DNA from: Callorhinchus milii
Taxonomy: Eukaryota
Direction of reading: 5' to 3'
Length of the DNA stretch: 64,000 nucleotides
NCBI RefSeq assembly: GCF_018977255.1
Contig: NW_024704742.1
Coordinates: 125,366,001-125,430,000, forward strand
Part shown: one piece after another, positions 1 to 64,000 of the stretch
Layout of the letters: every line of letters begins with the position of its first letter
Position numbering within the stretch: position 1 is the first letter of the stretch
Made by a program: the position numbers and the translations under genes
Notes under the pieces: generated by a model
What the model was told of the DNA's origin: nothing
The model's input: only the letters and a program-made list of their open reading frames with translations
Database searches by the model: none

Positions 1-592
1 AACTCCCTGCTTGTCGGTCTTCCCAACTCTTTTCTCCACAAGCTTCAGATCATCCAGAAATCCAGAACCCTGCAGCTCATGTTCTCTCCTGCAACAGGCT
101 ACGTGACCCCATCATCCCCACTCTCGCCGGGCTCCACTGGCTCCCCATCCCTCAGAGGATAAAGTTCAAAATCCTTGTCCTCACCTTCAAGGCCCTTCAC
201 GGTCTTACCTCTTCCTACCTGTGTGACCTACTAACCCCATATCAACCTGTCGCCACTCTCTGCTCAGCAGGCTCTGACCTGCTTCAAGTACTCTACCTGG
301 CCCACCTACCATTGATGATCGGGCCTACAGCTTCTCTGCCCCCACCCACTGGAACACTATCTCTCATTCCCTTCGCCTTGCTCCCTCCCTTGTCTCCTTC
401 AAGGCACGTCTCAAGACACTCCTCTTAACCATGTCTTCAGCTACACTCCTATCCTCCCTGCCATCCACCCTCCCTGATCCCAAACCCAGCCCCCGCCCCC
501 AGCTCAGATCGAAATCCCTGACTGTTCAGCACCTTGGGATGTCCTCCCGACGTGAAAGGCACTTTACAAATATCATTTTGTATTGTATTGTA
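1..592 (+). mobile_element. L2 LINE 3' fragment (subfamily A)
   Basis: Degenerate L2 ORF2 C-terminus (LHWLPI...FKILVLTFKALHG) followed by tail ccttgggatgtcctcccgacgtgaaaggc and (TTGTA)n. Confidence 0.9.
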
Positions 593-595
593 TAA

Positions 596-685
596 GGGGC
601 CTTATCGCTTTGTTGAGACGTCTCCAAGAGCTTCACAGCACATACTGTAAAGTGAATTGACTCACATTTTGTGGGCGAAATGTGT
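596..685 (-). mobile_element. SINE 3' tail fragment
   Basis: Reverse complement of cacaaa...caattcactttacagtat...gtgaagc...gagacgtc, shared with full SINE copies. Confidence 0.75.
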
Positions 686-856
686 GTTTTTTTTCTTCTT
701 TCGATTGTCAACGATGGAAAAGGCTAGGGATTTACATGACTGGAACTAACTGCTGCGAGCATCGTGGCTAGCATCTAATGTAAGAATAATGAAAGGACTG
801 TTGGGATCCCTCTGGCCAGTTCAAGAGTAAAAAGCAAATCTCTGTGAATGTGGCAT

Positions 857-992
857 CCTGGCTCAGTGGGTTGTGGGTTCAAATCTCACATCGGGACTCG
901 GACTCATATAGCCTAAGCTGATAGTGTCGTGCTCGCAATGTTTTGCATTGGTGGAGATGCTTGTCCTTTGGATTAGGCGTTAAACCAAGGTT
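857..992 (+). mobile_element. Old DeuSINE (SacSINE1-like), 5' part
   Basis: ggctcag...gtgggttcaaatc tRNA-like head and ggagatgc...ggattaggcgttaaaccaagg Deu-type body. Confidence 0.7.
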
Positions 993-1169
993 CCCTCCCA
1001 CTCTCTCTCTCTACCCCACCTCTCCACCCACCCATGAGTAAGGACCCAAATTTTGTGGCAGAGGACTGGTGGTCATTTTGCTGCCAAAGTCGAGTTTACA
1101 CACACTGCTGCATATAGCTCGTCCAACTAACTATCAAGAGCACCTTTACCTGAATTAATTCTCAGATAT

Positions 1170-1420
1170 TATTATTGATAATAATGATAATATCCTTGCA
1201 TTCAATATATAATAATAATAATCCTTGCACTTGATGTCGCGCTTTCCACGTCTTCTGGACGTCTCAAAGCGATTCACAGAATATACTGTAAAGTGAATTG
1301 ACCGTATTTTTGTGAGCGAATATAATGCCTTATCACATCATCGAAACGTCTATAAGCTGGGAATCAAGCCCAGGTCTTATTGTTTGCGAGGCGACCTCAC
1401 TAACCACTTTACTACGGGAT
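1170..1420 (-). mobile_element. Young tRNA-Ala SINE fragments (tail plus degraded head)
   Basis: atccttgcatt...gcgctttccacgtcttctggacgtctcaaagcg tail; cccaggtct...ctaaccact head remnant. Confidence 0.75.
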
Positions 1421-2119
1421 TTGAATCAATTCAGGTCATATATAGGACAGCTGTATGAAGAGTAAAGCTCCCTATATTCTGTGTGATAGACATGTTCCAT
1501 AAACTTGTATCTCGATTTTTCACTGAAGATTATTTTAATTAGCATTATTGATTTTGATCCATATAATGGTGGTAATTCATTAGAAGCCTACAGCTTGAAG
1601 GTGTTCATTTGGTGAATGGTAGTTCCAAAATAGCAGGCTTGTAAGCTTGAATGGTGTCTGGATTTCAAGTCCTAATGAAAAAATTGTACCAATCTGTGAA
1701 TTCTATCTGAGTAGAAACCCCAAGTATTTCGTTAATAAAGGACAACTGTTTGAACTGCACCAGGTAGATGAGCATTGGGTGGCCAATCTGAATAATAACT
1801 GCAGGCTAACTCCTTCAATCATCAGGCTATTCACAGTTCCCCATTGCGGGCAGAACCCATTACCGTTCAATCTTACTTCTTTCAATGCGAGATGGTGTTG
1901 ATAGAATTCAAGCCCCGTACTTTAGTGGACTTCATAAGTGAATTCAACTGATTCACCACTCCTGTAGCTTGCAGCAATATTTTATGCTGTGTGCCAAGTG
2001 AGAACATTTTATCCAGTCTCCCCTCTGTGTTCCTCCAGATTGTTCTTTCACATGTAGGCAATTTTAAAATAATAAAATAAACAATAAATTGGATCTGTTA
2101 CATCCCATTTACAACTAAC

Positions 2120-2155
2120 CTTTGTTCTCAAGGATTTTTGTTCATATATGAACTT
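2120..2155 (-). CDS. Candidate 36-nt exon (phase 0-0, KFIYEQKSLRTK) of an unidentified gene
   Basis: Acceptor ctttcattcctttgtgcag, donor AAG|gttagt, only one open frame; no homology evidence. Confidence 0.3.
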
Positions 2156-2539
2156 CTGCACAAAGGAATGAAAGTTGGCGGGGCAAGAGCATATTTATAA
2201 AAGTTCATATGTGTCTCATGCTGCTTTTACCACTCATTAGGACACTGACTACAACTCATTTGTTACCAGTTCAAGCAAATAGAGTTTAATGGGCTTTCAT
2301 TGGTTTTATCATGATTTTTCAGATTTACAGAAGGTCTTCTCAATAAGGCTGGATGTAAAACTAATGCCTGACAGGCATGGTTGCCAGGTATGGTTGAAAG
2401 CCAAGCTGACACATGCAACCTTAAATTCGAAGTTCAAGAGTCTGATTGGCATACATAGCAATGTAAGAATCTATGGGACAAGAAAGGACTGTTGTGATCC
2501 CTCTGGTGAGACAAAAAAAAACAAATCTCTGAATGTTTC

Positions 2540-2985
2540 AGCTAGGCTCAGTAGTAGCACTCTCAATCTTGCCTCTGAGTCAGAAGGTTATGGGTTCAAA
2601 CCTCATATCGGGACTTGGACTCATATAACCTAAGCTGACCTGCCCCCCCCCCCCCCCCGCCCCCCGTGCAGTGGTGGAGGTGTTTTGCATTGTATGAGGT
2701 GCCATCCCGTCTGCCTGTACAGGTGGACGTTAAAGATTCCATGGCACTATTTGAAAAGAGAAGGGAGTTTCTCCCAGTGTTCTGGCCAACAATCCCCTCT
2801 GAAAAAAAAATGATTATTCACTCCATGGCTGTTTGTGAGACATTGCTGTGTGCAAACTGGCTGCCACATTTCACCCATAAAATAACCGTCAAACCACTTT
2901 GCAGTATATCCTTTGAAGGGCTTTGAGATATCACAATATTGTATTAGTGTGCTAGATCAAATGCAAGAATTATTATTATTATTGT
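2540..2985 (+). mobile_element. Old DeuSINE (SacSINE1-like), near full length
   Basis: gctcagtagtagcactctc...ctctgagtcagaaggttatgggttcaaa head; caggtggacgttaaagattccatggcactatttgaa Deu domain; (ATT)n tail. Confidence 0.85.
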
Positions 2986-3218
2986 CTTTTAAACATTTAA
3001 AACAGTTTCTACCTGAATCTGCTCTAGATTTGTGCAGCATTAGTGCTAATAGTAGCAGTATCCAGCTTTCAGCTAAACACATTTTAACAAAGTGTTAATT
3101 TATGGCAGTGGAATATCTCTAAGAGTGAAATGTCTCACAATGTGATACATCACAGAATATAATTATTTATAATTACTTGGGATGTTCTCCTGACATAAAA
3201 GGCGCTATATAAATATAA

Positions 3219-3273
3219 ATTTGTATTGTATAATCTAAAGTTATTTGTATTGTATAATCTAAAGTTATTTGTA
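3219..3273. repeat. 24-bp tandem repeat (about 2.3 units) at an L2 tail
   Basis: atttgtattgtataatctaaagtt twice plus a partial unit. Confidence 0.9.
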
Positions 3274-3496
3274 AGCTTGATGACTGGAGCAGAATAACAC
3301 TAACAAACAGCCAGAATAACAGCCAACATCAATAAATTCTGTACATTGAGCGAATGCAGCAGATATAAGTACAATTAAACTTTTGAACCTGCAGGGGTCC
3401 AGTCATGGTCTTTTAGCAAAGAAAGCAAAGAAGCATTGAAACCAGACTCTTCAGACTAACTTCTTGAAGTCTTTTCCTGAAAATACAATTTAGCCG

Positions 3497-3592
3497 GGCT
3501 CAATTAGTAACACTCTCAGTTGTCCTGGAATCAAGGGTGAAGGCAGAGAGATAGAGTTGGGAGTCATCCGTGTAAATGTGGAAGTTGATCCC
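3497..3592 (-). mobile_element. L2 RT fragment
   Basis: Translates GINFHIYTDDSQLYLS, a variant of the YADDTQLY motif. Confidence 0.85.
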
Positions 3593-3921
3593 ATAATAAT
3601 AATATTCCTTCCATTTGATATAGCGCTTTTCATGTCGAGAGGACGTCCCAAAGTGCTTCACAGAACACACTGTAAAGTGAATTGACTGTATATTTGTGGG
3701 CGAACGCGGCAGCCAATTGCGCACAGCAATGTCCAATGACAAACAATGACAAACAGTCATAGATTGAAAATGACCAATTTTATTATTGTTTTTGGTTTTG
3801 GAGGGATTATTATTAGGCGTGTGGAATAAGGAAACTTGCCCAAGGTTTCGCCCTGCTGGGAATTGAACTCAGGTCTCTCGCTTGCAAAGCGAGTGCTCTA
3901 ACCACTGAGCTACAGGACTCC
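3593..3921 (-). mobile_element. Young tRNA-Ala-derived SINE, full length (SINE2-1_CM-like)
   Basis: ggagtcctgtagctcagtggttagagcactcgctttgcaagcgag head with A/B boxes, conserved body, L2-like tail with (ATT)n. Confidence 0.92.
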
Positions 3922-3924
3922 GCA

Positions 3925-4115
3925 TATGGGTTCATAGCCTAGGCCGGCACTCCAACACAGTGCTGGATGTGTGCCGAATTGTTGGATGTGCCATCCTTTG
4001 GATGAAATGTTAAACTGAGGTTCTGTCTGCCTGTTCAGATGGATTTTAAAGATTCCATGACACTATTCAAAAAGAGAATGGAGTTCCTCCTGGTGTCTGG
4101 CCAACATTGCTCAAG
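3925..4115 (+). mobile_element. Old DeuSINE, central part
   Basis: ggatgaaatgttaaactgagg...aaagattccatgacactattc...tggccaaca. Confidence 0.8.
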
Positions 4116-5034
4116 ATAAAATTGGACCTCAGTTTAATTGGACAGCAATTCTAAATTGGAACTAAATTGGAGCTGGCAACCTTCTGGCTCAGAGCCAAGA
4201 GTGCTACCAACTGAGCCAAGGTGACACGTAGGAGAGTTAGCACCAGCACGGACACAATGTATTTAAGAAATGCGAAAGGTTTATAATTCAAGTATCTCTG
4301 GTTGTACACCATGCATGTCACACTGACACAAGGAACCCCCTCCCCTTCCCCCCTGTGAAAACAGACTAATTTGAAGTGTCAGTCGTGAGTCTGCATGAGG
4401 TGCTTCACATTTCTTTATTCACCAACATCATCATTAAGAGATCCTGTTTAGAAATATTGCAAAACTCACCCCAGAATTGCAATAATAAACAATGATTGTA
4501 AAACCAAGTTAACATTAAACCTCTTTGATTCTCTCTAAATGCCTGAGTGGTACTCTGAGAGGTAGGCTGGAGTTTTGATTTTATTTTTAACCTCACTGCT
4601 GAAACCTGGTTTCAGATTTCCGACAAGGTTAATTCCAACACTGGAGTGCGACTGGCAGTGGAGATGGAGAGTGTAAATGAAAGCGAGGGGAAGAGATGAA
4701 GAATCTATGGATCTACTGGCAGTTAGAGTTAAGCTTTATTTCTGCATTCCTTTCTGTTTAAATCCAGTGTTCTTTTGAAAGTGTTTCTCTGCTCAGGTGG
4801 GCATTCTTTCTTCATCACATTAATAGGAATGAAAATTGCAATGTTTCATAATAGTCTTCCCAAAAAGATTCCTTTGACATTTCACCTAATAATCCTGAAT
4901 CCTTTAAATTCCCAGGAATTGTCCACACAGGGAGAACCTCAGATAATTTAAAACAAAATGTGACTTCCTACTTGCCAAGTGACATTGGGAAAAGACACCA
5001 CCGGAAATAAGAGTAAGTCATAGGAAACAGAAAG

Positions 5035-5710
5035 TTGCTGATTCCAATCTTCGTGTGTGCTGAATCAGTTAATTTCAGTTGTGTAGCCTTTGTAGTTATA
5101 ATCCTTCCATTTGATATTGTGCCTTATCACATCATCAAGACGTCTTAAAGCACTTCACATGATTTTACGGTAAAGTGCGGTGACTGTGTATTTATAGGCA
5201 GTGCAGTAAACAATTTGCATACAGCAATGTCTCACCAACAGTCAAGAAGTGAAAGACATTTTGTTTTAATTCAGGGGATTGTTGGCCAGAACACTGGGAG
5301 AAACTCTCTTCTCTTTTCAAATAGTGCCATAGGATCTTTGAGGTTCACTTGAACAGATAGATGGAACCTCAGTTTAATGTTTCATTATTGGGACGGCATC
5401 TCCGACAATAGAGCACATCCAAGCACTGCTTTGCAGTGTCAGCCTAGGCCCTAGAGTTCGAAGTCCTGACTTGAACCCACAACTTTCTGACTGAGAGGCG
5501 AGGATGTTACCAATTCAGCCAGACTGACCCTTTGCCGAATGTCTGGTGAGGCCAGGGCTCAGCTGTGATGCAAATAGGCATCTAGAACTCAATGGAAAAT
5601 ACTCAAACGTGAAAAATGGCCACTTGAGTGAAGTAGGAGAGAGTGTACAGCATCTGTGGAATTTTACTCCCATCAAGAATTTTGGTGCCTAGTAGAGTGG
5701 ATGAGGGAGG
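5035..5710 (+). mobile_element. Ancient SINE-like element (AmnSINE2-like from memory), split by a DeuSINE
   Basis: tgtgctgaatcagttaatttcag before and gggctcagctgtgatgc...aaaaatggccacttgagtgaag...tgtggaa after the 5098-5530 insertion; related to 60310-60500. Confidence 0.4.
5098..5530 (-). mobile_element. Old DeuSINE, near full length
   Basis: aaatagtgccataggatcttt...cctcagtttaatg...ttgaacccacaactttctgactgagaggcgag. Confidence 0.85.
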
Positions 5711-5830
5711 AATTTGACAATAAAAAAACAGCAAGTGAAAATAAAAAGCTACAAGGCTGCAGTAATAGCTTTACTTTGTGAAAAGACAACGGGTGAAATA
5801 GCACAAGTTTCGTCTCTTTCGATTACTTAC

Positions 5831-5844
5831 TGTTTGACTTTTCA
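5831..5844 (-). CDS. Candidate 14-nt micro-exon
   Basis: Acceptor gatttcttgcctatttag, donor ACA|gtaagt; reads (V)KSQT or (S)EKSN; could be chance. Confidence 0.22.
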
Positions 5845-6887
5845 CTAAATAGGCAAGAAATCAGATTTTGGGATAGATATAAACTCCCGCAATTACACAT
5901 AACGCTTGATTAGAATCACTTTATGTGTCAGCGAACTTCCACTTAAAACGGACAAAGGCTCGAATGTTGACACCCGGTGAAGAACAAAAGTCCCCTGCTA
6001 AGGACAGAGTGATGAATTGTGGTAGTGAACACAAATGAGTCCTCACATGGTTACTCGGGTAGCAGGATTTCAAAGAAGTGCGGAACGGATAGAAGGGATT
6101 TCAGCAAAACAAAACTTCCTGTAAAAACGATGATATCAGATGCTTACTAGAACCTGTTCTTTTTCTAGCACAATATGCCTGCTACTGAAATAGCCAATTT
6201 GAATAGTGGATGGCAGAATATTCAGTAATTATTCTTACATCAGAAGTCAATCATTTTATTGACTTGATATTTGGATTCAAAATCAGTTTATCAATTCTTT
6301 ATGGTCTATTTTCTGATGAATTGTGAAACTAGAAATCAATTTTATAAATACAGCCTTAAACAGGGATCTATATAGAGCACAACATATTTTATCTATCTAT
6401 TGTAAGCACATAATGAAAAGATGGCTATTTTTAACAATCTGAGCATGAAATTTTCCTTTGTGTCGTTGCTGACGATATTAATAACCTTTTAAAATTGCTT
6501 ATTCAGGTTTACATTTACTTTAAACTATTTGTTCTTTTTGGGACATCCTCTCAATGTGAAAGGCAGTAAACAAATGTAATTTGATGTTTGTTGTTTTTTA
6601 AATTATGTGTTCACAGTGAATACTGAATGCAGATGGAGAGGTTGGTGTAAAATGATGCAAGCTGAATTAGTAGCAATAAATGTAATTATTCACCAGTAAT
6701 TTTTAAAAAATGATTTGTCATTTGTTATTCTCAACGTACCTTAGCCTTAAGGTAACTAATCCAAGTGGGAAAATCACCGGGAACTCCTATCCCTTGTATT
6801 TCAGTCAGAACTGCATGACTATCTCTTTGTGCTTCATATAAAAGCCTCTTCTCCAAACGCATCCATCATCATTTCCTTTTCTCTTAC

Positions 6888-6920
6888 CATTCATATCAGT
6901 CACTTCCCTTCGATGCTCCA
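6888..6920 (-). CDS. Candidate 33-nt exon (phase 1-1, (V)EHRREVTDMN)
   Basis: Acceptor ctatgtttttttttacacag, donor ATG|gtaaga, one open frame, in phase with 7105-7158. Confidence 0.5.
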
Positions 6921-7104
6921 CTGTGTAAAAAAAACATAGCCAAGTGATGCATGTTAACATGTCTGTCTGTTGTTTCACTAATTCTAAGTAGAGCCAATGT
7001 TTGTTTTTAATTACATGGCTTTATGTCAAGTTTTAAATTTTGCAAACAGTATAAGAAACTATTTCTTATGCTGTCCCCACCCCCACCCACCACCACATCT
7101 TTAC

Positions 7105-7158
7105 CTTGAGTGAGTTCTTTTGGATCTTTTGATTTTGTTTCATCAAAAGATTTTCTTA
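7105..7158 (-). CDS. Candidate 54-nt exon (phase 1-1, xRKSFDETKSKDPKELTQ)
   Basis: Acceptor cacctttctgtctgttag, donor AAG|gtaaag, hydrophilic protein-like frame, 184-nt intron to the next candidate exon. Confidence 0.5.
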
Positions 7159-7217
7159 CTAACAGACAGAAAGGTGATGAATGGGTCATCCCAAACTGAC
7201 GTGAACAACAACTTGTT

Positions 7218-7581
7218 TTATAATAATAATAATCTTTGCATTTGATATAATAATAATAAATAATCATTGCATTTCATATAGCGCTTTCACATCTGCTAGA
7301 CATCTCAAAGCGCTTCACAGAATATACTCTAAAGTGAATTGACTGTATATTTGTGGGAGAAACCTGGCAGCCAATTGCACACAGCAGTGTCCCTCCCACA
7401 AACAGTCGTGGATTGAATGACAAATTTATTATTGTTCTTTTTCAAGGAATTAAGGTAAATAAGGTAAGTAAACAGAGGCATGTGGAGTAAGGAAACTTGC
7501 CCAACATTTTGCCCTGCTGGAAATCGAACCAGGTCTCTCGCTTGAGAAGTGAGTTCTCTAACCACTGAGCTACAGGACTCC
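7218..7581 (-). mobile_element. Young tRNA-Ala SINE, full length
   Basis: Same head, body and tail as 3593-3921. Confidence 0.92.
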
Positions 7582-7937
7582 AGATAAGAAGAGCAAGATT
7601 TGCTTCTGGAACTCTACCTGCCAGCCACGAGGTTGCTCACTTGAAGTGAACCTGTTCCAATGGAATTCTAATGGAGCCTATTTGTAGCATTTCTTAACAG
7701 GATTTGCCAATCCAAGTCACACAATAGAGGATTCCTTTTGGTGAATAATAATCTTTGCAATTGATATGGTGCCTTTCATGTTGGAAGGACGTCTCAAAGT
7801 GTTTTGCAATATTTACTGCAAAGTGTAGTGAATGGGTACTTTTGTAGGCAAACATAGCAGTCAGTATATTTACAACAATGCCCCACAAACAGTCCCAAAG
7901 TGAATAACAACAACAACAACAACAACAACAAATTACC

Positions 7938-8135
7938 TTTGTTCATCATATCCAAGATCGACTACACAAACTTCCTGCTTGTCGGCCTCCCAAACTCCTC
8001 CCTCCACAGGCTGCAGATCATCCAGAACTCTGCAGTGTGTGTCCTCTCCCGCATCAGAATCAGCGACCCTATTAACCCAATCCTCACCCGGCTCCACTGA
8101 CATGAAAGGTGCTATAGAAATGTAATTTGTTGTTG
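7938..8135 (+). mobile_element. L2 fragment (internally deleted) with tail
   Basis: SKIDYTNFLLVGLPNSSLHRLQIIQNSA joined directly to the gaaaggtgctata tail. Confidence 0.85.
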
Positions 8136-8404
8136 CTGAATAACCAATTTTAACCAGAGAACTGTTCCCCAGGAAATTGGGAAAAACTCCATTCTGTTTT
8201 TTAGTTTTGCCAAGGGATATCAAAACAGGCCGACAGGACCTTATTTGAACATCTCATCGGAAGGAAGGCACCTCAGCTTACTCAAAAGTATATCATGCTA
8301 ACCCACAGGAATTCTACTTTGATGGGATCTATTTCTGGAGCAGGATTACTACGTGTGGATGGAAATTCTAATGTGATTCCCTAAAGAAATACTGCATTTT
8401 AGTC

Positions 8405-8685
8405 ACCATTGGCGGTTGAGCCTTCAGCCTCTCCGCCCCCTCCCTTTGGAACTATATCTCACATGCCCTTCACCTTGCTCCCTCCCTTGCCTCCTTCAAG
8501 GCACGTCTCAAGACCCTCCCCTTTGACCATCCCTTTGGCCAGGCTCCTACCCCTACCCTCCCTGCCCTCCACCCGCCCTGATCCCAATCCCCTGCTCGGG
8601 TCCAAATCACTGACTGTCCAGCGTCTTGAGATGTCCTCCCAAGATGAAATGCGCTATACAAATGTAATTTGTTGTTGTAGTTATT
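8405..8685 (+). mobile_element. L2 3' fragment (subfamily A)
   Basis: ccttcagcctctccgcccc...gtccagcgtcttgagatgtcctcccaagatgaaatgcgctatacaaatgtaatttgttg. Confidence 0.88.
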
Positions 8686-10214
8686 GCTAATGGCAATGAT
8701 ATAGTTCGAATTTATTTTGTAGACACATACTTCAGTTATAATATACACATTTAAGAGCAGAAAAACACATGGAATGATAGGCCACTTGGCCCTTTGAGCC
8801 CTCTCCCTCAACAGACTACACAAATCTTATTGTTTCATGGAAATCACCCACTCCTTATTATAACCTGGACATAAATGCTCAAAATAGAGAATTGTAAAGG
8901 CAATAAAGCAATAACAGTTCAATAGTTTGCCTACAAATATGAAGTAATTACACTTTATACTGAAAATATCCTGTTATAGCACTTTGAGACTCACAAATAC
9001 ATGATAAAGTACTATATAAAATGCAACAGATATTAATATCAGTTGAATTTTCGTCCATCCCACTATACAAGTGTGCTTCCTTTTCTCCAAAAACAAAACT
9101 TTCCCTTCACCACCAAAGAAATAATTTATTTGATGCCTTGTGGAATATTTGTTTCTCAGTCTATACTTTTATAACTTCCAATATTTTTCTGAAGCAGATT
9201 ATCCATGTGGTCTTATTGCCTTTTGGGAGGTCCAATGCAAATTGTAGATAATATCTATATACAGCTGGATTGTTTCTCTTCATGCCGTAAGCAATAGAGA
9301 TTTATTATCTCATTGCCCTATGCCAGATCCTTCCTCCAGTCAAAAATAGTTGAAAGTAGTTTATAGACTTACAAATCCATCACAAGATCACAAAGAGAGG
9401 CTCGGATGAAGAAAGCCCTTCAACCCATTTAATCGCTTCCTTGAGATCTCTTGTGTATCTGTACATGTGGCTGTTCACTCAAATGCTTTCAATACATTCA
9501 CAGCATTTTTGCTTTGTATAATATATTCAGTGCCCATTTTCCCTACTTGACACTTGCTTTAGGAGTTTTATCTTCTATTACCTCCACCAATGTTTACTTA
9601 TCTCCCCTAACCATTGCCATTATAGCTGTTACATTTGCTGTGGGGATTTACATAATGTGACAGGAGGATTCCTTTTTTGATATAAATAGGATCATTATAA
9701 TGGTTGGTCAATGTCAAAGGGCAGGATGAGAATAACACAAGATCTTTTATTGATTTATCCATCACTTGTGTAAGTTGTAAAAAAATAACTGTTCCTGAAT
9801 AGTTCAAGACTGATTTCAAAGTAAGAAAACTATTTCTATTCAGCATTTCCTGCGTATTTACACTGCACACAGTCAGTCTTTCAATGGACACTCTATGGTG
9901 ATGTTAGCTTCTTGTTGTCGTTATTTAAATGTAAGAACAGCTTGTATTTTAAATGGGGTGGAAAAATGTGATATTTCATAACTGACTTAGTAATACAGTT
10001 AATCATTATGAAACAAAGCACTATTCACTTAATTTTTTNGTGTGATATGAAGCATAATCCATTGAGGTGAAACATGGTTAGCTGACTGTCTCCAGTAATA
10101 TTCTCCGTAAGGGCCTGTGACAACTGTGTAACTTGAAGGGTGGTGATCGCTTTTCTTCTGGGACTCACAGTTCCATAATACTGAATCCGGAATCCGGTAA
10201 GATAGGGGTCAACT

Positions 10215-10570
10215 GTACTGCAAAGTGTAATTAATGACTGCATATTTTGTAGGCAAACGTGGCAGCCAATTTGCACACAGCATATCTCACAAACAGCTAT
10301 GAAGTGACTGACCAATTTTACATGGGGGATTATTACACACTGTTTTCTTTTCGAACAGTCCTATGGGATCGTTAATATCTGCCTGAACAGACAGACAGGA
10401 CCTTGGATTAATGTTTTATCCAAAGGTTTATATCCTCCAACAATGCAGCACTACCCTAGAACTGTCCTGGAGTGTCAGCTTAGATTCTGAGTTGAAAATC
10501 TCGACATGGGGTTGAACACACAGCCTTCTGACCATCAGGCAAGACTGCTACCAACTGAGTCAGGCTACAC
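10215..10570 (-). mobile_element. Old DeuSINE
   Basis: ggcagccaatttgcacacagc...gggatcgttaatatc...accaactgagtcaggct. Confidence 0.8.
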
Positions 10571-10587
10571 TAACTTTGGTCAGAAGA

Positions 10588-10985
10588 AGTCCCATAGCAC
10601 GCTCGCCTCGCAAGCGAGAGGACCTGGGCGGGGTGAATCCTTTGGTAAGTTTCCTTACTCCACAAGTCACTGTTTATCTAGCAGTATGTAGGAACCCAGT
10701 TGTTAGTCGATTGGTGGATCGCTTTCCGGGGATAATAATCCCCCCCCAAAAAAAAAAATTGGTCACTCAATCCACGACTGTTTGTGGACACTCGTGGCAA
10801 TTGGCTGCCTCATTTCGTCCACAAACACACAATCAATCCACTTCACAATATATTCTCTGAAGTGCTTTGAGATGCCTCAACGACATGATTGGGCGCAATA
10901 TCAACAACAACATCCAATTACATTTGTATAGCGCTTTTCACCTCGGGAGGACATTCCAATGCAAGGATTATTGTTATTATGATTA
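10588..10985 (+). mobile_element. Young SINE, long variant with degraded head
   Basis: Extra central segment ctgtttatctagcagtatgtaggaacccagttgttagtcgattggtggatcgc; tail interrupted by an inverted L2 tail piece. Confidence 0.85.
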
Positions 10986-11699
10986 AGAAATGGATAGATG
11001 CTTCTATCAATGTGTTTATCCACATTGTAATAAAAAGTTTAGTTTTCAATCCAGCAATGGCTAATTACTATCCAGCCTCTTCCACCACTCCAATTCTTGT
11101 TACATTGTATTACCAGCAGCTCTTTCAATACTCCCACATATTTGTAAAACTTCTGTGCTTTACTTAGCCATTGGCAGGGATCTAAAATGAGCCTTTGGCA
11201 AACTGGAAGCTGCTGTAAATTGTGAATGATTTGTACTTTGCAGTGCAGGATTCACAGAAAAAAATTGCTAAAATAATGGCCAAATAATCTCAAAAACAAA
11301 CACCAGGAAGGGCCACTTTGTCTGATATTTTGCTCTCTGGACGTTTGCTGGAACCTTTGCGCCTTTTCACAGGTAAGAAACAGCCTGAGAACAAAACAAC
11401 ATCATGACTTCCGGTTTGCACCTCGCTCAGCTACCTCCAGTTTGCAAGCAACATATTTTAGATCCCAGGATTGTTTGTTGAGGATGAACAGAATACAAAA
11501 AAGAAAATTGAGTAACTTGCTACGCACAATAGGTGCTCCATTATTTAAGAGTGTTCGAACCTAGAGCAAATTTGTGCTTTTTGAAGCTTTAAAAGAGCTC
11601 AGTAAACTCTTTGTGATACACAGTGGGTGTCAAATGTTAGGATGTCAGTCAATTGTTTTCCTTTAATCCTATCAACATTTTTTTTAGATAACCACTTAC

Positions 11700-11736
11700 C
11701 TCTGATCGGAGGAATAAACATTCGGCTTCAGCAAGT
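11700..11736 (-). CDS. Candidate 37-nt exon ((R)LAEAECLFLRSE, phase 2-0; or (D)LLKPNVYSSDQ, phase 1-2)
   Basis: Acceptor ttctatttccccag, donor GAG|gtaagt. Confidence 0.4.
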
Positions 11737-12984
11737 CTGGGGAAATAGAATCTAAAATTCTGAGTTGGAATTCTGACTTTCAGATTACGAAACTCAAAAC
11801 ACATTTTAATTTTAAAGGTAAAGTTGCTTTATAAGTAGCTTTGGGTCTTAGCTGTTGTTTCAGTTCTAAAACAAATATCAATGAATTGATTATTTATCTA
11901 TATTTGCTTTGTCAATTCAATGCAGACTCAATTCAGGCTATCCTGTTTGGCCCCCAGAAGCTTCTCATTATAGCAACCGCTAACTGTATTAAACTCTCCG
12001 GTTACCCCCACACCACAAGGCCTGGACAACACCTTGGCATTTCGTCCCACTCTCAACTCTTCTTCATTCTGATCATGTCCACTTTCCCCAACTCTGCAAC
12101 ATTGCCTGCATCTGTCACTACCTCAACGCGGCTGAAACCATCAACATTTAACTAGCCACAACGCGAGTATTACATGCACTTTTTGATTCCATTATAGAAA
12201 GGGAGCCACAGCCATGGACATAATACAGTTGAGATCCACAAAATGTTGGTTAAAATGAGAGGTTACAGTGATGTAGAAAATAATGAATATTTGGCATTTT
12301 TTCATTGGAACAGAGAAGTTTACTCGAGCAGGAATTTAATAGAGTCTTGTCCCTGGCCAACAATCCTCAAATATGAATTGGTTATTCACCTCATCAGTTT
12401 TTCTGGATTCTTGGTGCAAACGGCTATCGCGTTTGCATAAAAACATTGTCACTGCATGTGACAGTAACTACCTGTCGAAGTGCTTTCTGATGTGATAAGA
12501 TGGCATGAAAATGAAAGTTCTTTCTTCGTCAAACTGAATGGATTAGCATTTTTATAAAATACTTTCATATGTATCTGCCAAGGAAAGGCATGACCATATT
12601 AATGGGCAGATGGCCACATACTCAATGGACATGATCATTCATGTTCATACGGCTAATGGAACAATTCAGGTGGGACTGAAGGTGGAGTTGTGGAAGATAC
12701 ATCAATATTCTGGAAATTCACTCGACCTATAGCATTCCAGTGGGCAACAGGAGTGTGACCATTTTTCGGTTCACATTGGCAATCTCACTAGTAGGTCAAT
12801 TATACTGTACTTTTTTTGTGGTATTTTTTGGTCAGCTAGTGTCTGGCATGCATCAAAACTATCATTATACTTAACCCTAACTACTAAGCTCCCCACATTT
12901 TCAAGGATATTGCACTTTAGGATGCCAGTTAGGAGAGCACTGTTCTCTATGCTTGCATTTGAGTTCACTTGCAGAGAGCTCTGT

Positions 12985-13303
12985 GGAGTCCTGTAGCTCA
13001 GTGGTTAGAGTACTCGCCTTGCAAGCGAGACACCTGGGTTCAATTCCAGGCAGAGCGAAACTTTGGGCAAGTTTCCTTACTCCACACGTCTAATAATAAT
13101 CCCTCCAAAAAAAAACAATAATAAATTGGTCATTTTCAATCCACGACTGTTTGTGGGACACTGCTGTGCATAATTGGCTGCCACATTTCACCCACAAATA
13201 TACAGTCAATTCACTTTACAGCATATTCTGTGAAGGGCTTTGAAATGTCTAGAAGATGTGAAAAGCGCTATATCAAATGCAAGGATTATTATTATTATTA
13301 TTA
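12985..13303 (+). mobile_element. Young tRNA-Ala SINE, full length (short variant)
   Basis: ggagtcctgtagctcagtggttagag...gcaaggattattattattatt. Confidence 0.93.
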
Positions 13304-13721
13304 TCTGAGAGAGTCAGATAAGTACCAGTCTTGAAGATCAATTCACTTTACTGTATATCCTATGAAGCGCTTTGAGATACCCTCCAGATGTGGGAAGCAC
13401 TATTTCAAATTTAAGGGTGATGGTGATTGTTATTATCATCATTATTATTATTATCAAAGAGAAAAAGTAAATGGCTGGTATGGAAAGTGGAGAAACATCA
13501 CATTGAACTCCAAATCCAGTGCATTATTTAAAGGCTAGAGGTAAGACATAAAGATCACCTTAAGACCTATTCTCTTCAACTGCACTTTCAGTCATCTTGG
13601 ACCCCTGCCCCCCCACCACCCACACACACACCTTGGGTAGACAGTCAGCTGTGTGAAACATGTTGAAAAATTCTCCTGACACGAAAAACTCTATATCCAT
13701 GTAAATTTTTCTTTGGTGTAA

Positions 13722-13925
13722 TGGGATGTAATTTGAGGTATTCTGTAATAGGATTCCTTCATAAGGAATCTGAGTTGTGCAAATTGGGGGGAAACACGCC
13801 ACATAGTGAAAGCTCCATTCAGACATGCTCTGTGTTCAGAGTGACTTTCCGCCCAGACTGAAGGGAATTTTAATAGGACATCTTGATAAGGAATCCCATC
13901 ATAAAGAATTGCAAAGTTTATTCTT
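13722..13925. mobile_element. Ancient MITE-like element with palindromic TIRs
   Basis: taataggattccttcataaggaatc at the left end and ttgataaggaatcccatcataaagaattgc at the right end; same motif at 21880, 52020, 58379. Confidence 0.55.
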
Positions 13926-14564
13926 GATACTCATTCTTCATGACTTCATGATGTTGTGGTTAATTTAAATAATTTAATAGTTGCCCTCCTCTCCCAGTGA
14001 CTCATTTTGAATAACTTCTGTGACCTGTGAAATATCAGTAAATTGAGAAGCTTTTGTACAGGCATGTGACCAGGGTGCCCGACCATCCTGGCAGAGCACA
14101 TCCCTTATCACACAATATTATTCCTTCTCACCATCTTGCTACCTATCTCTTCATGCTTCATCGGTATCTAACTAGAATTAGTTAAAAAACGCACGTGTTG
14201 TATCAATTGTGATCTACAGTTTGTAAATGTTGCAGCTGTTTGATATGTGAAACGCACAAAATGACCTGTTGCTAATACCAAACTTTGCCGTTTTGCAATT
14301 CTGCCAAATGAAAGGGTCTGACTTTGACAAATCAGAATCAAGGTTAACTCAATGTATGCAAATATTGCAAACGACACCCTTTGTTATCCCCAGGAGAGGT
14401 TTCCAGGAACACTGTGGAGCACTGGGTATATTGTGCAGCATATCACAACCCATAAAAAAGCACATAGACCATTTTTTTGCCTAAAATAGGATTTGCACTG
14501 ACTACTCCAGTGTTAATTTACTGCATCTCTTGTGGTTCGGAGTAAGGCTTTGCCTTTGGAATCA

Positions 14565-14885
14565 TGAACCTCACCCTTGTATTCAAGTCCCTGCACTCCT
14601 CTGCACCCCTACCTCTCTGACCTCCTCTCTCCTCAAAACAGTACCCGTTGCCTTTGTTCCTCCGGGCCTGGCCTCCTCCTCGTCCCCCGAATCCTCCGCT
14701 CCACCCTCGGCGGCCGTGCCTTCAGCCACTACGCCCCGAGGCTCTGGAACTGTCTTCCTCACTACCTTCCTCACCCTCCCCCTGGCTCGCTCCTGGAATC
14801 CGTTACTGTGAAGCGCTCTGAGACGGCATCCGGCATGGAGGGCGCTATATAAATCCAAGTTGTTTTTGTTGTTGTTGTTGTTGAA
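14565..14885 (+). mobile_element. L2 3' fragment (subfamily B)
   Basis: LLLVPRILRSTLGGRAFSHYAPRLWN; tail gtgaagcgctctgagacggcatccggcatggagggcgctatataaatcc(TTG)n. Confidence 0.9.
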
Positions 14886-15080
14886 CCATTCATGAGTGAG
14901 AGAGCTGCATTATGCAGAAAAAACAAGCCCACAGACATACTGTCACTGTCACTGATATGAGGTTTTGTCTCTTACTTATCTAGCAGCCTGTCACTTCTTC
15001 CATAAATATTCTAGATGCTCCAGAATTGGCAGGATAAATTAGTTGTGGTGTTGCTATGGTAACTGCCTCTCTCCTCCCCT

Positions 15081-15102
15081 CACACACACACACACACACA
15101 CA
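15081..15102. repeat. (CA)n microsatellite
   Basis: Direct inspection. Confidence 0.95.
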
Positions 15103-15431
15103 ACTGTGACAATATTCACAGATACCATCTTGCACATTAGCAGAAAGTGAGTTATTTTATGGGTAAATATGCAGGTTCTCATCAGGTGCAAGTTAGGTCG
15201 ATTACACTGAGAGAGCAAAGGCAAAGAATGCCTCTTTGGTTCTCTGAGGGGACTTTGGGAAGTTGATATACTTGATGTTTCCTCTTGAACAGAACAGTGA
15301 TGACTTGAGAAATTACTTTGGACACCACTGACTGAAGGGTGTCAATGGCACTGAAGGTGAACACAGCATTCACCTTCATTGGCACCCAGCAGAGTGTAAT
15401 TCATGTGAGCCTGACTCCAAACCTCTCTTAC

Positions 15432-15476
15432 CTTCTCACATGAGTCATAATGCATTCACTTATTAAATCTAACTCT
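15432..15476 (-). CDS. Candidate 45-nt exon (phase 2-2, (R)ELDLISECIMTHVR)
   Basis: Acceptor atgcactgctttcag, donor AAG|gtaaga; only the phase-2 frame is open, matching the end of 18923-18950. Confidence 0.4.
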
Positions 15477-16429
15477 CTGAAAGCAGTGCATACCAGACCG
15501 ATCAATATAGCTAATGCAATGTCTGTAAATCCTGAGATGCCTCTTTATGCAGCACAACTATTGGTAACACCAATTGATAAAAATAAGCTCAGAAATGGCA
15601 TCCACTTAATACTCATGGTGTTATTTGCAGCACTTCAGAGCAAAATAAACAGTGGCATGGAAAATTAACACGTTAATCTCCACTTTTTAAAAATAGAATT
15701 GCTACTTCAATTCATAATGTGATAAAGTGGCTCATTTGTACCCAAGGAAAATACATTGGCACAAAAGAACTATATACCATGTTCTATGCCATTGTAGGAT
15801 ACACTAAATTTTGTATTAAAAATAGCATCCATTAAAAGCTATACAAAAGTATAATAGAACTTATCTTCAAATAACACATAATTAAACAGACTATAGCCAA
15901 CATTGATCTTAATTTAGCAACAACTGTAAACACACATGCTGGATGGAGTGCTTCTGAAACAAATGCTAAAATTATTCAATGTAAAAAAAATGTTTATGTG
16001 AATTATTCTTTGTTCCCGAATTAACTGGTCCAGACTATAGGACGAACACCACAAAGTTCTTATGTATATAATCCATGTAAAATATTTGTAGTTGAAGTTA
16101 AACCTCCTTGAGGAGTTACTGGGAATTACGTCTTTCTGCCTTTTGCAATTATTGCTTGCATTAGCTTAAAATATTCCCAAGTCAGGAATCGGAACATATG
16201 AAAACAGGAACCGAGGTGGCCCTTCAGCCCATCGAACCTGTTCCACCAGTTCATTAGATGTTTTTTCAAGTTTTTTCATCCGTTTAGCTCTTGTAGTTTA
16301 AAAACTGAGCTGTGTGATTTGCTACAAAGTTTGACCTTAGTTTAGAAATGCAAACAGAATTTGGACCTATGTAAATGGTTACATTTTATCATGTTAAAGT
16401 AAGTTAGTGTTATCCAGCCAATTTGTCAA

Positions 16430-16750
16430 ATAATAATAATAATCCTTGCATTTGATATAGCGCTTTTCACGTCTTCTAGATGTCTCAAAGCGCTTCACAG
16501 AATATGCTGTAAAGTGAATTGATCGTATATTTGTGGGTGAAATGCAGCAGCCAATTGCGCATAGCAGTGTCCCACAAACAGTCGTGGATTGAAAATGACC
16601 AATTTATTATTGTTTTGTTTTTGGAGGGATTATTATTAGGCGTGTGGAGTAAGGAAACTTGCCCAAGGTTTCGCCCTGCCTGGAATTGAACCCAGGTGTC
16701 TCGTTTGCAAGGCAAGTGCTCTAACCACTGAGCTACAGCTGCAGGATTCC
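16430..16750 (-). mobile_element. Young tRNA-Ala SINE, full length
   Basis: Close reverse complement of 12985-13303. Confidence 0.92.
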
Positions 16751-16751
16751 G

Positions 16752-16932
16752 ATATCACTTAATTCCAATGCTTTGCCCTTTTGGTTTACCCCCTTAATAC
16801 CTCTACTACCTAAATATCAGTCTATCTCTCTTTTAAACATTTCCATTGATTCCACATCTGCAACTTTCTGAGGCAGAGTGTTCCACATTTTCACAACCTT
16901 CTCGGTGAAGAAATGTGTCTCAAGCTCAGTTA
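16752..16932 (-). mobile_element. CR1 3' fragment (terminal part probably at about 16190-16260)
   Basis: HFFTEKVVKMWNTLPQKVADVESMEMFKREID, typical CR1 ORF2 C-terminus. Confidence 0.8.
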
Positions 16933-17751
16933 AAATAATGGTGAAGTAAGTACATGAAATGGTGAAGAGCTCTGAGACATGATAAGACGCTATACCAAAT
17001 GCTAGGATTGTTATCATTAATAAATCAGAATTGCAGCATTATCACATCACAGATAACATTTTTCACTAGTGTTAACAAATTGCAAATGAGCTATGTGATT
17101 CTTGCTAACCTAAGTTTAGAATTTCAACTTACGTAAATGGTTAAATTTTATCACATTAGGGTTAAGGTTAACTAGCCAAGATACTATCCAGAAACAGCAT
17201 CTTAAAAGCTTATTAAACTAATCTCTGCACCTATCTGGTAGTAATCATTGCTGGCATAACTGGATGAATTGTAGTACTTTCAGGGCAGGTAAGCAGTGAA
17301 AGCCAAGTAGGGTGAGATAGCAGTTGAGAGTGTAGCATTGTTTGTCTTCTGGCGCCAAGTTGTGTTTCTAAGCTTAAAGAAACCAATTGTTTTATTCAGT
17401 GTCCCGAAGAACTGACCTATTGTCAATCATTTTGTAAAAACAAAGGGATTAGTTTTATAAAACTACAACACAGAACAGCAAGTAATAAGAATAGGTAGTT
17501 GTCCAGAAAGGTTAGCGACATTGATATTGTGGTTGTTTAACAGACCTCCTTAAATTGAAGGTTAAGAATAAAAAAAAGTGGAGGGTTAGAAGATTGTTTT
17601 TACGCATGTGTTTGAAATGTGGAGTGAATGCCTTAAAACATATTGTTAAAACTGATCCTATAACATCATTTTAGTTGGAATTTAACAAATATCTTAGGAG
17701 AAATAGTTCTAAAGGGCGCTAAAGAAAAAGAACGGTGGAGAGGGATCTCAT

Positions 17752-18275
17752 GATTCCAATGCCCTCCTCGATGGTCTCCCAAGCTCCACTATCCACAAAA
17801 TATAACTAACTCAAAACTCCACCCCCTCGTATACTTATCTATTCTAAACTCCACACCCCCATCACACCAGTCCATGCCAGGCGCCACTGGTTCCCTATCA
17901 AGGAACAGATCGACTTCAAAATCCTCACACTCGTCTACATGTTCTGGAACCTCCCTACCTAGCTGACCTGCTTACTTCCTATTCCACCACCTGCTGCCTC
18001 TGCTTAGCTGGCTCCAACCTTCTGTTTGTCCCTCAACCCATCCGCTCCACTATCAGCAGCTGTGCTTTCAGCCACTAATCCCTGAAACTTCAGAACTCTC
18101 TCCCTCAATCCCTCTGCCTTGCCCCCTTCCCCATTTTCAGATCACGTCTGAAGACTTCCTCTTCGACCATGCTGACAGTCAGCTCCACCGGGCTCAGTAT
18201 CAGTCTCCACCACTCTCAAGCTCTCCGAGACGCTACTGTACATGAAGGGTGCTATATAAATTGTTGTTGTTGTTG
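17752..18275 (+). mobile_element. L2 3' fragment (subfamily B, diverged)
   Basis: cactggttccct...gacttcaaaatcctc...ttcagccac...gaagggtgctatataaattgttgttg. Confidence 0.85.
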
Positions 18276-18922
18276 AGTAGTAGTTCCAGTGGAAGAGCTA
18301 GCACCTGCAAAGCCAAATCACCTCCTTCTATAAAAGTTCCATGATTCTTCTTTAAATTATATTTTACATTAAAATAGATGATTGTCATTCTGGCTTAGTT
18401 GTTGTCAAACTAGACAATAAGAGAGTAAAATATAAGGTAATATAAGTTGGCAGAACGTATTTTACAGTATAAGCTTGTAGCGTTAGTCTTAGGTTCTTAA
18501 TATTGTAATCCTGAGCCTGCTTCACATTATTACACAGGAGAGTGAAGGATCTGTCATAATGGAGATGAAAGGCTCTACTGCTGACACCTGTATACATTTC
18601 AAAGAAATTCTCCTTCCCTTCCTCCCCCTCCTCCCTCTACCCCGCCACACACACATACACAAAGCAGGTTCTTACATAATGGTATCTAGTATTACTTAGT
18701 TGCCTGATTATATGTTGCTGCCTAATAGACAGAACTAGCTTTTAATCTGGAATCATCTCTGATATCTGGAAAACAACATATGAAAATCCAGTTGCATTCC
18801 TATTAGCCATCACTGACGTTTATTTAGATAATAAGAGAAGAATGTATACATTCCCACACTGGAATAAAAACACATACAAGTTCACTTTTACACTTGACAA
18901 GGTGAGTTGCAGATTCACTTAC

Positions 18923-18950
18923 CTTCTCAGGACTTTGTCAACTATTTCAT
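18923..18950 (-). CDS. Candidate 28-nt exon (phase 1-2, (D)EIVDKVLR)
   Basis: Very strong acceptor tttatttttcttcttcttag with upstream tgactaa, consensus donor AAG|gtaagt, only one open frame. Confidence 0.45.
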
Positions 18951-19139
18951 CTAAGAAGAAGAAAAATAAATGGATTTTAGTCAATAGTGATCAGATATCT
19001 TTAGTCAGTTGCCAGGAATCGGTCACTCCAATTAATGAATGGCTTTTCCCAATGGCAAAACAAGGGATTATCATCTTAAAATTAAAGTTAGGATAACAAC
19101 AACTTGACTGTATATTGATTACGCTATTCATGCAAGATG

Positions 19140-19545
19140 GAGGTTTTTTTTTGGTGAACTGGGACACATGCGGAAATCCTTCACCATGCTTAAGAGTATC
19201 CAAACTGAGAATTCCATGCATCCCATCTACACATGGAAATTCCAGAGATAAATTGTTGGAATGTAAATGTGCACTCTCTCCCTGGAGGGTTGCATCCTGC
19301 TTAACTAATTCCAGAAAGTATTAGGCGCAGGTTGGCAAGAGCCAAAGCTTGGAGACCCCAGAGTATGTGATTGGGTACTGTTGGAGTCTACCCAGCTAAA
19401 ACCACATAGCTTGCATTGATATCGTTGTCTGGCAAGCTTTCCCACTGCTTGTCTAGCTAGGGCCACCCTACCCATTAGAGTTTTGGCTTCCAGGGTTAAC
19501 ATGAACTGAGTGGGAGAAATCCCTGCCACCAGTGACTGTCCCACT
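19140..19545 (-). repeat. Unclassified dispersed repeat ('family X')
   Basis: Shares gggtagggtggtcctagctggacaag...gcttgccagac...ttaagcatggtga with 42120, 49018, 50815, 61275; strand set by the A-rich end. Confidence 0.8.
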
Positions 19546-19927
19546 TCCCCTTATCCCTCAACTTTGTTTTCTCTTAACCATGTGTCCAGCTCTGCATGCT
19601 GAATGGCTTCTGTCTGTTCCAGTGATCCAAGATTAGTTAAGTTAAATATCTTATCCCTCATTGCTCTAGCTTCAGTTAACAACAGCAGCTGGCTAGCATA
19701 AGTCGTTATATCAGTAGGGAGACTAACAGTGGAATAAATGACATTTGACATGACATTTTGAATGCCTCACTACCCTTCTTCTTAAAGAATCAGATTTAAC
19801 TGAGATCATCTCAATCAAGTAAATTCAAGTCTGGCAGAAATCCCAGTGAGGGGCACAACAGGTTTAAAATACGTTCTGTGTAAAACTACTGGCTCCAGGC
19901 TGGGAATTGGGACAACATTGCGATATG

Positions 19928-20355
19928 CACAACAACAACAAAATTACATTTATAGAGCGCCTTTCATGTCGGGAGGATGTCCCAAGGCGCTGGACAGTCA
20001 GGGGTCAGGACCTGAGCATGGGAGAGGGGTAGGGTAGGGGTGAGGGAAGGCAGAGAGGTGGGAGGGTGACTGAAGGCACAATCGAAGAGGAGAGTCTTGA
20101 GACCGGCCTTGAAGGAGGCAAGGGAGGAAGCGAGGTGAAGGGACCGTGGGATGGAGTTCCAGAATGTGGGCGTTGAGAGGCTGAAAGCCTGGCCACCGAT
20201 GATAGGATGGATCGGGCACGAGACATGGAGCAGGCCGGAATCCGTTGAATGGAGGGAACGGGCAGATTGGTAGGGAGTCAGCAGGTTAGAGAGGTAGGAG
20301 GGAGCTAGACCATGAATGGCCTTGAAAGTGAGGATGAGGATCTTGAATTTGAATA
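19928..20355 (-). mobile_element. L2 3' fragment (subfamily A)
   Basis: FKILILTFKAIHGLAPSYLSNLL...IGGQAFSLSTPTFWNSIP. Confidence 0.92.
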
Positions 20356-20404
20356 CAGATAATTTTATAAATAGCAGATCTTGCCAGATATGTCTCACAC
20401 ATAG

Positions 20405-20700
20405 CCAGCCCATCCTTCAGATGAGACGTTAAACTGAAGTCCTGTATGGCTGGTCAAGTGGACATTAAAGATTCCATGGCACTATTTGCTGGTGTCCTGG
20501 CCAACAATACCTTGGTTAAAATTGATCATTCACTTCATAGTTGTTTGAGGGACATTGCTATGTGCCAATTGGCTGCCGCATTCTTCTACAAATACACACT
20601 CACTACAATTTACAGTAAATCCTGTGAAGCTCATTGAGACGTCGCAACAATGTGATGAGATGCTATATCAAATGCAAAGAATATTATCATTACTATTATT
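20405..20700 (+). mobile_element. Old DeuSINE, headless
   Basis: cagatgagacgttaaactgaag...aaagattccatggcactattt...caaatgcaaag. Confidence 0.82.
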
Positions 20701-21509
20701 ATGTGATAATTCAAAAGGTGTTATTTGTCAATGATTGAAGGTAAACTGAAGTAAATGTTATAAAGTCACTTCCATCAGCCTGAGAGCAACTTATATTCGA
20801 TGCTTAACTGCAAATTGGGCACGCAAATTGTTTTTAATCCAGTAGAATTATCAATAATATGCAGGACTAGAGAATATATCACTAGCATTTTTGAACGCAT
20901 TACAAGATTTTGTCAGAATCTTAACTGGAACTTTATTCTTTATAGGTTTCTTATTTCAGTGGGGTTGGTTGATGGTACTGAGCTTGTCTTTTGGTCAGGA
21001 TTTCATTTTGTGGTGTTTTGTGGTATTTTGATATTCAGTTATTACCAGTCCCTGCGGGTCAACCAATAAACTGGTTCACATTGTTAGTTAGTGGTGTGAT
21101 GGGTCAGCAGGTTCACCATTCACCTTTGCTTGGGTGCTGAACTCAAAATGAGTTTTGTTCAGTCTCATTATTTTTGGGGGTCAATCAGATATCTGACACA
21201 CCCAGAAATCCATCACCATGCTTAAAAGTATTTCAACAAGACTGAGAGTTCCATACATGTCACAAAATTCCTATGTGTGTTGCTGCAGGCCCACCTAGTT
21301 CAGGAACCAGACTACCAAGGCTGCCACATTAGATTGACTTGATTCAGTTGATATATCATCTTTGAATTAGTTCAGATCCATGGATACACGACTCACTTCC
21401 CGTGAAATGTTGTCTTATTACTGTACAAAACTCTCCAGAAATGTAGTAGTAATTGGCACAAAACTGAGCGATGCACACAAATGGCTACTGTGGGGAAATA
21501 ATGTAGGGA

Positions 21510-21830
21510 TACATAAGGACATAAGAAATAGGAGCACGAGTAGGCCATTCGGCCCCTCGAGCTGCCCCGCCATTTAATAATATCATGGCTGATCTTCTAA
21601 CCTAATTCCATTTAACTGCCCTATCCCCATATCAGTTATTATCCCTTTAGTTTTTAAAAATCTATCGATCTCAGTCTTGAATATGTTCAATGACTGAGCA
21701 TCCACAGCCTTCTGGGGTAGAGAATTCTATAAATTCACTACCCTCTGAGTGAAGAAATGTTTTCTCAACTCAGTTCTAAAGGGCTGATCTTTAATCCTGA
21801 GACTATGACCCCTAGTTTTAGATTCTCCAT
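21510..21830 (-). mobile_element. CR1 3' end
   Basis: cataagaaataggagc..gtaggccattcggcccctcgag...catggctgatc, typical chondrichthyan CR1 3' UTR and tail. Confidence 0.88.
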
Positions 21831-21879
21831 CTCCGATGATTACTGTGCAATGGATGCTCTTCTTGGGTTGGGATAAACT

Positions 21880-22100
21880 GGAGTTTAAAACAGGATTTCA
21901 AACAATTTATCTTAACAAGGGAAACCAACCAACTAAGGGACTGCTTGCGATAACCACAGTACGTCACATACATTAAGCTGACCCCCGGGAACTCTACTGC
22001 AATTGTAAATTAAGTAGGAGAGAGTTCCCACAAGTCAGAATAATGTAGTTCAGCATTCCTTAATTCAGGAATCCTCTCTGAAATTATGGCTTTAAACTCC
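21880..22100. mobile_element. Ancient MITE-like element with palindromic TIRs
   Basis: ggagtttaaaacaggatttca / tgaaattatggctttaaactcc inverted ends; gcattccttaattcaggaatcc motif. Confidence 0.5.
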
Positions 22101-22574
22101 ATTGTTGAAGAAGATAACAAGATGCTTCACTCTGCACTTAACCTACAAAATGCATGGTTTAGAAATGCTTGACGCCTTTCAAAAATGATTAAATGCACAG
22201 CATAAAATAAAACCATTTGGAAAGGAGTCCCGTAAAGTAGAGAGGGCGAAACCTTAGGTAAGTTTCCTTACTTCACACACCTCTGTTTACTGAGCAGTAA
22301 GTTAATTACAATATATTCTGTGAAGTGCTTTGAAAGGTCTCAGCGACATGTTATAAGACACTAATAACAGATACAATATCTAATGTCTGCTCTAAGGGGA
22401 TAAACAAGAAAATAAATACTTGGTAAACTGCAGGGCTGTTTGCATTTGATCATTGGTCACCTTTCAAAAAAAGTCTCAACAGTACAGGAAAATGTTGCAA
22501 AGCATCTTGATTTTCTTAAAAGAACACAAACAATATTGCTAAACAATTATGATAAATGTCAGGTCCAAAATACA

Positions 22575-24278
22575 GGAGATAATCAAATAGAATATGGAAA
22601 GTACAGAAGAACTGAAAAAGGAAATAAGAGGGGCAAAGAGATTGTATGAGAACCGATTACCGGGTAACATAAAAGGGAACACTAAGGTAATTTATAAGCA
22701 TAGAAAGAATAAAAGCTTAGTCAAAGGTAGAATGGGGTCAATTAGGGACCAAAGAGGAAATCTTCTTGTGGAGGCAGAGGGCATGGCTGACATACTGAAT
22801 GAGTACTTTTCATCTGCCTTCACAAAAGAAGAGGATGCAGCCAATGCCACAGTATCGTAGGAGAGGGTAGAGAAATTGGATAAGATAAGAATAAACGGAG
22901 AGGAGGTACTAAAATGGTTAATGGTGCTCAAGGTAGATAAGTCACCTGATCCGGACGGGATGCATCCAAGGTTACTGAGAGAAGTAACGGTGGAAGTAGC
23001 AGAGGCTCAGAAGGAGGCCATTCAGTCCATCGTGTCTATGCTAGCTCTTTTAAAAGAGCTTTACAAATCAATCCCACTCCCCCACTCTCTCCCAATGGCC
23101 CTGCAAACTTATCCACCCCACATAAAAGACTTGTAAGCAAAATAGAAGTCCACGGTATTAAAGAGACAGTGGTAGTTTGCTTACAGAACTGGCTGGGAGA
23201 CAGAAAGTAGAGAGTAGTGAATGGTTGTTTTTGTGACTGGAGGGAAGTGTGCAGTCGTGTCCTACAGGGGTTGGTATTGGGACCACTGCTCTTTTTGATC
23301 TATATAAATGACCTGGACTTGGGTATCAGGAGTACAATAATTGGCTTTATAATAATACAATCCTATAATCCTTGCATTTGATATAGCACTTTTTCACGTC
23401 TTCTAGACGTCTCAAAGCACTTCAGAATAGACTGTAAAGTGAATTGACTGTATATTTGTGGGTGAAACGCGGCAGCCAATTGTGCACAGCAGTGTCCCAC
23501 AAACAGTTGTGGATTGAAGTGACCAATTTTTTTATTGCTTTTTTTTGAAGGATTGTTATCAGGCATGTGGAGTAAGGAAACTTGCCCAAAGTTTCGCCCT
23601 GCCGGGAACCAAACCCAGGTTTCTCGCTTGCGGGGCGAATGCTCTAACCACTGAGCTACAGGACTCCTATAAATAGGGCATCGAATACAAAAGTCAGGAA
23701 GTTATGATGAACCTTTATAAAACACTGGTTAGGCCTCAGCTAGAGTACTGTGTTCAGTTCTGGGCACCACACTTTAGGAAGGATGTCAAGGCATTGGAGA
23801 GGGTACAAGGAAATGTACCAGGATGAGGGGCTTCAATTATCAGGAGAGGCTAGAGAAGCTAGGATTATTCTCTTTGGAACAGAGAAGTTAAGAGCAGACT
23901 TACTAGAAGTTTTCAAAGCTTATGAGGGGATTTGATAGGGTGAACAAGGAGAAACTATTTCCACTGGCGGTCGATCGGTAACCCGAGGGCACCGATTTAA
24001 AATAGTTGTTAAAAGAAACAGAGGTAAGGTGAGGAGAATTTTTTTCACACAGCGAGTAGTTTGGATGTGGAATGTCTTGCTTTCAAGTGTGGTGGAAGCC
24101 GATTCAATAACAACTTTTAAAAGAGAAGTAGATAATTATTTGGGAAGGACAGGTTTGCAGGGCTCTGGGGAGAGAGCGGGGGAGTGGGATTGATTTGGAT
24201 AGCTCTTTTCAAAGAGCCGGGACAGACGTGATGGTCCGAATGGCCTCCTTCTGTGCTGTATAATTCTATGATTCTATA
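22575..24278 (+). mobile_element. 5'-truncated CR1 LINE (decayed ORF2 RT to 3' tail)
   Basis: [39 protein letters not shown] motifs; ttctatgattctat tail; internal deletions, SINE insertion, inverted 3' piece. Confidence 0.93.
23348..23667 (-). mobile_element. Young tRNA-Ala SINE nested in CR1
   Basis: Full head and tail interrupting the CR1 RT. Confidence 0.92.
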
Positions 24279-25105
24279 AATATCACAGTCCTTTTTTTAT
24301 TTTCAGGTAACTTTCCCTGTCCCCTCCAAAACTTCAACAAGATTTGCTCTTTGGTTTCATTCAGTGAGTTCAGCCTCCAAAGCATTTGACAATAGTTAGC
24401 TTGAGGACAGCCATCTGAACAGTGAAGAAAAGTCAGATCCAAAGTGTTTCTTGTGTGGAAGAGATTACTGCAGATTGGCCGTCACATTCTTGTTATTGCA
24501 TATTCCAAATGCCATCTTTGAGAGCCATACACAAAGTCTAGAGCTGAATTAGCAGCCCCTCTTTTTTTGCATCCTTACCTACCACAGAGGTTGAGTGAGG
24601 GAGGCCGGACCACAAAGCATTTGAGAGAAGAAAAGACTAGCAAAGTGTGAGAAGTGACTGGATTCAGATTATCTGACAGCCTGGAGCAGGGTCCTGACAA
24701 CCAATCAGCCAGTGTCAAGCACCACAGGGTAGTTGCGGTATCTCCAGGCATTTTGTAGAGGAAAGGAAGTGTGACAACAATTGATTTTTTAAAAAAAGGT
24801 GGAGAGCTGGGAGGTATTTGCTTGCCTTGTGAGCACAAAACAAGCAGTTGTCATGCTTCACGCAACCTATCCTGAAAAAAAACTATCTCCCAGGGCCAAC
24901 CTATCTTTAGACAGCTTCTAAGCTGGGATCACTGCCCATGGGTCACACACATCCCCTGTCTTCCTTCGTTCTGGCTGAGGCTGGATATATAATGAGTCTC
25001 ACATTACATGTGGATTAGATTTGTAGAAATCCTGTAATTCAATAGGTACCTGCCTATTCTCTTCTGGCGTCAGCTTGCCTGCGTTGTGCTGTTCTGTAGA
25101 CATAC

Positions 25106-25154
25106 CTGGCATTCCACCCATGCCGCCTCACTTGCTAAGTGGACTGGAGCCTGC
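25106..25154 (-). CDS. Candidate 49-nt exon containing a possible start codon (ATG at 25121; MGGMP, phase 1)
   Basis: Acceptor aatgttttggtag, Kozak-like GGCGGCATGG, donor CAG|gtatgt; phase fits 18923-18950. Confidence 0.3.
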
Positions 25155-25386
25155 CTACCAAAACATTGGGTTATTGTTGTAAATGAAAAAGCCCTTGGTA
25201 GACAAGTTGAGTGTGAAGTTGGTCTTGTAATGCCTTATTACCTTCTTATGATGTATACCACACAGTTCTTTTCTCACTTCCTTTTCATGCTACAGTAACA
25301 TTACAAAGCACACATTCAGGGTCATTGTGGCTCCAGTGTCTGTGACCCTGTGTGTGCATGTAAATGTATTTCATTGGAACTGCAAT

Positions 25387-25420
25387 GTGCATGTGTGTGA
25401 GTGTGTGTGTGTGTGTGTGG
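25387..25420. repeat. (TG)n microsatellite, imperfect
   Basis: Direct inspection. Confidence 0.9.
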
Positions 25421-26399
25421 TGGGTGTGTTGTGGGGAGTGGAGACAGTGTGATTATTATTAGAAGACTATTTTGTGAATAGTTTTAAACTAATAATTTGA
25501 GATATGTGAAGCCTGACAAAATTATAAAGTGATGTGTTCAGTGGTGTAAGGATGCATTTCTGCAAAGTTTTCTGCAGGGTGCTGGCGATTTATATTCAGG
25601 TGTAACTTTCTGTGACAGTTTAACTGGACAGATGCCGGTGTCTGATTACCTGGATATGTGCTGCTCTGCTATGATAAATTTCAAATTACCAAACATCTGC
25701 TTTCCATTGCACTACAGAAAGTTATCCCATCTGCACATTCATCTTTAGAATCCAGGTTTCTTCACATCATCGACTATAGTGAAGGTTGACTTTTGGCTAT
25801 TTTGTGACATTTTACTGCAGCCTTATTGCTTTTTAATCAAGTCCATTAAACTAAGCAGAAACAACAACTTGTATTTATATGATGCCCTATATGCGTGATA
25901 GCGTATCGGAGTGCTTAAAATGCATTGGGATGTCAAATGGATGGATGTTAAACAACAATAGTATGAATTTCTGTAACACAGTATTCTGTAAGGTAATGCC
26001 ACAACCTCTTTATAAGGCTGGGATTGGATGCAAAGTCGTTAACTATCATTGATCAGATCAGTGCCTCTTTTGGAAATTATTTATTCATAAAAGGATGTAT
26101 CTCAGAAGATTACAAGATTGGTTTGGATGAGATAATTGAGTAAAGAGTTACTAATCACAAAGTCTAGAGCTGAATTAGCAGGCCCTCTCTTTTTTTTGCA
26201 TCCTTACCTACCACAGAGGTTGGGTGAGGGAGGAGAAGAAAAGAGTGGCCTCCGGCCATTCAAAATGAAAAATATCACATGAGTAAAAATATATCCCCAA
26301 GATAGCCACTTAGAGGAGTATTGCAGTGGCTGATGATGGAATCGTAAAATAATGTGTTGAAGAGATATGGGAGAAGGTAGAGGGAGCCTTAATATAATA

Positions 26400-26785
26400 A
26401 GTCATCCTTGCATTTCATTTTGTGCCTTCCACATTGGGACTGTGAGTTTGGTAGTTAAATGTTTCAGCCAATATACACACAACATATCCCACAAACCACC
26501 ATGATGTGAGTAACCAATTTTAGTTTGGGGTATTGTTGGCTAGGACACTGGGACAAACGTCCTTCTCTTTTCCGTGCCATGGAAATGTTAGCATGCATAT
26601 GAACAGGAGGACAGCATTTTGGGCCATGTCTCATCTGAAAGATGGCTTATGCAACAAATGCAACATACCACCAGCACTGCACTACCATGTCATCCTAGAC
26701 ACTATTGAGTTGAAAGTCCCGACTCGGGGCTTGAACCTACAGCTATCTGACTCAGAGGTGAGAGTGCTATCAACTGAGCCAGGCG
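26400..26785 (-). mobile_element. Old DeuSINE
   Basis: cttgaacctacagctatctgactcagaggtgagagtgctatcaactgagccagg head (reverse complement) and Deu body. Confidence 0.8.
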
Positions 26786-29675
26786 AATACCTACATCTGA
26801 CTATGTCCATATATTGGAACTTATCCTCTGACCTCTTTCCCTTCTCCAGTACTGACACTGATGTGCACAGAACACTAGTAATAAAATAAGTACATGCAAA
26901 GGGAGTCCTTGATAATGTGATTTATTTCCTGGCATTGGTTTGATTCAGAAAGTGGCCCTGCATACACCTGATTGATATTTATTTGAACTACCTCATTGGT
27001 CATAAATTATTCAATGGAAAAGGAGATTTTGTTTTGTAAATTCATGCAAAATTAGATCAAGTGTCTTTGATACGAACCTCCTCAATCATCAAGTGTCACC
27101 ATAGGCACTTTATGAAGTGAGCAATGATATCCTAAAGTCACTTACATACAATCCAGTAGACTGACCCAACCAATTTACTATGACTGTTCTTTTCATACCT
27201 ATTTTCATTCCTCAATATTTTTCTGTTTCATTTTTTGAGTTCATCAAGATGAGAGATGTCAAAGGTATGGGGTGGAAAATATTTCCACCATTTGATGTAT
27301 GTATTTTCATCCTATCATTAAAGTAGTGTATAGCAAGGTAACTATTTTTGTGCTCAGCCAGCTCCAGAAACCCCACTTTACTGGTAAAATAAACAGTAAA
27401 GTTATATGAAAGATAAAAGCTTGGAGGTTATGGGGATAAAGTGGGGTAGTGGGAATGAATGAACACTTTGCTCTGAGAGCTGGTGCAGACTTGATGGGCT
27501 GAATGGCTTACTTTTGTGCAGTAAAAGTTTGTGATTCTATGGAAGTCGGACATTCAAGCACACAGCAGAGAAATGCTGCCCTGCATCTGGAATTATACGG
27601 TTAATGGCAGGTTTAATTTATGGATAAATGAGATGCTAATGATTGCAGATTTCGAGGAGCTCTTTTATTGTTTGAGGGTAGCCAGAGCCAGGTCAACAGA
27701 AGATGGAATCTCTTTAAGCAGGCTCTGATTAAAAGGTCCTTAACATTGCCTCTTTACCTCGAATGACGTTCAATGTCAGATTGTAATTATTTGTACAACA
27801 TTTAAGGATATACACTGTATTACTGTATGAATAACTTCACATTTCCCCACATTATATTCCATCTGCCACCTTCTTGCCCACTCACCTAGCCTGTCTATTT
27901 CCCTTTGCATTCTTCGTGTGTCATCCTTACTCTCCTACCTATTTTCGTATCGTCCGCAAATGTAGATATATTAAGTTCTATTTCTTCATCTACATCATTG
28001 ATATAGACTATAAATAATTGGGGCGCAAACACTGATCCTTGTAGCACTCCACTGGTCGCATCCTGCCAATCTGAAAAGGATCCGTTTATCCCTACTCTCT
28101 GTTTTCTTCCTGTTCGCCACTCTCCAATCCATGCTAATGTATTGCCTTTAATTCCATGGGCTCTAATCTTATGCAACAGCCTTTTATGTGGCACCTTGTC
28201 AAATGCCTTCTGGAAATCTAAATACATCACATCTACTGGTTTCCCCCCATCTAACCTGCTAGTTACATCCTCAAAAAACTATAAGATTTGTTAAACATGA
28301 TTTCCCTTTCATAAAGCCATGCTGACTCTGCCTAATCATGTTATGATTTTCTAAGTATCCCACAATGACGTCCCTAATTAAGGTCAATTGAATTTTCCCT
28401 ACCATCGATGTCAGACTAACTGGTCTATAATTCCCCATTTTTTGTCTCCCACCCTTTTTAAATATCGGCGTTACATTTGCGACCTTCCAATCACTGGGAA
28501 CAATTCCAGAATCCAGGGAATTTTGGAAGATCAAAAACAAAGCATTCACTATCTCTGCAGCCACCTCTTTTAAAACTCTAGGATACAGGCCATCAGGTCC
28601 AGGGGATTTATCAGTTATTAATCCTATCAATTTCTCTAGTACTATTGCTTTACTGATGTTCATTTCTTTAAGTTCCTCAATAAACTTAGCCTCCGGGTTA
28701 TCTCTATTTTTGGTAAGTTTTCAGTGAATGAGTAATGTTTACTCTCATATTCCATTTTCTCCCTCTTAATCAGTTTCTTGGTTTTCCTTTGCTGGTTTCC
28801 AAAGCCCTCTATACCCTCATGTTTACTGCTCTTTTTGGCAATATTATAGGCCTCCTCTTTTAATTGTATACTTTCCCTAACTTCTCTAGTTAGCCAAGGT
28901 TGAACCACTTTTCCTGTGGTATTTTATTTTTCAAGGGAATATGTGATCCCTGGGAAGTATGCATTATATCTTTAAACGTTTGCCATTGCTGGTCTACCAT
29001 CATATTTTTTAATCTAATTTTCCGGTCTATTTTAGCTAAATCTTCTCTTGTACCTGCAAAGTTGGCTTTATTTTGATTTAAGACCTTTGCTTCGGATTCA
29101 TTTATATCACTCTCTAATTTAATGCTAAATTCCATCATGTTATGGTCACTCTGCCCTAGAAGAGCCTTAACTTCCAGATTTCTGATTAGACCTATTTCAT
29201 TACACAAAACAAGATCTAGGATAGCCTGTTCCCTGGTTGGTTCCTCAGCATATTGTTCTAGAAAACTCTCTCTAATGTATTCTATAAACTCATCTTCTAA
29301 TTTACTTCTGTCAATTTGGTTTTCTCAGTCTATATGAAGATTGAAATCACCCACTATTAGTGTATGCTCCTTGCTACATGCTCCTCCAATTTCCTGATTA
29401 ACACCCTGCCCATACTGTAACTGCTGTTTGGGAGTCTATAAACTACTCCCACTACAACAACAACAACAAGATTGCATTTATAGTTTTTCTGCCCATTGTT
29501 GTTTATTATCTCCAACCATACTGAATCTACATCCCGATTTTCTGATTTAAAATCCTTCCTCTCTACTGTTTTTATCTTACCCTTTATTCGTGCATTCAGA
29601 TATAGCACCTTAATGTTGACCTCTTACTATTTCCCCTACTTGTTAATGCCTTTTTTCCTTTGTTGAGCTTTTACA

Positions 29676-29990
29676 GGAGTCCTGTAGCTCAGTGGTTAGA
29701 GCACTCGCTTTGCAAGTTAGAGACCTGAGTTCAATTCCAGGCTGGGCGAAACCTTGGGCAAGTTTCCTTACTCCACATGCCTGATAATAATCCTTCCAAA
29801 ACAATAATAAATTGGTTATTTTCAATCCATGACTGTTTGTGGGACATTACTGTGCGCAGTTGGCTGCCGTGTTCACCCACAAATATACAGTCAATTCACT
29901 TTACAGTATATTCTGTGAAGCGCTTTGGGACGTCTAGAAGACGTGAAAAGCGCTATATCAAATGCAAGGATTATTCTTCTTATTATTATT
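29676..29990 (+). mobile_element. Young tRNA-Ala SINE nested in CR1 near the ORF1-ORF2 junction
   Basis: Full head, body and tail. Confidence 0.93.
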
Positions 29991-30109
29991 TTGTCCCTTC
30001 TTGACACACTGTTCTTTATCTCCCAAGTCGCTACTCTGCTCTACAGCCTTGACTGTTCCTTGCAATGTCGGGCTACATTTAACTGTGGCTGTAACCCTCC
30101 CTCCTTCCC

Positions 30110-31061
30110 TTAATAGTTTTAAAGCTCTGCCTATCTCCCTATTTAATCGTTTTGCCAGAACATTGGTCCCAGCCCGGTTAAGGTAGAGCCCATCTCAATG
30201 GAACAGCTCCCTTTTCCCCTAATACTTGTGCCAGTGGCCCATAAAATGAAACCCCTGCCTCCCGCACCATTCTTTCAGCCATGTGTTTAACTCTTTAATT
30301 TGTTTGTCCTTGAACCAATTTGCGTGTGGCTCAGGTAGTAATCCGGTAATAATCACCTTGGAAGTTCTTCCTTTTAATTTCATTCCCAGTTCATTGAACT
30401 CACTTCTCAGGTCGTTACTACTAGTCCTACCTAAATTGTTGGTGCCTATGTGGATCACCACAATTGGATCATCCCCTTCCTGCTTCAAATTCTTCTCCAG
30501 CCCTGAAGAGATGTCCTTAACCCTGGTGCCAGGAAGGCAACAGAGCCTTCGTGACTCCTGGTTGTGGCTGCAGAGAAGAGTGTCTCTCCACCCGACTGTC
30601 TCGTCTCCTATCACAGCTACATTCCGTTTTACTCCCCCCATTTGAGTGGCCTCCTGTATAGAAGTCCTGGGGTCAGTTTGCCCATCCTCCTCCTTACAGA
30701 CTTCCTCGTCTACACAGGTTGCAAGTACCTCATACCTGTTGGACAAGGTTAAGGCCTGAGGCTTCTCCACCACTCTCTCTGGGGTCCCCTTACCTGCCTG
30801 ATTTTCAGTCACACTGTCCTGTCCCTGACTAGTAGCAGGATCTATACACTGACTGAGCCTCAGGGGAGTGTTTGTCTCCAGGATGAAACTATCCTGGAAG
30901 CTCTCACCCTCCCTAATGCTGCGCAATGTCTGCACCTCGGATTCCAGCTCAGCTACTCTAAGCTGGAGCTTTCTCAGTTGCAGACATTTGCTGCAGATGT
31001 AGTCGCCCGGGCTCAGGCTTTCCTCCATCAACTCCCATGTACTGCAGTCATCGCACAACAT
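30110..31061 (-). pseudogene. CR1 ORF1 (CxxC...CxxC Zn-finger, coiled coil, SGNH/GDSL-like esterase), inactivated
   Basis: 280-aa open stretch CDDC...ICSKCLQL, VIGDET, VIHIGTNN; stops at 30219-30221 and 30195-30197 precede DGLYLNRAG. Confidence 0.88.
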
Positions 31062-31149
31062 CTGTCATGCCAATCTCTCCTCTCTCTTTCACTCCGGATT
31101 ATGGTTTTTATTTAAGTTTTTTTTAGTTTTTTTTCTGGTTCTGTCTTTT

Positions 31150-31245
31150 GAGTGTGACGTCACGTTGATGTCACTTGTCGTTTTTCTGCCGATGCTCCAC
31201 TCCGCCTTCCGAATCAGCGACTGCTTACCTCGACTCGGCTTTATA
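31150..31245 (-). promoter_or_regulatory. Putative CR1 5' UTR promoter region (CRE palindrome, CpG-rich, TATA-like)
   Basis: GTGACGTCAC at 31154-31163, tgatgtcac repeat, about 9 CpGs in 90 bp, TATAAAG at 31245-31239. Confidence 0.35.
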
Positions 31246-31261
31246 CACTCTGCTAGGCCTT

Positions 31262-31697
31262 GGCTCCTCCATCACACAGAGGATACAGTTCAAGATCCTG
31301 GTCCTCACCTTCAAAGCGCTCCATGACCTTGCTCCCCCCTACCTCTGCGACCTCCTAACACCTTACCATCCTGCCCGCTCCCTCTGTTAAGTGGGTTCTG
31401 GCCCTCTTCACGTCCCCTACCTCACCCACCCTCACCATTGGCAGGTGGGCCTTCTGCCACTCTGCCCTCACCCTCTGGAACTCCATCCCATAGTTCCTCC
31501 GCCTCACCCCCTGCCTTGCCTCTTTGAAGACCCATCTCAGACCCTCCGCTTTGACTGTGCTTTCGATCACCCTGCTTCCCCCACTGCCCTCCCCAATCCC
31601 AACCCCCAGTTCGGGTCTGAAATACCAACTCTCCAGTGCCTTGGGATGTCTTCCCGACGTGAAAGGTGCTATACAAATGTAATTTTTTTGTTGTTGG
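31262..31697 (+). mobile_element. L2 3' fragment (subfamily A)
   Basis: QRIQFKILVLTFKALHDLAPPYL; tail gccttgggatgtcttcccgacgtgaaagg. Confidence 0.92.
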
Positions 31698-31940
31698 TGA
31701 TATAGTGCCTTTCACATTTGGAGGTTGTCTTAAAAGTGTATAATAGGATTCACTGTGAAGTCTAGTGACTATGTATTTTTGTAGGTAAACTTGGCAGCCA
31801 ATTTTGCACAGCAATGTCCCACAAAAAGTCAGGAAGTGAATGACTAATTTTATTTGGGGGATTGTTGGCCAAATCACTGGGAGAAACTCCCTTCTTTTTC
31901 TGAATAACAACATGGATCTTTAACATCCAACTGAACAGGA
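31698..31940 (-). mobile_element. Old DeuSINE, 3' part
   Basis: ggcagccaattttgcacagcaatgtcccac...ggagaaactccc...ggatctttaacatcc. Confidence 0.8.
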
Positions 31941-33229
31941 CAGTAGATTGAGAAGCTATAATGTAACTGTAAGGATCACAAACTTGTGTTTTAGTGGATT
32001 ATGAAATCATCGGAACCCTTTTACAGATCATACATACTTCACATTTTTTGGGGTTAATTATCCCTAATCCTAGAAACATACTTTATTTTTGGGACCATTT
32101 TATTTGAGGGCAATATTCTCCAAATCTGGCGAGCAACTATTATACGTAAAGCAACACAGAATAAAACCCAGAACTGAACATAGTTCTTTAGGTGAGAGAG
32201 ACCTTTAATCACTGAGTGGCAACTAAAAGCAAATTATGAGGGATGGCAACTGAGAAATACCATGATTGATCAATTGAAAAAGTACTTAATTGACTGCATG
32301 TATTACTATATACTACTCATTGGCTTAAATAATGAGTTAAAAACAAGATTAGAATCATTCTAATTGCAAAAGGTAAGAACACAAGAATTTGCTAAGCAAA
32401 AGAAGAGCAAGGTCCATCCAATTTTCCTTGCACTATCCTGGCAATCGTGTGTACAGACCATGTCCTAAACTATATATTGCATCTTGAGATATGTTTCCTA
32501 ACAGAATTCTATCTAATTTGTTCTTGAAAGAACAACACTTTCTGCTCCACTGCTTCCATAGGGAGCCTGTTCCATATGTCTACTACTCATTCAATGAAGT
32601 GGTGTTTTCACAGATTTGTTCTGAATTTACCCGCCTTCAATCGGAGTACGTGTCCTCAGCTTCTACTGTTCAGTACACGATACAACAGCTTATCATGATC
32701 AAAATAAGCATTTATTTACAAGAGTTTGTGTATTATAACTTATTATTTACTACTTTATCCGTGGATAGCACACTTGATTGCACTTTATCTTTGCCCGAGG
32801 ACACCGGAGGTGCTGTCTGTACTGAACTTGGCTCTGCTGTAATAGTTACAATGTGGAGTGAAAAGTGGTCAAATCTTTTTACTTTGGAACTGGTTTGACC
32901 ACTATTTTTGGCAATTTAGTAATTATCTTGGCTTGCATTTTTCACCTCCGTGTTTGAGCAGCACTGAATGGTGGAGTTATAACCTGGCTCGACTTTGTAC
33001 ATGGGTGTTGACAATCATTTGCCACACTCAGAGACAACATTTTACCTAAGTTAAATGAATGTGCTACCTAATAATTAGTTCCACTCTTGTCCTTGGTTCT
33101 CTGGTGTACTAAATCTATATTGAAAAATACAACTTGGTATAAACAACATTTGATGTCATAACTGTCATTAGAAATAAAGTGCTAAATTAGCCTACACATT
33201 GTTGACAGCCTCATCACACAGAAGAAATT

Positions 33230-33600
33230 GCATTGTATCATATCTTATGGCAAGTGCTAAAGGCACATTATGTATAATAATAACCATGTGTTTTTTGTAG
33301 GCATTCCTTACAACCATTTGCAGCAGCCAGGTCCCTCAATGTGAATGACCAATTAATTTTAGGTTTTTGGTTAAGACACTAGGAGAAACTCCTTTCTCTT
33401 TTCTAATAGTGTCACTGAGACTTTTAATGGTCAACCAAAACAGGCAGTTGGGACATTGGTTTAATGTTTCATTTCAAAGGCATCATCTCCATTTTGCTGT
33501 CCTCCCCTATTTCTTCCTTAGAGTGTCAGCTTAAATTCTGAGATCAAGTCTCAACGTGGGTCAGTCTTCTGAATGAGAAGCAATTGTGCCACCAATCACT
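33230..33600 (-). mobile_element. Old DeuSINE, highly diverged
   Basis: ggagaaactcc...tagtgtcac...ggtttaatg...gagtgtcagc. Confidence 0.65.
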
Positions 33601-34011
33601 AATTGTGAGGTCTGTCTGCTTGAGAAGGGGATCCAATGTAATCAAATTAATGTTGCCTCCTTCCAATCAAGGTGAAGTTTGTGAGTGTTCTGCTGAGAAC
33701 CGATGAAACTCAAAGGGTTTTCACAATAACAATTAGCATTTATATAGCGCTTTTCACACTGGGCAGCAGTTCGGCTCAGAGAACTCAATCCAATTATCTT
33801 TTAAAACATTTTTTATGAACTCTGTTTCAACTATAGTTTGCAGCAGAGAATTCTATGTCCAATCCATGCTTGGCATAAAGATATATTTTTTCTAACCTCC
33901 TTTCAATTTCTTTGCATCTTGTACCCCAAAGCATTCCACTCCATACATAAGTGGAACTCCAGTAATTTGGTGTGAATGCTCTCAAACATGGTGATTGGTT
34001 TCCATGTGGGT

Positions 34012-35305
34012 CAACAACAACAACAACAACTGGGATTTATATAGCGCCCTCCATGCCAGACTACGTCTCAGAGCGCTTCACAATAACGGATCCTGGGGCC
34101 GAGCCGGGGGATAGGGAGGAAGGTGTCCAAAGGCGCGGTCGAAGAGAAAGGTCTTCAGCAGGGACCTGAAAATAGGAAGAGAGGGAGCGAGGCAAAGGGA
34201 GTGAGGAAGGGAATTCCAGAGCCTCGGGGCATAGTGGCTGAAGACATGGCCATCGAGGGTGGAGCGGAGGACTCGGGGGACGAGGAGGAGGCCAGACTGG
34301 AGGAACAAAGGCAAGGGGTACTGTTTTGAGGAGAGAGGAGGTCAGAGAGGTAGGGGGTGCAGAGGAGTGGAGAGATTTGAATACAAGGGTGAGGATCTTG
34401 AAGTCGATCCTCTCTGGGACAGGCAGCCAGTGCAGTCTGACAAGGACTGATGATCAGGGAGCGGAGTTTGGTGCGGGTGAGAATGCGGGCAGTAGAGTTT
34501 TGAATGATCTGGATTTTATGGATGGTAGTGGTTGGGAGACCGGCGAGGAAGGCGTTAGAGTAGTCCAGCCGAGAGGTGACAAGGGCATGGACTAGGGTTT
34601 CGCGGCTTTCGGAGAGAGGTATTGACGGAGACAGGCGATGCATTGGAGGTGGAAGAAGGCGGTGCTGGTGAGGGACCAGATGTGGGGGAGGAAGGATAAT
34701 TGGGGGTCGAACCTGACGCCAAGGTTGCATACGGATTCGCAGAGTTTCAGGGGCAGGTCGGGGAGGTGGAGGAGGTGAGAGCCATGAGATTTTAAACGTT
34801 GACGAGAGCCAAAGAGTATGGCTTCCGTCTTGTCAACGTTCAGCTGAAGGAAATTTGCACTCATCCAGCCCCTGAGATCTGACAGGCAGGCTGACAGAAC
34901 ATCGGGGGACGGGGGGTCGTAAAGAGAGGTGGGAAAATAGAGTTGGGTGTTATTCGCACACATGTCTGCGGATGACATCCCCAAGAGGGAGCATATAGAT
35001 CAGAAAGAGGAGGGGGCCAAGGATGGATTTTTGGGGTACACCGCAGGTAACCGGGTGAGAGCGGGAGGAGAAGCCATTTGTACAAATGTACTGCTGGCAG
35101 TTTGTGAGATAGGACTCGAACCAAGTGAGTGTGGTCCCACTGAGGTGGATGACGGAGAAAAGGCGGTGGAGGAGGATGGCACAATCGACTGTGTTGAACG
35201 CCATGGAGAGGTCCAGGAGGACAAGGAGGCAGAGGGAGCCCTGGTCACAGATAGAGAGGATGTCGTTTGTGACTTTCCCAAGCGCAGTCTCTGTACTGTG
35301 GGTCA
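34012..35305 (-). mobile_element. L2 LINE (subfamily B), RT to 3' tail, decayed
   Basis: AFNTVD, CGVPQKSILGPLLFLIYMLPLG, NFLQLNVDKTE, VTSRLDYSNAFLAGLP motifs in shifting frames. Confidence 0.95.
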
Positions 35306-36889
35306 GACACCTGAATTACCAAAAAAAATTCTTCTGTTAATCTTGAACTTGCTGACTCGCCTGCTGTTGGAAAACGTAAAGCTGTGGATTTTACAAAACA
35401 GTGTGACTTTTTTTCTGTCAACTAGTTATACTTTTAAATTACGAAAAACAGGCGCACTTGTAAGTAACTTCAAACACAGGTGGTGTGGGGACACTTGCTA
35501 TTTCATAAAACTATCCTAAAACTGACAGGTAGATTTCAGAAAAGTGAATCGAGGTTTTCATCTTCCAGTGCTTCAGATGTCAAAAGTTGAAAGTCTGGCT
35601 AAAGATACAATTCAAGAGAATTCAAACAAATCAGAGTTCATAACAATAATTCATTACAATTTCAAATAAAGTATAATGAAAAGAACAAATAAGTCAATAG
35701 ATAATTGGTCGGGGAAAAATTCTGTCTTAAAGAGTGCTGTCTTCATAGAACACTAAAGTGTTTCTTAAAAGATTCCAGCGTTGGAAAATATGGTGTTTCC
35801 TCAATAGTTGGTAATTATCACATCATATCTGTTAAAAAACACTTCATTTTTTTTATCCCTGGATGTGCTATCACATCAGATCTATTACGAAATATCGCAC
35901 TTTTCACCCACTGTTTTTGCAAACCTCCATTATAAACTTTTGATTAATCGCAGCACTTCTGTGTGGATTAACATTATATGTGGTGCTTTGGCCTCTTCTG
36001 GTGTTTGAAAGAAAATGAGGTTTGCCAAACGTTTTGTCAATGAAGACAGTGGCCCTTTTGTTATGTTATGGTTTCATCCAGTCATCTGGTGCAACCTGAA
36101 GTTCACCAGTGCAGCTGAAAGAAGCTCACTGACAATTTGGGTGGTATCAGGTGTCAATTCTGAATGCTGTGAATAATTGTAAACTGAGGAACCATTTGCA
36201 CAACAGCTGATGATGGTGTCTTTTGACCACCACCATCACAGACAGCAGTCCCCAGTCATTAATGAAAGAGATGACTATATCGGAGCAACACATTGAGCCA
36301 CCTTGCTGTGTACTCAGCACTAAATTATTCTTATCCAATAAGTGCTGACATGTGTGGGTACTTCAGTGTGCTTCTTTATTTCACCATGTATCAAATGCTT
36401 GCCATTTACGAGCAAGTTGCCTCTTTCTCTATATAAATCTTTAGTTTGCTTCAGAGAATTTGGCTTTGTGAAAGGCATTGCAATGCACTGCACTACAGCA
36501 GAACACTGCCACATAATAATAATAATCCTTACACTTGATATAGCGAGATATCTTCGAGGCGTCTCAAAGCGTTTTACAGAACATACTGTAAAGTAAGTTG
36601 ACTGTATGTTTTGTGGGTGAAGCATGGCAGCCAATTGCGCACAGCAGTGTCCCACAAACAGTCATCCAGTCTGCATATAGCTGCATTGAGAAAAAACATG
36701 ATTTTAGAAGGAAACTGATTGAAAATTAAACACGATCCACTGTAATTATGGATGTTCATTACAGCAACAACAAAGTTACATTTTTATAATGCCTTTCACG
36801 TCAGGGGGACACCCCAAGGCGCTGGAATTACTGGGCAGTACTGTGAGAACTCCATTGGTTTAGGTTAAAAAGGTATATTATTGTATGTC

Positions 36890-37270
36890 AGACCAGCTCA
36901 GTTAGGAACACACCCTCCACTGAGTGATACAGTCTCAGAACTTTGAACCCATATCGTCTGGCCTGACACTCCAATGCATTGTTTGGTGCTGCAGTTCCCT
37001 CTTCCTGTTCAGTTGGACCTTAAAGGTCTTGTGGCACTATTTGTAAAGAGAAGGAAGTTTCTCACTTTGTCAGGGCCAACAATCCCTCAAATAAAATTGG
37101 TAGTTCAATTCATAGCTGTTTGTGAGACATTGCCGTGTGCAAATTTGCCTTCATGTTCATCTACAAAATACACGGTCACTGCACCATACAGTAAATTCTG
37201 TGAAGCATTTTGAGACATTGTGAAGTCTTGATAAGGCACTATATCAAATGCAAGGATTATTATTATAATC
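36890..37270 (+). mobile_element. Old DeuSINE, diverged
   Basis: gctcagttagg head; ttaaaggtcttgtggcactattt; caaatgcaaggattatt tail. Confidence 0.75.
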
Positions 37271-37734
37271 AAATGTGTTCGACACGTTTCTCATGATAAG
37301 TAATATGTTAGTGATTTATAAAGGAATTAATATTCTGACAGCGCAAAAGGATTTCAATCTAAATAACTTTCAATGATATATTCATAACATGTCCTTTACG
37401 AGTGGAGTTTTAATCTTGAGACGTGTACAAACTTTTGTTATTGTGAAATGCTTTGAAATCATTGTTGTCATGCATTCTCTTGTGGCCATACCATTGCCAA
37501 TCCCAATGCACCAAGGATGGATATGTAAGAGAGCTTGAAACTGGTTAGTCAATGGATTTATTGACCTAGTTCAAAACCACACAGTTTTCAATAAAGCATC
37601 GCTGTCTGGAAGTGCTAACGTTTTGGAAGATGTATTATACTGAAACCAGTTATGGTGCTGTGTTGTTAGTTACTTCACAACTATGATCATCTATCTCTGA
37701 ATTGTTACAATGTTTTGTTTCTCAAAAACGACAG

Positions 37735-38755
37735 TATCTATATGCTCCCTCTTGGTGATATCATCCGCAGACATGGAGTCAACTTCCACATATATGAGGA
37801 TGACGTCGAACTCTACCTCTCTGCCTCCACCCTTGCCTCCAGGACCACTGCTGTGCTGACAGAATGTCTGTCGGACATCAAGTCCTGGATGAGAGCTAAC
37901 TTTCTTCAGTTGAATGTCAACAAGACCGAGGCTCTCCTGATTGGCTCCGGTCAGTGCCTCCTCACCTCAGGCGCTGACAGCATCACCATCCGTTGTTACA
38001 TCCTCCACCTTGCTAAGCCAATCTTGGGATCTTGTTTGACCCTCAACTTTCCTTTCTGCCCCACATCTGCGCCATGACTCGTTCTACCTTCCCCACCTCC
38101 GCAACGTCGCCCGGCTCCGACACTGTCTCACACTGCAAGCTGCCAAAACCCTCATACACACTTTCATTACATCGAGGCTCAACTATGCAAACTCACTGCT
38201 TATCGGCCTCCCCAACTCTTCCCTCCACAGGCTGCAGATCAACCAGAAATCTGCAGCCCGTGTCCTCTCCCGCGCCAGGCTCCGTGACCCTATCAACCCC
38301 ATCCTTGCCCAACTCCACTGGTTTCCCATCATACAGAGGATACAGTTCAAGATCCTGGTCCTCACCTTCAAAGCCCTCCACGGTCTTGCTCCCCCCTACC
38401 TCTCCGACCTCCTAACCCCCTACCACCCTGTTCACTCCCTCCGCTCAGCGGGCTCCGGCCTGCTTCACGTCCCCTGCCTCGCTCGCCCCACTATCAGCAG
38501 GCGGGCCTTCCACCACTCTATACCCACCCTCTGGAACTCCAACCCTCAGTCCCTCCGTCTCGCCCCCTCCCTCGCCACCTTCAAGACCCATCTTAAGACC
38601 CTCCTCTTCGACCATGCTTTCAATCTCTCTATTTCCCACCCTGCCCTCCACCTTCCTCGACCCTCAGCCCGGGTCTGAAACTCTGTCTGTCCAGCGCCTT
38701 GGGTCGTCCTCCCGACGTGATAGGCGCTATACAAATGTAATTTTTTTGTTATTGT
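37735..38755 (+). mobile_element. L2 LINE (subfamily A), RT to 3' tail
   Basis: IYMLPLGDIIRRHGVNFHIYEDDVELY...WMRANFLQLNVNKTE. Confidence 0.95.
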
Positions 38756-39499
38756 TGCTGCTGTAGGGAGCCACTGTCTGTGGAGGCAACATTGTCAACA
38801 ATTGAACTTCAAACCAGCTTTGAATTAGTGACTAGTTTTGGGTATGAACACTGCACCCCTCAACCAGTAGTTGTAACAAATGGTTCAGCCGATAATCATC
38901 TGAAGCCAACAACCATCACTGTTGTCGCCTCTCATGAAGCACATGATTTCATTACGGTTGCAAGTGACATCAACCTAAGTAAAACAGCTTTGGAAAATCT
39001 TACAGTCCCCAGCCCTGCCATTGACACTTGCCATTAAAGTCTTATTTTGTTTCTTAGTACCAGGAGCCACATATCGTACGAGAAGTACAGCCTAGTAATT
39101 ATAAATTTATTTGGCATAGCCCTATAGTGGAAGTAATAATAATAATAAAATCTCAAAGAGCTTCAAGGAATATACCGTAAAGTGAATTGACTGTATATTT
39201 TTGTGGGTGAAAGCAGGTGGTGAGCACCTGACAAACATATGCTATTTTCCTCTTTGAAAAGATTCCGCTACTTGTCAGTTGATTTACCAACTGGAAATTT
39301 CTCCTGCTTTATTTTAGTCAATTCCTTCTTCATTCCTTCAGGGCTTTTGTATAAGTAACACATTTTTGCCATGACATTATCCTCTTAAGTCTGTGATTGG
39401 CTTTAATTGTGGCTACTGTTCCAAATATACTCTTTTAGCTCCAGATTTACTGTTTCAGCCACATTACTCACAACCGTAAATAATAAGAATAATAATTCC

Positions 39500-39740
39500 T
39501 TGCAATTCCTTGCTTCTCTTTTTGAATAGTGCCATGGGATCTTTAACTTCCACCTGAACAGTAGACGGGACCTAGGTTTAACATTTCATCTGAAGGACAG
39601 CATCTCCAACAATGCAAATCACCCCCAGCACTACATTGAGGTGTCATCTTAGACCATGTGAGTTTGAGTCCTGATGTGGAATTTGAACTCACAATCTTCT
39701 GATTCAGAGGTGAGAGTGCTACCGACTCAGCCAGCCTAAC
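39500..39740 (-). mobile_element. Old DeuSINE, 5' part
   Basis: aatagtgccatgggatctttaac...cagaggtgagagtgctaccgactcagcc. Confidence 0.82.
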
Positions 39741-39934
39741 TAGGGAAAATTGTTTATATCATTGCACAATAAACATTTTTGTGCTGTTTAAATATTATTA
39801 ATTTCCCCCCATAGACATCAATGTAAATCAACATTTGACAATAATAATTTAATTACAAATAAGCATTTTTTTTCAGATAAACCTGATGACTAAACAACTG
39901 TGCTGCTAATCTTTGAGAAGATGATGTGGTTTAA

Positions 39935-40795
39935 AGCCTGTCTCAGTTGGTAGCACTCTACCATGTTGGGACTTTGAGCATGTAGTTTTGGGCTAACACT
40001 CTGAAGCATGTTGGGGAAGCACTGCTGTGTCAAAGCTGCTGTCGTTTGGATGAGATGTTGAACTGAGGTCCAGCCTGCCTATCCAGGTGGATGTTGAAGA
40101 TCCTGTGACACTATTTGAGAAGTGGAGAGAATTTTCTCCCAGTGTCCTGGCCTACAATCCCCACATAAAATTAATTATTCACTTTACGACTCCATTGGCT
40201 CCCTATCCTTCAGAGGATCCAGTTCAAAATCCTGGTCCTCACATACAAAGCCCTCAATGGTGTCGCCCCACCCTATCTCTGTGACCTCCTAACCCCCTAC
40301 CAATCCGCCCGCTCCCTCCGCTCAGCCGGCTCCGGCCTGTTCCATGTCCCCCAACCCACCTTCCCCACCATTGGTGGGAGAACCTTCAGCCACTCTGCCC
40401 CCAACCTCTGGAACTCCATCCCCCAATCACTCCGCCTCACCCCCTCCTTAGCCTCCTTCAAGTCCCGCCTCAAAACCCTCCTCTTCGACCATGCCATTGA
40501 TCACCCCCCTTCCCCTCCCTTCTCCCCCCTGACCCCAGCTCGGGTCTGAAATGCTGTACACTGTCCAGTGCCTTGGGACATCCTCCCAACGTGAAAGGCG
40601 CTATACAAATATAATCTTGTTGTTGTATTTGTCGGACACTGTTGCGTGCATATTGCCTGCTGTGTGCGTATTGTTGTTTTAACAAAATACACAGTTACTA
40701 CACTTTACAGTAAATCCTGTAAAGGACTTTGAGGTAATTTCAACAACATAATAAGGTGCATATCAAATGCAAAGAATAGTATTACTATTTTATTA
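39935..40795 (+). mobile_element. Old DeuSINE split by an L2 insertion
   Basis: Head and Deu domain at 39935-40185; tail resumes at about 40625. Confidence 0.8.
40187..40625 (+). mobile_element. L2 3' fragment (subfamily A) nested in DeuSINE
   Basis: ctccattggctcccc...gtccagtgccttgggacatcctcccaacgtgaaaggcgctatac. Confidence 0.9.
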
Positions 40796-40819
40796 TCACT
40801 CTACATTTTCCCCATTGAT

Positions 40820-40933
40820 GACCTAAATTCCAGTTGGAGTTATGCATAGATTCCGTAGATGATGTGCTTTTATAATGGGTGAAGTGCTTTTAGACGGAAG
40901 TGCAACACGTAACACCGTTCGGAATTTCAGTCC
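40820..40933. mobile_element. Short MITE-like element
   Basis: Imperfect TIRs gacctaaattccagttggagtta / taacaccgttcggaatttcagtc. Confidence 0.45.
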
Positions 40934-42119
40934 ACAAGTATTTTGTTAACTGAAACACAGAGCTCAGAGGGTTAATGCTTTCTGTACTGCACTTGGTGTT
41001 CCAGTAAGATCCTTAGCCCAGCTTCATTAATCCAGTCAGCACAATGGCTCATGTTAGAGATGGGGCCCTAATAAATCACTCTGAGTGCTGGGGGGTTGAG
41101 GGCTGCTAATTAATCAGCACTGTCATTATGTTTGTCTTGTAGAAGGCTTACTTTGTTTAGGACAAGAAGGCAGGGCAGTTAACCTGCTGAATACTAACCA
41201 CACACACATATCATTATTCAGAATACTGCTGTGATACTCTCAACTGGGAGACTGTGAGTTCCATTCCTAGTACTTTCTCCCTCTAGTTTCATTGTCTTGT
41301 TTTTTTTAAGTATATTTTTGCCTGAACTGGTGGGTGAGCTGCAACGAAGCACTCACGTCAATTAAAGTCGATTGATTTGGATTTATTCAGAAATGTACAT
41401 GCTGTGGCCAAACTTCAGATACACATATCGCTTTAAGATAACACTGTCAAATGCATCCTAGCATGAGTCATTGCCTTCACCACAGGAAGGGTAAAGAGAG
41501 AAAATGGAGGGGAGGAATTGAATAAACACAACTGCCAGTGTTAATATGTGAGGCAGTGGAACAAATAACAGTTCTGTGCACATGTAATGCTATTTTGGAA
41601 GTAGGGCTACAAATGGGAAAAAAAAAGAAATTGGTGCTTCCAGGCTTTCTCACTGGAATAACAATTTATTTCACATTTAAATTTTATTTGCATCCATTGC
41701 ATATGGGGCTACCTGCCTGTATTTTGCTCTTGACATATCCTAGTTATATTGGAAGTACGTCAGTGAGTGTTAGAAACATTGTATTAACATCAATTTGATA
41801 GACTTTAATGACTTAGAAATAAACGGCTTTTTTCCTCAACAATGTTAGCGTTAGTTCCCCTATTGGCAGGTGGTGAAGAATGTTTTGAAGGATAGAGACC
41901 ACACTTTCGGAAGACAAGAATGGAACTCTTAAAAAGGCATTCCAGCTCTTGTGAAATACAATGTTGCCTCCAAAATGGAGAGGGATGGACAAGACTGTCT
42001 TTAATGATGTTAAATGAGTAGTCCCACCATCAAGTAAATAACCGGAACATATTACAAAAGAGGGAGAAAGTGTCACCACAAAAAATATCCTCCACAATCC
42101 AAGGGATTCTTAATGACAG

Positions 42120-42405
42120 ACCAGCCAGCTTGGCTCAACAGCAAGACTTGGCGTGCAGATTTGAAGCAGGGATTCCTCACACCTTAGCTCCTGTTGACTC
42201 TGCAAGCCAAAGCCCTAGCGGGTAGGGTGATCCTAGCTGGACAAATAGCGGAAAGTTGCCAGACAGTGCTCAGAATAGAAAGCTGTTTTAGATGTTTAAA
42301 CTCCGGTAGTACCTCCAATTCAGACTCTCAGTTCCCCAAGCCTTGACTCTCTCTTCCCTAACCTGTGCGTAATATTCTCCAAAAATAGGTAAGGTAGGAG
42401 TGCGA
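42120..42405 (+). repeat. Family X copy
   Basis: gctcctgttgactctgcaagccaaagccctagcgggtagggtgatcctagctggac. Confidence 0.8.
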
Positions 42406-42519
42406 TTATCGGAACACAAGATATTGTATGATGAAGTGGACCAATAGCTCCGGAAATAATCTAAATATTACAAATTAATAATAATAATTTGGTCACTCAA
42501 GTCACGACACTTTCCAGGC

Positions 42520-42745
42520 TCACTCACACCGTCTCCCTCTCTCTCTTTCACTCACTCGTTAGCTCACTCACTCGCTCCCTCCACCCTTCACTGTCACTTA
42601 CTCACATATCATCTCTCTCGCAACGACTTTCTTTCTCACAATCGCACCATCTCTTCTACCTCACTTCCCTCTCCCTCCTTCACACTCTCACCCCATCTCC
42701 TACTCTCTCACAAATCTTTTCTCTCCCCTTCACACTCTCGCACCA
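42520..42745. repeat. CT/CA-rich low-complexity tract
   Basis: Degenerate (CT)n/(CTCA)n. Confidence 0.85.
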
Positions 42746-42751
42746 TTTTGT

Positions 42752-43102
42752 GGAGTTATAGCTCAGTGGTTAGAGCACTCACCTCCCAAGCGAGAGATCT
42801 GGGTTTGATTTCCAGCTGGGTGAAACCTTGGACAAGTTTCCTTACTCCATACACCTGTTTATCTAGCAGTAAGTAGGAACCTGGCTATTAGTGGATTGGC
42901 AGATCACTTTTCCAGGGTTAATAATGCCTTAAAAAAAAATTGGTCATTCAATCTACAGCTGTTTGTGGGACACTGCTGTGCGCAATTGGCTGCTGCGTTT
43001 CACCCACAAAATATACAGTCAGTTCATTTTATGGTATATTCTGTGAAGAGTTTTGAGATGTCTCGAAGATGTGTTAAGGGGCTATAGCAAATGCAAGGAT
43101 TA
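42752..43102 (+). mobile_element. Young SINE, long variant
   Basis: tRNA-like head plus ctgtttatctagcagtaagtaggaacc segment. Confidence 0.9.
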
Positions 43103-43622
43103 GAGTGTTATTCTATTGAAAGAGAATGCATTCCAGACACAGGGAAACTTCTATGTGTAAGTGGCAGACATATTTATACTGGTTAGTCCCTGGAGCTCAG
43201 GCATTTCCTCCTCCAACCTCCCACAATCCTCCGCTCACCATGATGTTTGCGCTTCCTTTTCCTGTTGGAAGTGATATATACATAAACCTGCCATGTCCAC
43301 ATGGCAGATCTCACCTGATTGAACCAGGGTCAGAGCCTCGCTCTGTAAATAGCTTTTGACTGGCTACAGTCCTACCATCAGATATTGAATCTACCAGCGA
43401 CTAACACGATAGCATTTGTTCCCAAAAATGTTACAGAACGATAGATGTGACCCCTTAGCTCAAGGCTGACATAATTTCTAGCCCAATGAGTTTATAGTAA
43501 CATACCTTTCAGCCTTTTATGCTATTTGCAATCATATTGCTGGGCTCAACACATTTGCCATTATCACAAAGTGTGACAGAGAAGGAGGAGCAGATGGAGT
43601 GATGCTTCGTTGGCAACAAAAT

Positions 43623-43855
43623 GATCCAGGTCAATAAATCCATGGACTGACCAATCAAACTCTTTTATAATCAGTCTCTCATGCATCTTTATTTCTTCAG
43701 TTCTCAGGAAAATGGATACTTACATGATTTACCGTATAAAGCATCTTCCATTCATAAAAGTATTTTCAGAAAGAAATGAAAGATTAGAACTCCACTCATA
43801 TAGGATGCAATATAAATGCACAGTCAACCAGTTCATGGATTTATGACCTAAATCT
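43623..43855. repeat. Inverted-repeat-bounded segment (MITE-like)
   Basis: aggtcaataaatccatggactg / cagttcatggatttatgacct. Confidence 0.5.
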
Positions 43856-44165
43856 GCCTGGGCAGTTGGACTGTAAGTCCCTCTAGAATGTGTTTCTATT
43901 AGCAGTTTGGCGGGAGGGGGCTCATCTGTTCTGGATGCACTTTCACTTAACCCTCTTTTGGATACCTGCCTCTGGAATACAATTCCTTGTGTTGTGAAGG
44001 AATTTGTCCAGATATTTCATTTGCTAGCCGGTCAGATTTGCAATTATAACTATTGATGGAGGAAGAGTCATGTAACATGTTATAGCATTGTCAAGTAATG
44101 CACAGTTGCTGCGTTGGTGGGAAACTATAATATAGAGAAACAGTGCTGCTGAAATAGTACTTTGT

Positions 44166-44520
44166 GGAGACCTGTAGCTCAGTGGTTAGAGCACTCACCT
44201 CACAAGAGAGAGACCTAGGTTTGATTCCCGGCAGGGTGAAATATTGGGCAAGTTTCCTTACTCCACATGCCTCTGTTTACCTTGCAGAAAGTAGGAACCC
44301 GGTTGTTAGTTGATTGGTGGATCGATTTTCTGGGGGTAACAATTCCTTTTTTAAAAAATTGGTTACTTCAATCCACGACTGTTTGTGGGACACTGCTGTG
44401 CACAATTGGCTGCCGCGTTTCGCCCACAAAATATACAGTCAATTCATTTCACAGTTAATTTTGTGAAGCACTTTGAGATGTCTCGAAAATTGATAAGAAT
44501 TATTATTATTTATTATTATA
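44166..44520 (+). mobile_element. Young SINE, long variant
   Basis: tRNA-like head plus ctctgtttaccttgcagaaagtaggaacccggttgttag segment. Confidence 0.92.
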
Positions 44521-45181
44521 ACGTTTCATCATTGAGTATTGTTCCAATTGTGCATTAGTAACTAATTAGTCACTATATCCTAACTTGTGGAACTCTTTGC
44601 TTCAATCCCTCTATCTATCTTTAAATTCCAACTTAAGACCTACCTCTTTGGCCATACATATGGTCACATTGTTACATAAGTGCAAGTCATTGTTGTTGTT
44701 ATCACCTCCCCTTCCCCCTAGCTTGGTGACCAATCCCATGACTGCATAGCTTTCCAAGATGCTGTACTGCTTGCAGGGTGCTAAAAACACGTACATTGGT
44801 GATGTTGTAGTAACAGAGCTACGGGTCCCAACACCACGGTTTTGGTTTGACCCTGAGATGAACAATCCTATTTTGTCACGTTTGGACCCACATTGTGCTA
44901 CATTCCTCATCCCAGTGCCCAAACAAAATGGCAGCACTTGTATCCCCAGTGGAGCAAATTCGTTACTTGGAAAAGGTTCCCATCTTCCTGTGATTCCAAA
45001 TGCATTCCTTAAATAAGGCACAAGACACCTTCAAGAATCCTGCAAATTTTACCCCACAGAACAGAACAACCCATGGTGCATGGGCAGGAAGTGGCCCCCA
45101 GGAGCTGTCAAGAAGTGGCTTGCCAAACATTTGCACTAGTCTGGTTGAGTCTGTTTTAAATCAATGGTTTGTTTCCAGTTT

Positions 45182-45242
45182 TTTTCTTGATTGAATGTTT
45201 CTTGATTTATGGCATAAATCAAGAAATATTCAATCAAGAAAA
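45182..45242. repeat. 61-bp near-perfect palindrome
   Basis: 30-bp arms, 1-nt centre, one G:T mismatch. Confidence 0.92.
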
Positions 45243-45779
45243 TTTATTTTGTTGGCCGACCAAAAAGGTTGGCCACCACTGCTATGAAGTGACTTGCAGT
45301 CAAATCACAGCATTACAGGATTAGTGAGATAGAGGAGACTGACTTGCAGTATTTCTTAATATGATTTCTTAATAGGAATCTTGTTTTCAGAGAAAATTGT
45401 TTGTTACTGATTGATTTTCCCCCTAAAATCCTGTTATTTATGGGGAAAATTGATAAATTGAAATTGAAAATTGGTAATTAAACTGAATTTCAACATTGTT
45501 AAAAAGACACCAAAAGCAAAAAAAAACTCAAAAGGGAAACGTCATTTAACTTTTGCTTTATCTCAATTCAAGTTAGAATTAAAGGTTTTGCACATTAGCA
45601 AACAATCTTAATTAGACAGCTTTTGTCCATCCACTTTGCAGATTCTCTCATTTAAATATCACTAACTATATCTCCCTGGAGGCCTCAAAAAGCTCACAAT
45701 CATATAGTCTTAAGGCCATTGTCATAAAATTTAAGTTTGGAAAATTTTAAAATTCCGTCTTCATGTAAAATGTAAAGTC

Positions 45780-46080
45780 AGTCCTTCAGATCAAACTTTA
45801 AACTGAGATCCTGTTTGCCTCTTCACGTGAATGTTAAAGATCCTACGGAACTATTTGAAAAGAAAAGGAATTCTCCCAGTGTCCTGGCCAACAATCCCCC
45901 TAATAATATGGGTTACTCCCTTAATGACTGAATGTGGGATATTACACTGTACAATTAGCTGCCGTGTTTGCCTACGAAATACATAGTCATTACACTTTAC
46001 AGCTTACTCCGTAAAAAACGTTTGAAACTTCCTCCTGACATGAAAGGCGCTATATTAATTGCAAACATTATTATTATTTT
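45780..46080 (+). mobile_element. Old DeuSINE, headless
   Basis: ttaaactgag...gttaaagatcc...gtgtcctggccaacaatcccc...gaaaggcgctata. Confidence 0.78.
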
Positions 46081-46505
46081 TCATCATGTTTCCAAAGTTT
46101 AGGACAATGACCTAAGGCAAATATGATGAGAAAATCATATATATTTTCAAAAGCATTTTCATTCAGCAGAAAATACACAGGAAGGCAATCCACTTCCGTC
46201 TCTCCCTGTATTTGGAGCGACTGGGTAATCAATGAGAAATCTGTTTCCATCACCTGTTCTCCTCATTGTTACGCTGTTACAAGTTATAGTCAGTGGGAGG
46301 AAATGAGAGACAGATGCTTGAAAATGTAATCGATGGTTAAAAATAATCAATACGGTTATTTATATTTGGTATTATTCCAATTGAGTTACTCTAGCTACCC
46401 ATTATTAATAAAATTGGTAATTTCACTTCATAGCTGTTTGTGGGACTATTGCAGTGCACTAATTGGCTGTCATAAAATGCACAGTTTTTGAGATGTCCTT
46501 CCAAC

Positions 46506-46801
46506 CAGGGGCGGAAAAGGTGTATGGGAAATCGAGATATTTCCCGAATGCCCCCGTGAATGGTACCTAAGCGAATGGCTATGAATGGCTCCCGATGCTT
46601 ACCATCCCGTGCGGAGCCTAGTTCAGAAGTTCCATTTAAGCCCACCAAAGTTTTTAAACGCACTGATGTTTTACACTTTTGGACGCTAGCCCCCCAAACA
46701 CAAATCGGTGCCCCCATTAATCAGTGTCCCCAATGTATCAGTGCCCCCGTTTTACATGCCAATCCTGAGACCTTTTGGGGAACCAGTCGGCCACTACTCA
46801 C
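46506..46801 (+). mobile_element. CpG-rich insertion with a hAT-like terminus, interrupting a SINE tail
   Basis: Starts CAGGGGCGG; repeated (tcag)tgccccc motifs; SINE tail halves on both sides. Confidence 0.45.
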
Positions 46802-46827
46802 GGTGTTAAAGGCACTATAATAAATGT

Positions 46828-47235
46828 TAGAGGATACAGTTCAAGATCCTAGACCTCACTTTCAAAGCCCTCCACGGCCTTGTCCCCCCTACCTCTGTGA
46901 CCTCCTAATCCCCTACCAACCTGCCCACTCCCTCTGCTCAGCGGGCTCCGGCCTTGCCCGGCCCACCATTGGTAGGCAAGCCATGAACCACTCTGTCCCC
47001 ACCCTCTGGAATCCATCCCACAGTTCCATCGCCTCGCCCCTTCCCTTGCCTCCTTCAAAGACCCATCTCAAGACCCTCTTCTTCGACCATGCCTTCGATC
47101 ACACTCCTTTCCCCTGTACCCTCCACCCTCCCCGATCTCGACCCACAGCTCAGGTCTGAAACACTGATTGTCTAGCATCTTGGGACGTCCTCCCGATGTG
47201 AAAGGCGCTATAAAAATTTAATTTTGTTGATGTTG
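46828..47235 (+). mobile_element. L2 3' fragment (subfamily A)
   Basis: agaggatacagttcaagatcc...tgggacgtcctcccgatgtgaaaggcgcta. Confidence 0.92.
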
Positions 47236-48849
47236 GCAATATTATCACATAGATATCTATGCAGCAGCAGAAATGGTTTGAGCAATACAGCTAGAAATGA
47301 TGAATTGTAACAAAGGTAACGATTTAGTACATTCCTTCAAGTTATAGATTACAGACACAAGACGTTTTGCTGAACAACAGAAGGCTCTCAGGACATGGGG
47401 ATTAATAAGAAGTAGCAAATGGAAATATATTTATTGGCACACACAGTGGATGTTGGCATCTAACATTTTGCCAAATATTTATCCGAGGCCCAGTTTTTCA
47501 TGACAGAGGAGCTAAACGCCAAATCCTGTGCAGGCTGCAAGCAGACAGTTGGGCTGATCAGCAGATCACAGTAATTTACAGACTTGTGGTACTTAATATA
47601 ATGCAATAATCTATGCTGTGCAGTTTGTCATTTGGATGAGGCCACAGATTATAGCTTAAGGCTGTGCATCTGTGCACAGATCTGGGAGGAAATGGACTGG
47701 GAGCTGAGCAGCTGAGCTGGCCTCTCCCATACTGGAAAATTCAACTCCTGCTCCAGAGGTCACTGCACACATCAAAGATGACAGGCCAAATTGTTAAGCA
47801 TGTGAGTAATATGCATATATAGCACAGCCTGCCTGATGTCTAGAGACTCTCCGTAGCTGGTTAGTGGCTAGTCTTAATTTTATGTGACAAACCAATGCAG
47901 GAAGAACTGAATTGGTGACTAAATGGAGCATATTGATGTCCCACAGGGTGCAGCCCATGATGTTTTGACAAATTCTCTTTAGCATTTATCAATCACTTTC
48001 ACAATGGAGAGTGTGCTGAATGTCTTAATCAGACATGCCGGTCAGGGCTAATAGAGTGAGGTAGCATGTTATTCAATTTGTTCTTGTTAGCACAAGTCTT
48101 TGGCATTGAGCAGTTTACATGCACACATCACCACAATGAAAAGGGACATTTGTGAAACTTTATCCACTCATCATTGATATATTTTAATAATGAAAATAGT
48201 AAAACAAGCTTACAATTAGTAATTCCTTGTATATAATTCTTGTAAATTGTTTAGAAAGTTTACAGTGGGCAGCATTACGTTTGAATGGAATAGTGCCTAA
48301 TCAATAGACAACTATCATTTAAATCCTTTGAACAGTGGACAATGTTTCCAGCTTAATAATGGTATGAATGTGCAACAATGGTATTGTATACATTTTTAAA
48401 TAGGCAACAGCATAATCCTAACGTAAATTTGTCAGTTATATTACCAAATATTAGCACTTCAAGATGATTTTAAAGCTTGAGTGGTTTTATTATTTCTGAA
48501 CTCTGGGATGTATTTAATGCCTGGGTGCACTCCCATAATTATTCCTCTACATAATGTATACAGACATATGCACCACTTGATGAAATTTGGTAACAGAGTT
48601 TATTGGTAAGCTCTCCAGCAATAGGTGCCCATGACTTTATCAGATGCCTTAAACTGTAGTCACGTGGCTCACACTGTAATGTTGTATGACTCATACTGCA
48701 GTTACGTACACTTGGAACTTCCAGTGGGGGGGAATTTTTGAAGGCATTTGTTTACAAGGCGCTGCCTTACAATAAAATTTAGAATCAAAATCGAATTCTT
48801 TGATAAGAAATTTTAGTGAGGACTTCTTCCAGTAACTGACATCATAGTG

Positions 48850-49610
48850 GCAGCCTGGCTCAGTTGGTAGAACTCTCACTCTGAGTCAGAAGCTGTGGTT
48901 CAAGCACCATGCCAGGACTTTGAACTCATAAGTCTAGGTTGACACTCCAATGCAGTGCTGGGGATGTGCTGTTTTGTTGAAGGTGCTATCCTTCAGATGA
49001 AACATTAACTTGAGGTCAGCCAGCCCACCAAATCTGGCTCATCAGCATCACTTGCAAACCAGTCACTAGGGTCAAGAACTGCAAGCCAAAGTCTTAATGG
49101 GTAGGGTGATCCTAGAGGGTGGTCCTAGCTGGACAAGTAACAGAAAAGCTTGCCAGGTTATACTCTCAATAGCAAATTAGGCAGTTTTAGCTTGTAAGTC
49201 TCCCGCTGTACCCCAAAGCACACTATGAGGTCCCCTTGCCTTGGCTCTTGCCAAACTGCACCCAAAACTTTCCGGAATAAGTAAGCAGGATGCATCCCTC
49301 CAGGGAGAGAATGTGTATTCTATTCCAATAAACATCTCTGGAATTGCATGCAAGGAACTCTCAGTTTGGTTTGGATTCTCTTAAGCATGGTGATGGTTTT
49401 CCGCATGCATCAGACACCCGACTGACACCAAAAAGAAAATTGAGTCCCCATCTTCCTGTCCATTTGGATATTAAAGATCCCGTGACATTCTTCGAAAAGA
49501 GAAGGAAGTTTCTCCCTTCTGCATTCCTGGCCAAATTGGCTGCCTTGTTTATATATAAAATACTTAGTCAATCCACTTTACAATATATCCTGTGAAGTGC
49601 TTAAGGATGT
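48850..49610 (+). mobile_element. Old DeuSINE split by a family X insertion
   Basis: Head to ...acattaacttgaggtc at about 49017; resumes cccatcttcctgtccatttggatattaaagatcc at about 49446. Confidence 0.8.
49018..49445 (+). repeat. Family X copy nested in DeuSINE
   Basis: Colinear with the reverse complement of 19140-19545; ends ctgacaccaaaaagaaaa. Confidence 0.82.
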
Positions 49611-49974
49611 TCTCCCAATGCAGTGTTAGACCCCATTATCTGACTATGAAATATATATACTTTGCAATCTAAGTGACAACACATTTTATTACTCTGACTT
49701 CCAATGTGAAATTCATTTGTAATACAACTAATTTTTTTTATGGAACTATTCTTTAAATGACGATTTTTCAGTTTTGACAGTGAAAATTCTGATTGTTTAC
49801 TATCAGAATTATTATTAGATTTATAAGTGTGAAGCAAATTGACTTGGAAGAATGCTCCCTAAATATAAATGTGACTTTCATCATAATATGGGTTAACTTA
49901 AAGACAATTTAATTGGCCACTTATTTAGATATGTTTAATCTTCTTGAGATGATCGTGATTGTCACTTGTGTTCC

Positions 49975-50570
49975 AATCTGAGTTCAAATCCATTCACTCC
50001 ATTCACTTCCTGGCACCTCCCTACCTCTCCGACCTCTTCACCCCCAATCCACCACCCGGCCCTTCCGCTCGACTGGCAGCAGTCTCCTGTTCGTCCCTCG
50101 TACCCTCCGCCCCACAATCGGAGGTTGTGCTTTCAGCCACTACTCCCCAAAATTCTGGATCACTCTCCCTCAATCCCTCTGCCTTGCCCCCTCTCTCCCC
50201 TCTTTCAAGTCCTGCCTGAAGGCTTTCCTGCTTGACCGTGCTTACGGTCACCTCCCCACTCCCCCCGGCTCGGAGTCAGGCTCCACCACTATTATAAAAT
50301 AATCCCTCTAAAATAAAACAATAATAAACTGGTCATTTTCAATCCACGACTGTTTGTGGGACACCGCTGTGCGCAATTGGCTGCCGCGTTTCGCCCACAA
50401 ATATACAGTCAATTCACTTTATAGTCTATTCTGTGAAGCGCTTTGAGATATTGAGAAGACGTAAAAAGCGCTACATCAAATGTAAGGATTAGTATTATTA
50501 TTATTATTAAACATTCTGAGATGCTACCCTGCGTGGAGGGCGCTGTATAAGTACAAGTTGTGTTGTTGTC
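49975..50570 (+). mobile_element. L2 3' fragment (subfamily B) split by a SINE
   Basis: ttcagccactactcccc...; tail ctgagatgctaccctgcgtggagggcgctgtata resumes after 50510. Confidence 0.85.
50295..50510 (+). mobile_element. Headless young SINE nested in an L2 tail
   Basis: ggtcattttcaatccacgactgtttgtgggacaccgctgtgcgcaattgg...(ATT)n. Confidence 0.9.
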
Positions 50571-50814
50571 TTTTTTTCCTTGCATCAGAAATAATCAATT
50601 CAGAACTGAAGTTGACAATATATTTCAAATAATAAAAATTCTTGCATTTGATGTATGTCTTTTCGTATCCGAAGTATATCTCATAACATTTCGCCGTATT
50701 TACTGTAAAGAGTAGTATCTATGCATTTTATAGGCAAACCCCCTGTGTACTTGGAAAGTAAAGTGTTGGAAAGTAAACTCGCCACAGATTTGTAAATATT
50801 GAATACTGTTGTAA

Positions 50815-51030
50815 ATGGGACTTGCAGACCACGCACTGGGATCAGAAACTCTTCCCATTCAGCTCCCGTTAACCCTGCAAGCTAAAGCCGTAATGCTTAG
50901 GGTGGTCCTAGCTGGATAAGCAACAGAAACACTTCCCAAACAGTGGCAAGTCGTGCAGTTTTAGCTGGCTAGTCTATAGCAATACCCCAGTGCACACTCT
51001 GGGGTCCCCAAGTGTATGATCCCCCAAACT
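50815..51030 (+). repeat. Family X copy
   Basis: cagctcccgttaaccctgcaagctaaagcc...agggtggtcctagctggataag. Confidence 0.78.
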
Positions 51031-52019
51031 GTGAGAGTGTCACAGCATATATCTAAATCTCGTCTGAGAAGTATTCCTGTGGCTCAGCTTGTTCACGTTG
51101 GTTACAGGTGTATTTATAGATCTGAATTATTTAGCGTCTAACACATTTTTAATTCCTGTTTATTACTTGTGAATATTTTGAATGTTTTCTGGTTGTAAGA
51201 GTCTCACAACAAATATCGTAAGATAGTCTCAATGTAGGGTTTCATGGTTGTAAGACACAACTTTCCACAGTTTGGCACCAGCAATCTCACTCAGAGACAC
51301 TGTGAATTTGACTGTTTTGGTAAATGGAAACAATTCACACTCATGCAATGGTTGTGATAGCAGATTGTTGGAGCAAAGTAAAGGGAGCCTTCCTTTATGT
51401 TGCTCCAATTCAGGAGTGTTTGGTGGTAACATGCAGTGATATGAGGCTTGAACCCATAGTCTGATGACTCAGAGGCTAACGAGCTACCAACTGAGCCAGG
51501 CTGACCACTAAAAATGATAACAACGCTCTATTCTCCACCACTGACATCTCTGACCTTGATGATCATATAAATTCATCCCAAAGTGTAAGTTTGTTTAGGA
51601 GACATTTGTGGTCTGTGCATGAATCCGTGATTGAATCCATCCTCTTCCATGGATTAACATGAGAATAAGGTGTTCACCTACAGCTCAGTGATGTTTATCA
51701 CAATGCATTTTTATGACACTGATAGACAGTTTTCATTGCTTTTTGGTGGTTGTGTTATATGACAATTATTCAGGTGTTCTGGTGCTGTCAGTTACTGCAC
51801 TGACAACGTCCTTCTCTTCGAAGTTTACAACATGTTTTATATCCTCCTTCTGGGCGGTTGTGACAACTGGTTTGCATGCAATTTGCCACAATGGTTTTTA
51901 ATCTTGGCTATTCTGTTTGAAGCAGCTACACAATGTAAATATGCCCTTAAATGGACACCCCAGGGATTTCATTAACCAATGTATTTTGTAACCCAAAAAA
52001 CACAACAGATTACATTAAT

Positions 52020-52188
52020 GGGATCTAATTTACGGTATTTCTTATCGGGATTCTTTACTAAAGAATCCAAGTCTCCTACCTAGAAATATATAATGTGGAC
52101 ATAGTTTCCAAAGGTTGATTCAAATTCTAACATGATTAGCTTATTCTTTAATGAGAGATTTTGATAAGAAATATCACACATTTGACCC
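52020..52188. mobile_element. Ancient MITE-like element with palindromic TIRs
   Basis: ggtatttcttatcgggattctttactaaagaatcc / ttattctttaatgagagattttgataagaaatatc. Confidence 0.55.
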
Positions 52189-52804
52189 GATGCCTGTGAC
52201 TGCGAATTAAGAAAAACCTTAAGGTTTTAATGTAATGATACAGCAGGAAAGAGGCGCAATGTCAAGCAGTTTGGAATGGTTTGATGCAGGTTTGGTTCCC
52301 TAAATCTTGAAGTCCTAACCTCAGCCAAACTGCAGTAGTGAGGTGTTGAATGAATGAATTAGTAAAAATACACAGAAAATATTGGGATAATAGAGGAATT
52401 GTAATGCATTACTAGCTGTTATACTTGTTGTAGCTGTTGGAGTTCATCTGATGGACCAAAACTCAAGAAACTCAAGAGGGGGTGGGGTTAAGCAGGATCT
52501 CCTTGGAGCTGAATTGGCTCCAAAATGACATGTTTGGCAACAGAATGTCAGAATTGAGCCCACCCTTTGTAGCAGTCTCGGTAAACCAGTTCTTGAGCCA
52601 GACGGGTCCACAGTATTCCAGGGCACTGCTGATGACAGCACAAGTATGTAACAAAGGTGTAACAAATATTCGGTAACAAATGAAAGTCATAAATATATTC
52701 AAAGTAGTGACAAAATCTTGTTTGACTGCAAACTATAGAATACAATTATAATACAATTTACATTTTGAATTTGAAAGGTGCAATATGGTAATAATAAATG
52801 CAAG

Positions 52805-53100
52805 GATTATTATTTTTATATTGCACCTTTCACGTCGGGAGGACGTAACGTATTGACTGAGTATTTGTAAGTGAACCCAGCAGCCAATTTATGCACAGTA
52901 ATGTCATGCAAACAACCATCAAGTGAATAATCAATTTTATCTGGGGAGCCAGGACAGTGAGAAAAACTCCTTTTTCTTTGTACATATTGACATAAAGTCT
53001 TTAACGTCCACCTTATCTTTATAAGGCGCCATCAGTTTAACATTTCATCTGAAGGACTGCACCTTTCTCAAGCGCTGCACTGGAGTATCAGCCTAGACTG
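52805..53100 (-). mobile_element. Old DeuSINE
   Basis: gcagccaattt...ctttaacgtccacc...cagtttaacatttcatctgaagg. Confidence 0.75.
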
Positions 53101-54969
53101 GAAGATGAATCTGTTAAGAAACATTGGAAAATTCATCCCGTAATGAATTGCCCCACTACCTGACCTGATATTTTCTTCCATGGAAACTCATTAACATAGT
53201 AACACTATCGGTCCATCCAAATTCACACTGAATTGCTTCGAAATTTCTATCACCCAAATTTAAGAACCCTGAACACTTTGAATTGATTTTATCTCATATC
53301 CTTTTGTAATATCTTTTCATCACATGTGCTAGTTGTCTCCAAATGTTTATGGACACTGCTGTGCACAATTGGGTGCTGCATTTCGCCCCAAAAATATACA
53401 GTAGATTCACTTTACAGTGTGTTCTGTGAAGTGCTTTGAGACGTCTAAATGACTTGATAAGGCAATATATCAAATGCAAGGATTATTTTTATTATTATCA
53501 TCTTTTTGCTGCATTTCCTAATCCTCTTTTTTTGAAAATTTATCCTGTTCTTGTATTCAGTTCATGGCAGAAAATTGTATCTGAATCCAAATTTTCCAAA
53601 CTCCTTGCGATCTTACACACCATACCTTCATTTGTCTTCTCCATTCAAGATAGAAGCGATGTGAGAAAATGGTACCGATATTAACCTCAGAGCGCCAGTT
53701 ACAATACAATTTACGTATGTCGGATTCAAACAAAGCTTTATTGAGAAAAATTGTTCAACATCTTTTAATATCGAGATAGAAAATATTGCTTTCAGTATAT
53801 AATGAGTTAAACTGACTTCATCAGTTTAAAATAGCTGCATTCGAACATGTCAGTATACTTTATAGCTGTGAAAATTAATTAATGTTGTTAGTAAGAGGCG
53901 GATACTTTTATTATGCCAACTGCAGACATGGCATTTCATCTTTTCAAGACTGATTATATTTGAAGCTTTTAGCACATCATGTTTCTGAACACAAAATAGC
54001 ATTAAAAAATTAGCAAGTATATTCAGAACTGCAATAAATAAAACCGTTTCTTCCTATTTGAATCAATATTTTTGTTGCACAGGGCGTTTATTGTTTTTCT
54101 AAAGTATTAAAAAGAAAGAACTTGCATTTTTAAAGGGCCCACAGTAAAACAGCAGAAGCTGATGACTTTGACTCCATATCACTCTAACCCTAGGCTCAAT
54201 GTGAGTAAAGTTAATTTCTGTGACACTCACACACTGGAATGAGCCAAGCTCCATTAACCAACCCCTGAACTCCAGTTAATTGTTAACGTCTTACATTGAC
54301 CATGAAAATTAGCAATCTTTTTACCACTCTTTTATAGTGAGATGTCCACTTATGAAACAATTGTTCTTACTAGCGATAGTCATAAATAATCCTTGCATTT
54401 GATATAGCGCCTTATCAGGTTTTTGAGACGTCTCAACACGCTTTACAGAACAAATTGTAAAGTGAATCGACTGTGTATTTTGTGGATGAAACATAGCGAT
54501 CAACATAAGAGATATTCCAGTGTTAAAACCCCGGTTCTCATTGTTGACAATGATCTTACACATCTTAGGGGTGGTTACCTAAGGAAGTATTTAAGCGATT
54601 GTCCAGGAAGTATTTCAGCGTAAAAGTTCTCTTGGCCCAACTACAATTCTACAGCAGGTGTGAAGCAAATTCTACACAGAGCGTGGGTGTCACCAAACTA
54701 CAGGTTTTGTGCTGGTTTGACATGAAAATTGTATAAAATTGACCAAAGTGTATCACATAACTGGTCCATTAGGGAGCAAATTCTGCCACTCACACAAAAT
54801 GCATGAAGACCAGTGAGTCTGATCACATGAGTGCTTCATAATCGTGGCCAATTTTTAAATAGAAATTAATCATTCTTATGATTTTTAAATAACAATAATA
54901 TGGGTGCATTTGATAAAGCACTTTTCAAGTCAGGAGGACGCTTTAAAGCATTCACAAGATTTAGTAATA

Positions 54970-55385
54970 TATAATAATAATCCTTGCATTTAGTATAGCA
55001 ATGCATTTCACAGTAGGAGGATATCTCAAGGCGTTTTGCAGGATTTACTGTAACGTACAGTTACTATGGTATTTTGTAGTCAAACACATCAACACATGAT
55101 GTCCCACGAAGAGTCATCAAGTGAACTAAGTTAATTTTATATAGATATATAATATTATATAGTCAGTGAAGCTCCCTTTTCTTTTTGAATAATGCCACCA
55201 GATCCACTTGAACGGCAGACACGACTTGTTTGACGTCTCATCCGAAGGACAGGACCTCGAACAATGCAGCTCACTCCCAGCACTGCATTGGAATATCAGC
55301 CAAGAATATGTTAGTTTAAAGTCCAAATGTGCGGTTGTAGCAAATCCTCTGATTCACAGGCGAGACTATTACCAACTGAGCCAGA
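54970..55385 (-). mobile_element. Old DeuSINE
   Basis: gacgtctcatccgaaggac...accaactgagcc. Confidence 0.75.
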
Positions 55386-58019
55386 ACAACACACAAACTG
55401 TGGCCGCTAAGACATCTGATGCAAAGTAATTTATTCTGTTTTTTGTTGAGAAAAATGGAATTGTATTCAAAGTTTCCAATTTCCCTTCAAAACATTTTAT
55501 GATTATTATTGTTCTGTTTTTATTCTTCACAGGAAAGATAATGAAAACGTTACTGGAATTTTTCTTTCAATACTGTAATCAACTCTGCCTACAGTAGTTT
55601 TTCTGAATATTAAGTACTTTTATTTCAAAATGTTTGTCAAAATCCGTGCTGTGCTATGTTGCACTTTAGAAATTTTAAAGCAAATTTAAAACGAAAGGCT
55701 CCCTGTTATCTTTTAAAAGCACAGTTGCCTTGGAAACGTGTGTTCTGCCTGACCCAGGTCCGAAACAACCTAAAATCCGTTTGCTTCTAATCATTTGATT
55801 TTACTGTCATTTTTTTTTGGTCACTGAATTGAACAAAGGCTCACTGGGACATAAAAGAAAGTGATACAAAAGTAAAAAGGCATTGATGTGAACTGGATAG
55901 GCTTATGGATGTAATCGAATAAAGACTTGTGTGGCGCATGATCACAAAGGAAGGCGAGTGTTAGCGTCCGATGATTCAGGAAGGGCTGCCTGTCAATAAA
56001 GGCCCCTTAAACTGGTTAAATACATGGTGAGTGTCTGCAGAATCCTTGCCACTAACAGGTGGCTGAGGAAGCTCAGCTGGTGCCTCACGGAACCCGGCAT
56101 TGACCTTCGTTAGGATAATTTCAGTTCCTTTTTTTTATTTTAGTTACTGTACTTGCCACAGTGGAAACAATTTGTGGATGAATAATTTCTTTAGTCCCTC
56201 GAGGGGCCGGTGGCTCACTCAACTGAATTAACATAAAGGAACAGCAACAACAGCAATCTGAAAAGCCTAGCTGGTGGGAGGATTAAGTATATCATTGAAA
56301 GGAATTATGTTGTAAATGGCTGGGAGTGGTAGAGCTTCTGTTCCTTGGTCCCATCTGGTACTAAAAGAATACCTTGTCATAATTACCCCCAGATGGCTTT
56401 GTGGTGCACAGGGTCTGGTCAGCCAGGTGCCACTGCCCTGCTGTGTGTGAGATTCATTGCAACATGCAGTGACAAAAAAAATGTACTTCATGCCACCTGA
56501 TTTTTTTTTCCAGTCTTTTTTTTTAAAAAACAAATATGAACTGAAGTCTACCTATTGAGAGAGCATTTTGTTTGTCCTGTAACGTGTTAGCTCTTCCCAG
56601 ATGCAAGGATCTCATGGTTTGAGCAAGAGTGTGGCCGTTTTGTGCATCTTTGTGAAATTCACGCTCTGTAAAAGCGTCATTAGGATTGTTATTGAAAGGG
56701 AGCAGGACAATATTTACAGTAAAACTCACCAAGCATGAGAAAGAACATTTTTTATTGATGGAGAGTGCTGTTTTGTCAATAATATTGGAGGGTAACATTG
56801 TTATATTGAATTGTTGCATTCAGATATTAAGCAGTGTCAGAGTTTTAACCCTTTCATGATGTGACTCAGTCTTTTTCCTGAAGCAACACATATTTGAGAA
56901 GGTAACAGGAAATTAGAGAGAACATTGGCCTTGTAATAAAACTCCTGACTTTTTCATGTGACAGACCATGTAACAAATAAATCTCCAAAAGGGAAACACT
57001 ATTTTGCCATTAAATAGCTCCAGAGCTTATCTCTTCAGTGAAGATGAAGACTTGACATGGGTGTTATGTTATGTTCAATGTGATCTGTGAATTAACTGAA
57101 ACAGACCAGCCTCTGTTGAGCCCTACAAAAGTAACAGTCCCTCTACCAAATCACCAGATAGGCCAAGAATTGGGTTATGTAAGCAATCTTTCAAACACAG
57201 CACGTTCCTGTGTCAATTTCCTTATCCGCCTTCACAGGCTAAACGGTGATATTTAACTTAATGGGCGAGATCAAGAGTGTTTGTTAAAAAAAATTACATT
57301 TAGAGCTTTGGACTTCAAAGGAATTTCAGGACACGATGGGTTAATGTGTGCTGATCCAAGTTTATTTCCAGAGACACATCCGTGTTGTGTCATCTGGAAG
57401 AGCGTGTTGGGGAGGGATGTTTGTATCTCCCCAGTTGATAAATGAGCCTGTGACAAAATGAAGTAGTGACCCGCTTGGAGATGTCTAACATATGCTGGCA
57501 CAGATGCTACCAGACATCCCCTGGTGGGCTTGGAAGTGATTATTGAATATTAGGGAAATTCATATTAGCTGGAGGTAAGTGGCACACATTAAACCAAAAG
57601 GAAATGTGCATTTCTACAGCAATCAGTAAGTGCAGATTGGCAAACTCTTAATCCACTTAAAGTGACACGAGACATTTTTTTTAGAAGCTTTTATTATTTT
57701 TTCTTTACCAAATAAGAATCATCTAATGTTGAGTGCTGTTAGAGAAACCTTAATCTTGTGCTGTGGCTTCTCATCTTTATTCTTCAGCTCACATCAGAAG
57801 AATAAATGAAGCTTACAGCTGTTTGTAGTGCAGTGTTCTGCATGGTGCCATTATTAAGTAATTTTGTAACTAAAGACTGTGGGAGAGATCTTAGCTGGTA
57901 CAGTATAGTACACAATCAGTTCAAGCGACTTTAAAATTTCCATGTATAAATAAAAACATACACTGCACTTTTGTAAAGAATGTGCTGTTTCAGCCCTTAC
58001 CAAGACTATTAACCAGACT

Positions 58020-58330
58020 ATTATCCGTCCTTTGGATGAGACGTTAACCCGAAGTCTGCCTGCCTGATCAGGTGGATATTAAAGATCCCATGGCAACTAT
58101 TCAAAAAGAGATGGGAGTTTCTCCTAGTGTCTCTGCCAACAATCAATCAAAACCAAATAAAATTGGCCATTCACTTCATGGCTGTTCGAGGGACATTGCT
58201 CTGTGCTAATTAACTGCCATGTTCGCCTGCAAGGTACATTGTCACTGCACTTCACTTCACAGTAAACGCTGTGAAGCGCTTTGAGACATTCTCTCGATGT
58301 GAAAGACAATATATAGAATGCAAGGATTTT
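58020..58330 (+). mobile_element. Old DeuSINE, headless
   Basis: ggatgagacgttaacccg...caggtggatattaaagatcccatggc...gtgaagcgctttgagac. Confidence 0.85.
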
Positions 58331-58378
58331 TCTTTTTAAATGTTATTACTCAGCATGAATCACACCACACAAAGCATT

Positions 58379-58589
58379 GGGCTCTCAAAAGCAATATTTC
58401 TTAATAGGATTTCTCAACAAGTCATGCAAATGAGGATTCCATCTGGTAACTGGACACATGTCAAAGTGACAGGCTCAAACCTCACTCCAAACTCATCAAT
58501 TTTCAGACCAACATTTCAACAGGTCGATCAGAATTCTATCCAGATTCCTCATTAAGGAATCCTGTTGAGAAATATCACAATACAAAACC
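58379..58589. mobile_element. Ancient MITE-like element with palindromic TIRs
   Basis: atatttcttaataggatttctcaac / gattcctcattaaggaatcctgttgagaaatat. Confidence 0.6.
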
Positions 58590-59221
58590 AGCAATCTTTA
58601 ATCAACAATCCGATAATTTGGAGCCCAGAAATTGCATTTTGTTTATTAAAATGGTTAATATCAGGTTCTTTCATTTTATTTCGCTCATCTACAGAACCAC
58701 ATTGAGCTGTAAGGGCAGTGTGAATGGATCTGCACAGTTGCTGGCCCATAGGCTTTCAATTGAAGATGCTAAGAGCAGGTTAAAGTATGCTTAATAAGCA
58801 TTCAGCGCCTTGGGTCATCCTCCAGATGTGAAAGGCACCATATAAATGCAATTTACAAATGCAATTTATAAATTTATAAATGCAATTGCAATTTGTCTTT
58901 GTTGTTGTTGTAGCTCCATGAGGTGAAATACTTATCGCAAGTTGACTGAGAGCTGACAAAATTCATCATATGAATAGCTGGCAGATTAGAGTATCCGGCA
59001 CACCACTATCTTCCAACCACAGAGATAGGAAACATATATTCCAAGCAAGCAAAACCAGAGGGATGTTACAAATCAATGAATTCTACTCTTAGTATCTTTG
59101 ACACAATGGACCCATAATGTTCTGAAATACATCTCAACCCACAACAGAAAATGTTGCAAACAATTAATTTCAAGAGAATTAATTTCTACCCCTATCTGTG
59201 ACAAATTTGACAAATAAAATC

Positions 59222-59460
59222 CAATACAATATACGTTTAATGTAGCGCCTTCCATGTTGGGAGTGAGTCTCAAGTACTTGACAATGCTGGCTGGGCACCT
59301 GAGCTCAGGGTGGAAACCAGAGGGAGAGGGGAGGGGAAAGGTGACCGATAATGCAGTCAAATAGGTGTGTCTTGAGACGAATCGTGAACGAGGTGAGGGA
59401 GGGCAAGAGTCAGGGGGATTCTGGGATGGAGTTCCAAAGAGCAGGGGCCGAGGAGCATGA
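59222..59460 (-). mobile_element. L2 3' fragment
   Basis: agcgccttccatgttgggag...gggatggagttccaaagagcagggg. Confidence 0.8.
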
Positions 59461-60309
59461 TTAATATATCATATGGACATATTCAAATAATACTAAGATC
59501 TGAATGGTTTTGAAAAGAATAAGCATATAACATACAACATTGCCATAGTATGTCATTACATTTTAATAAATTGTTCTGTGTTAGGTAGCTAATTGGGAAG
59601 GAAAAGCATTAAGGAACATGCAGAAAAGGTGTGAGATTGGGATTTAGTTCAGTAATTATGTCCCTAAAGCTAAACTGTGATTGTCTGCGCCACTTCCCAC
59701 TTGCTGCAAGTTTAAGGGAAGATGTACGCTTCTCTGGGAATATTTGAATGCTGCTGAACTGCCACAAGTAAAAGTCATAAACTGCCATTAGCTCTATCAA
59801 CGTTTGACTCCCGGAATTTCCTTCAGATCCTGGCATTACACAAGCTGGGCTAGATGTCAGTGCACGTTCATACTGTCGATTTTTTTTATATACATTTTAA
59901 TTTAATCTGTCAAATAAATACCATTTCATTTGTATCACTTCTGTGATGCTATCAGCAGTCAATTATCATCTGTAACTTTAGAATCTAGTATTTTCACTGC
60001 AAATTTACATTTATATTATAATTACTGATTATGCACAATTTCATAGTTTCAGTCAAATTTGCAATAATTGCGCATGATTTATACAAAAGGTCACTTCTTG
60101 TCATTCATTTTTACACGGGTGCCAGCTGCCTATCTTAACAAAACATTCTTCAGATGTGATCCCAGATAGTGAATGCTGCCTGTCTATTCAGTCAACGCAG
60201 AGATTGCTATTGGGAGTCAACATACTAGTACTAGTTTATGAATTCATCAAATTATTTTTAGGGCAGCCCCAATGGTGAAGTGGATTTTGTTGCCGCTTAC
60301 AGAAGAGGA

Positions 60310-60500
60310 GCTAGTTGGTTCAAATCAGTTTGCTGGTTTCAGCTGGGGCTAAATTGGGTGGTTAAATAGGCCTTGGCCTTCCCAGGGTTAGTGGGGGGGA
60401 AAAGACAGCTAGGATTCCTGCTCCCTCTACAGAACCCTTTATTGGCTGGATTAGCCAGCCAGGTCAGGAGAGGTTGTGACGCCCTCTAATATTGAATAAT
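60310..60500 (+). mobile_element. Ancient SINE-like element (AmnSINE2-like from memory)
   Basis: ggccttggccttcccagggttagtgggggggaaaagacagctaggattcctgctcc. Confidence 0.4.
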
Positions 60501-60511
60501 AATTTGTCAAG

Positions 60512-60669
60512 AATCTATCAGTCTCAGCCTTGAAAATGTTCAAGGACTGAGCATCTACAGCGTTCTGGGGTAGTGACTACTGCCCAGATCAGCCATGATC
60601 TTATTGAATGGCGGAGCAGGCACGAAGGGCCGAATGGCCTACTCCTGCTCCTAATTCTTATGTTCTTAT
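60512..60669 (+). mobile_element. Short CR1 3' end with inverted 5' portion
   Basis: 60512-60573 matches the minus CR1 at 21659-21720; 60585-60669 is the reverse complement of 21510-21596. Confidence 0.8.
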
Positions 60670-61274
60670 AATAATAATAATAATAAAGCATGCATTTGAT
60701 ATAGCGCCTTATCATGTCGTTGAGACATCTCAAAGCATGAAAATAAAGAAAAAAGGAAAAAAGTCAAAGAATGACCTGTTGACACTCATTGCCAAGTCTC
60801 ACAAAGGAATAGTGACCACTTGTGCAGGATCTTGGAGAACCAGGAAGAGAGAGGCACGTGCCAAAAAAAAGAGAAAAACTAATTTGAAACATTACATTTA
60901 TATACTTTCTTTTAAAAAACTCATTTTGTTTGAATCATTTGAAGCTTAAAAGAGTTAGAATTGGAGCTGAGGCAGTGAGAATGTTTCAATGGTCAAATAA
61001 TGGCATTTCAACAACGGCGATAGTTTAGGTTCTTTCCACCACGTGACACAGTCGTCTGGCACAAAGAGGAGGTGGGTACATGTGGGGAGGGAGGGCAACC
61101 GCATGGCACCGGGACAAAGGGAGAAGCAGGTTTGTTGACGCTGTGGTTTTGCAGTGATTTTTGTAGCAACAGTTGCAGTGTTTTGGGGCAGCTGTGGGCC
61201 ATACTGCAGTCTGCCATAGACATTGCTTTATTTTAAAAGTCATGGCAGTTGTGATTTTTTAATTTTTTTTTACT

Positions 61275-61520
61275 TGGGGACCCCAGAGTGTGTGTTGGGG
61301 TACTGCTGGAGTCTAACCAGCTAAAACCACATAGTTTGCCATTGATATTGCTGTATGGCAAGCTTTCCTGCTGCTTGTCCAGCTAGGACCAGCCTACCTG
61401 TTTTTTGGCTTGCAGGATTAACAGGAGCTGAGCGGGATGACTCCCTGTCCCAAGTGACTGGTCTGGCCTGCCGATGTGCTTTACTGGCTGTGCTATCATC
61501 AGCAGTGCCCTGGAGTGAGG
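61275..61520 (-). repeat. Family X copy (extends further 5')
   Basis: ggggaccccagagtgtg...cttgtccagctaggacc...tgtgctatcatcagcagtgccctgg. Confidence 0.8.
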
Positions 61521-61805
61521 ATCATAAAAATGTGAACAACAAAAGAACTCTATCATGATCTCCCTGACTGGTCTCATTTTCAAACACCACCTCTCACAAT
61601 CCCTTTGCCATCAAAAACCTATGAAATTCCTTTTTAAAACTGCCCAGTGTCCACCTCTGCCTCTTTCCTGGATAAGCTTTTTCACAGGATAACTACCCTT
61701 TGTGTAAGTTGTTAAATGTGATCTATTTGCACTCTCCTTTCTGAGTTTGAGATCGAAAACCTCTGGAACTTAATAAGATATTGAATAAAGTATTGGAGTC
61801 TTTGT

Positions 61806-62132
61806 GGAGTCCTGTAGCTCAGTGGTTAGAGCACTCGCTTTGCAAGTGAGAGACCTGAGTTCAATTCCAGGCAGGGCGAAACTTGGGCAAGTTTCCTTAC
61901 TCCACACAGAGCCTAATAATAATCCCTCCAAAAACCAAAAACGATAATAAATTGGTCATTTTCAATCTACGACTGTTTGTGGGACATTGCTGTGCGCAAT
62001 TGGCTGCCGCGTTCGCCCACAAATATACAGTCAATTCACTTTACAGTGTGTTCTGTGAAGCGCTTTGGGACGTCCTCCCGACATGAAAAGCGCTATATCA
62101 AATCAAGGATTATTATTATTATATTATTATTA
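61806..62132 (+). mobile_element. Young tRNA-Ala SINE, full length
   Basis: ggagtcctgtagctcagtggttagagcactcgctttgcaag...(ATT)n. Confidence 0.93.
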
Positions 62133-62227
62133 ACATTTTTATACCCTTTAGAATACAGAATACAATGATTCAATGAGATCATCTGTCATATCTTCTCCAA
62201 ATATTTGCAACTCTTGCAATCCCTCCC

Positions 62228-62415
62228 ATAATAATCCCTTCAAAAATAATTATTGGTCACTGCATCCACGGATGTTTGCGGGATACTGCTGTGTGCAAAT
62301 GGCTGACGCGTTTCTGCCACAAAATACACAGTCAATATATTCTGTGAAGCTCTTTGAGACATCTAGAAGATGCGAAAAAGCGCTATATCAAATGCAAAGA
62401 TTATTATTATTATTT
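62228..62415 (+). mobile_element. Headless young SINE
   Basis: SINE body and tail without tRNA head. Confidence 0.82.
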
Positions 62416-62774
62416 TTAGCTGAAATATCTAATGCATTAATTTAATCGTTATTCAATGTACTTTGAATGCAGCACTGGTCCCTCCTGACTCAGGAGTGAT
62501 GTGATCCAACGCATCTGTATTGAATTAACGTTCAAGCACTGAAGCCTCAGCCCAAGGATTCCAGCTGGGACTGGGATTCCCCCGTATAAACATGTAACAC
62601 AGAGGGGCTAGTTTTACCACTTAACGAACAATCCACACAACTTTCATTGGAATTTCGGCTTTGAACAGAGAGGAACAGACTTCATATGACCTTTTTTCAG
62701 CAAGTACCTTAGTTTTGCTTGCTGCAGGATCCATTCATGAGTCATTACAACTAGTAGACTGTTTAAAGGAAAAC

Positions 62775-62952
62775 AAAACACAAAATACTGCAGATGCTGG
62801 AAATCTGAAAATAAAAACAGAAGTAGTTGGGAACACTCAGCAGGTCAGGCCCCAGTTCTGACGAAGGGTCGTGGACCCGAAACGTTGACTCACTTTCCTT
62901 TCTCCATAGATGCTGCCTGACCTGCTGAGTGTTTCCAGCTACATTTTGTTTT
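62775..62952 (+). mobile_element. Short Penelope-like (pLTR-derived) non-autonomous element with inverted terminal segment
   Basis: 15-bp direct repeat tgtttaaaggaaaac at 62760-62774 and 62953-62967; 19-bp perfect inverted repeat 62832-62850 / 62915-62933; hammerhead core inside. Confidence 0.8.
62854..62890 (+). ncRNA. Minimal type-I hammerhead ribozyme motif
   Basis: Stem I agtt/gact; core CUGACGA 62858-62864; stem II GGGUC-gug-GACCC; GAAA 62879-62882; palindromic stem III AACGUU; GUU cleavage triplet ending at 62886. Confidence 0.75.
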
Positions 62953-64000
62953 TGTTTAAAGGAAAACGCCAGGTTGAATGCTGACATTTAGCTAATTAAA
63001 TATGATTTAACCGAAACCTATCACAGAAGCAACAAGAGCTCCCACTCTGAATTGAGTCTGAACAGATCTGTAGCCAAGAAAACTGGACATGAAAATCTCA
63101 TAGTGTAAACACAGTACAGATCCTTTCTCATTCTGAGTTGTGTGCTATGTACAGTATTTTACACGAGGAACGCTTAATAGTAATGCCCCTGCATACATGA
63201 TCTGCACAGTGTGTATCTGGCAAACTCAATTTTAGCAACATAATGAGACACATCACAATTGTGTGGGAATTGACAGACTCATTAATACTTGGTTACATTT
63301 CACCATCCAGTTGTGAATATTCCTTTAACTTGCTCTGAAACTTGACTATGTGATACGAGCAAAAAAAAAAGGGACATGTAAAGTGGACATAAAGAATAAA
63401 ACACAGAATATGGTTCTGGTTGCCTTTGTATTGATTCTGAGAGTGTCAGAAAGGTCCTTGGTCATGCCCTACCAAAGCATACTAATTTGCTAGATCAGGT
63501 CTGTCAGAATATCGACTGGAGCCAAGAAGCTATGGTGGCAGCTTTTGTGCTCTGTGCAGCAGGGAATCCTGTCTGTGAAATAGGATTATCAGGGGGTCAT
63601 GCAGGCAGTCAAAGTGCGTCCATCACTTTCCTTCTGCTAATGCATTGGGGCGGACTCATGTATGTGATTGAGATGTACTAGACAGGAGGCATGCCAGGGA
63701 GGAAATCAAAGACATGCATGGGGAGCCTGATGGGCTACTGTGAGCCATAAATATGCAGTGAGGAGAGTAGGGCCTTCGAACACATGAAATGTGTTTCCCG
63801 GGTCAGTTTCGTACAATATCTTGGATGTGCTAAGTTTATGTTTAATTTAAAGTTGCAAGCTTTGAATGTAGGCGTTCCCTTTTAGTTGTTGAGGAAAGGG
63901 AATTGTGTTTCTGATAAAGGATCTATACTGTTGAATGTAAAATGTTTCCAATTCTTGTTGCTAGAAACATAGACATTTACAGCATACTATTTGACCCATT

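Follow-up and report, generated by a model that had tools for sequence, protein, structure and literature searches.

MITEs and foldback DNA transposons carry terminal inverted repeats at both ends, and in LINE-1 twin priming a 5′ inversion is joined by microhomology within one target-site duplication. In Penelope-like insertions, an inverted, 5′-truncated copy lies beside the unit, and a tail of 30-40 bp is often found at one end only (PMC8557442, available sections). The rotifer examples described in the accessible part of PMC3846280 have an inverted pLTR, a 31-bp tail and duplications of 8-10 bp, and head-to-head inversions are explained there by self-priming on an antisense template. The purified protein of Poseidon from Anolis carolinensis (PAc) cleaves and extends both strands of A+T-rich DNA, uses uncut RNA, is predicted to form a dimer, and begins reverse transcription internally, at two sites on either side of the tail (PMC11167929, available text). 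Minimal-hammerhead motifs have low activity and cleave as dimers, as far as the accessible literature reports; cleavage of such motifs together with the element's protein is described in the same portion of PMC11167929, and one of nine Xenopus dimers was found to cleave (bioRxiv 10.64898/2026.07.22.740005, available text). The sections at hand of that preprint also describe non-LTR retrozyme families in the one chondrichthyan sampled.

The locus described here lies in a stretch of 64,000 nucleotides of Callorhinchus milii DNA, termed the window. We consider it probable that this is a lineage-specific 178-bp insert with a true 15-bp target-site duplication, in which the end module of an abundant, likely Penelope-like family is present twice, once forward and once inverted, and that its fold-back formed during integration and not from a hairpin template. 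The insert consists of a 109-nt forward piece (hammerhead and pLTR end) placed head to head with a 76-nt inverted piece; a 34-nt tail is present only on the inverted piece, the forward piece being without one. The features are as follows, with X5 and X6 denoting sequencing runs of two related organisms.

62760-62774, plus strand: left copy of the target-site duplication, identical to 62953-62967; the X5 and X6 orthologues align up to 62774
62775-62808, minus strand: 34-nt tail at the outer end of the inverted copy, placed by paralogue termini and without a partner in the forward copy
62809-62850, minus strand: left arm, a truncated pLTR end in inverted orientation, placed by alignment to 62915-62957
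62849-62850, no strand: head-to-head junction, a 2-nt microhomology common to both pieces, placed by the arm alignment and by longer paralogues
62852-62858, plus strand: putative initiator-like motif, also readable as splice-acceptor-like, at the family's 5′ hot spot; paralogues start at 62855
62891-62952, plus strand: rest of the forward pLTR piece up to its tail-less terminus; paralogues run past 62939, in the same U-rich stretch
62915-62957, plus strand: right arm, the partner of 62809-62850
62953-62967, plus strand: right copy of the target-site duplication, the first 5 nt of which also match the continuation of the element

Target-site duplication, empty site and age

The initial annotation had reported a perfect 15-bp direct repeat around 178 bp, and a script check bears this out: 62760-62774 and 62953-62967 are identical at 15 of 15 bases, with 178 bp between them. 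Of 300 dinucleotide shuffles of the 64-kb window, 13 also contain an exact 15-mer direct repeat with copies at most 500 bp apart. Paralogues and orthologues were mapped using contigs of four of 24 listed sequencing runs (X1, from the same species; X5 and X6; and X13) against 62440-63340, at 80% likeness. Contig 24 of X6 aligns to 62440-62774 (record positions 135-455) and to 62972-63103 (459-590) with three letters between, and contig 17 of X5 again aligns up to 62774 and resumes at 62972. At this empty site the gap is 197 letters in the window against 3 in the X5 and X6 records, and the insert plus one copy of the duplication amounts to 193. Contigs of both relatives thus hold one copy of the repeat and no insert, and the repeat is therefore a true target-site duplication, as expected of the retro-type insertion that had been proposed. 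Run X13 is compatible with an empty site; its left piece is not among the matches listed.

In the same-species run, contig 8 spans the right junction with no differences across 62910-63340, and contig 1 is identical to the window over 62440-62798, reaching only 24 letters beyond the left junction, which is below the bridging threshold. The duplicated target is 73% A+T, compared with 58-63% in the flanks. The boundary of the element is ambiguous by about 5 nt at the right and by at most 4 nt at the left, because the duplicated target matches the natural continuation of the element there; the 4-5 nt of match to the target at both junctions is A/T-rich and, at a single locus, possibly due to chance. 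Outside the insert, at 63103-63125 of the window, the X6 orthologue has about 0.9 kb of extra sequence (record positions 590 to 1504), which is probably a separate insertion in the X6 organism.

The flanks diverge from those of the empty-site organisms at 11.4% (X6) and 11.6% (X5) of sites. Outside the duplication, 3 of 37 columns (8%, 95% interval 2-22%) and one indel separate the two arms of the insert, and the chance of a perfect 15-mer at this level of divergence is 28%. Judged from these alignments, the insertion is lineage-specific and younger than the split from the X5 and X6 organisms, and a very recent origin is not supported. The earlier description of the insertion as recent is apt relative to the divergence of the flanks, but the arms have already drifted apart. 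In four same-species samples, the word content of the stretch is 0.91-0.94 (0.91-0.93 in runs X2-X4, as a word share only), which suggests that the insertion is not a rare allele in the species.

Fold-back anatomy and the repeat family

The arms at 62809-62850 and 62915-62957 align over 42 columns with four mismatches and one unpaired base, and the longest perfect run is 19. Folding predicts a near-perfect 42-bp duplex for the plus-strand RNA of the arms, and an energy of -85.3 kcal/mol for the whole insert (z = -8.87). All four mismatches (62812/62954, 62820/62946, 62827/62938 and 62831/62934) are G-U pairs in plus-strand RNA, a number too small for significance. The left arm starts 34 nt inside the left end, and the inverted repeats do not lie at both termini as they do in a MITE or foldback transposon. 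The first 76 bp had been read as an inverted copy of the 3′ end of the element; 42 bp of these do pair (19 of them perfectly), but the outer 34 bp (62775-62808) are the tail of the family, as its paralogues reveal. The left arm matches up to 62850 and longer paralogues match from 62849, so that the junction has a 2-nt microhomology. BLASTN found no second copy of the insert in the 64-kb window, and no tandem array.

The family to which the insert belongs is very abundant in cartilaginous fishes. Matching contigs number 12,298 of 6,906,335 in X1, 26,226 of 13,493,220 in X5, 26,408 of 7,114,053 in X6 and 11,000 of 6,348,875 in X13, and the summed depth in X1 is 92,663-573,118 over the insert against 5.75-7.36 over the flanks, a figure that is not a copy number. 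Three Callorhinchus milii UniRef gene models (COG3, a phospholipase and CEP170Bb) were found by protein search to contain antisense translations of the repeat, and the family therefore occurs in cartilaginous fishes; these translations are probably annotation errors or exonised copies. In one Callorhinchus milii gene model the tail, pLTR end and hammerhead stand in a single antisense frame, from which the unit is naturally ordered as hammerhead, pLTR end, tail. Searches of largely open-access papers found no published description of the family in cartilaginous fishes. Of the scans of sequence collections for family copies, one gave four loci in prokaryote genomes, taken as chance owing to their source, another gave one metagenome locus that is unrelated beyond a 22-nt match, and the others gave 0 matches.

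Paralogues end at 62771 (203 contigs in X1) or at 62775 (220 in X5 and 313 in X6), followed by unrelated A-rich DNA, and forward-oriented paralogues extend beyond 62939 into the beginning of the 34-nt tail. Taken together, these ends identify 62775-62808 as a tail that is present only on the inverted piece, and the family has two termini 34 nt apart. At the other end of the unit, the match of longer paralogues to the forward piece begins at 62849 and is preceded by conserved sequence (95 contigs in X1, 211 in X5, 279 in X6 and 104 in X13; agreement 0.59-0.78), so the forward piece was cut from something longer. A second set of 5′ starts piles up at 62855, on the upstream edge of stem I, against unrelated A-rich DNA (143 contigs in X1, 245 in X5 and 319 in X6; agreement 0.34-0.36), a start that is absent from X13 among the six rows listed. 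Loose ends at the predicted ribozyme cut (62887) are likewise absent from the 24 rows listed, out of 967.

Templates in the form of short, non-autonomous, SINE- or retrozyme-like master RNAs, about 140 nt long (hammerhead, pLTR end and tail) and mobilised in trans by a Penelope-like protein, would agree with the many paralogues that start at 62855, and the fold-back would still be made at integration. No ORF was linked to the family by the searches described below, which also favours such masters, and vertebrate non-LTR retrozymes have been proposed as non-autonomous pLTR derivatives (bioRxiv 10.64898/2026.07.22.740005, available text). We nonetheless regard this origin as unlikely, given that the present copy starts 4-6 nt upstream of 62855 and matches the longer copies with conserved upstream sequence, so that its template was longer than the minimal unit. 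For a retrozyme-like master, moreover, the definition includes tandem arrays of at least two hammerhead units, and the 64 kb hold one motif, with neither a tandem array nor a second hammerhead.

More tentatively, and in our view less likely than not, the stubs may not be random truncations: RNA would start from the element's own promoter at the upstream edge of the hammerhead, internal reverse transcription 100-140 nt downstream would produce complete, uncut mini-insertions, and the inverted arm would come from a protein dimer that primes on both strands. The labels initiator-like and splice-acceptor-like for 62852-62858 follow general consensus sequences and are putative. In longer paralogues, a TATA-like octamer lies 20 nt ahead of this motif. 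The same TATA-to-initiator spacing is reported for the rotifer pLTR (PMC3846280, accessible part); the Drosophila promoter, by contrast, is TATA-less and internal. Against a start of transcription here, contig ends are a biased count, the present copy starts 4-6 nt further upstream than 62855, and the same bases are fitted by a splice-acceptor-like reading, with a pyrimidine tract and AG at 62854-62855; in Drosophila virilis, an intron ends at the 5′ side of helix I. Separately, 62889-62912 contains a branch-point-like pentamer, a pyrimidine tract and AG, then ATG directly, which we take to be a putative, textbook-looking splice acceptor. If RNA does start at the edge of the hammerhead, an autonomous Penelope-like element would make SINE-like progeny by the thousand without a non-autonomous master, and this would account for the many solitary minimal hammerheads in animal genomes.

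A fold-back joint between 62854/62855 and 62894 recurs in the paralogues (7 + 6 contigs in X5, 12 + 5 in X6, one each in X1 and 1 + 1 in X13), and the window has a 3-nt microhomology at that joint. Contigs that cover both arms make up 6 of the best 32 of >78,000 pieces, one without gaps and five with 1-17 gap letters, and fold-back paralogues with a similar centre are thus present in all four runs. The best 32 are the longest pieces, a selection that favours similar centres. Rows ending at 62876-62913 were excluded from the fold-back count, because the centre is pseudo-palindromic and plain copies, too, can be aligned over it. Most opposite-strand joints (62809/62810 with 62924-62939, 62848 with 62914 and 62835 with 62924) were rejected as plain copies mapped across the two arms. 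As aligned, the rows that cover both arms would fit a fold-back subfamily as well as repeated independent assembly, and to that extent they count against a fold-back made at integration.

Membership in the Penelope-like class is likely, and rests on four anatomical features and not on a protein. The insert has a head-to-head, inverted, 5′-truncated copy, a one-sided tail of 34 nt, and a target-site duplication in A+T-rich DNA. A GIY-YIG domain was found in 0 of the 145 window frames, and RVT_1 is present in four frames, all at least 24 kb from the insert, which we take to be LINE-like by sequence. Three short-peptide protein searches returned no Penelope ORF: the first gave only the three host gene models with the repeat, another gave none of similar length, and the match in the third was rejected as an unrelated protein, repetitive in sequence and with no credible Pfam family. 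Translated in sense from the ATG at 62910, the sequence has an open frame of 24 codons, which may be the start of the parent ORF, a suggestion supported by no search. That these searches tied no RT or GIY-YIG sequence to the family weighs against the Penelope-based explanation preferred here.

Elsewhere in the window, broken LINE-type ORFs occur at 27895-31064 (minus), 34592-35315 (minus) and 37670-38678 (plus), with RVT_1 in the four frames mentioned above, and are presumably CR1 and L2 elements; a GDSL-like esterase frame lies at 30222-31064. At gathering scores, Rfam reports only nine tRNA matches in the whole window (3848-3919, 7509-7579, 12987-13058, 16676-16738, 23594-23665, 29678-29749, 42759-42815, 44168-44239 and 61808-61879). 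These tRNA-like matches are probably the heads of a tRNA-derived SINE, and a second partial copy of the SINE body is seen at about 62219-62418.

The hammerhead motif and its predicted folding

The conserved core bases of a hammerhead, which the initial annotation had listed as complete, are all present, and the motif fits the minimal-hammerhead consensus as given in the accessible literature, including both the G10.1-C11.1 pair and the single base between positions 9 and 10.1. Its parts, in hammerhead numbering, are as follows.

62854-62890, plus strand: minimal type I hammerhead motif with a predicted cut after U62886, placed by descriptor match and by fit to the published consensus (available text)
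62858-62864, plus strand: core C3-A9 (C3 = 62858, A9 = 62864)
62865, plus strand: extra A between positions 9 and 10.1
62866-62870/62874-62878, plus strand: stem II, five Watson-Crick pairs and a 3-nt loop
62879-62882, plus strand: G12-A15.1
62882-62885, plus strand: palindromic stem III, a 4-nt palindrome
62886, plus strand: N17 = U, with the predicted cut directly after it
62854-62857/62887-62890, plus strand: stem I, four pairs, one of them G-U

The descriptor gives a single match over the two strands of the 64 kb, and among 300 dinucleotide shuffles of the window the strict motif appears in 0 and the loose motif in 16. The loose core pattern by itself shows no enrichment, with 2 matches vs 4.99 expected. 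At E up to 5, Rfam returns two weak hairpin matches and no hammerhead for 62000-64000. Two other copies have an antisense peptide over the motif identical to that of the window, over 15 and 19 residues; these peptides fix C3 (in one copy), G10.1, C11.1, A14, A15.1, 16.2 and U16.1, the other positions being degenerate. One X13 loose-end consensus has G8 changed. There is almost no chance that the hammerhead match and the direct repeat are accidental features of an unrelated foldback or MITE-like DNA element: shuffled sequence does yield the exact 15-mer repeat and the loose motif at the frequencies given above, and Rfam is silent on a hammerhead, but the strict motif never arose by shuffling, the inverted arms are not at both termini, and the empty site together with the recurrence of the motif in other copies largely refutes such a coincidence.

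Stem III is, as had been noted, a palindrome unable to close in the monomer: A15.1 and U16.1 enclose 2 nt only, and closure is possible only between two molecules, where folding gives a weak duplex (-1.7 kcal/mol for 4 bp). The GUU triplet had been cited as a reason for doubting activity, but it is not unusual: the same C-G-U-U ending is found in 15 of the 56 rows of Fig. S3 of PMC4209133 (our own count, in the part of that source available). In the predicted fold of the whole-insert RNA, the arms pair with a probability of 1.0, stem I with 0.01-0.02 and stem II with 0.07, whereas in the forward piece alone stem I reaches 0.17-0.26 and stem II 0.4-0.8, and a helix that runs through the core competes at 0.3-0.5. 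The fold-back hairpin is thus predicted to hide the ribozyme rather than expose it, contrary to the proposal that the RNA would present it in a hairpin loop. Self-cleavage at this locus is unlikely on these predictions, because the copy is solitary, with nothing in tandem, and folding predicts its stems to be disrupted; the hammerhead would be a passenger here. The forward piece spans the predicted cut site, and its template was therefore uncut or re-ligated.

These predictions also bear on the idea of a non-autonomous element that consists of the entire 178-nt fold-back and is transcribed and re-inserted in one piece, its ribozyme lying in a hairpin loop. Its strong hairpin, the 6 of 32 rows that cover both arms (one of them gapless, among the best 32 of >78,000 pieces) and the G-U nature of all four arm mismatches in plus-strand RNA would suit such a unit. 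We nevertheless think it decidedly improbable: five of the six rows need gap letters and the longest pieces favour similar centres, a different junction recurs in the paralogues, the tail is at one end only, and stems I and II are predicted to be disrupted relative to the forward piece. The proposal that a non-autonomous element replicates as a fold-back unit is accordingly not supported.

Integration and comparison with known systems

If the fold-back was made during integration, as we prefer to think, an RT/GIY-YIG protein supplied in trans would nick A+T-rich target DNA on both strands, with 15 nt between the nicks. The 3′ end of the bottom strand would prime cDNA at the tail-less start site, with about 105 nt copied through the uncut hammerhead, and the 3′ end of the top strand would prime at the tail end, with 76 nt copied; the two cDNA ends would then anneal via the 2 nt at 62849-62850, followed by fill-in. 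Double priming of this kind is the simplest account that fits. Its products are seen in the sequence; the enzyme, the double priming and the origin of the template are parts that we infer. Two points run against double priming: the two pieces share about 40 nt of template, which would need two RNAs or strand displacement, and in the available text of PMC11167929 the PAc protein initiates at RNA sites without primer-RNA homology to the target, whereas 4-5 nt match at each junction here.

Instead of priming from the two target strands, the inversion could have arisen when a single cDNA or antisense RNA primed itself (fold-back synthesis), or through a rearrangement or another insertion at a later time. 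The rotifer head-to-head inversions have been explained by self-priming (PMC3846280, accessible part), and the junction dinucleotide is palindromic. However, a single duplication brackets both pieces and the relatives are without both, which argues for one event; the inverted piece has a tail absent from the forward piece and therefore cannot be a copy of it, and the 60-nt unpaired centre is unlike the tip of a self-primed hairpin. We attach very little probability to such an origin.

The locus itself is of little weight, being one among very many stubs of known kind, and this solitary insert is likely a dead, ordinary case of a pattern already described. Its value is that of a clean, dated example, in which the empty site in two relatives fixes the geometry of integration: a 15-nt stagger, start sites 34 nt apart, a 2-nt junction microhomology and an uncut hammerhead. 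The abundance of the family in cartilaginous fishes would provide thousands of junctions for testing how inverted ends form and where the RNA starts.

The insert works like LINE-1 twin priming, but has no poly(A) end, and its inverted piece, unlike that in twin priming, corresponds to the downstream end of the RNA and has about 40 nt in common with the forward piece. With the metazoan Penelope-like minimal hammerheads of PMC4209133 it shares the core, the extra base between 9 and 10.1, the G10.1-C11.1 pair, the palindromic 15.2-16.2, a short stem I and a prevalence of solitary copies; none of the 56 rows of Fig. S3, in the available part of that paper, comes from a cartilaginous fish, unlike the present case. 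Unlike for those elements, no ORF-bearing parent was found for the family here, and its ribozyme is a predicted one. The non-LTR retrozymes (PMC7229834; bioRxiv 10.64898/2026.07.22.740005) resemble the insert in being small, non-coding, Penelope-linked and equipped with a type I hammerhead, but they are tandem arrays, with canonical hammerheads in the accessible text of PMC7229834, while here one minimal motif lies in an inverted, duplication-flanked insert. Endonuclease-positive Penelope-like insertions (PMC3846280, PMC8557442, available sections) are alike in head-to-head inversion, one-sided tail (34 nt here vs 30-40), short duplication and junction microhomology; they differ in that the present insert, of only 178 bp, has no ORF between its repeats, and its duplication, at 15 bp, is longer than the 8-10 bp of the rotifer examples (PMC3846280). 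Although the work on PAc is biochemical, and no fold-back product is described in the text available (PMC11167929), PAc and this family have in common two termini that bound the tail about 100-140 nt downstream of the hammerhead, an A+T-rich target and an uncut template, and the integration geometry fixed by the empty site agrees with the in vitro behaviour of this one purified Penelope-like protein.
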